NCBI GenBank assembly: GCA_046725875.1
Contig: JBKOZJ010000136.1
Coordinates: forward strand, 1 to 23,524
Direction of reading: 5' to 3'
Length of the DNA: 23,524 nucleotides
Origin: Actinomycetota bacterium
GTDB taxonomy: Bacteria; Actinomycetota; Actinomycetes; JAKEEW01
Part shown: positions 1 through 23,524 of the stretch, in pieces
Layout of the letters: every line of letters starts with the position of its first letter
Numbering within the stretch: position 1 is the first letter of the stretch
Made by a program: the position numbers and the translations under genes
The notes under the pieces: generated by a model
Told to the model about the DNA's origin: nothing
The model's input: only the letters and a program-made list of their open reading frames with translations
The model's database searches: none

Positions 1-2
1 GT

Positions 3-209
3 CTATGGCCCATCGGCGTAGTTTTCAGCCGCGAGGTTCAACCGAGCGCGGGCTCCGCGCTGCCCATTGTCTCCCCGCACCTTCGTATCATCGGTTCCGG
101 CGAGCGCCGCCCTTGTGTCCGGCCTCTCCAAGAGGTCGACCATTGCCTTTTGGACAACCTCGTCAACGTCGTCCATCTTGCGGCGGATGAAAGCACTTCG
201 GGCATGCAT
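3..209 (-). pseudogene. C-terminal fragment of a second large serine recombinase paralog (degenerate remnant; continues past the left window edge)
   Basis: The translation (MHARSAFIRRKMDDVDEVVQKAMVDLLERPDTRAALAG...NYADGP) aligns at about 60% identity to the zinc-ribbon/coiled-coil region (CFLRRKMADVDFVVEQAVLGLLERADTKAALAG...NYAEGL) of the intact recombinase at 282-1733. DNA similarity is visible between 150-235 and 690-790 and stops abruptly near 235. An in-frame stop lies 2 codons upstream of the first Met, and the CPRC zinc-ribbon cysteines are replaced. Confidence 0.6.
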
Positions 210-281
210 AGGCGTCTACCGTGCCATGGTGGCCAACCACTGAGTGCTAACGCCTCAGAGCTGAACCTCGTTCGCAGGCTC

Positions 282-1733
282 CTATTGGCTCCGTCGCGTG
301 ACCTGCGCTCCGAACAGGTCGTCCCTCTTTCCGGAGCCGAGCGGCTGGACCTTGACCTCGACGAGGACGCGGATAACCGCCCTCTTGCGGTCGAGCGATA
401 TCTCGCCGGTCTCCCACCGCCGGCGGATGTCAGGCGTAGTCAGGTCCATCAGGTCCGGGTGGGCTGACTGTGCGCGTGCCTCCGACTCGTACCTCTCCAG
501 CTCAGGGCGGAGCTTTGCCGTGATACGTGCGAGCTGCTCCCCGTCGATGAGCCCTTCTGCATAGTTGTCGGCTGCGACGTTGAGTCGTGCGCGCACGGCT
601 TCCGCGTTGTCGAGAGCTGCCTGCACCTGGGACTCGTCGGCTCCAGCGAGCGCCGCCTTCGTATCCGCGCGCTCCAGCAGCCCGAGAACAGCCTGTTCGA
701 CCACGAAGTCAACGTCGGCCATCTTTCGCCGCAGGAAGCACCTAGGGCATGAGTATGCGTTTATCGTGCCATGCTGCGGCTGGCCGACTAGGGACCGAAG
801 CGGTGTTGGCGGGTCGCAGCGGCCACACAGCGCGATCCCAGTAAGCAGATGCCTCCGGGCTGTGGTGCCGGGTCCACGATTGGCCTTCATGAGCGCCACC
901 AGCCGGTCGTACGTCGACTCGTCTACGATCGGCTCCCAATCGCCCTTGCCAATTACGGCGTTGCTTCCCTGCTTCGCCTGCTTGCGCTTCTGGTGGACGC
1001 GAAGACCAGCGTTGCGCTCCCGTAGAATGACTTGGCGGAGCATGGTGCCGTCCCATTCCTTGCCTCGTGGTGATGGGATGCAGCGCTTACTGAAGTCGGC
1101 GCTGATCGAGCGCTGGCTCTCACCTTCTAGAAGCCGCCTGATCGCCTCCCGGATGACGGCGGCTTGCTCGGGGTGGAGGATGTCACGGGAGCTGACGTAC
1201 CGGCCGTGTTCGTCAGACTCGACCACGCGCTGCCAGCCGTACGGCACGAAACCATGCGGTTTACCAGCCTCGGCGCGTTCCAGAGTCTTCCGTTGGATGC
1301 GGCGGCTCATTTGCTCCACCTCCAGCCGAGCGAAGACGCCCTTCATCCTGGCGTGCGCCCGGCCGCTCGGGGTGGCGAGATCGAATTCGCCACCCACGCT
1401 CGCTAGTGCGATCTGCTTCTTGTCCGCTAAGGCGATGATGTCTTCAAGCTCGCGAGGGGTACGGGTGAGTCGGTCAACGTCCCACACGATGAGCGCGTCG
1501 ATCTTGCCAGCGTCGATGTCCGCGAGGAGTCGCTGATAGTCGGGGCGGTCCTTGGCGTTGTAGGCGCTCCTGTCGTTGTCGACGTACAGAAGCTCGACCG
1601 GCTCGATCACGTCCCAGCCTTTAGCCCTCGCCAGCTTGCGGCAGTCTTCAATCTGGCGCTGAACACCCAGCGCTGTGCCCTCGTCATCCTTGCTGATCCG
1701 CGCGTAGATCGCGGCCCTAACCCAATCCATCAT
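282..1733 (-). CDS. large serine recombinase (integrase/resolvase family, 483 aa)
   Basis: The N-terminus has a resolvase-type catalytic domain (AAIYARISKDDEG...GVQRQ...DRLTR, catalytic Ser context), followed by the recombinase domain, a CxxC zinc ribbon (CGRC...CPRC) and a C-terminal coiled coil. GC content is lower than the surrounding genes. Confidence 0.9.
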   Translation of the reverse strand: MMDWVRAAIYARISKDDEGTALGVQRQIEDCRKLARAKGWDVIEPVELLYVDNDRSAYNAKDRPDYQRLLADIDAGKIDALIVWDVDRLTRTPRELEDIIALADKKQIALASVGGEFDLATPSGRAHARMKGVFARLEVEQMSRRIQRKTLERAEAGKPHGFVPYGWQRVVESDEHGRYVSSRDILHPEQAAVIREAIRRLLEGESQRSISADFSKRCIPSPRGKEWDGTMLRQVILRERNAGLRVHQKRKQAKQGSNAVIGKGDWEPIVDESTYDRLVALMKANRGPGTTARRHLLTGIALCGRCDPPTPLRSLVGQPQHGTINAYSCPRCFLRRKMADVDFVVEQAVLGLLERADTKAALAGADESQVQAALDNAEAVRARLNVAADNYAEGLIDGEQLARITAKLRPELERYESEARAQSAHPDLMDLTTPDIRRRWETGEISLDRKRAVIRVLVEVKVQPLGSGKRDDLFGAQVTRRSQ

Positions 1734-1861
1734 GGATCAGATGATACAGCGATGATGGCTCCGGTCGTCTTCATGATTCTGCCGCTCACAGTGATCTTCG
1801 CGCTGTTCCCAGGTTTCTACGGCTTCACCCTCACGTCCCCCTAGTTGGAGTCATGATGTTG

Positions 1862-2056
1862 ATGGAGACCATCGCGGCGCTCGTGCGCCGATTCTCGGCC
1901 CGGTTACCGGGTGGCCGATCCGATCGAGGCGACGTTCCCGGCTGGGTCCTGATCACGATCATGACGGCCGGCCTGGTCACGGCGCTCTGGGCGATTGCCG
2001 GTCCCAAGCTCGGCGAGCTGCTGACGGACGCGCTCGACTCCGTGACCGGACCGTGA
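1862..2056 (+). CDS. small Flp/DUF4244-like membrane protein of Tad pilus loci (start could also be 1853 or 1856)
   Basis: A roughly 65-aa protein with a charged N-terminus (RGD) followed by a single hydrophobic helix (PGWVLITIMTAGLVTALWAIAG). It is the first gene of a TadE/TadE/Tad cluster, as in actinobacterial tad operons. GGAG lies 11 nt upstream of the ATG at 1862. Confidence 0.5.
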   Translation: METIAALVRRFSARLPGGRSDRGDVPGWVLITIMTAGLVTALWAIAGPKLGELLTDALDSVTGP

Positions 2057-2080
2057 ACCGGAGCACTCACTCGGCCAGAA

Positions 2081-2494
2081 GTGGCTGCTGTTATGACCGG
2101 CGAGAACCACCGAATGCGTCCTTCCGCGGACCGGGGTGCGGCTGTCGTCGAATTCACCCTTGTGACGATCGTGCTTGTCGCTCTCTTCCTCGCCATCGTG
2201 CAGCTCGCCCTCGCGCTGTATGTGCGGAACACATTGGTCGCCGCCGCCGCTGAAGGCGCGCGGTATGCAGCCAACGCTGATCGGGACGTCGCCGATGGCG
2301 AAGCCCGCACACGCCAGCTGGTGTCAGCCTCGCTCGGCGATGGGTTCGCCGGGGACATTCGCGCGGGCCGCGTGATGGTGGACGGGGTGCCGACCGTGGT
2401 GGTTGAGGTCCGCGCCACGCTGCCGCTGGTCGGGCTGGCCGGCCCGGATCGCTTGCTCGTCGTGCGCGGACATGCCTTCGACGAGGAAGGTTAG
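2081..2494 (+). CDS. TadE-like pilus assembly protein
   Basis: N-terminal TadE signature DRGAAVVEFTLVTIVLVALFLAIVQLALALY...AAEGARYAA. The start is uncertain (GTG 2081 or ATG 2093). Confidence 0.75.
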   Translation: MAAVMTGENHRMRPSADRGAAVVEFTLVTIVLVALFLAIVQLALALYVRNTLVAAAAEGARYAANADRDVADGEARTRQLVSASLGDGFAGDIRAGRVMVDGVPTVVVEVRATLPLVGLAGPDRLLVVRGHAFDEEG

Positions 2495-2502
2495 GGAGCA
2501 GC

Positions 2503-3021
2503 GTGCAGCCCCCTCTGGCACGCGTTGGCGTGGTCATGCTGGCAATGCTCGATCCTGGCGATGCGTACGCGGAAGTCGGCGACGAGATCCGGTCTCGGCC
2601 CGATCAGGGGAGCGCGATTGTCGAGTTCTGCTTCCTGGCGCTGCTGCTGATGGTGCCTCTGGTCTACGTCGTGCTCGCGGTCTTCCGGGTCCAGGCCGAG
2701 GCGTACGGCATAACCGCAGCCGCCCGCGAGGCCGGCCGCGCCTTTGTCACAACGGATGAGTCGGTACTGGCGATGGATCGGGCTCGGGTAGCTGCATCGG
2801 TCGCCGCGGCGGACCACGGCGTCGAACTGCCGCCGGACGCGCTGACGATTTCCTGTAGTGCGCAGCCGTGCCTAACCGCGGGCGGCCGCGTGTACATCGC
2901 GATCGACGCGAGCGTGCCGCTGCCCTTCCTTCCGCCGGTACTGGGCGATCGGGCGGCTGCGTCCATTGCCGTACACGCTCGGCACACCGAGGTCGTGGAC
3001 ACCTATCGAATGGTGAACTAG
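2503..3021 (+). CDS. TadE-like pilus assembly protein (second copy)
   Basis: Motif GSAIVEFCFLALLLMVPLVYVVLAVFRVQAEAYGITAAAREAGRA. The GTG start at 2503 is preceded by GAGGAAGG/AGGGAG ribosome-binding sequences. The gene is translationally coupled to the upstream gene. Confidence 0.7.
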   Translation: MQPPLARVGVVMLAMLDPGDAYAEVGDEIRSRPDQGSAIVEFCFLALLLMVPLVYVVLAVFRVQAEAYGITAAAREAGRAFVTTDESVLAMDRARVAASVAAADHGVELPPDALTISCSAQPCLTAGGRVYIAIDASVPLPFLPPVLGDRAAASIAVHARHTEVVDTYRMVN

Positions 3022-3062
3022 TGAGAAGGCTCCATCTCCTGCGATTACGCCGCCCAAGCCGG

Positions 3063-3593
3063 GTGACCCACCGGCTGCAACGTCTCCAGCCAGCCAGCAG
3101 GATCCCTCGCTCCAATCCTGTCCGGGCACGGTGCTCTGCTACTGCGACCGCTAGTGACTGCGGTCAGGCCACGCTCCTTGTCATTGGCCTGGCCGTGGTC
3201 CTGGTCGCTCTGGTGGCGGTGGTCGTCGACGCCTCTCGGCTGTTCCTTTATCGACGGTCGCTCGCTACGGCGGCCGATGGCGCCGCCACCGCGGCGATCC
3301 AAGGCGTGCATGAAGCGGCGATCTATCGTGATCCGGACGCCTTCGCCGACGGAGCGTTACCGATCGATCCGTCGGCCGCAACGGCCGCTGTCCAGCGCTA
3401 CGCACAAGAAAACGATCTCACCGGGCGGTTCGACGATTTCGCCGTCCGGTCGGTGGCGGTAACCGGTACGACCACCGTAACGGTGATCTTCACCGCGACG
3501 GTCGATCTGCCGTTCACGGCAGCGGTCCCTTTAGGGTCCATCGAGCGGCCGCTGATCGTCGTCACCTCCTCAGCGCGGGCGCCGATCGGGTGA
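3063..3593 (+). CDS. Tad-domain (TadE/G-like N-terminal) pilus assembly protein
   Basis: The hydrophobic N-terminal segment followed by VVDASRLFLYRRSLATAADGAATAA matches the putative Flp-pilus assembly TadE/G-like N-terminal domain. The start is inferred at the in-frame GTG at 3063. Confidence 0.6.
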   Translation: MTHRLQRLQPASRIPRSNPVRARCSATATASDCGQATLLVIGLAVVLVALVAVVVDASRLFLYRRSLATAADGAATAAIQGVHEAAIYRDPDAFADGALPIDPSAATAAVQRYAQENDLTGRFDDFAVRSVAVTGTTTVTVIFTATVDLPFTAAVPLGSIERPLIVVTSSARAPIG

Positions 3594-3667
3594 CTTCGCG
3601 CGAGGATCGCCACGCCGCTTACCAGCGTTTCTGTCGTACCCACCGCGATCATCTAGGCTAGATAAGC

Positions 3668-4789
3668 GTGGCTGCCGTGTTTTCAACCGAGGAGATCAGG
3701 GATCTCGAGTCGACGCTGACGTCGATCGAATCCGTGCTCGACCTGGATTCGATGCGACGTGAGATTGCCGACCTCGAGACCCAGGCGGCCGACCCCGACC
3801 TGTGGAACGATCAAGAGCGTGCACCGCGGGTGACGAGCCGGCTGTCGTATCTCCAGGGTGAGCTCGCCCGGGTGTCGAGCCTGCGTCGCAGGCTCGACGA
3901 CCTCGGCGTGCTCGCCGAGCTCGCCGAGGCGGAGGATGACGCGTCCGCTCGGGCGGAGGCCGCCACTGAGCTGGCCACGCTGCGCAAGTCGATTAGCGAA
4001 CTCGAGGTCCGCACGTTGCTCTCCGGTGAGTACGACTCCCGGGAGGCGCTCGTCACGATCCGTGCCGAGGCTGGTGGTGCCGACGCCGCCGATTTCGCCG
4101 AGAACCTCATGCGTATGTATCTGCGCTGGGCCGAGCGGCACGGCTACCCGACCGAGATCTACGACGTGTCCTATGCGGAGGAGGCGGGGATCAAGTCCGC
4201 CACGTTCGCTGTGAAGGCCCCATACGCCTATGGCACGCTCTCGGTCGAGCAGGGAACGCATCGAATGGTGCGCATCTCCGCCTATGACAACCAGGGACGT
4301 CGGCAGACTTCGTTCGCCGGTGTCGAGGTACTGCCGGTCGTCGAGCAAAGCGACCACGTGGACATTCCCGAGGACGAGATCCGCATCGACGTCTTTCGGG
4401 CTAGTGGACCAGGCGGACAGGGTGTCAACACGACCGACTCCGCCGTCCGGATCACTCACTTGCCCACCGGCATCGTCGTCTCTTGTCAAAACGAGCGGTC
4501 GCAGCTGCAGAACAAGGCGCGCGCGATGGAGGTTCTCCGGGCGAAGCTGCTCGAGCGGCGCCGGCAGGAGGAGCAGGCGAAGCTAGACGCTCTAAAGGGG
4601 GACTCCGCCGGATCGTGGGGCACCCAGATGCGGTCGTATGTGCTGCATCCGTATCAGATGGTGAAAGACCTTCGGACCGAGTACGAGACCGGCAATACCG
4701 CTGCCGTCCTTGACGGCGAAATCGACGATCTCATCGAGGCCGGCATCCGCTGGCGGCGCCAGCAGCAGCGCAGCACCGCCGCTGCCTAG
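3668..4789 (+). CDS. prfB: peptide chain release factor 2
   Basis: GGQ motif ([11 protein letters not shown]) and RF2-type conserved blocks ([52 protein letters not shown]). The frame is uninterrupted (no programmed +1 frameshift) with a GTG start. Confidence 0.95.
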
Positions 4790-4820
4790 TCGCCTGCCGA
4801 GCCCCGGACACCTCCGTAAC

Positions 4821-6020
4821 CTAGTGAGCAGCCTTCTCGGACGTGACCCGTTTTGCGGGCATCCGGCGCTGATCAGCGCCCGCGGTGGCTGGACTCGTTG
4901 GGACAGCTGACGGCGGTGTCATGTTCCTTTTCACCGCGTCGAGAATGCTCATTCCCTGCGCGACGAGTCCGGCTGAGATCTCTCCCAGACCATCGGCGCC
5001 GTTGAGGATGCTGACGTTGGCCCGGGCCAAACCGTTGGCCGCCTCCTTGACGATCTGAGGCAGTTGATCGATGAGCATTCGCTCGAGCGCCACTCGATCG
5101 TTGGAGGCTGCTGCCTCGGCCTGTATGGTCATCCGCTCGGCGTCCGCCTGGGCCAATAGCCGGATTCGCTCCGCGTCAGCCTCCGCAGGCTTGACGACCT
5201 CGGCGACCAACTGTTGCTGCCGGAGCACGGCCGCTCGTTCCGCGAGTTCGGTCTGGGCGGCCACCACGTCCCGCTGAGAATGTGCCTGAGCAAGCGGACC
5301 GGACTGAGCGGCCTCGGCCTGGGCTCGGTCCACTTCCGCCTTGTATTGCGCCTGGACGATGGCGGTCTGCCGGGCATATTCGGCCTGCCTCCGCTGTGCC
5401 TCCTGCTCGGCCTCGGCGGCTGCCTGGGTGGCCTGCGCCTGGGCGATCTTCGCCTGCCGCTGGATTGCTGCGTTATGCGGCGCAGCCATAGCATCGATAT
5501 AGCCGGCGTCGCCGTCGTCGATGGACTGGATCTGCAGTGAATCAATGGTCAGGCCGATCTTCGCCATCTCCGCCTTAGACCCGTCAAGGACCTCCTCCGC
5601 GAGCTTCTGTCGCTCTGTAACAATCTCCTCGACTGTCATCGAGCCAACGATCGACCGCAGGTGACCGGCGAAGATGCGGCCGGTCAGCGTGGCCATCTGA
5701 TCCTGGTTCGAGAGGAAACGCTGTCCGGCGTTGACGATGCTCTCGACGTCGGAGCCGACCTTGAAGGCGATGACGGCGCGTACATTCAGCGAAATCCCTT
5801 GCCTCGTCACGCAGGTCTCGGCGACCTCAGCCTCCTGCATCGAAAGGGTCAGGAACCGCACCTTACGAAAGATCGGCAATACCCAAGCCCCGTGTCCGGT
5901 GACGACGCGGAATGGGGTTCCGGCAGGAGCTCGTTTTCCGCCCGAGATGAGCATTGCCTGGTCGGGCGACGGCACCTTGTACCCGAACATCTTGCGGCCT
6001 CCTGGGACTCCGTCAGTCAT
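4821..6020 (-). CDS. flotillin-like SPFH/band-7 protein (alternative start at Met codon about 5990, giving MFGYKVP...)
   Basis: N-terminal SPFH core (MFGYKVPSPDQAMLISGGKR...FRVVTGHGAWVLPIF) followed by a long Ala/Glu/Gln-rich coiled-coil region typical of flotillins. Confidence 0.88.
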   Translation of the reverse strand: MTDGVPGGRKMFGYKVPSPDQAMLISGGKRAPAGTPFRVVTGHGAWVLPIFRKVRFLTLSMQEAEVAETCVTRQGISLNVRAVIAFKVGSDVESIVNAGQRFLSNQDQMATLTGRIFAGHLRSIVGSMTVEEIVTERQKLAEEVLDGSKAEMAKIGLTIDSLQIQSIDDGDAGYIDAMAAPHNAAIQRQAKIAQAQATQAAAEAEQEAQRRQAEYARQTAIVQAQYKAEVDRAQAEAAQSGPLAQAHSQRDVVAAQTELAERAAVLRQQQLVAEVVKPAEADAERIRLLAQADAERMTIQAEAAASNDRVALERMLIDQLPQIVKEAANGLARANVSILNGADGLGEISAGLVAQGMSILDAVKRNMTPPSAVPTSPATAGADQRRMPAKRVTSEKAAH

Positions 6021-6267
6021 TGGCTAGATCGTCCCACTCCATGACATCGACGGAGCGGGCACCGCGCCAGTCGACGACCAGGACAGTCGTGCCCCTCGGC
6101 AACGGTACGTCGGACCAGGCGATATAGGCTTCGGACCCGCCGCGTATCTTCACGAGAACCTCCCCGGGGCCGGCAGATCCACGGGTGCCAACTATGAGTG
6201 TGCCAACTGCCCCGATTACAGCCTCGTCTCGCACTATTTCGACCGCCTGTTCCAAGATGCCGGGCAC
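6013..6267 (-). CDS. NfeD-like OB-fold protein (short form), partner of flotillin
   Basis: An 84-aa beta-rich protein lies immediately upstream of, and overlaps, the flotillin gene, which is the classic nfeD-flotillin operon arrangement. GTG start. No TM segment was found in the upstream extension. Confidence 0.65.
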   Translation of the reverse strand: MPGILEQAVEIVRDEAVIGAVGTLIVGTRGSAGPGEVLVKIRGGSEAYIAWSDVPLPRGTTVLVVDWRGARSVDVMEWDDLAND

Positions 6268-6389
6268 ACTGTAGCGGGGGCTGGGCCGGTCCGCGGCGGC
6301 AGCGCAGTCGCCTGGCTTTAGTCCGGTTTCGTCCGATCACGCTCTTTTGTAGCCGACGCGTGATCAAACTGATAGCTTCGCGAAAATTC

Positions 6390-6583
6390 GATCTGTGACC
6401 TGCAGTTAGTCACGGAAGGTAAACGAATGACGAATGGCTGATCGCGAATTGATCGGTCGGATGATGGCATTCGTCGCTGATCTTCCCTAGCCTGCTGCCC
6501 GCTCGGGTCCTCCGCATAACACGGACGGCCCCGCATGCGATTTATCGAGAAGAAGCTGACCGTCCAACACTCCCTTGGGGGAC
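6390..6583 (+). promoter_or_regulatory. conserved promoter/5' leader block of LPXTG gene 1 (paralogous to 7465-7661)
   Basis: About 80% nucleotide identity to the region upstream of the second LPXTG gene across roughly 200 bp, including the AGTTnGTnAC...AGGTnAACGnAATnACGAAnGG and CGGATGATGGCAT...CCTGCTGnCCGCTCGGG...TAACACGGACGGCCCCG...TGCGATTTAnCGAGAAGAAGCT blocks. GGGGGAC lies just before the start codon. Confidence 0.5.
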
Positions 6584-7306
6584 GTGGTGTCATTAGCCAG
6601 GAAGCTTGCAGCGATCGCCGGCGGCTCGGTCCTCGGGATTATGGCTGCCATTGCGACCGCCAGTCCGGCCGCCGCGCAGGATGCTGATCCGCCCGGCAAC
6701 AACGGCACGATCAAGGTTGACAACGAACCGTTCGACTCGCATCCCAATAACCAGCCACACGTCGGATGCGTGTTCGAGATTGACTTCTACGGATACGACG
6801 AGGGCGACCTGTCCGCCGACGTCACCTTCGAGGCGCACGCACCCACGACCCGTGAGGACGACGACCAGGTCCTGCTGACAGACACAGTCTTCATCGGCGA
6901 GGACGCCGCCGGCGGCGGCACCGACCTGGACGCCTCAAGACAGTACACATTGGACTTCACCGGCATCACGCCACACTCCAAGCAGGGCTTCCACGTCAAG
7001 CTCACCATCAACGCCGAGGGTTCGATCGGCGCTGCCCTGAAGCACAAGGTCTTCTGGGTGACGGGCTGTGTCCCAACCGAGACACCGTCGAACGGGACAC
7101 CGTCGAACGGGACACCGTCGAACGGGACACCGTCGAACGGGACACCGGGTGGCGGGGCACCGCCGGGCGGTGAGGTCCTGCCAAAGACGGGCTCTGGGTT
7201 CCCCGTAGGCAACGCTGCGCTCCTGGCCATCTTCCTACTGGCAGCCGGCGGCGCACTGCTCGTCTCACGTGGAGTGATTCAGCTGCCCTACCGCCGCAGG
7301 CACTGA
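6584..7306 (+). CDS. LPXTG-anchored cell-surface protein 1 (sortase substrate); TTG 6575 or GTG 6587 are alternative starts
   Basis: It has a signal peptide (VVSLARKLAAIAGGSVLGIMAAIATASPAAAQDA) and a roughly 130-aa mature domain with 2 Cys. A (TPSNG)x4 stalk is followed by LPKTG, a hydrophobic segment (AALLAIFLLAAGGALLV) and a basic tail (YRRRH). Confidence 0.85.
   Translation: MVSLARKLAAIAGGSVLGIMAAIATASPAAAQDADPPGNNGTIKVDNEPFDSHPNNQPHVGCVFEIDFYGYDEGDLSADVTFEAHAPTTREDDDQVLLTDTVFIGEDAAGGGTDLDASRQYTLDFTGITPHSKQGFHVKLTINAEGSIGAALKHKVFWVTGCVPTETPSNGTPSNGTPSNGTPSNGTPGGGAPPGGEVLPKTGSGFPVGNAALLAIFLLAAGGALLVSRGVIQLPYRRRH
7081..7155 (+). repeat. perfect 15-bp tandem repeat gacaccgtcgaacgg x4 plus one degenerate unit (encodes TPSNG repeats)
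   Basis: Four identical units span 7081-7140 and a diverged fifth follows. The array is in-frame within the stalk of LPXTG protein 1. Confidence 0.9.
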
Positions 7307-7330
7307 CCTGGGGGCGCAACACCACTCCCC

Positions 7331-7383
7331 AGCAACCAGTCGCCCCGGCTCCAGCCATGGAGCCGGGCGACTGGTTGCTTTAG
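7331..7383 (+). terminator. long GC-rich hairpin terminator after LPXTG gene 1
   Basis: agcaaccagtcgccccggctcc / ggagccgggcgactggttgct forms a stem of about 21 bp (one bulge) with a short loop, followed by ttt. It starts 25 nt after the stop codon. Confidence 0.75.
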
Positions 7384-7464
7384 AGCGGATTGCGCGCATG
7401 CTTCGATGCGTACTCTCGCCCTTTGCTGCGTGTCGTGGTCGAGCCGATACCTTTGCCGAAAATT

Positions 7465-7661
7465 GTGGCTGACCGTAGTTGGTGACATTAGGTGAACGGA
7501 ATAACGAACGGTCGACCCCTACGTAGACCGCTCGGATGATGGCATCCGTTGCCCGTCTCGCCCTAACCTGCTGTCCGCTCGGGGTTCTTCGTGTAACACG
7601 GACGGCCCCGTGTGCGATTTACCGAGAAGAAGCTCGTCATCCACACACATCCCCGGGGGAC
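7465..7661 (+). promoter_or_regulatory. conserved promoter/5' leader block of LPXTG gene 2 (paralogous to 6390-6583)
   Basis: Same conserved blocks as the gene-1 leader. Local hairpins: ggatg-atgg-catcc, cgggg-N22-ccccg and cgag-aagaag-ctcg. Confidence 0.5.
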
Positions 7662-8351
7662 GTGGTGTTAATACGTAGGAAGATCGCAACCATAGGTGGC
7701 GGTTTGCTGCTCGGCACACTGGCGGCGGCCCTAACAGCGGGTCCGGCCCACGCCGACGGCACCGTGGTGCCGGACAACCCGACCTGCTCCGACTTGATCC
7801 CGGGCTCGACCGAGCTGAAGGTCGAGCCGGTGGCCGATGGCACGTTCACCACGGACGGGTTCTCGGTAACTTTGGACGTCCGGATGCTAACCGCCGACGA
7901 CCCCCAGCATGCGGGCGACCAGACCGGTAGCCAGGTGGTCGACTTCACCGCCACCGGCGGCACCGTTATCGGTGTTGTGGTTAAGGGCGGACCGACAGCC
8001 AACTTCTACGACTACCGCCCGGCTGGGGTAACCAGCGGCACAGGCCTGCACGCGCCGGCTCTGGATCAGCAGAATAACCAGAAGTTCGCCGGGCTCAGCC
8101 ACATCTCGTTCTGCTTCGCGCCGCCAACGACGACCACGACGAGCGCGCCACCCACGACGACGAGCGCGCCACCCACGACGACGACTCCGCCGGCCCCGAC
8201 GTCACCACTGCCCACGACGCTGCCGAAGACAGGCACTGGGTTCCCGGTGGGCTCGGCCGCTCTGTTCGCGGTGTTCTTGCTCGCAGTGGGCGGCGGCGCG
8301 CTGCTCCTCTCCCGCGGTGGTATCCAGCTGCCGTACCGCCGCAAGCACTAA
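7662..8351 (+). CDS. LPXTG-anchored cell-surface protein 2 (paralogous ends, unrelated mature domain); GTG 7665 alternative start
   Basis: It has a signal peptide (VVLIRRKIATIGGGLLLGTLAAALTAGPAHADG) and a distinct mature domain with 2 Cys. A Thr/Pro-rich stalk (PPTTTTTSAPPTTTSAPPTTTTPPAPTSPLPTT) is followed by LPKTG, a hydrophobic segment and YRRKH. The upstream Met at 7536 is unlikely because the region encodes no signal peptide and aligns to the non-coding leader of gene 1. Confidence 0.85.
   Translation: MVLIRRKIATIGGGLLLGTLAAALTAGPAHADGTVVPDNPTCSDLIPGSTELKVEPVADGTFTTDGFSVTLDVRMLTADDPQHAGDQTGSQVVDFTATGGTVIGVVVKGGPTANFYDYRPAGVTSGTGLHAPALDQQNNQKFAGLSHISFCFAPPTTTTTSAPPTTTSAPPTTTTPPAPTSPLPTTLPKTGTGFPVGSAALFAVFLLAVGGGALLLSRGGIQLPYRRKH
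8136..8177 (+). repeat. 21-bp tandem repeat acgacgagcgcgccacccacg x2 (PTTTSAP units) in the stalk of LPXTG protein 2
   Basis: Two identical 21-nt units, followed by a diverged third unit. Confidence 0.8.
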
Positions 8352-8364
8352 CCGCGACCATTAG

Positions 8365-8394
8365 CTGAGCTGTGGGCTTGCCCACGGCTCAGCA
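8365..8394 (+). terminator. hairpin terminator after LPXTG gene 2
   Basis: gctgagctgtggg-cttg-cccacggctcagc forms a 13-bp stem (one G-U pair) with a 4-nt loop, 14 nt after the stop. There is no U-tract, which is common in high-GC actinobacteria. Confidence 0.6.
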
Positions 8395-8473
8395 GCACCA
8401 CTTCCCCACGTTGGCCGCCTGGCTCCGCGATAACGAGCCGGGCGGCCGAGGCGTGCTGTCTGGGCATATCAAA

Positions 8474-8547
8474 GTGCCGTTCACTCGATCCCGCGAGAGA
8501 TGAATGGCACTTTCACTCGGACCTATCGACTGAATGTGCCATTCATC
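8474..8547. repeat. three copies of the 10-mer GTGCC(A/G)TTCA (forward, reverse, forward) forming a 12-bp perfect inverted repeat, plus local palindromes, in a non-coding spacer upstream of ftsE
   Basis: gtgccgttca at 8474, tgaatggcac at 8501 and gtgccattca at 8536. gatgaatggcac (8499-8510) and gtgccattcatc (8536-8547) are exact reverse complements with a 25-nt spacer. tgaatgtgccattca is itself palindromic. Local GC is lower and there is no codon bias. Confidence 0.6.
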
Positions 8548-8813
8548 CAAAGAACGGGCGAAAGAGGCACGAAACGGCCCGAGCTGCCGCAAGCTACTTG
8601 TCGTGACGGTTCGCGGTCATACCGACACGCCAGGTCAAGCTGTCTTCCGCAACGGCTCGACACTCGTACACTCATCCCTTGGCCAAACCTAGCTGTGCCG
8701 ACGGAGACGTTTAGGCACACGCCGCCGAGCGGGCTCTGGCGGTCGAGGCAAATCGACCACGGAGGCCTGGACGCGGCACGACCCGCCCCCGACCGTGGCC
8801 ACGAGATGCAGTT

Positions 8814-9503
8814 GTGATCAGGTTCGAGAACGTCAGCAAGGTCTATCAGCAGCAGCAGCGGCCTGCACTGCGCGCAGTCGACCTCGAGATCGAGCGCGGC
8901 GAGTTCGTCTTCCTCATCGGTGCATCGGGGTCGGGGAAGTCAACCTTCCTCCGGCTGATCCTCAAGGAGGAGCGTCCGACGCACGGCACGATCCATGTGG
9001 CGGGCAAGGATCTCAACCGGCTGTCGAACTGGAAGGTCCCGCACTGGCGCCGCCAGATCGGCACCGTCTTCCAGGACTTCCGCCTGCTCCCGAACAAGAC
9101 GGTCTACCAAAACGTCGCGTTCGCCCTCCAGGTAATCGGTAAGCAGCGCAGCGTCATCCGCCGCGTCGTTCCCGAGGTCCTCGACCTGGTCGGCCTCGCC
9201 GGCAAGGAGGACCGGATGCCGCACGAGCTGTCCGGCGGCGAGCAGCAGCGGGTAGCCGTGGCCCGCGCCTTCGTCAACCGGCCAGTACTGCTCATCGCTG
9301 ATGAGCCAACCGGAAACCTCGACCCGGCGACCAGCGTCGGCATCATGAAGCTGCTCGACCGGATCAATCGAACCGGCACGACAGTGGTGATGGCGACGCA
9401 TGACTCGAGCATCGTCGACCAGATGCGCCGGCGGGTGGTCGAGCTCGAGTTCGGAGAGTTGGTACGGGATCAGGACCGCGGCGTCTACGGCTACCGGCAC
9501 TGA
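8814..9503 (+). CDS. ftsE: cell division ABC transporter ATP-binding protein FtsE
   Basis: Walker [13 protein letters not shown] signature [14 protein letters not shown] and Walker [13 protein letters not shown]. It is followed by ftsX. Confidence 0.93.
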
Positions 9504-9551
9504 GTCTGTAGATCCAAGGAACGCAACGAGAGCTAGGGACAGTCAAGAGCC

Positions 9552-10475
9552 ATGCGACTCCGGTTCGTCTTTCAGGAAATAGGCATCGGCCTGCGCCGCA
9601 ACCTGACCATGACGCTCGCGGTCGTCATCAGCGTCGCCGTGTCGCTGAGCTTGTTCGGTGTTGCGCTGCTGGTGCGTTCGCAGGTCGACACGATGAAGGA
9701 CTACTGGTACGACAAGGTCGAGGTGTCGATCTTCCTCTGCAACCAGAAGTCGCAGAGCGTCGCCGGCTGCGCGGGCGGCGCGGCGACGAAGGAGCAGAGC
9801 GCGGCGATTCGCGCTGACCTGGAGAAGATGCAAGGACCAAGCGGACTGGTCAAGAAGATCTACTTCGAGGACAAGGCAACCGCTTACGAGCGCGTGAAGG
9901 AGCAGTTCAAGAACTCTCCGATCGCCGAGTTCGTCACGCCGGACCAGATGCAGGATTCCTACCGGGTCAAGCTGACCGATCCAACGAAGTATGAGGTTGT
10001 CGCCGAGCAATTCCAGGGCCGCCCCGGGGTCAACGCCGTGCAGGACCAGCGCCGCATCCTCGACCCGTTCTTCGCGATCCTGAAGGCCTTCCAGTACGGG
10101 GCTGCCGCCGTCGCGGTGGTCATGCTTTTCGTGGCCGTATTGCTCATTGGCAACACAATGCGGCTGGCTGCGTTCAGCCGCCGCCGGGAGACCGGAATCA
10201 TGCGACTTGTCGGCGCCTCGAACTTCTATATCCAGCTGCCGTTCCTCGCCGAGGGCGCGGTGGCGGGCTTCGTCGGCGCCGCGGTCGCCTCGGTCGCAGT
10301 CATCCTGCTAAAGGCGGTCGGCATCGATCACTTTGTCGCTCCCAATGTGCAGATCACTCAGAGTTGGGTCGGTTGGGACGCGGTGATCCAGACGCTAGTC
10401 ACGTTGTTCGCATTCGGCGTTGCCATGGCGGTCATCGCCTCCTTCATCACCTTGCGGAAATACCTGCGGGTCTAG
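9552..10475 (+). CDS. ftsX: cell division permease-like protein FtsX
   Basis: An N-terminal TM segment, a large extracellular loop and three C-terminal TM helices. It lies immediately downstream of ftsE. Confidence 0.9.
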   Translation: MRLRFVFQEIGIGLRRNLTMTLAVVISVAVSLSLFGVALLVRSQVDTMKDYWYDKVEVSIFLCNQKSQSVAGCAGGAATKEQSAAIRADLEKMQGPSGLVKKIYFEDKATAYERVKEQFKNSPIAEFVTPDQMQDSYRVKLTDPTKYEVVAEQFQGRPGVNAVQDQRRILDPFFAILKAFQYGAAAVAVVMLFVAVLLIGNTMRLAAFSRRRETGIMRLVGASNFYIQLPFLAEGAVAGFVGAAVASVAVILLKAVGIDHFVAPNVQITQSWVGWDAVIQTLVTLFAFGVAMAVIASFITLRKYLRV

Positions 10476-10665
10476 CGCCAGCAACATTTGATCACCTGGC
10501 TTCAAGGCTTCGGCGCCGCGCACGGCGCCGACACGTCTGGGTAGCCGGCACGGCCGGCTGCCGGTACTCTCGGCCGGATTCGGAGTTTCGGGATGCGCAA
10601 CTGTCGTTACCTGTGATACGCATGTGACAGCTGTTTCTGCGTCGCCTCTCCAGGGAGTTCAAACC

Positions 10666-11994
10666 ATGCGAGCAGGAGGCCTCCCACTCCGAACCGGAAA
10701 GGTAGCTGCCGCCCTAGTCGCTGCCGCTGTAGCCGCTGGGGCCTTAACGGCACCCGCGGCGGCCGACCCTCGTTCCGACAAGGAGCGGGCCGACCAACAG
10801 GTCAAACAGCTCGGCAAGCAGCTCGCCGGCTCCTCAGCTCGGTTGGAGCAAGCGGAGACCCGGTACGCGCTCATCCAGTCCAAGCTGCCCACCGCCAAAC
10901 AAGCGCTGGCCGTGGCGGAGGGCAAGCTTGCCGCCGCGCAGGCGCTCTCCGCCGAACTAAGCCGCAAGCTCGCGGTGGCCCAGGCTGCCGAGGATGCCGC
11001 CGAGCAGGCGCTCGCCGTGGCCAATAAGGCGGTCGCCGACCGCGCGGACCAGATGGGCGAGGTCGCCCGGTTGGCATACCAGCAGGGTCCGGCGCCGACC
11101 CTTGGCTTGGTCTTCTCCGCCGATTCGGTCACCGAATACGCCGACGGCCTGGCCTACCTCGACCAGCTCATGGCCACGCAGAACGACATCGTCGCGGCCC
11201 TGCGAGCCGAACGCGCTCAGGCTTCGGTTGCCGAGGCGAGGCTCGCCGAGCGCCGCGCCGAGGTGGCCGCGCAGCGCAAAGCCGCCGAGGAGCAGGTGGC
11301 CCGGACCGAACGGGCGGAGCAGTCCGCGCGGGCCGCGAAGGATCGCGTCGAGGAACTGCTCGCCGAGCGGGCCGCCGCGGTCAAGGCCGCCCAGGCGGAG
11401 CGCGACGAGGACCTGAAGCAGTACCGCGAGATGCGGGCCGAGGCGAAACGGCTCGAGGAGCTGGTCGCCGCGCAGATCCGCCGGGAACGGGCCGCGGCGA
11501 GGGCCGCCGCGGCGAGGGCCGCCGCGGATGAGCCGGCCGCCGCGGATGAGCCGGCCGCCGGGGAGAGGAGCAACGGAAGCTCGGGCGCGTCGGCCGACAC
11601 CGGTGCGTTGACCTGGCCGGTGCACGGCCCGATCACCTCGCCGTTCGGCATGCGCTACCACCCGATCCTGCACTACTGGAAGATGCACACCGGCATCGAC
11701 ATCGGGGTCCCGCTGGGCACGCCCGTTCACGCCTCCGCCAGCGGGGAGGTCATCGAGTCCTACTACAACGCCGCCTACGGCAACCGCATCGTGGTGTCGC
11801 ATGGTTACGTCGACGGGCATCACCTCGTCACGACCTACAACCACCTATCCAGCCGGCTGGCATATGTCGGCGAGCAGGTGGCCCGCGGCGAGACCATCGG
11901 GCTGGTCGGGAGTACGGGCTATTCAACCGGGCCGCACCTGCACTTCGAGGTGATGGTGGACGGTAGCTATCGCGACCCAATGGGCTGGCTCTAG
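10666..11994 (+). CDS. EnvC/PcsB-like coiled-coil M23 (LytM) metallopeptidase with signal peptide
   Basis: It has a signal peptide (LPLRTGKVAAALVAAAVAAGALTAPAAADP) and a long coiled coil. The C-terminal M23 domain carries HTGIDIG...D and HLHFE motifs. GGGAG lies 10 nt upstream of the ATG at 10666. Its position after ftsEX fits an FtsEX-regulated hydrolase. Confidence 0.85.
   Translation: MRAGGLPLRTGKVAAALVAAAVAAGALTAPAAADPRSDKERADQQVKQLGKQLAGSSARLEQAETRYALIQSKLPTAKQALAVAEGKLAAAQALSAELSRKLAVAQAAEDAAEQALAVANKAVADRADQMGEVARLAYQQGPAPTLGLVFSADSVTEYADGLAYLDQLMATQNDIVAALRAERAQASVAEARLAERRAEVAAQRKAAEEQVARTERAEQSARAAKDRVEELLAERAAAVKAAQAERDEDLKQYREMRAEAKRLEELVAAQIRRERAAARAAAARAAADEPAAADEPAAGERSNGSSGASADTGALTWPVHGPITSPFGMRYHPILHYWKMHTGIDIGVPLGTPVHASASGEVIESYYNAAYGNRIVVSHGYVDGHHLVTTYNHLSSRLAYVGEQVARGETIGLVGSTGYSTGPHLHFEVMVDGSYRDPMGWL
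11491..11556 (+). repeat. in-frame tandem repeats (15-bp x2 then 18-bp x2) encoding AARAA/AADEPA linker between coiled coil and M23 domain
   Basis: gccgcggcgagggcc x2 at 11491-11520 and gccgcggatgagccggcc x2 at 11521-11556. Confidence 0.8.
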
Positions 11995-12075
11995 GAGGCG
12001 GCCGCCGACCGGCAGGCCACCGTCCCGCCGACCAGTTGGTCGCACCGGCTTGCGGGCTCGTACTATCGAGGGCCG

Positions 12076-12543
12076 ATGGTGCGCGAGCGTGGGCGCAAGA
12101 TGATCGCCCAGAACCGGAAGGCCCGACACGACTACCACATCGAGGACGTGTACGAGGCCGGCCTCGTGCTGACCGGGACCGAGGTCAAGTCCCTGCGGGC
12201 CGGGCGAGCCTCGCTCGTCGACGGGTATGCCGTGATCAAGGATGACGAAGCTTGGCTGATGGGCGTACATATCCCCGAGTACACCGAGGGCACCTGGACC
12301 AACCACGAGCCTCGCCGTCCGCGCAAGCTCCTCCTACATAAGCTGGAGATTCAGCGGCTGATCGGCAAGACGAAGGAGAGCGGGCTCACCCTGATACCCC
12401 TCGCGCTCTACTTCCGGGATGGTAAGGCCAAGGTCGAGATCGGCTTGGCGCGTGGCAAACGCCAGTACGACAAGCGGCAGGCACTCGCGGAGCGCCAGGC
12501 CTCGCGGGAGATGGCTCGCGCCTTGCGCCATGCAGACCGCTGA
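12076..12543 (+). CDS. smpB: SsrA-binding protein SmpB
   Basis: [41 protein letters not shown] matches the SmpB N-terminal consensus, and the C-terminal basic tail is present. Confidence 0.93.
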
Positions 12544-12546
12544 CGC

Positions 12547-14619
12547 TCAGCTCGATCGAGACGGCACGCGGCGCCGGACGTTCGGCGTCTGCGGCGGACC
12601 CGGCTTGACCTCTGCAATCCATGGCAGGTCGCTTGGAGCTCGATCGGGAACGCCCTCCTCCTGCCAGGCATAGCGGCCGTCCAGAACCTCACGAGCAAAC
12701 CGATAGTCGCCTCGATCCGTGTTGTGCCAGAGGTCGTGGAAGAGCCGGTCGACCCGATGCCGGGCCTGCTGGCAGAAGACGTCGGCCAGCTCGTACGCCG
12801 TCGCGCCACGCTCTGGGTCGTCGATGCGCTCCATCTGCGCGCGTACGCAGGTCGCTGCCATCGCGAAGAGCTCGGCACCGATGTCGACGACTCGGGCGAG
12901 GAAGGCCTGCTTGCGTTCCAGGCTGCCCTGCCAACGGGCCATGGCGTAGAAGGTCGAGCGGGCGAGCTTGCGGCTGGCCCGCTCGATGTAACGCATGTGC
13001 TTCGCGAGGCGCCCGAACTCGCCATACGACTTGGGCAACTGCCCACGCCCGAGGGTGAGCCGCGGCAGCCAGCCGGCATAGAAAACCCCGGCCCGGCCGG
13101 CCGCGCGCGCCTTCCGACCGAAGCCCGCCTCTGGGTCGATGATGTCGCCCGCCACTGCCAGGTGCGTGTCCACCGCCTCGCGGGCTACAAACAGGTGCAT
13201 GATCTCTGTGGAACCCTCGAAGATCCGGTTGATCCGCAGGTCACGCAGGAGTTGCTCGACCGGCACCGGCCGCTCGCCGCGGGCCCTCAGCGATTCGGCG
13301 GTCTCGTAGCCGCGCCCGCCCCGGATCTGCAGTAGCTCGTCCGCGATCGCGTTGGCCATCTCCGAGGCGTAGAGCTTGGCCAGGGCCGCCTCGATCCGAA
13401 TGTCGGCGGAACCGTCGTCCGCTAGCTGCGAGGACAGGTCGAGCACCGCCTCGAGCGCGTACGAGGTCGCGGCCATGAACGCGATCTTCTTCGCGATTGC
13501 CTCATGCTTGCCGACCGGTCGCCCCCACTGAACCCGGGCGTTCGCCCAGCCGCGAGCGACCCGTACACACCACTTGGCCGCGCCCGCGCACACGGCGGGC
13601 AGCGAGAGGCGCCCAGCATTGAGAGTCGTGAGCGCGATCTTCAGGCCGAGACCTTCCCGGGCGATGACATTCTCTGCGGGGACGTACACGTCATGGAGTC
13701 GGGTCACGGAGTTCTCCAGCCCACGCAGCCCCATAAAGGAGTTGCGGCGCTCGACCGTCACGCCTGGCCAGTCGGCCTCGACCACAAAAGCGGTGATTCC
13801 GCCAGGATGACCCTCGGACTTCGGCACTCGCGCCATAACCACGACGATGTCGGCGATCGAGCCATTGGTCGCCCACAGCTTTACGCCGTTCAGGACATAC
13901 CCGGACCCGTTCTCGGTGGGGACCGCAGATGCCGCGAGACGCGCTGGGTCGCTGCCGACGTCCGGCTCGGTGAGCAGGAAGGCGCTGATCTCGCCGGCCG
14001 CGAGGCGAGGAAGATACCTCCTCTTCTGCTCCTCGCTGCCGAACAGCTTTAGTGGTTCCGGGACGCCGATCGACTGGTGGGCAGAGACGAGCGCCGTCAG
14101 CGACGGATGGCCCGACCCGAGGATCACCAGTGCCTTGTTGTAGTAGACCTGGCTGAGCCCGAGGCCGCTGTACTCCTCGGGGATCTTGATACCAAATACG
14201 CCGAGCTCACGCAGCCCCTGGATGGTCTCGTCCGGAATGCGGTCCTCGCGTTCGATCCGCGGGCCGTCCACCTCCTTACTGATGAAGTCTGCAAGTTTGG
14301 CGAGGTAAGCGTCTCCTTTCTCGACCGTCGCCCGGCGCGGGCGCGGGTGCGGGTGGATGAGGTCCAGCCGGAACTGGCCGAGAAAGAGCTCCTTGGCGAA
14401 ACTTGGCTTTGTCCACTCGGTCTCGCGAGCGGCCTCGGCGACCTTCCGAGCGTCTCGCTCTGAGACATGGCCTGGCGAGATGCCGGCAGCCGTAACGTCC
14501 TGCCGCGGGATCACCTCGTCGTTCGGACCGGGCTTTGCCTGCGGCTGGCTTCCTGCGGCGTCGCGGTCGGTTACGGCAGTCACAAGCTGCCCCTTCGACG
14601 AGTTGGTTCGGTTACTCAC
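12547..14619 (-). CDS. acyl-CoA dehydrogenase family protein (large FadE-type with C-terminal extension)
   Basis: ACAD N-terminal, middle and C-terminal domain motifs (LTEPDVGSD, GVKLWATNG, IRGGRGYETAESL, IFEGSTEIM). GTG start at 14617-14619, though the exact start is uncertain. The gene is convergent with smpB. Confidence 0.85.
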   Translation of the reverse strand: MSNRTNSSKGQLVTAVTDRDAAGSQPQAKPGPNDEVIPRQDVTAAGISPGHVSERDARKVAEAARETEWTKPSFAKELFLGQFRLDLIHPHPRPRRATVEKGDAYLAKLADFISKEVDGPRIEREDRIPDETIQGLRELGVFGIKIPEEYSGLGLSQVYYNKALVILGSGHPSLTALVSAHQSIGVPEPLKLFGSEEQKRRYLPRLAAGEISAFLLTEPDVGSDPARLAASAVPTENGSGYVLNGVKLWATNGSIADIVVVMARVPKSEGHPGGITAFVVEADWPGVTVERRNSFMGLRGLENSVTRLHDVYVPAENVIAREGLGLKIALTTLNAGRLSLPAVCAGAAKWCVRVARGWANARVQWGRPVGKHEAIAKKIAFMAATSYALEAVLDLSSQLADDGSADIRIEAALAKLYASEMANAIADELLQIRGGRGYETAESLRARGERPVPVEQLLRDLRINRIFEGSTEIMHLFVAREAVDTHLAVAGDIIDPEAGFGRKARAAGRAGVFYAGWLPRLTLGRGQLPKSYGEFGRLAKHMRYIERASRKLARSTFYAMARWQGSLERKQAFLARVVDIGAELFAMAATCVRAQMERIDDPERGATAYELADVFCQQARHRVDRLFHDLWHNTDRGDYRFAREVLDGRYAWQEEGVPDRAPSDLPWIAEVKPGPPQTPNVRRRVPSRSS

Positions 14620-14777
14620 CAGTGTTACCCGCGGGTAGCCTGCCGGCCAAGGATTTGGCTCGAGTGTTCACCCCGCGGGAATCAAGGGGTGCGGCCAGAG
14701 CGTTGCGACGGATACAGTTGGGAATCTGGCCGGTGGTAGTCGCTGCCGGCGTCAACGGGATCTTGATAACTCGACAT

Positions 14778-15152
14778 GGGGGTGAACGGTTTCGACTTTG
14801 GCCTTCGCGTCAAGAGAAGCGGGCCGAGGATGGCAGGGACGATCTCGTTAACCATGCCCTGCGAGAAACAAGCGCCAATGCTAAGCGCGCTGACTTCGCC
14901 CTTGCTGCCTAAGTGAGGGGCTAGCGAAGTCTGTCAGCCCGGGAGTGCTCCCGGCCCGGGATCTGGCATCGTGAGGGAGCTCAACTGGTCGGCTCGGCCG
15001 CGGGGACGACCAGGACGCCAAACAGCGGCTGGGCCTGTCGGCGGCTTGCCTGCGTGACCGCCGGGGTCGAGCAATACTGCAAGCAGGCTGCGCCCGGAGA
15101 AGTCTTGGCTCGGTGCCGAAGGACGCGGGTTCGATTCCCGCCACCTCCACCA
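14778..15152 (+). ncRNA. ssrA: tmRNA (transfer-messenger RNA)
   Basis: 5' GGGGGUG pairs with 3' CACCUCC-ACCA, including a G3-U wobble (the Ala identity element). The 3' end is a tRNA-like T-arm, GGACGCGGGTTCGATTCCCGCCACCTCCACCA. The internal tag ORF gcc aat gct aag cgc gct gac ttc gcc ctt gct gcc taa encodes ANAKRADFALAA. Its position downstream of smpB supports the call. Confidence 0.92.
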
Positions 15153-15157
15153 TGTGA

Positions 15158-15198
15158 GGCGAGGTTGTCCGCAAAGTCCGCGGACAACCTCGCCTTTG
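15158..15198 (+). terminator. rho-independent terminator of ssrA
   Basis: ggcgaggttgtccgc-aaagtcc-gcggacaacctcgcc forms a perfect 15-bp stem followed by ttt, immediately after the tmRNA CCA end. Confidence 0.85.
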
Positions 15199-15719
15199 TC
15201 ATTCCGCTGTCATTCCGCGGTTCGGGCGATGCTCCTGAATGATGAGCTCCGTTGGCGATGCCCAGGACATTCTGGGGGGACCGGGCGCACCGCATCCTCT
15301 AAGCAAACCAGGCGCACATCTGGGTCGAGTCCCGGTCGGGCTGTCGGTGCAGCCTCGCCACAGCCGTGATCAAGTCGTAGTGCTGCTCTATTCGTAGCAA
15401 GGGTTCGTCGAGCGGCGGGAACCCGCCACTAGCTGGGATCGCTCCCCGCCATCACCGTGCCGGCCTGGAGTAGACCATATGCGATGAAATAGGGGCTTAT
15501 CTGTCCCCAAAGAGAGCCCGAGCCACCTCGGTAGCTACGACTCGTACGCGGACGACAGCGAACAGTCCTCGAATACAAGGCGACGGAATTCGATGTCATA
15601 TAGGCGACATGATCGCTACACCTTTTCGCAATCCGGCGTGCGACTTAGTATCGAGTTTCGGCGCCTCGGTCTTACCGCGAACCGAGGAGCGGAGGGCGGC
15701 GTTCGGGGGTTCCGTCCGG

Positions 15720-15746
15720 GTGTCCGACCCAACTTGGGTAGGACAC
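15720..15746. promoter_or_regulatory. 27-bp near-perfect palindrome gtgtccgacccaa-c-ttgggtaggacac, 25-50 bp upstream of the sugar-transferase start
   Basis: The arms are reverse complements with one mismatch, and nested palindromes (gtgtcc/ggacac and acccaa/ttgggt) are present. It sits in the promoter region with GGGAG 6 nt before the ATG at 15771. Confidence 0.5.
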
Positions 15747-15770
15747 GCCTCGTGGCGGATCGGGAGTGCG

Positions 15771-17255
15771 ATGGCGGCCGTCGACGCAGCGCGGGTCGCG
15801 ACCCCGCAAGACACCGCCCAGAGCCGGGTCCTTGGGGGGCACCCGCGTCGCCTGACTCGGCGGTGGGAACGCACTTACGTTGCCGCGTTAATCGTCGTCG
15901 ACGCGTGTGCGGCCTGGGCCGCCGGGGTGATCGCATATGTTGCGCGCTTCATGGATCGAAGCCCAGATAGCTGGTACGTCTGGCTCAGCGCGCTCCTCCC
16001 GACCATCTGGGTGGCGTGCGTAGGCGCGAACCGGGCCTACGAGTCGCGCTATCTGGGTGTCGGTTCGGAGGAGTTCCGCCGGGTGATGACCGCCGCGGTG
16101 TGGCTGACGGCCGGCGTTGGGACCTTCTCCTGGATAACGAAGGCAGAAGTCGCGCGTGGCTACGTGCTCATTGCCCTGCCGGCGACCGCGCTCTTCACCC
16201 TCGCCGGACGCTACGCCGCCCGCAAGCGGCTGCATCGGCTACGCGCACGCGGCGAGTGCGTGCAGCGGGTCGTCATCGTAGGCGAGCCCGAGTCGGCCGC
16301 GACCCTCATTCGCCGGTTGCGGAAGGAGCGTTACCACGGCCTCGAGGTGGTGGGTGCATGCCTTCCGGAGGACGCGCCACAGGCCGCGCTCGACCACGTC
16401 GGAATCCCGGTGGTCGGCACGTTCGACAGCGTTGGTGAGGCAGTGCGGCGGGCGAAGGCAGACACTGTGGCCGTGCTCGCGTGTCCGGAGATGTACGGAC
16501 CCGCGCTGCGCCGGCTGAGCTGGAGCCTCGAGCGCTATAGCAGCGACATCCTCGTGGCGCCGACCCTTGTGGAAGTGGCCGGACCACGGATCGCAATCCG
16601 GCCCATCGCGGGCCTGCCCTTGATGCATGTGGACCATCCAGAGCTGACCGGGGGCCGCCGGGTCATGAAGGGATTGTTCGATCGCTGCCTCGCCGGTCTG
16701 TTGCTGCTCTTCCTCGCCCCGCTCCTGCTGGTGATCGCAGCGCTGATCAAGGTAACCGGCGGCGGCCCCGTGTTCTTCTACCAGCGCCGAATTGGCCGGC
16801 ACGGGGCGCCGTTCACCATGGTCAAGTTCCGAACGATGGTCAGCGACGCGGAGCGGCTGCGCGCCGACGTGATCCATCTCAACAGGCACCACGACGGTCC
16901 GCTCTTCAAGATCAAGAATGACCCGCGGGTAACGAGAATCGGTGCCTGGCTGCGCCGATACTCCCTGGACGAGCTTCCCCAGCTGATCAACGTACTCATC
17001 GGCGACATGTCCTTGGTCGGACCGCGCCCACCATTGCCGGGCGAGGTTTCTGCTTACGGGCTGGACGCCCGGCGGCGGCTGGTCGTAAAGCCAGGACTCA
17101 CCGGGCTCTGGCAGATCGGCGGCCGGTCCAACCTCGACTGGGAGGAGTCCCTCCGGCTCGACCTTCGGTACGTGGAGAACTGGTCGCTCGCCCTCGACGC
17201 ACTGATCCTCTGGAAGACGCTGTTCGTCGTGGCCCGCGGCAACGGGGCTTATTAA
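15771..17255 (+). CDS. exopolysaccharide-type polyprenyl glycosylphosphotransferase (WbaP/bacterial sugar transferase family)
   Basis: N-terminal TM helices and a C-terminal bacterial sugar transferase domain (PVFFYQRRIGRHGAPFTMVKFRTM...GPLFKIKNDPRVTRIGAWLRRYSLDELPQLINVLIGDMSLVGPRP). The ORF opens at 15609, but the first in-frame ATG with an SD is 15771. Confidence 0.85.
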   Translation: MAAVDAARVATPQDTAQSRVLGGHPRRLTRRWERTYVAALIVVDACAAWAAGVIAYVARFMDRSPDSWYVWLSALLPTIWVACVGANRAYESRYLGVGSEEFRRVMTAAVWLTAGVGTFSWITKAEVARGYVLIALPATALFTLAGRYAARKRLHRLRARGECVQRVVIVGEPESAATLIRRLRKERYHGLEVVGACLPEDAPQAALDHVGIPVVGTFDSVGEAVRRAKADTVAVLACPEMYGPALRRLSWSLERYSSDILVAPTLVEVAGPRIAIRPIAGLPLMHVDHPELTGGRRVMKGLFDRCLAGLLLLFLAPLLLVIAALIKVTGGGPVFFYQRRIGRHGAPFTMVKFRTMVSDAERLRADVIHLNRHHDGPLFKIKNDPRVTRIGAWLRRYSLDELPQLINVLIGDMSLVGPRPPLPGEVSAYGLDARRRLVVKPGLTGLWQIGGRSNLDWEESLRLDLRYVENWSLALDALILWKTLFVVARGNGAY

Positions 17256-17264
17256 GCCAGGCGG

Positions 17265-18656
17265 TCAGGTGGGCCCCACCCGCTCGGTGATGCCGAGCTC
17301 GTACAGCCGGGCCATCACGGGCTGGATCGCATCCTCGGGTGAAATGCCGGTGGTATCCACGACCACGTCAGCGTCGGTCGGTTCCTCGTAGGGATCCGAG
17401 ATGCCGGTGAACTCGGAAATCAGGCCGGCACGCGCCTTGGCGTACCACCCCTTCCGATCGCGCCGCTCGCACACCTCGAGCGGCGTGGCGACATGGACGA
17501 GGATGAGTTCACCGCCGGCTGCCGAGACCATCCGCCGCACCTCTTCCCGGGTCGCGGCGTAGGGCGCGATCGGTGCGCAGATCGCGATGCCCCCGTGCCG
17601 GCTGATCTCGGCGGCCACGAACCCAACGCGTCGGATATTGAGATCACGATCGGCCCGGGAGAACGTCAACCCGCTGGACAGCAGCTGCCTGACCTCGTCG
17701 CCGTCCAGCAGCGAAACCGGCACGCCATGCTGCTCGACGAGCCGGTCGCGGAGGTGGCGGGCGAGGGTGGACTTGCCGGAGCCGGACAGCCCGGTGAAGA
17801 AGACAGTGACACCTCCCCGGGAGTGCATGGAATGGGCCGCGAGAGAGGTGGGCGTGGCTGCACCCGCAACCGGCTCGCCGCGGACCAGGACCACGGGCAG
17901 CTCGGGGGGCGCCTGGGCCGCGGCGGCATCCGAGACCAGAACGTGGGTGGCTCCATAGGCGGCGCCCACCAGTGCGGCCATCTGCTCCTCGACCACATCG
18001 CTTGTCGGCGGCAACCCAAGCGGCACCACGAGTGGCCGGTTGGGCAGCTCGGCCACGGCCGCGAGGGCGGTCCGGCCGCGTTCCACCGCCGCCAGGTAGT
18101 CACCGCCGACTAGCGGGAGCAGCAGCGGCTGGGCCGTAAGCTCTTGCGCCAGCCGAGCGACGAGTGCGAGGTTGGGCCCGTCGAGCGATTCCGACAGTGG
18201 AACCCCCAGCACAGCGCCGGTCTTGGAGAGAACGGCCCGGAGATCTGCCGGCGCTCGGCGCAACGAACGGAACGGGCCGTGCGAGGCCTGGCGAAGCGGG
18301 ACCGGTGTTCCGGCGAGGTGGAACCGGTCGTCCGGATCTGACCAGACTTCCGTCACGGGGAGCGCGGCCAGCGGCACGCCCTCCCCGTCGTGGAGAGCCA
18401 CCTGACCGCCCACAGCGATCCCGGGCACAGATCCAGCTGGGCGGTCGAGCGTGACGGGCCGGGGGACGTAGCTGCCATCCGGGAGCCGGCCGCCGGACCG
18501 TACCGCCGCGTACTCCTTCTCCGTCATATAGCCGGTCACGGGTAGGGCGCCGGCCAGCAGGAGCTCGAGGCCGTCGGCTTCGGCGGTCGTCAGAGTGAGG
18601 ACCGGCCATCCTGTCGCGGCGGCCGGCAGCACGACTTCGCGTCCATACTCCGTCAA
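17265..18656 (-). CDS. adenylyl-sulfate (APS) kinase fused to an N-terminal ATP-sulfurylase-like domain with degenerate catalytic motifs
   Basis: The C-terminus carries P-loop FTGLSGSGKST, LDGD and a FISPY-like motif (APS kinase). The N-terminal part aligns to ATP-sulfurylase domains (LELLLAGALPVTGYMTEKEYAAV..., ...AAYGATHVLVS), but the QTRN, HRAH and GRD motifs are replaced (PLSE, absent, VSD). The start is inferred at TTG 18656 (GTG 18662 alternative). The longer ORF to 19274 overlaps the convergent neighbour and lacks coding character. Confidence 0.7.
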   Translation of the reverse strand: MTEYGREVVLPAAATGWPVLTLTTAEADGLELLLAGALPVTGYMTEKEYAAVRSGGRLPDGSYVPRPVTLDRPAGSVPGIAVGGQVALHDGEGVPLAALPVTEVWSDPDDRFHLAGTPVPLRQASHGPFRSLRRAPADLRAVLSKTGAVLGVPLSESLDGPNLALVARLAQELTAQPLLLPLVGGDYLAAVERGRTALAAVAELPNRPLVVPLGLPPTSDVVEEQMAALVGAAYGATHVLVSDAAAAQAPPELPVVLVRGEPVAGAATPTSLAAHSMHSRGGVTVFFTGLSGSGKSTLARHLRDRLVEQHGVPVSLLDGDEVRQLLSSGLTFSRADRDLNIRRVGFVAAEISRHGGIAICAPIAPYAATREEVRRMVSAAGGELILVHVATPLEVCERRDRKGWYAKARAGLISEFTGISDPYEEPTDADVVVDTTGISPEDAIQPVMARLYELGITERVGPT

Positions 18657-18839
18657 TGGCACCCCACCCGGTCGTAGGTTCGTCTCGATAACAGTGTTGC
18701 AGGGCAATGATGAAGCAGAGGTCGCGCTTCGAACACCACCGTTGACGTGCCAGAATCCACGGCCAACGATCGTGGTGGAGGATCTCTTGGCTAGGCGCGC
18801 GCCGGTGTGCGGACGCCGCAAAGAGGCTGGAGGAGTGGC

Positions 18840-19556
18840 ATGCACGTGGTGACAATCTCCGCTGCGTACGGTGCCGGTGGGAGCGTCGTCGGGCCGGCAG
18901 TCGCCGAACGCCTCGGCGTGCCGTTCGTCGATAGGGCCATTCCCGAAGCCGTGGCTGCCGAGATCGGCTGTTCGCTCGACGCCGCGCTCGCACATGACGG
19001 GCGGAGCGAGCCGGGGATCGGAAGGTTGTTCGCCGCCACCGCCCGGGTGCCGAACATCGCCCTGGGAGGCCTGGAGAGCTACTTGCCGCCGCAGGAGATC
19101 ATCGCCGAGGAGGAGTTCGTCCGGCGCACTGAGGAGCTCATCTGCCGGGTCGCCGACACGACGGGTGGGGTCATCCTCGGCCGTGCGGCGGCAATCGTCC
19201 TGGCCAGGCGTCCCGAAGTGCTGCACGTTCGGCTTACTGGTCCCGAGGATGCCCGGGTCCTGCAGGCGATCCACCTATATGGCCGGGACGCGGAGTCGGA
19301 GTGGCGACGGCTGCGGGAGAACGATCGGGCGCGCGCAGCCTACGTCAAGCACTTTTACCGAGCCGATGCGACCGACCCGAAGTACTACCACCTCGTGGTC
19401 GACAGCACGGCGATCCCGTTGGAGACGGTGACCGCCCTCGTCGTCACCGCAGCCCAGGGTTTCCGGCCAAAAATCGCGGAGCAGGACAAGGCCTCCGACG
19501 TTGCTCGCGATCGCTGGACCCATCGTCGAGCGCCCAGCCGCTTAAGGCGCGGATGA
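18840..19556 (+). CDS. cytidylate kinase-like family (AAA/P-loop) protein
   Basis: MHVVTISAAYGAGGSVVGPAVAERLGVPFVDRAI is the typical N-terminus of this family. GGAGGAG lies 8 nt upstream of the ATG at 18840. Confidence 0.7.
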   Translation: MHVVTISAAYGAGGSVVGPAVAERLGVPFVDRAIPEAVAAEIGCSLDAALAHDGRSEPGIGRLFAATARVPNIALGGLESYLPPQEIIAEEEFVRRTEELICRVADTTGGVILGRAAAIVLARRPEVLHVRLTGPEDARVLQAIHLYGRDAESEWRRLRENDRARAAYVKHFYRADATDPKYYHLVVDSTAIPLETVTALVVTAAQGFRPKIAEQDKASDVARDRWTHRRAPSRLRRG

Positions 19557-19630
19557 TCAAGCCTCAGCAGGGGTCCGGGCCGCGGGTATAAGACTGTGCG
19601 AAGTGGCGTGAAGGCGTAATCATTAGGGAC

Positions 19631-20212
19631 ATGAGCCAGCCGCTCACCGGTCGCTTGTTGGTTGCCACCCCGCTGCTGACCGACCCCAACTTCGCGCGCT
19701 CCGTGGTGCTGGTTCTCGATCACGATGAGGACGGCACGCTTGGCGTAGTGGTAAACCGGCCGACGCAGGTGGACGTGACTGCGGTGCTTCCGCCGTGGTC
19801 CGAGCTCACCTCCACACCGCAGGTTGTCTTCCAGGGCGGCCCGGTCGCGCTCGACAGCGCACTCGGCCTGGCGGCGGTAAACGCGACTAACGGGCCCAGC
19901 GACGGCGACGGCGAGGAGGAGCCGCTTGGCTGGCGCCGCGTACACGAGCGCATCGGCCTGGTCGATCTCGACGCACCTCCAGAGATCTTGGCTGCCGAGC
20001 TCAGCGCAATGCGGATCTTCGCCGGCTATGCCGGTTGGGGGCCTGGGCAACTGGAGGATGAGATCGCCGAGGGCGCCTGGTATGTCGTTGATGCCGAGCC
20101 CGCCGATCCATTCAGCGAAAGCCCCGACGGCCTATGGCAGCGGGTGTTGCGGCGGCAGACCGGCGAGCTCGCCTTCGTCGCAACCTTCCCGGAAGACCCG
20201 TCGATGAACTGA
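19631..20212 (+). CDS. YqgE/AlgH family protein (UPF0301)
   Basis: GRLLVATPLLTDPNFARSVVLVLDHDEDGTLGVVVNRP is the characteristic N-terminal block. Confidence 0.85.
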   Translation: MSQPLTGRLLVATPLLTDPNFARSVVLVLDHDEDGTLGVVVNRPTQVDVTAVLPPWSELTSTPQVVFQGGPVALDSALGLAAVNATNGPSDGDGEEEPLGWRRVHERIGLVDLDAPPEILAAELSAMRIFAGYAGWGPGQLEDEIAEGAWYVVDAEPADPFSESPDGLWQRVLRRQTGELAFVATFPEDPSMN

Positions 20213-20225
20213 CTACACTGGCTGG

Positions 20226-20507
20226 ATGTCCACTCCGCTGGAAAGCCCGCAGACCGAGCGTCGGCTCGGCACTCTCACCGAGGAACGGGTCAAGCCCAGC
20301 TTCGGCGACGGCGACCACGAGCGCCTCGCCCATTACGTCCAGAAGGACAAGCTCACCGACGCCGTCGTGAACGGGACTCCGGTCATTGCCCTCTGCGGCA
20401 AGGTGTGGGTGCCCAGCCGCGATCCGCAACGCTTCCCTGTCTGTCCAGAGTGCAAGGAGATCTACGAGCAGATCCCGCACAGCGACGGTGAGCAGGGCGA
20501 GTCTTAA
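20226..20507 (+). CDS. small conserved actinobacterial protein, DUF3039-like
   Basis: DGDHERLAHYVQKDKLTDAVVNGTPVIALCGKVWVPSRDPQRFPVCPECKEIY. This is a Cys-containing conserved core of about 90 aa. Confidence 0.55.
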   Translation: MSTPLESPQTERRLGTLTEERVKPSFGDGDHERLAHYVQKDKLTDAVVNGTPVIALCGKVWVPSRDPQRFPVCPECKEIYEQIPHSDGEQGES

Positions 20508-20753
20508 CTAAGCTCAGAGCCTGTTCTGTCGGTTGGGTGGTGCCGCGGATCGACAGGTTGTAGTCGCGCGAAAAGCGGTGGGCGACCGCACCCTCAGCGC
20601 GCCACCTGTACCGGTCTGATCAGTGGGCCCGTCATTGGCAGGAAGCGGCTGGGTCTATCGCAGCCAAATGATCTCTGCTGACATCTATCCCGACGACTAG
20701 TGATCCAGTACCTTTTGGGTGCCAAAACCGGCCCTTCAGAACAGGGGGCAAGT

Positions 20754-21239
20754 GTGAGCAAGAGACTCACGATCAGCGACATCGTCATCGTCGTATCCGG
20801 GGTGGTCCTCCTCGTCGCGTCGTTTCTCACGTGGGTGGACTACCCATCCCTCAACCTCGGCCCACTGGGGGCACAGCTTCAGCAGCTTGGGATCGACGTC
20901 GATATACCAACTGGTGAGCAAAATGCCTGGGACCACTTCCCAGGATTCGTCTACCCGGCCATTGGTGGCACTCTCGCCGCTCTGCTGGTGGTGCTAGGTC
21001 TCGCCAGCGTCCGGCTCGGTGACGGCGTGGCGGGCTTCAGCTTGACCCAGATTTACCTGCTGCTGGGTGCCTGGGCGTTCCTTTCCACGCTCGCCGTTGC
21101 GCTCGAGGACTTTCGTGGCGCAGACAAGGGAATCGGCCTCTGGCTGAGCTTGGCCTTCTCGGCGGTCCTCTTCGTGGGCGCCCTCATCCGCACCCAGGAG
21201 AGGGTGGCCGCGCCCGCGGCGGAGGCGACGCCGGCTTAG
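20754..21239 (+). CDS. hypothetical integral membrane protein (about 4 TM helices)
   Basis: Hydrophobic segments VIVVSGVVLLVASFLTW, TLAALLVVLGLASV, IYLLLGAWAFLSTLAVAL and LSLAFSAVLFVGALI. GTG 20754 with GGGGGC SD, though the ORF opens at 20700. Confidence 0.5.
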   Translation: MSKRLTISDIVIVVSGVVLLVASFLTWVDYPSLNLGPLGAQLQQLGIDVDIPTGEQNAWDHFPGFVYPAIGGTLAALLVVLGLASVRLGDGVAGFSLTQIYLLLGAWAFLSTLAVALEDFRGADKGIGLWLSLAFSAVLFVGALIRTQERVAAPAAEATPA

Positions 21240-21406
21240 GACAACGACACCGGCGTCCGCCCGTCACTCCGCTGACCCGGCCCCGCTCCGCGGCACCATC
21301 CGGTCCCAGGGGCGGGGCCGCCTCTTGGAGCACAAGATCGACTCCTTGCGTCGTCGGATGCCGCTAACGATGCGCGCGCCGGCGGCGCTGCCGTACATTC
21401 GGCGCT

Positions 21407-22048
21407 GTGCCCGCGGAGACGTCGCAGACGCTTGACCGTGGACTACGACTCCTCGCGGTTCTCGCCGAAGCGCCCAGCGGGCTGACGGTGACTGAGCTCG
21501 CCGGGCAACTCAGCGTGAACCGAAGCGTGGTCTACCGGCTGCTCGCCACCTTGGAGGAGCACCGGCTGGTCCGCCGGAACGGCGACGGCCGCGCCATGCT
21601 CGGTCTCGGCCTGCTCCAGCTCGCCCAGCGGGTACAGCCGCTGCTCCGGGACGCGGCGGTGCCGTCGCTGCGCCGACTCGCCGAAGAGGTGGGAGCCACC
21701 GCCCATCTCACGATTGCCGACGGCCGTGACGCTCTCGCCGTCGCCGTGGTCGAGCCGTCCTGGACCGATTATCACGTCGCATACCGCGTCGGCTCCCGGC
21801 ATCCGCTGGGCCGCGGCGCGGCCGGCCGGGCGATCCTTGCCCGCCGGCGCGGCGAAACGCTCGATCCGCCCTATGTCGTCACCGAGGGGGAGCTGCAGGT
21901 CGGCGCGCATGGGATCGCGGCACCGCTGCTGAGCGTCCCGGCGATCGAGGCGAGCGTCGGGGTGGTCGCGCTAGCCGAGCTCGATGCCCGCAAGGTGGGC
22001 CCACGGGTCGTCCGAGCGGCCGCCGACGTAGCCACCGCCCTCCGCTGA
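21407..22048 (+). CDS. IclR-family transcriptional regulator
   Basis: N-terminal wHTH (LDRGLRLLAVLAEAPSGLTVTELAGQLSVNRSVVYRLLATLEEHRLV) and a C-terminal IclR effector domain. Confidence 0.85.
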   Translation: MPAETSQTLDRGLRLLAVLAEAPSGLTVTELAGQLSVNRSVVYRLLATLEEHRLVRRNGDGRAMLGLGLLQLAQRVQPLLRDAAVPSLRRLAEEVGATAHLTIADGRDALAVAVVEPSWTDYHVAYRVGSRHPLGRGAAGRAILARRRGETLDPPYVVTEGELQVGAHGIAAPLLSVPAIEASVGVVALAELDARKVGPRVVRAAADVATALR

Positions 22049-22088
22049 GCCCTGCATGGGCGCGAAGCGACCGACGATTTCGGGATGC

Positions 22089-22874
22089 CTAACCGAACAT
22101 GCGGCGGACGGTTTCGAGGGTCACTAGTCCGTTGGTGATGGCGAACTCGACGAGCTGTTCCTTCCGGGCGGTTCGCCGCGGCGCGCCCGACCTCTCCCGC
22201 GCCATCGCCTGCTTGGCCTCCTCGGGCGTCGCCGATCTGGCCTGCTCGGCCGTCCACGGCTTCTCGCCGATGGGCAGCTTGGCGCGTACGTCGTCCAGGC
22301 GCCGGTCGACCCAGTCGCCGTCGCGCTCCTCGGCGATGAGGCCGTACTCGTACAAGCGCTCCGCGATCTGTGCCGATGTTGGGATCCACGGGCTCTGTGG
22401 ATTTCGCAGCGTCGGTTCGCACAGCGCGACCAGGCACCGGAAGTAGGCGGTCTGCTCGTTCAGGCCGAATGCCGTCATGGTGGGCTCGCCCGGCACCGTG
22501 CGGTCGTCTGCATCATCGGGCACCACTGGTCGCCCGTCCTCGCCCACCTCGATCTCGAAGTAGTCCGAGACTCCGGCGAAGGTCACCCGCGCCTTGCCTT
22601 CGGTTACCAGATATGCCTGGCCCGGTCGGAGGCTGATGGACGCCGGCTCCACGCCGAGGCGTACGAAGATGGGATTCGAGCCGGTGTTGGTGAGGAGTAT
22701 CCCGTACGGGGTCGGCTCGAGCACGCCGGCTCGCCTGCTCACCCGTGGCGACCCGCTCACGGTCAGGTCGACGGCTTGCCCGGGGACCGCCCGGCCGAAC
22801 GACAGCATCCCGCCGGCCTCGATTTCGACCGGATCACGGCCGGGCAGCAGCACCCATCCTCGCGTGTCAGCCAT
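22089..22874 (-). CDS. hypothetical protein with an N-terminal FHA-like domain
   Basis: LSFGRAVPGQAVDLTVSGSPRVSRRAGVLEPTPYGILLTNTGSNPIFV resembles FHA (GR...VSRRHA...GS.N.FV). ATG 22874 with AGAGGATAG SD, while the longer ORF to 22949 lacks an SD. The gene directly follows the upstream gene. Confidence 0.55.
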   Translation of the reverse strand: MADTRGWVLLPGRDPVEIEAGGMLSFGRAVPGQAVDLTVSGSPRVSRRAGVLEPTPYGILLTNTGSNPIFVRLGVEPASISLRPGQAYLVTEGKARVTFAGVSDYFEIEVGEDGRPVVPDDADDRTVPGEPTMTAFGLNEQTAYFRCLVALCEPTLRNPQSPWIPTSAQIAERLYEYGLIAEERDGDWVDRRLDDVRAKLPIGEKPWTAEQARSATPEEAKQAMARERSGAPRRTARKEQLVEFAITNGLVTLETVRRMFG

Positions 22875-22878
22875 GTAA

Positions 22879-23424
22879 CTATCCTCTGACCGCGTCCTTG
22901 ATCCGGTCGACCACCTGATCGATGACATCTTGCGGTGGATCGCCGGCAAGGCCCGAGCCGACCAGGAGCGCGATGGTCGCCGCGATCGTTACCGCGAGCA
23001 CGACGACGAGGAAGCAGCCCAGCACACTGCGCCAGCGCCCACGGGACTGTTGCGGATAGGGCGGGTAGTCGTAGCCGTACCGGGTCACCGCGCGACGCGG
23101 GACGGTCGCTTCCCGCTCGAGCTGCTCGACCCGGCGGGCCAGCGCGAAGTGCTCGCGGGCCAGCCGGTCGCGCTCCCTGCTCAGCTCGTCCCGCTGTCGA
23201 ACTGCGTTTGTCACCTCGGCCGACAGTCGCTTGATCTGCTCGGTCGGCGCCGACGAGTCCATGATCTCTGTGCTGGGGCCGCTAGCTGCCAGGCGGGCCA
23301 CCTCGGCCTGGAGCTTGTCCCGCTCGTCCGCGGCCCGCGCACCGGCCCGCTGGGAATCCCTCACCTGTTGCGCGAGCGCCGGCACGGCGGTTTCGTGGAG
23401 GTGCCGCGAGGTGTCGAGGAGCAC
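22879..23424 (-). CDS. hypothetical coiled-coil protein with C-terminal transmembrane anchor (N-terminus may lie upstream of 23424)
   Basis: A heptad-rich N-terminal half (LQAEVARLAA...RLAREHFALARRVEQLERE) is followed by a TM helix (VLGCFLVVVLAVTIAATIALLV). Its stop is 5 nt before the downstream gene start. Confidence 0.5.
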   Translation of the reverse strand: MLLDTSRHLHETAVPALAQQVRDSQRAGARAADERDKLQAEVARLAASGPSTEIMDSSAPTEQIKRLSAEVTNAVRQRDELSRERDRLAREHFALARRVEQLEREATVPRRAVTRYGYDYPPYPQQSRGRWRSVLGCFLVVVLAVTIAATIALLVGSGLAGDPPQDVIDQVVDRIKDAVRG

Positions 23425-23524
23425 GCCACCAGGCGTCGCGAAGATCCCTTGGACCCGGCCTCCGGGGCGGGTCAGGTAGAGGACGAGCGCCCGCCCGCCC
23501 TCCGGCTCGGGTCGGCCCGGCTCC

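Follow-up and report, generated by a model that had tools for sequence, protein, structure and literature searches.

Organization of the locus

The window analysed here is a complete metagenome-assembled contig of 23,524 nt from an actinomycete. At its left end lies an intact large serine recombinase gene (LSR_A), flanked on one side by a fragment of a second large serine recombinase gene (LSR_B) and on the other by part of a Tad pilus locus (Table 1). The fragment is cut on its left side by the contig end and is followed by a short flank of LSR_A, LSR_A itself, an attachment site (attR), and the displaced 3' end of tadC. Chromosomal genes for pilus components and for peptide chain release factor RF2 (prfB) lie to the right of these.

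Table 1. Features at the left end of the window. Positions are those of the whole stretch; a dot marks features that have no strand.
Feature	Position	Strand	Evidence
LSR_B-type pseudogene fragment of a second large serine recombinase	1..253	minus	blastn, blastx, alignment with L002, lesions
Probable illegitimate-recombination junction between LSR_A 3' flank and LSR_B interior	246..255	.	End of L002 synteny and start of in-frame homology
3' flank of LSR_A, 27 nt, conserved with L002	255..281	minus	Core GCGAACGAGGTTCAGCTCTGA, 20/21 identical to L002:3653-3673
LSR_A, intact large serine recombinase/serine integrase, 483 aa	282..1733	minus	Pfam, PHROG, structure alignment
attR of the integrated element	1734..1790	.	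Empty-site comparison, geometry of L006/L007, L009
Displaced tadC 3' end, last ~30 codons (MMAPVVFMILPLTVIFALFPGFYGFTLTSP), terminal transmembrane helix	1752..1844	plus	Match to TadC C-terminus
flp-like pilin	1853..2056	plus	Chromosomal context right of the element
TadE	2081..2494	plus	Pfam TadE
Two further Tad pseudopilin-like genes	between TadE and prfB, within 1853..4789	plus	Pfam TadE and Tad matches
prfB (RF2)	3668..4789	plus	RF2 homologues

The tadC target and attR

Loci with an empty site in close relatives of the host (L010-L013; RF2 94% identical) carry an uninterrupted tadA-tadB-tadC-flp-tadE…prfB locus, and the gene order at 1853..4789 of the window is the same as theirs. Homology of the window to the uninterrupted tadC of these loci starts at 1749 (GCGATGATG…), so everything left of about 1749-1762 is inserted DNA. 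The first-pass annotation of this sequence had suspected that the rest of an element lay left of the window, and the empty-site comparison agrees, with 1..1762 forming the right-hand end of the element. The host gene is interrupted, as in systems of regulated gene integrity, and its last ~30 codons are displaced. These codons match the C-terminus of the intact 309-aa TadC in L012 (…REIAMMLPVVFLIMPVTVIFALFPGFYGLTFTTS) and, in L004, a 30-aa remnant located at the distal end of the island.

In attR, the P arm derived from the element occupies 1734-1748. The block common to intact tadC starts at 1749 (GCGATGATGGCTCC), and the B' arm runs on into the tadC remnant. Empty-site comparison puts the junction at 1749-1762, 15-29 nt from the LSR_A start codon. 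A CC dinucleotide is found 28-29 nt upstream of the integrase ATG in the window and in two related occupied loci, L006 and L007, where both junctions are visible and the CC is common to the two. Because the geometry is the same, we place the crossover at the CC of the window, and it is likely to have occurred near 1761-1762. Excision would restore tadC, giving an attB that reads GAGATCGCGATGATG…CCGGT, and an attP in which 1734-1762 is joined to the far arm. In attR, the element arm resembles the chromosomal arm at 14/20 positions, the inner nine being identical; such similarity is expected from common binding motifs of the recombinase domain. The junction between LSR_A and tadC was also assembled independently in a JGI contig (L009) that starts at window position 1721 and is 99.35% identical to the window over 3,074 nt, with 20 substitutions and no gaps. 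JGI samples 3300082970 and 3300086434 contain the same population.

The intact integrase

Serine integrases combine an N-terminal catalytic domain bearing a nucleophilic serine with a recombinase domain and a four-cysteine zinc ribbon in which a coiled coil is embedded, and LSR_A has all of these parts in that order. Pfam matches were obtained to Resolvase (PF00239, 6.4e-31, residues 7-158) and Recombinase (PF07508, 2.7e-15), whereas PF13408 was absent from the domains listed for this protein (P0001). A YARIS motif contains the presumed catalytic Ser14, the zinc-ribbon cysteines are C303/C306 (CGRC, 303-306) and C329/C332 (CPRC, 329-332), and the coiled coil spans residues ~335-420. LSR_A matches PHROG 95 “integrase” (8e-94) and shares 33-36% identity with the serine integrases of phages that infect Mycobacterium and Gordonia (actinobacteriophages). 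PDB chain 9iu2 (“Integrase”), whose sequence we take to be that of Bxb1 integrase, aligns with residues 6-416, and its zinc-ribbon/coiled-coil region aligns with residues 301-416. The gene lies at the edge of an integrated element and adjoins an att junction in a defined target, as a serine integrase gene should. The open reading frame and its Pfam matches thus bear out the original description of an intact 483-aa serine recombinase, and LSR_A is probably the working integrase of its element.

Close relatives of LSR_A are rare. The closest, P0002 (82% aa identity), is encoded on a 4,033-nt contig (L002) and was the sole close relative among 5.8 billion proteins. A scan of the genome collection returned a single match, a Collinsella gene with 27% identity. 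No match was found in IMG/VR, and look-ups of the exact LSR_A product found none on record.

The recombinase fragment

Window positions 1..231 align with 543..777, inside LSR_A, at 72% nucleotide identity with single-base gaps (blastn, E=4e-29). By blastx the fragment is 75% identical to P0002 and 58% identical to LSR_A (residues 332-394), in keeping with the initial view that a piece of a different, about 60% identical recombinase lies 3' of the intact gene. Once its frameshifts are corrected, it corresponds to LSR_A residues ~313-397, that is, to the second half of the zinc ribbon and most of the coiled coil, which is the region (zinc ribbon to coiled coil) originally assigned to it. In terms of a 480-aa integrase, it covers codons ~312-396; residues 1-311, with the catalytic and recombinase domains and the first cysteine pair, are missing.

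The fragment carries several lesions. A TAG stop at 249..247 on the minus strand confirms the stop that had been reported just upstream of the homology. The stop is followed by HSVVGHHGTVDAYACPKCF, a +1 shift at 192, IRRKMDDVDEVVQKAMVDLLERPDTRAALAGTDDTKV, and further shifts. Relative to L002 there are five indels (-6 at 232, +1 at 192, +1 at 76, -4 at 53, and -1 at 7), four of which break the frame, the -6 at 232 being in frame. The CPRC cysteines, previously thought to be lost, have a counterpart: “ACPKCF” is encoded at 207..190 (CPKC at 204..193) in the frame upstream of the +1 insertion at 192, and the earlier reading had followed the downstream frame only. The five indels stand against 21 substitutions, a high ratio for a pseudogene. 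Sequence quality at the contig end could account for part of this ratio.

A functional recombinase has an uninterrupted frame that includes a catalytic domain, and the fragment has neither. Because of the stop codon and the four frameshifts, it appears to be a dead relic that does nothing now, what is left after decay of a second, distinct serine recombinase gene, as first proposed. We considered whether it might serve as a silent cassette or an alternative C-terminus, and rejected this in view of the four frameshifts and the lack of any such fragment in relatives.

Origin of the fragment

Contig L002 has the same layout as the window, with tad genes, a short spacer, and an integrase gene, and the two are collinear from window position 2059 down to 255, i.e., 27 nt beyond the LSR_A stop. 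Their host backgrounds are 69-76% identical at the nucleotide level in the adjacent tad/prfB genes (~24-31% different). Over common alignment columns, nucleotide identity is 90.7% (206/227) between the fragment and the L002 integrase gene, 71.4% between the fragment and LSR_A, and 73.7% between LSR_A and the L002 integrase gene; against L002:3158-3391, identity of the fragment is 88-91%. Since its identity to the L002 gene greatly exceeds that to its neighbour, the fragment appears to be the relic of a different, L002-type allele (LSR_B) of one tadC-specific integrase rather than a divergent copy of LSR_A. It groups with a single integrase at the same position and is therefore best described as an allele, not as a partner paralog.

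The junction between LSR_A and the fragment

Past the LSR_A stop, both the window and L002 read GCGAACGAG(G/A)TTCAGCTCTGA, and they diverge from window position 255/254 onward. In-frame homology of the fragment to LSR_B starts at ~246-253; the homology had earlier been taken to end near 235, but against the L002 integrase it reaches this far. Because synteny with L002 stops at 255 and in-frame homology begins at ~246-253, the join can be placed within ~10 bases. A blastx alignment extends the fragment to 282; its portion past 255 is more readily accounted for by the conserved sequence 3' of LSR_A.

The first-pass annotation offered 235-281 as an old junction or att site. An old recombination junction does lie there, at 246-255, but it does not look like an att site: local alignment of 215-295 with the attR region (1734-1795) was no better than shuffles, 179 of 500 of which reached the observed score. 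The real attR, at ~1734-1790, is on the other side of LSR_A, directly upstream of its start codon. An 8-mer (TGGCTCCG) occurs at both 286-293 and 1756-1763; it is not conserved in L002 and was treated as chance. The fragment and the 3' flank in L002 have a microhomology of 9 nt (GGCCACCAT), which was considered as the crossover; the in-frame homology of the fragment to the integrase runs 15-20 nt beyond it, so it is a candidate at most. The junction between LSR_A and the fragment lies within 255 nt of the contig end and was seen on one contig only, and exact-pattern scans of JGI metagenome contigs found neither the junction nor any B-type allele.

Proposed origin of the arrangement

Taken together, we consider it probable that a mobile element has inserted into the 3' end of tadC and that window 1..1762 is its right end, with LSR_A as its integrase and the fragment at 1..~253 as a non-functional relic of a different tadC-specific allele. 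A single illegitimate (non-site-specific) recombination probably joined LSR_B to LSR_A ~27 nt past the LSR_A stop. The element would integrate by serine-integrase recombination into the 3' end of the gene for the Tad pilus platform protein TadC, within the tadA-tadB-tadC-flp-tadE...prfB locus of an actinomycete. Its attP would lie directly upstream of the LSR_A start codon, so that after integration LSR_A would abut attR and the orphaned last ~30 codons of tadC. Illegitimate recombination would have joined the 3' flank of LSR_A to LSR_B at codon ~312. The analysis shows the LSR_A gene, the fragment with its lesions and nearest relative, tadC as the target, and where attR lies; the mobility of the copy in the window, the order of events, and the route are inferred.

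Two routes could have led to this arrangement. In the first, which we favour by a narrow margin within the best explanation, a B-type element would have had its integrase end exchanged for an A-type module of attP and integrase. The exchange may have taken place between elements resident together, or it may have used homology of the tad flank combined with an illegitimate join on the left. In the second, to which we give nearly as much weight, an A-type element would have integrated beside a resident B-type element, and a deletion would then have taken out the A-type body together with two-thirds of LSR_B from its 5' side. This second route is weakened because it needs integration into an occupied site, and integration into attL or attR is not normal for serine integrases. 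The resemblance between the two arms of attR is a counterpoint, though one expected from common binding motifs, and it is reminiscent of SCC composite islands.

Among other explanations, an assembly artefact survives best, although we consider it improbable. The last ~250 nt could be chimeric or of low quality, for example if B-type reads of a co-occurring strain had been mis-joined, with the frameshifts as errors. The fragment does sit at the very end of a metagenome-assembled contig, its indel density is high, and exact-pattern scanning did not recover the junction among JGI contigs. The contig from the same population (L009) also breaks in the integrase region, at 1721, which suggests assembly trouble or population heterogeneity. 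However, the gapless match to that independent contig over 3,074 nt indicates that the assembly is not prone to indels, and no long identical k-mer is common to both sides of the junction that could mislead a de Bruijn assembler. Moreover, a living B-type gene from another strain would not have four frameshifts and a stop.

It is very unlikely that the fragment is what remains of a two-recombinase operon, in which a co-operating pair like CcrA/CcrB lost its second gene to decay. Its orientation and its position immediately downstream of LSR_A would fit such an operon. CcrAB-like systems have two intact adjacent genes whose pairing is conserved; here the second gene is a fragment, and tblastn found no second large serine recombinase, intact or relic, in the eight other occupied loci of the family. 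The nearest relative of the fragment is the single L002 integrase, at the same position as LSR_A, which points to alleles and not partner subunits, and the 5' two-thirds of the fragment's gene has been deleted outright. The decayed tandem recombinase array suggested for this locus at first is disfavoured by the same results, that is, by the lack of a second recombinase or relic in those loci and by the 91% nucleotide identity of the fragment to the L002 gene.

We give slightly less credence still to an in-situ partial duplication of the 3' region of the integrase gene, followed by divergence and decay. Two homologous, adjacent copies in the same orientation are what such a duplication would leave, but the fragment is closer to a foreign integrase (90.7%) than to its neighbour (71.4%), and LSR_A itself is 73.7% identical to that of L002. 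This topology of identities fits two separately acquired alleles.

The weakest explanation is a simple nested insertion of an LSR_A element into the integrase gene of an older element, with ~235-281 as the att junction: a broken recombinase gene does adjoin another, as the first reading stressed, but on its other side LSR_A adjoins the displaced tadC 3' end and not the missing 5' part of LSR_B, the junction has no att similarity, and a 1.5-kb “integrase-only” element at 255..1762 would need an attP made by joining 1762 to 255, whose arms, judged by eye, lack the dyad symmetry evident in the L006 attP (TTGACA…TGTCAA).

A family of integrases that target tadC

All nine sampled integrases of this family (window, L002-L007, and L014-L016, where L015 and L016 are two assemblies with the same integrase, P0061) lie between tadC and flp; seven of the nine are more distant members (47-53% identical). 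The integrase is on the tadC side in L003, L004, and L005, and on the flp side, as in the window, in L006 (Nakamurella antarctica, CP034170), L007 (Arthrobacter sp., JBHVYH010000001), L014 (N. panacisegetis), and L015/L016. Family elements with both ends visible are 8-9 kb in size and carry genes for a major capsid protein and a small terminase as well as WhiB-like and other small genes. A D5-type primase is seen in L003. L014 has a tape-measure gene, indicating that it is a larger prophage. In L004, L006, and L007, the fused TadC acquires a few foreign residues (5-6 in L006 and L007) before it terminates, and the native last ~30 codons are found at the other end of the element.

Tad pili serve in surface attachment, in DNA uptake, or as phage receptors. 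A literature search found no description of a serine integrase or prophage that targets tadC, although coverage of the literature was incomplete. It is possible, and we suggest it only tentatively, that these proteins form an apparently undescribed integrase family whose sampled members all insert at a single position close to the end of tadC, within the Tad-pilus loci of actinomycetes, in two opposite orientations, on phiRv1-like capsid-encoding islands as well as a full prophage. Under the same tentative proposal, insertion removes the last transmembrane helix of TadC and splits tadABC from flp-tadE, the elements could be excision-dependent switches of the Tad pilus, and the relic in the window could be a record of competition between two elements for a single site.

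An integrase relic beside a live integrase is an ordinary and common scar of mobile-element turnover at an integration hot spot. The finding itself therefore matters little, and the tadC-targeting family is a by-product of moderate interest. Two alleles of a single site-specific integrase would have met in the same chromosome, and a conserved set of elements inserting into tadC may affect Tad-pilus function in environmental actinomycetes. With the att site and target gene located, there is also a candidate attB/attP pair for a new serine integrase, a kind of enzyme used in genome engineering.

Comparison with known systems

Bxb1 integrates into groEL1. LSR_A resembles actinobacteriophage serine integrases of the Bxb1 type (PDB 9iu2, mycobacteriophage Kumao gp96) in its domain order of resolvase, recombinase, CxxC…CxxC zinc ribbon, and coiled coil. 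It is also like them in having its att site directly upstream of the gene and in integrating into a protein-coding gene. It differs in its target, tadC, and is only 33-36% identical to such integrases.

Small islands with a serine integrase, capsid, small terminase, and primase but no tail genes are exemplified by phiRv1, which integrates into REP13E12 repeats. Islands of the phiRv1-like or PICI type measure ~8-15 kb and combine an integrase with capsid/packaging or replication genes, lacking both tail and lysis modules. The relatives of LSR_A occur in 8-9 kb islands with a similar content (serine integrase, major capsid protein, small terminase, and sometimes a D5-type primase; no tail genes were detected in these islands). 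Unlike phiRv1, the family elements target tadC, and L014 is a larger prophage with a tape-measure gene. The phiRv1 element of Mycobacterium tuberculosis and similar small prophage-like elements are counted among PICI-type satellites (PMC10085698), and the family islands fit the PICI-type satellites reported in Mycobacterium (PMC10085698). Relatives L004, L006, and L007 fit a phiRv1-like or PICI-type island, while the element in the window is seen only by its integrase end.

Elements that interrupt a host gene and are excised by a serine recombinase, with regulated excision restoring the gene's function, are known as systems of regulated gene integrity (PMC7192596); examples are skin with SpoIVCA and SPbeta with SprA. 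The element described here likewise splits a host gene and parts tadABC from flp-tadE. Unlike skin and SPbeta, only ~30 C-terminal codons are displaced in the window.

Successive or competing SCC elements, which use Ccr serine recombinases at orfX, leave partial recombinase genes and hybrid islands behind. The window resembles tandem SCC elements at orfX in having a partial recombinase relic at one site-specific target, and it resembles systems that regenerate a usable target in that the element arm of attR is similar to the chromosomal arm. Unlike SCC composites, it shows one junction and one relic, with no tandem element visible in the window.

Target site and insertion orientation

The interval between tadC and flp of the Tad-pilus locus houses all of the sampled integrases of this family (nine of nine, including that of the window), usually beside prfB. 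Integration exchanges the last ~30 codons of TadC, which form its terminal transmembrane helix, for a few foreign residues, and it cuts off tadABC from flp-tadE. Integration could thereby turn the Tad pilus off until the element is excised.

Comparison of L004 (9940-10010 and 18780-18960) with L006 and L007 (9830-10013) and with the window (1721-1790) indicates that the elements insert at a common tadC core (…ATGATGG..CC…), in either of two opposite orientations. The integrase adjoins the 5' part of tadC in loci L003-L005, whereas it adjoins the displaced 3' end of tadC in the window, in L002 (a 4,033-nt contig carrying the closest relative of the window integrase), and in L006, L007, and L014-L016. 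Therefore, the orientation of attP with respect to the integrase gene is reversed between sub-lineages that share ~50% identity.

Contig L009, an independent JGI assembly from the same population (99.35% identical), starts at window position 1721, so that only 13 nt of the integrase gene are included; the contig of the window ends 1.7 kb deeper into the element than this break. Variants or excised forms, for instance, may make this region heterogeneous in the population or give it uneven coverage.

Features discussed in this section and their positions
Feature	Position	Strand	Remarks
Integrase sites compared	window 1734-1844; near position 10001 in loci L003-L007 and L014-L016
SPFH/flotillin gene	window 4821-6020	minus	directly after prfB
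243-aa gene	window 6575-7306		neighbor of 271-aa gene
271-aa gene	window 7536-8351		neighbor of 243-aa gene
tmRNA gene	window 14778-15152		tag ANAKRADFALAA
142-aa ORF	L002:3533-3961	minus	downstream of, and convergent with, L002 integrase
Reconstructed attP, Nakamurella antarctica island	L006:18440-18520 and 9855-10013

Other genes in L002 and in the window

The 142-aa ORF of L002 shares 113 nt with the 3' end of the integrase gene and contains the 27-nt flank conserved between L002 and the window. It has no Pfam record and no PHROG match, and it may be a real gene, encoding for example an excision factor, or a spurious antisense ORF such as GC-rich DNA produces.

On the host side, the SPFH/flotillin gene is also present in the related locus L008, but none was called at this place in two other related loci, L010 and L011; it is therefore variable among close relatives. 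The 243-aa and 271-aa genes have no Pfam match. Each of them cross-matches the other's position in L008 at ~73% nucleotide identity, which suggests a pair of diverged tandem paralogs; their interval has one called gene in L011 and two in L010. The tmRNA gene lies downstream of a cluster that, by synteny with L010, runs from prfB to genes encoding an FtsE-like ABC ATPase, FtsX, an M23 peptidase, and SmpB. Immediately past smpB in L007, from Arthrobacter, there is a gene for a tyrosine integrase.

Candidate attachment sites in Nakamurella antarctica

In the attP reconstructed from the N. antarctica island, a perfect 6-bp inverted repeat (TTGACA-cccagc-TGTCAA) flanks the inferred crossover. This island provides a clean candidate attP/attB pair, and its source is a cultured strain.

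Follow-up and report, generated by a model that had tools for sequence, protein, structure and literature searches.

A serine integrase element probably inserted in tadC splits an actinobacterial Tad pilus operon

Bases 1–1760 of the window (the whole 23,524-nt stretch of DNA analyzed here) very probably represent the right-hand (attR) end of an integrated element that carries its own serine integrase and lies inside tadC. Comparison with related loci places the insertion 27 codons before the tadC stop. In the mechanism we propose, the integrase recombined the attP site of the element with a chromosomal attB site inside tadC, with crossover at CC, which opens the proline codon of the motif MMxP/VVF (slashes mark the break here and below). 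Such an event would deprive TadC of its 27-residue last hydrophobic helix and would part flp-tadE-tadE-tadG from tadA-tadB-tadC′ and from the promoter of the operon. With both the helix lost and the operon split, the Tad pilus would most likely be off while the element is resident. The features that bear on this reading are as follows.

1–281, minus strand: remnant of a second serine recombinase, 5′-truncated and frameshifted, similar to about residues 304–394 of the integrase and running off the contig
282–1733, minus strand: large serine integrase, 483 aa, intact, transcribed away from the junction and into the element
1734–1760, no strand: probable element-derived P arm of attR together with the integrase leader, ending ...GCGATGATGGCT
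1761–1762, no strand: CC dinucleotide at which crossover is inferred, codon positions 1 and 2 of the proline in MMxP/VVF
1761–1844, plus strand: tadC 3′ stump, 27 codons corresponding to the last hydrophobic helix, with the TAG stop at 1842–1844
1853–2056, plus strand: putative Flp-like prepilin located where a pilin gene is expected, a small membrane protein of 67 aa (66 aa if translation starts at the ATG at 1856)
2081–2494, plus strand: TadE-like pseudopilin (PF07811, E 5.5e-12), with orthologues in 32 genomes
2503–3021, plus strand: second TadE-like protein (weak PF07811, E 0.32), its position kept in relatives
about 3195–3593 (start uncertain), plus strand: Tad/TadG-like (Rv3654c-like) protein (PF13400, E 1.6e-7; weak TIGR03816)
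3668–4789, plus strand: prfB

The ORF and Pfam/NCBIfam evidence for 282–4789 agrees with the gene layout of the initial annotation. Translation from position 1734 yields GSDDTAMMAPVVFMILPLTVIFALFPGFYGFTLTSP followed by a stop, which matches residues 277–311 of a 311-aa TadC (E 4e-10), and within it window bases 1761–1844 code for the final 27 residues of TadC and the stop codon, PVVFMILPLTVIFALFPGFYGFTLTSP. From the proline onward, this stump peptide is identical to the C terminus of an intact 313-aa TadC (P0145) from a related metagenome. The stump ends 8 nt 5′ of the flp ATG; the tadC–flp gap in intact loci is about 6–15 bp. The 8-nt spacing and a GGAG located 3–6 nt upstream of the small-protein start fit cotranscription and leave no intergenic room for a separate promoter. 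Thus, the 120-bp gap between the recombinase and pilin genes described previously does exist, with the recombinase as neighbor, but it is not intergenic, as it harbors the tadC 3′ stump.

The 67-aa protein encoded next to the stump starts with a charged leader that leads into a hydrophobic stretch, and its gene lies directly 3′ of tadC in all related loci. A Pfam search with this protein gave no match even at E≤10, Flp_Fap and DUF4244 included, and a homologue matched Flp1_like only weakly, at E 0.09. Hence, though the protein occupies the position expected of a pilin, its earlier assignment to Flp/DUF4244 does not follow from these searches. None of the four distal tad ORFs is disrupted, and all are conserved; the last of them, the Tad/TadG-like gene that precedes prfB, was given the start found in the gene call for L036, a second assembly of the same organism. 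The Rfam and tRNA scans of the window returned only a tmRNA at 14778–15152, unrelated to the insertion.

Searches of the 23.5-kb window by tblastn with TadA, TadB, and TadC of an intact relative found no tadA, tadB, or full tadC, in agreement with the earlier reading that these genes are missing, tadC being present only as its last 27 codons. As the window is a whole MAG contig, their absence tells nothing about the rest of the genome. In recombinase-free relatives, by contrast, tadA-tadB-tadC-flp-tadE forms a continuous operon (L121, L037, L010, L004, and about 20 more loci), located at the same position upstream of prfB. The homology of the window to intact loci (L121, L037, and L010) starts at 1749–1761, and L121, an empty site, shows 84% nucleotide identity to the window over the stretch from the tadC tail to flp. 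These comparisons bear out the initial proposal that the element had entered the pilus operon or the DNA immediately 5′ of it, and sharpen this to a point within tadC: uninterrupted relatives have tadC joined to flp with no recombinase between them, and no relative has the same arrangement without the recombinase. They likewise agree with the suggestion that the pilin genes were cut off from the secretion genes and the operon promoter, given a tadC stump here versus a continuous operon in the relatives. The expectation of a tadZ gene in the operon did not hold, as in intact relatives tadA is preceded by a protein kinase gene or by other genes. A search for TadC homologues recovered intact relatives and one other tadC 5′-side junction (P0174/L122), none assignable to this MAG, and the scan of species-representative genomes, a set in which the source organism is not included, gave best TadE identities of 55–75%.

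The site of crossover can be placed to the base by comparison. L033, a contig from an independent assembly (Logan SRR26589678) that encodes an 82%-identical integrase in the same arrangement, has the same P arm (...CCGATGATGGCT/CC), whereas the intact tadC in L121 reads ...GCCATGATGGTA/CC. The second assembly of the same organism, L036, is 99.88% identical to the window and begins exactly at window base 1761, which is the outcome expected from an assembly-graph branch between alternative left flanks; the break could also reflect different elements at the same site instead of empty and occupied alleles. The same proline codon is the breakpoint in all 11 attR-type and all 9 attL-type junctions examined, and at each of the nine tadC 5′-side junctions TadC ends a few to about 25 non-hydrophobic residues after MMxP. 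The first ~20 bp of the tadC stump form the host arm (B′) of attR, the integrase start codon lies 27 bp from the crossover, and across 27 intact loci the attB region shows strong conservation. We reconstructed attB as ...GAGATCGCSATGATGGTNCC/GGTCGTCTTCATG..., and the tadC 5′ fragment is expected to end ...ATGATGGTNCC before foreign sequence.

Both junctions are visible in the complete genome of Nakamurella antarctica (CP034170), where they delimit an 8,514-bp element. When its attL and attR are aligned on the codon, CC is the only common sequence. In silico removal of the element, with attL joined to attR at CC, yields a TadC of 309 aa that can be aligned over its full length with an intact one, and the reconstructed attP contains the inverted repeat TTGACA-CC-AGC-TGTCAA. 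Judged from attL, attR, the empty sites, and this inverted repeat, the family uses short att sites with a 2-bp central dinucleotide. The window itself displays attR only, and the attL/attP comparison comes from relatives.

The integrase has a Resolvase domain at residues 7–158 (PF00239, E 6e-31) and a Recombinase domain (PF07508, E 3e-15). In a 30-sequence alignment, Tyr10, Arg12, and the nucleophile Ser14 of its YARIS motif are invariant, as are Cys303, Cys306, and Cys329; the zinc-ribbon model PF13408 matches many integrase homologues and is not listed for the window protein. The nearest phage integrases, those of Mycobacterium phage Kumao and prophiGD54-2, are at most 36% identical, and a scan of viral contigs with the window integrase found no match. 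The GC3 of the gene is 0.77, compared with 0.79–0.88 in the neighboring host genes.

The element can be followed for 1.7 kb before the contig runs out, so attL lies beyond the contig; the window shows no directionality factor, and its part of the element stops after the integrase and the recombinase remnant. The remnant gives tblastn matches in two frames (282..190 and 194..9). Bases 1–231 align at 88% nucleotide identity, though with indels, to a segment inside the L033 integrase gene, whereas the intact window integrase gene is only 78% identical to it. Seen in one assembly, the remnant was either left behind by an earlier element or created by a chimeric join at the contig end, and it could mean that the element has rearranged or decayed.

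The tadC site is a recurrent target. Among 80 metagenomic homologues of the integrase, 13 adjoin it, in either orientation, and 6 adjoin breaks in tadA; some of the remainder lie in DUF222/HNH genes, and the clade also targets ChlI genes. The nearest sister integrases (48–51% identical) are located at the 3′ end of DUF222/HNH genes. In a rough neighbor-joining tree, the tad-targeting integrases fall in several groups. Among 31 species-representative loci picked by TadE similarity alone, the tadC tail is cut in four and tadA is cut at the Walker A box in three, such that about one in five loci of this TadE-selected sample is interrupted. The relatives also indicate what kind of element may be involved: the N. 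antarctica element carries genes for the integrase, WhiB, a capsid (major head) protein, and a small terminase, while other related elements contain a D5-type primase in one case and a methylase with a VRR-NUC-type endonuclease in another. The relatives of the element in the window are phage-like, being small phiRv1-like or satellite-like units or prophages.

How the interruption affects the distal genes can be considered from the sequence. A scan of 1500–3800 found no sigma-70-type promoter; it used a crude E. coli-type consensus and is uninformative for actinobacterial promoters. A promoter may lie inside the tadC stump or the P arm, and a recombination-controlled expression state of the pilin genes is plausible. 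If the integrase excised the element precisely, a step for which a directionality factor is normally required, tadC would be rebuilt, and the switch-off of Tad would then possibly be reversible.

Other explanations of the arrangement must be weighed against a mobile element resident in tadC. We regard it as unlikely that the insertion is a dead end, in which a decayed element has become unable to excise and a permanently broken Tad system is heading for loss. The truncated, frameshifted second recombinase directly behind the integrase is what such decay would look like, and decayed tad loci free of recombinase do occur elsewhere, with tadC cut at residue 186 in L009, tadA cut at the Walker A box beside unrelated genes in L032, and no tadA beside tadB in N. 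antarctica. However, the integrase ORF is full length with all family-invariant residues, the four distal tad ORFs are intact and conserved, and the remnant at 1–281 may itself be a contig-end chimera. It is quite improbable that the element is instead a domesticated switch serving the host, in the manner of skin/sigK, SPbeta/spsM, or XisF at fdxN, with conditional excision turning the Tad pilus on. The integrase and the distal tad genes are intact as such a switch would require, excision would restore the reading frame exactly, and a mixture of occupied and empty states could account for the contig break at the crossover. XisF is also the best NCBIfam match of the integrase, though at 100.7 bits it falls far under the cut-off of 375. 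Moreover, the insertion is common to the window and L033, and the divergence of their integrases (78% identity) is similar to that of their host genes (73–76%). Yet the empty-site locus L121 (84%) is closer to the window than is the occupied L033 (76%), so that occupancy is patchy, and the P arms and orientations vary among hosts, which indicates repeated independent integrations. The capsid, terminase, and primase genes of related elements point to self-interested mobile elements, and no connection to the regulation of a host programme can be seen.

That the joint between recombinase and tad genes is a chimeric join made during assembly has very little to commend it. The window is a MAG contig with an odd left end, and the other assembly breaks at 1761; nevertheless, the same joint with a homologous P arm is present in the independent assembly that yielded L033, and comparable joints recur in one closed genome and, across different projects, in over 20 further contigs. 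The chance is smaller still that the distal genes form a minor-pilin set of their own, at no time linked to tadABC, with the recombinase merely adjacent. Only the absence of tadABC from the window speaks for it, and it is contradicted by the in-frame tadC stump directly 5′ of flp and by the uninterrupted operon upstream of prfB in relatives.

Insertion of a mobile element into tadC, our preferred reading, has consequences beyond this genome. Tad pili mediate adhesion. In Micrococcus luteus, tad genes are required for natural transformation (PMC4322843). If an integrase family keeps inserting into tadC or tadA, Tad function would vary from strain to strain, possibly in a reversible way, and such recurrent interruption fits the proposal that elements bearing large serine recombinases (LSRs) disable DNA-uptake machinery. 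We tentatively raise, as a view for which the odds are clearly adverse, that tad targeting is an evolved strategy and not an accident of conservation, whereby resident elements would block Tad-dependent DNA uptake or pilus-dependent phage adsorption and excision would restore the pilus. On this view, at least four serine-integrase lineages, borne by prophages and by small phiRv1-like or satellite-like elements and using at least five different sites in tadA and tadC, would constitute an active-lysogeny switch for competence or adhesion across Actinomycetota. On the practical side, annotation pipelines will call such genomes half a tad operon, and the clade is a source of natural integrase–attB pairs with a highly conserved 40–50 bp target in Actinomycetota.

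Serine-integrase prophages are known to insert within host genes, as Bxb1 does in groEL1 and A118 in comK; phiC31 is a further example. The element described here resembles the Bxb1/phiC31/A118-type prophages in its large serine recombinase, which has resolvase and recombinase domains and may have a zinc ribbon, in the short att sites with a 2-bp nonpalindromic crossover and an integrase gene beside attP, and in the disruption of a conserved coding sequence, with a directionality factor expected for excision (PMC3783163). It differs in that the target is the last helix of TadC, the integrase is at most 36% identical to that of any sequenced phage, and the elements related to it are much smaller than a phage. 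In the literature searched, we found no description of tad-targeting integrases or of the TadC last helix as a target. Gene-intervening elements subject to active lysogeny (skin/sigK, SPbeta/spsM, phi10403S/comK, and the heterocyst nifD and fdxN elements; PMC4191935, PMC4874684) share the feature that a recombinase-bearing element splits a gene that precise excision would rebuild. The likeness does not extend to regulated excision or to a benefit for the host, neither of which is seen here.

A closer parallel in scale is phiRv1 of Mycobacterium tuberculosis, whose serine integrase Rv1586c targets REP13E12 (PMC9317374). The N. antarctica relative, at 8.5 kb, combines an integrase with capsid and terminase-type genes and is of the type expected of a phiRv1-like element or phage satellite (about 8–10 kb, typically with integrase, replication, and capsid or packaging genes and no full virion module), and the sister integrases lie in DUF222/HNH genes, the family to which the REP13E12 repeat proteins belong. 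Here the target is tadC and not a repeat family; the likeness to Rv1586c is by description, and the cargo of the window element lies beyond the contig. Finally, large serine integrases favor competence and type II/IV secretion genes as targets (Durrant et al. 2022, PMC10083194, Supplementary Note 1), and disruption of competence has been proposed there as a common strategy (PMC10083194). The clade studied here follows this pattern in targeting tadA, which encodes a T2SSE ATPase, as well as DUF222/HNH and ChlI genes. The survey, in contrast, works at the level of Pfam, and a search of its text and supplements turned up no mention of Tad, T2SSF, or pili. Thus, as the preference of LSRs for competence and secretion genes is already known, the tadC insertion belongs to a known kind, while that survey appears to describe neither the tadC site nor the targeting of a single actinobacterial operon at several distinct positions.

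ORF listing and domain searches confirmed the gene layout described in the initial annotation:

282-1733, minus strand: recombinase, 483 aa, with Resolvase and Recombinase domains (ORF listing, domain search)
1853-2056, plus strand: small membrane protein, 67 aa (position and shape)
2081-2494, plus strand: TadE protein (ORF listing, domain search)
2503-3021, plus strand: TadE-like protein, weaker match (ORF listing, domain search)
about 3195-3593, plus strand: Tad/TadG-like protein (ORF listing, domain search)
3668-4789, plus strand: prfB (ORF listing, domain search)
12076-12543: smpB
14778-15152: tmRNA gene, tag ANAKRADFALAA

The Flp/DUF4244 label of the 67-aa protein is putative; its position and shape fit, although it has no Pfam match even at E ≤ 10. 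Searches by tblastn with TadA, TadB, and TadC of an intact relative found no tadA, tadB, or complete tadC in the 23.5-kb window, bearing out their reported absence. Outside the recombinase/tad/prfB region the window is ordinary chromosome, with genes for a flotillin, two LPKTG-type surface proteins, FtsE/FtsX, an M23 peptidase, SmpB, an acyl-CoA dehydrogenase, and tmRNA. The acyl-CoA dehydrogenase gene lies between smpB and the tmRNA gene on the opposite strand, and the tmRNA 3' end is followed by a sugar-transferase gene, with no element seen there. ORFs 6575-7306 and 7536-8351 encode paralogous secreted proteins without a Pfam match. Each ends in an LPKTG motif followed by a hydrophobic stretch and a basic tail, resembling a sortase signal. 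Identity between their leader and upstream regions (window 6359-6636 and 7434-7714) is 73%, and four TPSNG repeats are present in the first protein.

The 120 bp between the recombinase gene and flp, the small membrane-protein gene, had been read as intergenic but contain the 3' end of tadC. The frame from 1734 translates to GSDDTAMMAPVVFMILPLTVIFALFPGFYGFTLTSP, with its stop codon at 1842-1844, and this peptide aligns with the final 35 TadC residues in nearly every related locus. From the proline of the conserved MMxP|VVF motif onward, it is identical to the C terminus of P0145, an intact TadC of 313 aa found in a related metagenome. The flp ATG, with GGAG upstream, lies 8 nt past the tadC stop. 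The tadC gene has thus been cut 27 codons ahead of its end; the break is 27 bp from the recombinase start codon (1733).

For comparison, loci were gathered by TadE similarity from species-representative genomes, together with exact look-ups of relatives. Most show an unbroken tadA-tadB-tadC-flp-tadE-tadE-tadG order, commonly upstream of prfB, with about 6-15 bp between tadC and flp. Among these uninterrupted loci is the nearest empty site, L121, whose tail-flp stretch has 84% nucleotide identity with that of the window. There the site reads ...GCCATGATGGTA CC GGTGGTGTTCATG..., and the matching position of the window reads ...GCGATGATGGCT CC GGTCGTCTTCATG...; the attB stretch GAGATCGCSATGATGGTN-CC-GGTSGTSTTCCT is highly conserved over 27 intact loci. 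The tadZ-first order that the initial annotation took as the norm did not hold: in the intact relatives L037 (1043-4262), L034 (383-8271), and L004 (2748-7843), the position upstream of tadA is taken by a Ser/Thr kinase, a two-component cluster, or a large ATPase-type regulator rather than by a TadZ/CpaE-type gene. Thus, this lineage does not natively have the order tadZ-tadA-tadB-tadC.

A complete genome with both junctions, that of a cultured strain of Nakamurella antarctica (CP034170, L035), encodes an integrase 49% identical to that of the window, flanked by flp and a tadC stump on one side and by truncated tadC and tadB on the other. Its attL reads ATGATGGTC CC AGCTGTCAAC and its attR TTGACA CC CGTGGTGTTC; when aligned on the proline codon, CC is the only sequence that they share. 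The reconstructed attP contains the inverted repeat TTGACA-CC-AGC-TGTCAA, and in silico removal of 8,514 bp, from one crossover to the other, yields a TadC of 309 aa that aligns with intact TadC over the full length. Alongside the integrase, the element encodes a WhiB-like regulator, a major head protein, and a small terminase; it is a small unit, phiRv1-like or satellite-like, rather than a full prophage. At 18468-21419 of this locus a divergent prfB directly follows tadB and tadA is not beside it, and the tad locus may be incomplete beyond the insertion. In a Marmoricola MAG (L034; integrase 53% identical), tadA-tadB-tadC' runs directly into the integrase gene, followed by a D5-type primase. 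Locus L122 contains a further tadC 5'-side junction (2280-2697, P0174; …MMVP|VNIG…) with an element arm similar to that of Marmoricola and no integrase within 280 bp; it probably marks the distal end of an element that has its integrase at the opposite junction.

Together, the empty sites and the both-junction genome show, at the sequence level, an element with a large serine integrase inserted at a defined dinucleotide within tadC, the window holding its attR end. The earlier placement of a recombinase-bearing element inside or just upstream of the pilus operon was therefore right, and can be narrowed to the CC in tadC. A second assembly of the same organism, L036 (GCA_046727595.1; 99.88% identical to the window over 12.4 kb), has its first base precisely at window position 1761, on the initial C of this CC. 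Since assemblers break where reads give alternative left sequences, this start is an independent marker of the junction, and it hints at population heterogeneity, either empty and occupied sites or different elements in one site. Locus L033 has the same arrangement as the window, a homologous element arm, and an 82% identical integrase. Its host genes are 76% identical to those of the window, and the empty-site L121 is the nearer relative; thus, occupancy does not track phylogeny.

The window integrase is a typical actinophage-type serine integrase, full length and retaining every family-invariant residue, Ser14 among them; its identity to sequenced phage integrases is 36% or less. Directly behind it, bases 1-281 hold a 5'-truncated, frameshifted part of a second serine-recombinase gene, 88% identical in nucleotide sequence to the L033 integrase gene (78% for the window's own). 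This fragment is left over from an earlier occupant or else marks the contig end as chimeric.

Interruption recurs across tad loci. Among 31 TadE-selected loci with a readable region, two are cut at the same CC (L015, L027) and two roughly 15-30 bp further into the tadC tail (G. sabuli L031, Klenkia brasiliensis L026), the serine integrases of the latter pair being just 25-28% identical to that of the window. Three more have a break in tadA, within or adjacent to the Walker A box (GKTT|LLN; L007:360-520, L025:1-130, L032:7030-7200); the L007 break is adjoined by a serine integrase of 46% identity. The L032 break neighbors a Hypoth_Ymh gene; rpsT is close by, and there is no recombinase. In L009 (5145-5819), tadC lacks its first ~185 codons, with no tadA/tadB upstream and no recombinase nearby, and this locus looks like deletion decay.

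A 30-sequence alignment of integrase homologues, used to scan metagenome contigs, gave 80 loci (34-51% identity). The integrase adjoins the tadC site in 13 of the 80, a tadA break near residue 102-105 in five (L059, L061, L062, L069, L074), and one near residue 346 in L114; the six tadA-break integrases are at 39-44% identity. The distinct tadA breaks and the tadC breaks thus give at least five integration sites in the tad operon, and the tad-targeting integrases fall into several groups in a rough neighbor-joining tree. Of the 13 tadC sites, some have the integrase beside the 5' part of tadC and others beside the tail, a difference that flipping of the central dinucleotide would account for. 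All tail-side junctions break just ahead of the proline codon, with varying element arms. In all 5'-side junctions, TadC ends a few to about 25 residues past MMxP; these residues are non-hydrophobic, and so the last TadC helix is never replaced.

TadC without this final hydrophobic helix would probably be non-functional. Of the uncoupling of the pilin genes proposed initially, the split from tadA-tadB-tadC' is supported by comparison, and separation of the four distal tad genes from the operon promoter would follow from co-transcription, for which the short tadC-flp spacing in intact loci argues. A consensus scan, a weak test, found no promoter. As the distal tad ORFs are intact and the integrase is full length, reversible excision is plausible; no directionality factor is visible in the window, whose contig ends 1.7 kb into the element, leaving attR as the visible junction.

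Insertion of serine-integrase elements into conserved genes is classical. In the searchable literature, neither the tadC site nor the use of several sites in one actinobacterial tad operon was found described, which is not proof of absence. A more interesting, if rather unlikely, reading is that the insertion serves to silence the Tad pilus and that this silencing is reversible. Natural transformation of Micrococcus luteus requires tad genes (PMC4322843). Large serine integrases are known to prefer genes of competence and of type II/IV secretion as targets, and Durrant et al. suggested disabling competence as a common strategy (PMC10083194).

The closest sister integrases (48-51% identical) lie at the 3' end of DUF222/HNH genes (L041-L043, L047, L048, L051, L053, L077), which break after a ...KHN motif upstream of the integrase. 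Other homologues lie within a ChlI/Mg-chelatase gene (L078) or, in one pair, beside a glyoxalase gene. The DUF222 genes belong to the same protein family as the REP13E12 repeats. In their position at DUF222/HNH 3' ends, the sister integrases resemble phiRv1, which targets the REP13E12 repeats (PMC9317374).

What the first reader, a model, noticed from the sequence alone, without database searches (positions are those of the whole stretch)
6390..8394. Twin LPXTG surface-protein cassette: conserved 5' and 3' ends flanking unrelated mature domains
Two adjacent genes, each with its own promoter and terminator, share four things. The first is a roughly 200-bp upstream block at about 80% nucleotide identity. 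The second and third are near-identical signal peptides and a near-identical sorting module (LPKTG(S/T)GFPVG(N/S)AAL(L/F)A(I/V)FLLA(A/V)GG.ALL(V/L)SRG(V/G)IQLPYRR(R/K)H). The fourth is a central region with different 130-150-aa two-cysteine domains and different repeat stalks. Conserved ends around a variable core indicate module shuffling or diversifying selection on an exposed domain while regulation and export/anchoring stay constant. No sortase is encoded in the window. The block lies between prfB and ftsE, where actinobacterial synteny normally has unrelated small genes, and its GC is lower than the core.
Basis: seen in the sequence. Interest (0 to 1): 0.75.

Follow-up and report, generated by a model that had tools for sequence, protein, structure and literature searches.

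The report
Mosaic wall-anchored surface-protein gene pair
Two neighbouring genes in an uncultured actinobacterium encode small surface proteins that share a regulatory leader and a cell-wall anchoring tail but carry unrelated display domains, and the second gene is clearly a recombinant that put a foreign domain into the local "expression and anchoring" frame.

Summary
The core observation holds. Gene A (6587-7306) and gene B (7665-8351) share a ~230-bp upstream leader (74% identity overall, 80% in its 3' 160 nt) and an LPKTG sorting tail (34/42 aa). Their central domains are no more alike than shuffled sequence. Two sub-claims are overstated. The signal peptides are only 16/33 identical, and the GC dip covers only the non-coding leaders.

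Gene B is a chimera. Its leader and signal-peptide n-region match gene A, as does its tail. Its core (about 7710-8131) is 85-92% identical in DNA to a gene family that elsewhere has an ordinary LPXTG tail, another locus and no such leader.

The prfB-ftsE slot holds cassette genes in every relative found, with different content (C+A, or A+C+D+E). Between two relatives the flanks are 96% identical, but the cassettes only 72-77%.

The A core is under purifying, not diversifying, selection. The tail is attached to at least four unrelated cores.

The leader matches no Rfam family and occurs only in this small clade. It contains a bipartite DNA box and a conserved hairpin. Whether it acts as RNA or as DNA is unresolved.

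Verdict: a real, lineage-specific variant of the known mosaic LPXTG surface-protein theme, of moderate interest.

The parts
6360..6404 (+). Bipartite upstream DNA box of gene A (GTGATCAAACTG ... GACCTGCA); a candidate promoter/operator
   Evidence: An exact 15-mer is found only at cassette leaders. The bipartite pattern GTGAYCRAACYG-N~26-ACCTGCR recurs upstream of cassette genes in all relatives, including L087, where the rest of the leader is unrecognisable.
6356..6586 (+). Conserved non-coding leader of gene A
   Evidence: 74% identical to 7432-7664 (z about 13 against shuffles). nhmmer finds it only in this clade. No Rfam match. The indels in the alignment are not multiples of three and the reading frames differ between copies.
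6505..6532 (+). Leader hairpin with UAAC in the loop (gene A)
   Evidence: The hairpin is predicted in 8 of 9 leaders. Folding z-scores are -1.7 to -5.1 in 6 of 7 distinct sequences. The stem register shifts between leader types, so strict covariation could not be scored. Strand asymmetry is inconclusive.
6577..6589 (+). Shine-Dalgarno GGGGGA and GTG start of gene A
   Evidence: GGGGGA-N4-GTG is invariant in 8 of 9 leaders. The database protein P0001 (239 aa) starts at this GTG.
6587..6676 (+). Signal peptide of A (30 aa, predicted cleavage AAA|QD)
   Evidence: Read from the sequence: basic n-region, hydrophobic h-region and an AxA site. The AF2 model has a helix at residues 3-22. Only 16/33 aa are identical to B.
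6677..7078 (+). Core domain A: a 7-strand Ig/macroglobulin-like beta sandwich with two conserved Cys
7079..7177 (+). Stalk of A: (TPSNG)x4 tandem repeat plus a Gly/Pro linker
   Evidence: TRF reports period 15, 4.5 copies, 100% match. The strain-level relative L094 has one extra 15-nt copy and no other difference in the gene.
7178..7306 (+). Sorting module of A: LPKTG, GFPVG, a 23-aa hydrophobic segment, and the tail SRGVIQLPYRRRH
   Evidence: 34/42 aa identical to B. L, P, T, G, GFP and Y-R..H are invariant in 8 tails. TIGR01167 scores 13.5 bits, below the 15.9 cut-off.
7331..7379 (+). Terminator-like 22-bp hairpin after gene A, followed by UUU
   Evidence: Fold energy -64 kcal/mol, z = -7.9. 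Inverted repeat I1. It also explains the spurious miRNA-like Rfam sub-threshold hits.
7432..7664 (+). Conserved leader of gene B (degenerate box at 7435-7449, hairpin at 7581-7609, SD at 7655-7660)
7665..7709 (+). A-like n-region of the B signal peptide, ending at the 5' recombination junction (CTCGG microhomology around 7705-7715)
   Evidence: In a sliding window, identity to gene A is 70-82% up to about 7705 and then drops. Identity to L006_B rises from 25-50% to 78-90%.
7710..8131 (+). Imported segment of gene B: signal-peptide h/c-region plus core domain B (a beta sandwich with two conserved Cys)
8132..8219 (+). Stalk of B: Thr/Pro-rich, 21-nt repeats
   Evidence: TRF. In the otherwise identical strain L094 this stalk is replaced entirely, starting exactly at 8132.
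8220..8351 (+). Sorting module of B: LPKTG, GFPVG, a hydrophobic segment, and the tail SRGGIQLPYRRKH
   Evidence: 68-80% nt identical to gene A and unrelated to the tail of L006_B. It differs at 12 of 132 positions from L094.
8364..8393 (+). Terminator-like 13-bp hairpin after gene B, with no U tract
   Evidence: Fold z = -3.5.

Best explanation
The prfB-ftsE interval of this uncultured Actinomycetota clade is a variable slot for small wall-anchored surface proteins built on one shared frame.

The frame, in order:
- a ~230-bp leader, made of an upstream bipartite DNA box, a 5' region with a conserved hairpin, a strong GGGGGA ribosome-binding site and a GTG start;
- a Sec signal peptide;
- one beta-sandwich display domain closed by two cysteines;
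- a Pro/Thr/Ser-rich repeat stalk;
- a lineage-specific LPXTG-type sorting signal: LPxTG-[AS]GFP[VI]G, a hydrophobic helix, and a long basic tail ending (L/I)P.RR[RK]H.

Inferred mechanism. Both genes are expressed under the same cis control. Their products are exported by Sec. A sortase encoded elsewhere cleaves the product at LPXT|G and links it to peptidoglycan. The stalk then carries the domain through the wall.

Shown here. Gene B arose by recombination that placed the core of a different, widespread surface-protein family into a copy of the resident frame. That imported piece includes the hydrophobic part of its own signal peptide. One junction lies inside the signal peptide (about 7705-7715) and the other at the core/stalk boundary (8131/8132). 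The frame is conserved by purifying selection on the leader and the tail. Which core sits in the slot, and the stalk, turn over by recombination.
For: Shown:
- End-versus-middle identity with shuffle controls.
- The three-part mosaic of gene B against gene A and L006_B.
- B-family proteins elsewhere carry other signal-peptide n-regions and ordinary LPXTG tails, sit at another locus and have no leader.
- The winA-winB leaders are 80% identical, against about 60% between winA and the orthologous A leaders.
- In the tail, 16 of 34 identical residues use different codons. The similarity is therefore maintained by selection and is not a fresh conversion tract.
- The tail profile finds only about 10 clusters in 1.84 billion representatives. 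They are fused to the C core and to a fourth, SpaA-like D core.
- The same slot holds C+A in L002, L010, L074 and L088. It holds an array A-C-D-E, preceded by the tail of a further gene, in L087.
- Between L002 and L088 the flanks are 96% identical, but the cassettes are 72-77% and the spacer 57%.
- Strain L094 has zero substitutions over 4,960 nt. From exactly 8132 it has a different stalk, a tail that is 9% diverged, and a different downstream flank.
- The arrangement is seen in three independent assemblies.

Inferred: Sec export, sortase anchoring and co-regulation.
Against: - No sortase is in the window, and the rest of the genome could not be searched.
- The curated LPXTG models score below their cut-offs (PF00746 gives 18.3 against 20 for a C-type relative).
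- The basic tail is unusually long.
- No promoter was identified and the transcription start is unknown.
- The leader hairpin lacks clean covariation and shows no strand asymmetry.
- The leader beyond the box is missing in L087, which is about as distant as L002.
- Gene conversion between A and B could contribute to the similarity of the ends without a single chimeric origin.
Confidence: 0.7

Rival explanations
1. Concerted evolution only. A and B are old, independent cassette genes whose ends are kept alike by repeated gene conversion between neighbours. No discrete domain-capture event took place.
For: The in-genome leaders are more alike (80%) than the orthologous leaders (about 60%). The genes are adjacent and in the same orientation. 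Strain L094 shows that recombination does end at the core/stalk boundary.
Against: Synonymous sites in the tail have diverged (16 of 34 identical residues use different codons), so conversion is not recent. None of the four related lineages has a B core in the slot. The B-like stretch reaches into the signal peptide and is 85-92% identical in DNA to genes with quite different ends. That pattern is what a capture event predicts.
Confidence: 0.2
2. The leader is a structured cis-regulatory RNA, either riboswitch-like or protein-bound. It controls translation or mRNA stability of a small regulon of wall-anchored proteins.
For: The non-coding leader is as conserved as the coding tail (74% against 76%). 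The hairpin with a UAAC loop is retained with different 5' arms and registers and has significant folding z-scores. There is an invariant strong SD and a purine-rich block between the hairpin and the SD. No known family explains it.
Against: Whole-leader folding is no better than shuffles (z = -0.1 and -0.7). RNAalifold finds almost no covariation. The predicted partners of the SD differ between leaders. Sense and antisense strands fold equally well. Only about four independent genomes are available. The 3' part of the leader is absent in L087.
Confidence: 0.2
3. The leader is conserved mainly as DNA: a promoter plus operator sites for a shared transcription factor. The hairpin is a palindromic binding site or incidental.
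For: The most widely conserved piece is the bipartite box at the 5' end, which persists in L087 where the rest is lost. The box occurs only upstream of cassette genes. The hairpin shows no strand asymmetry.
Against: Conservation runs for about 190 nt downstream of the box, right up to the SD. That is longer than typical operator regions. No sigma-70-like hexamers are present.
Confidence: 0.3
4. Whole-gene duplication followed by extreme divergence of the exposed core under diversifying selection.
For: The ends are conserved and the middle cannot be aligned.
Against: The two cores belong to separate, large and well-conserved families. No profile-profile homology is detected between them. Both cores are under purifying selection. 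The B core has close DNA-level relatives with different ends.
Confidence: 0.03
5. Metagenome assembly artefact that joined paralogous genes.
For: All the data come from MAGs or metagenome contigs. The L094 contig changes abruptly at 8132.
Against: The A-B arrangement, with identical junctions, is present in three independent assemblies. The junctions are not repeats shared at 100% identity.
Confidence: 0.02

Closest known systems
Group A Streptococcus emm / mrp / enn genes (the M and M-like protein trio of the mga regulon)
   Same: These are tandem surface-protein genes whose signal peptides and LPXTG ends are the most conserved parts while the mature N-terminal regions differ. Signal-peptide identity is 78% across the three families. 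Natural chimeric genes (emm 5' joined to enn 3') arise by recombination between neighbours (PMC6952200; see also PMC9993116).
   Different: M proteins are coiled coils and related to one another. Here the cores are unrelated beta-sandwich domains from different families. The shared part here includes a ~230-bp non-coding leader. The organism is an environmental actinobacterium, so host immune selection is not the obvious driver. No Mga-like regulator has been identified.
Canonical sortase substrates with an LPXTG cell-wall sorting signal (TIGR01167 / PF00746)
   Same: An N-terminal signal peptide, an LPXTG pentapeptide, a hydrophobic segment and a basic C-terminus.
   Different: The curated models score below their cut-offs. 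A GFP[VI]G motif directly follows LPXTG. The cytoplasmic tail is long (13-30 aa) and carries conserved (V/I)x(K/R/Q)LP units and a terminal RR[RK]H. This tail family is restricted to about 10 clusters among 1.84 billion representatives.
Class E sortase substrates of soil actinobacteria (LAXTG; for example the Streptomyces chaplins ChpA-C)
   Same: Small actinobacterial wall-anchored proteins, found in soil and freshwater Actinobacteria (PMC5148588).
   Different: The motif here is LP[KRH]TG, with proline and not alanine at P3. Class E specificity is therefore not the expected match, and the cognate sortase class is unknown.
Lipoprotein and surface-protein paralogue families with a conserved upstream region and signal peptide (Mycoplasma vsp/vlp, Borrelia erp/mlp 'upstream homology box'), and long stabilising 5' UTRs of S-layer genes. 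These comparisons rest on my own knowledge and were not checked here.
   Same: A conserved non-coding 5' region plus an export signal shared by paralogues with different mature parts. The long structured leader sits ahead of a gene that is presumably highly expressed.
   Different: The anchoring chemistry differs (sortase rather than lipidation). There is no evidence of phase variation, silent cassettes or invertible promoters.

Membership tests
LPXTG sortase substrate (cell-wall sorting signal) | N-terminal Sec-type signal peptide | tested here: met
   Both proteins have a basic n-region, a hydrophobic h-region and an AxA site (AAA|QD, AHA|DG), read from the translations. The AF2 model of A has an N-terminal helix at residues 3-22. 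No dedicated signal-peptide predictor was available.
LPXTG sortase substrate (cell-wall sorting signal) | LPXTG pentapeptide followed by a hydrophobic segment and a positively charged C-terminus | tested here: met
   LPKTG, a 23-aa hydrophobic segment, then SRG.IQLPYRR[RK]H. L, P, T and G are invariant in 8 of 8 tails from 5 loci. The tail is longer than usual.
LPXTG sortase substrate (cell-wall sorting signal) | Score above the curated cut-off of TIGR01167 or PF00746 | tested here: not met
   For A, TIGR01167 gives 13.5 bits against a 15.9 cut-off. B gets no hit. PF00746 gives no hit for A or B. A C-type relative scores 18.3 against 20.
LPXTG sortase substrate (cell-wall sorting signal) | Cognate sortase encoded in the genome | not testable with these tools
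   There is no sortase domain in any ORF of the 23.5-kb window or in the 16.8-kb locus L002.
LPXTG sortase substrate (cell-wall sorting signal) | Covalent linkage to peptidoglycan after cleavage between T and G | not testable with these tools
   This needs an experiment.
Sortase-assembled pilins (SpaA type) | Adjacent class C sortase, pilin motif (YPKN) and E-box | tested here: not met
   No sortase is nearby. No YPKN-like motif is present in either translation. Only the D-type relatives hit the SpaA prealbumin-fold domain.
Known cis-regulatory RNA families (Rfam 15) | Match to a covariance model | tested here: not met
   At gathering thresholds the only hit in the window is tmRNA. At E up to 5, nothing credible falls on either leader.
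Structured cis-regulatory RNA (generic) | Secondary structure conserved with compensatory changes | tested here: inconclusive
   The hairpin is kept in 8 of 9 leaders with different 5' arms. The registers shift and RNAalifold finds at most 1 compensatory pair. Only about 4 independent genomes are available, and there is no strand asymmetry.
Integron-type gene cassettes | attC site downstream of each cassette and an IntI tyrosine recombinase | tested here: not met
   The conserved element lies upstream and includes the ribosome-binding site. The UAAC-containing loop does not fit RYYYAAC. The only recombinase in the window is a serine recombinase 4.6 kb away.

The most novel reading that the evidence does not exclude
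The leader, the signal-peptide n-region and the tail together form a 'plug-in' frame. The leader would be a new structured regulatory RNA, or the binding platform of a dedicated regulator, that governs a small regulon of wall-anchored proteins in an uncultured actinobacterial clade. The unusually long conserved cytoplasmic tail ((V/I)xxLP units ending in RRRH) would be read by a dedicated sortase or sorting partner. The conserved ends would double as homology arms through which foreign display domains are repeatedly captured at the prfB-ftsE hotspot.
Probability: 0.2. Interest if true: 0.6.

Novelty: new variant of a known kind. Interest (0 to 1): 0.4.

Why it matters
It gives a clean, base-resolved example of how Gram-positive-type surface proteins are built by recombination. 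A foreign display domain is dropped between a resident expression leader and export signal and a resident anchoring signal, with both junctions mapped. It also shows a chromosomal hotspot, flanked by near-identical housekeeping genes, where this turnover happens in uncultured soil actinobacteria.

It flags three unannotated elements that could be curated:
- a clade-specific leader with a conserved hairpin and DNA box;
- a narrow sorting-signal variant with a long conserved cytoplasmic tail;
- display-domain families with no Pfam model, one of which (B) has a confident predicted fold with no solved relative.

None of this overturns current understanding of sortase substrates.

Tried and rejected
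- Rfam search of the whole window at gathering thresholds and of 6250-8500 at E up to 5. Only tmRNA and hairpin-driven miRNA noise came up.
- Sigma-70 promoter scan: nothing found.
- I read the box for ECF-type -35/-10 spacing by eye. The -10 elements were inconsistent, so I dropped the idea.
- I considered a leader peptide or antisense ORF in the leader. I rejected it because the frames and stops differ between copies and the indels are not multiples of three.
- RNAalifold on MAFFT alignments of the whole leader and of the hairpin gave almost no consensus pairs, because the stem register shifts.
- Whole-leader folding energies are no better than shuffles.
- SD sequestration: the predicted partners are inconsistent between leaders.
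- Sense-versus-antisense folding, meant to separate an RNA role from a DNA role, was inconclusive.
- The word-indexed protein search with the tail profile returned only short fragments and missed known full-length members. I replaced it with the exhaustive representative search.
- A metagenome scan with a degenerate leader pattern gave 17 loci, of which only 2 were real.
- The AFDB50 fold library was unavailable.
- Integron-cassette and pilin readings were rejected (see the membership tests).
- HGT inferred from GC content was rejected.
Full report
**What is at the coordinates**

The interval holds two + strand ORFs. Both are preceded by GGGGGA-N4-GTG. Taking that GTG as the start gives gene A at 6587-7306 (239 aa, the same as database protein P0001) and gene B at 7665-8351 (228 aa).

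Neighbouring genes:
- Upstream lie prfB (3668-4789) and, on the minus strand, a flotillin/Band_7 gene (4821-6020) and a small NfeD-like ORF (6013-6267).
- Downstream lie ftsE (8814-9503), ftsX, an M23 peptidase, smpB and tmRNA (14778-15152).
- No ORF in the window has a sortase domain.

**Checking the observation**

I aligned the two genes segment by segment, with mononucleotide shuffle controls.

| Segment | Identity | Shuffle control |
|---|---|---|
| Leader (231/234 nt) | 74% | 50.8 +/- 1.7% |
| Signal-peptide DNA | 60% | 51.7 +/- 2.4% |
| Core | 54% | 52.2 +/- 1.3% |
| Stalk | 54% | 52.5 +/- 2.3% |
| Sorting module | 73.5% | 52.6 +/- 2.1% |
| Downstream | 52% | at shuffle level |

- The 3' 160 columns of the leader are 80% identical.
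- At protein level the tails are 34/42 identical. The signal peptides are only 16/33 identical, so 'near-identical signal peptides' is an overstatement.
- BLASTP aligns only the tails. Profile-profile comparison of the two core families gives 13% probability of homology.
- Both stalks are tandem repeats.
- Each gene is followed by a strong hairpin (z = -7.9 and -3.5).
- The GC dip (0.59-0.60) covers only the non-coding leader. Windows dominated by the coding bodies of the two genes are 0.64-0.675, like their neighbours.
- No sigma-70-type promoter was found.

**The tail is kept by selection**

Of the 34 identical tail residues, 16 use different codons. The similarity of the tails therefore reflects purifying selection on the peptide and is not a recent conversion tract. 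The non-coding leader is as conserved as this coding segment, which argues that the leader is functional too. Its copies differ by single-base indels, and the ORFs that overlap it are not conserved in frame. It is therefore not coding.

**Gene B is a mosaic**

Homologues of the B core are numerous (at least 212). They usually carry ordinary LPXTG tails, or further Ig-like or DUF11 domains.

The closest relatives are the P0122-P0124 family. These genes sit next to a GGDEF-EAL gene near rpmG-secE-nusG and have no leader of this kind.

A three-way DNA alignment with sliding windows shows three parts in winB.

| winB region | Identity to gene A | Identity to L006_B |
|---|---|---|
| 7432 to about 7705 | 62-82% | 25-50% |
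| about 7710 to 8131 | 28-58% | mostly 85-92% (60-74% over about 7780-7840) |
| 8220-8351 | 68-80% (55% in one window) | 35-62% |

- The 5' junction lies inside the signal peptide. The n-region VLIRRKIATIGGG resembles that of A. The h/c-region LLGTLAAALTAGPAHADGTVV is the B-family signal peptide. All three sequences share CTCGG at this junction.
- The 3' junction is at the end of the core, just after the last cysteine.

**The locus in relatives**

The leader profile (nhmmer) finds copies only in the window and its two strain-level relatives (L001, L094), and in L002/L003, L010, L074, L075 and L088-L093. In every locus where a long enough contig is available the leaders come in pairs.

The leader is absent from 57 other genome loci that encode A-domain homologues. 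A whole-metagenome scan with a degenerate leader pattern added only L074 and L075.

Content of the slot:
- In L002, L010, L074 and L088 the layout is Tad pilus genes - prfB - [C-type gene] - [A-type gene] - ftsE - ftsX - M23 - smpB.
- The window lineage instead has flotillin/NfeD, then A, then B.
- L087 is about as distant from the window as L002 is (ftsE 83% against 86% nt). It has an array: A-type, C-type, D-type (SpaA-like) and a membrane-anchored E gene, preceded by the tail of yet another gene.

**A hypervariable island**

Between L002 and L088, prfB and ftsE are 96% identical in DNA. The C gene is 76.5% identical, the inter-cassette spacer 57.5%, the A leader 76.5% and the A gene 72%.

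Between the window and these relatives, housekeeping genes are 84-86% identical in DNA and 93-95% in protein. The A gene is 65-68% in both.

**Strain level**

L094, from a JGI metagenome, matches the window over 3171-8131 with no substitution at all. The only differences there are two single-base indels, one extra 15-nt TPSNG repeat in the A stalk and one single-base deletion.

From exactly 8132 onward L094 differs:
- The B stalk is a different repeat, (PSET)n in place of TTTSAPP.
- The tail differs at 12 of 132 positions.
- The flank is about 10% diverged, and homology ends after 8448.

The core/stalk boundary is therefore a recombination end point in present-day populations as well. L001 is a third independent assembly. 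It is 99.9% identical over 12.4 kb, which makes an assembly artefact unlikely.

**Selection on the cores**

Across taxa, A-family hits cover only the core, at 62-77% identity. Fifty columns are invariant in a 66-sequence alignment. The exposed domain is thus the most conserved part across genomes, and the ends are lineage-specific. That is the opposite of diversifying selection on the core. It fits a model in which conserved domains move between lineage-specific frames.

**The tail family**

A profile of the tail was searched exhaustively against 1.84 billion cluster representatives. It found about ten true clusters: C-type cores (P0248-P0250, P0253) and a fourth, D-type core (P0251, P0252, P0254).

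- LPxTG-[AS]GFP and a terminal Y/L-R-R-[RK]-H are conserved.
- In the A-type orthologues the cytoplasmic tail is extended to about 30 residues by (V/I)x(K/R)LP units.
- The curated LPXTG models score just below their cut-offs.

I therefore describe this as an LPXTG-type sorting signal variant. It works like a sortase substrate, but formal HMM membership is not met and the sortase has not been located.

**The display domains**

- Neither core has a Pfam or NCBIfam family.
- Their binding partners are unknown. The architecture of a signal peptide, one domain, a stalk and an anchor is that of a displayed adhesin or coat protein.

**The leader**

Nine copies align. Its conserved elements, 5' to 3', are:
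1. A bipartite DNA box, GTGAYCRAACYG-N~26-ACCTGCR. It is found only upstream of cassette genes. It persists upstream of the C- and D-type genes of L087, where the rest of the leader is unrecognisable.
2. TCGGATGATGGC.
3. CCCTAGCCTGCTGCC.
4. A hairpin whose 3' arm and UAAC-containing loop are conserved in sequence, while the 5' arm differs in sequence and register between leader types.
5. A purine-rich block.
6. GGGGGA and GTG.

The hairpin folds better than dinucleotide shuffles in six of seven distinct sequences (z from -1.7 to -5.1).

Several tests of an RNA role gave no clear answer:
- RNAalifold finds almost no covariation.
- Whole-leader energies are unremarkable.
- The predicted partners of the SD are inconsistent.
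- Sense and antisense strands fold equally well.

I conclude that the leader is under constraint and very probably regulatory. The box is most likely a DNA-level promoter or operator element. Whether the hairpin acts in the mRNA, for stability or translation, or as DNA remains open.

**Comparison with known systems**

The closest analogue is the emm/mrp/enn trio of group A streptococci. Those are tandem LPXTG genes with conserved signal peptides and anchors, variable mature parts and natural emm-enn chimeras (PMC6952200).

The differences here are:
- unrelated beta-sandwich cores in place of related coiled coils;
- a shared long non-coding leader;
- an environmental actinobacterial host;
- a narrow tail variant.

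Class E sortases of soil actinobacteria prefer LAXTG (PMC5148588), so the sortase class that would act on these proteins is not obvious.

**Verdict**

The feature is real. The 'diversifying selection' and GC arguments are not supported. It is a new lineage-specific variant of a known theme, of moderate interest. The open question is what the leader does.

Noticed in passing
[not shown]
   Followed up: partly
window 282-1733 (-): A large serine recombinase (Resolvase plus Recombinase domains) sits beside the TadE/Tad pilus genes. At that position the relatives L002 and L088 carry the Tad ATPase and T2SSF genes. This suggests an insertion or rearrangement at the left end of the window.
   Followed up: no
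window 4821-6267 (-): A flotillin/Band_7 gene and a small overlapping NfeD-like ORF lie between prfB and cassette gene A only in the window lineage (also in L001 and L094). Relatives have a C-type cassette gene in that position.
   Followed up: partly
window 8499-8547: A 21-nt inverted repeat (90% complementary, 7-nt spacer) lies in the long B-ftsE intergenic region. The strain-level relative L094 loses all homology with the window just upstream of it, after 8448, and has a different minus-strand ORF there.
   Followed up: no
L002 5174-9810 compared with L088 4206-8801: prfB and ftsE are 96% identical in DNA between these two relatives. The cassette genes between them are only 72-77% identical and the spacer 57%. 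This is a sharply bounded hypervariable island.
   Followed up: yes
L087 1-4264: A more distant relative carries an expanded array upstream of ftsE. It consists of the tail of one gene, then A-type, C-type and D-type (SpaA-like) cassette genes, plus a fifth surface protein that is membrane-anchored and has no LPXTG. Only the bipartite DNA box of the leader is recognisable there.
   Followed up: partly
L002 8625-8789, L010 4540-4696, L075 130-300 (tails of A-type orthologues): In the A-type orthologues the cytoplasmic tail after the membrane helix is extended to about 30 residues by three (V/I)x(K/R)LP units (VIKLPxDGVxRLPxGVTIRLPYRRRH). That is unusually long and conserved for the part of a sorting signal that is normally discarded.
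   Followed up: no
window 7343-7398: Five of the 15 differences between the window and the 99.9%-identical contig L001 cluster in the terminator hairpin and spacer between genes A and B.
   Followed up: no
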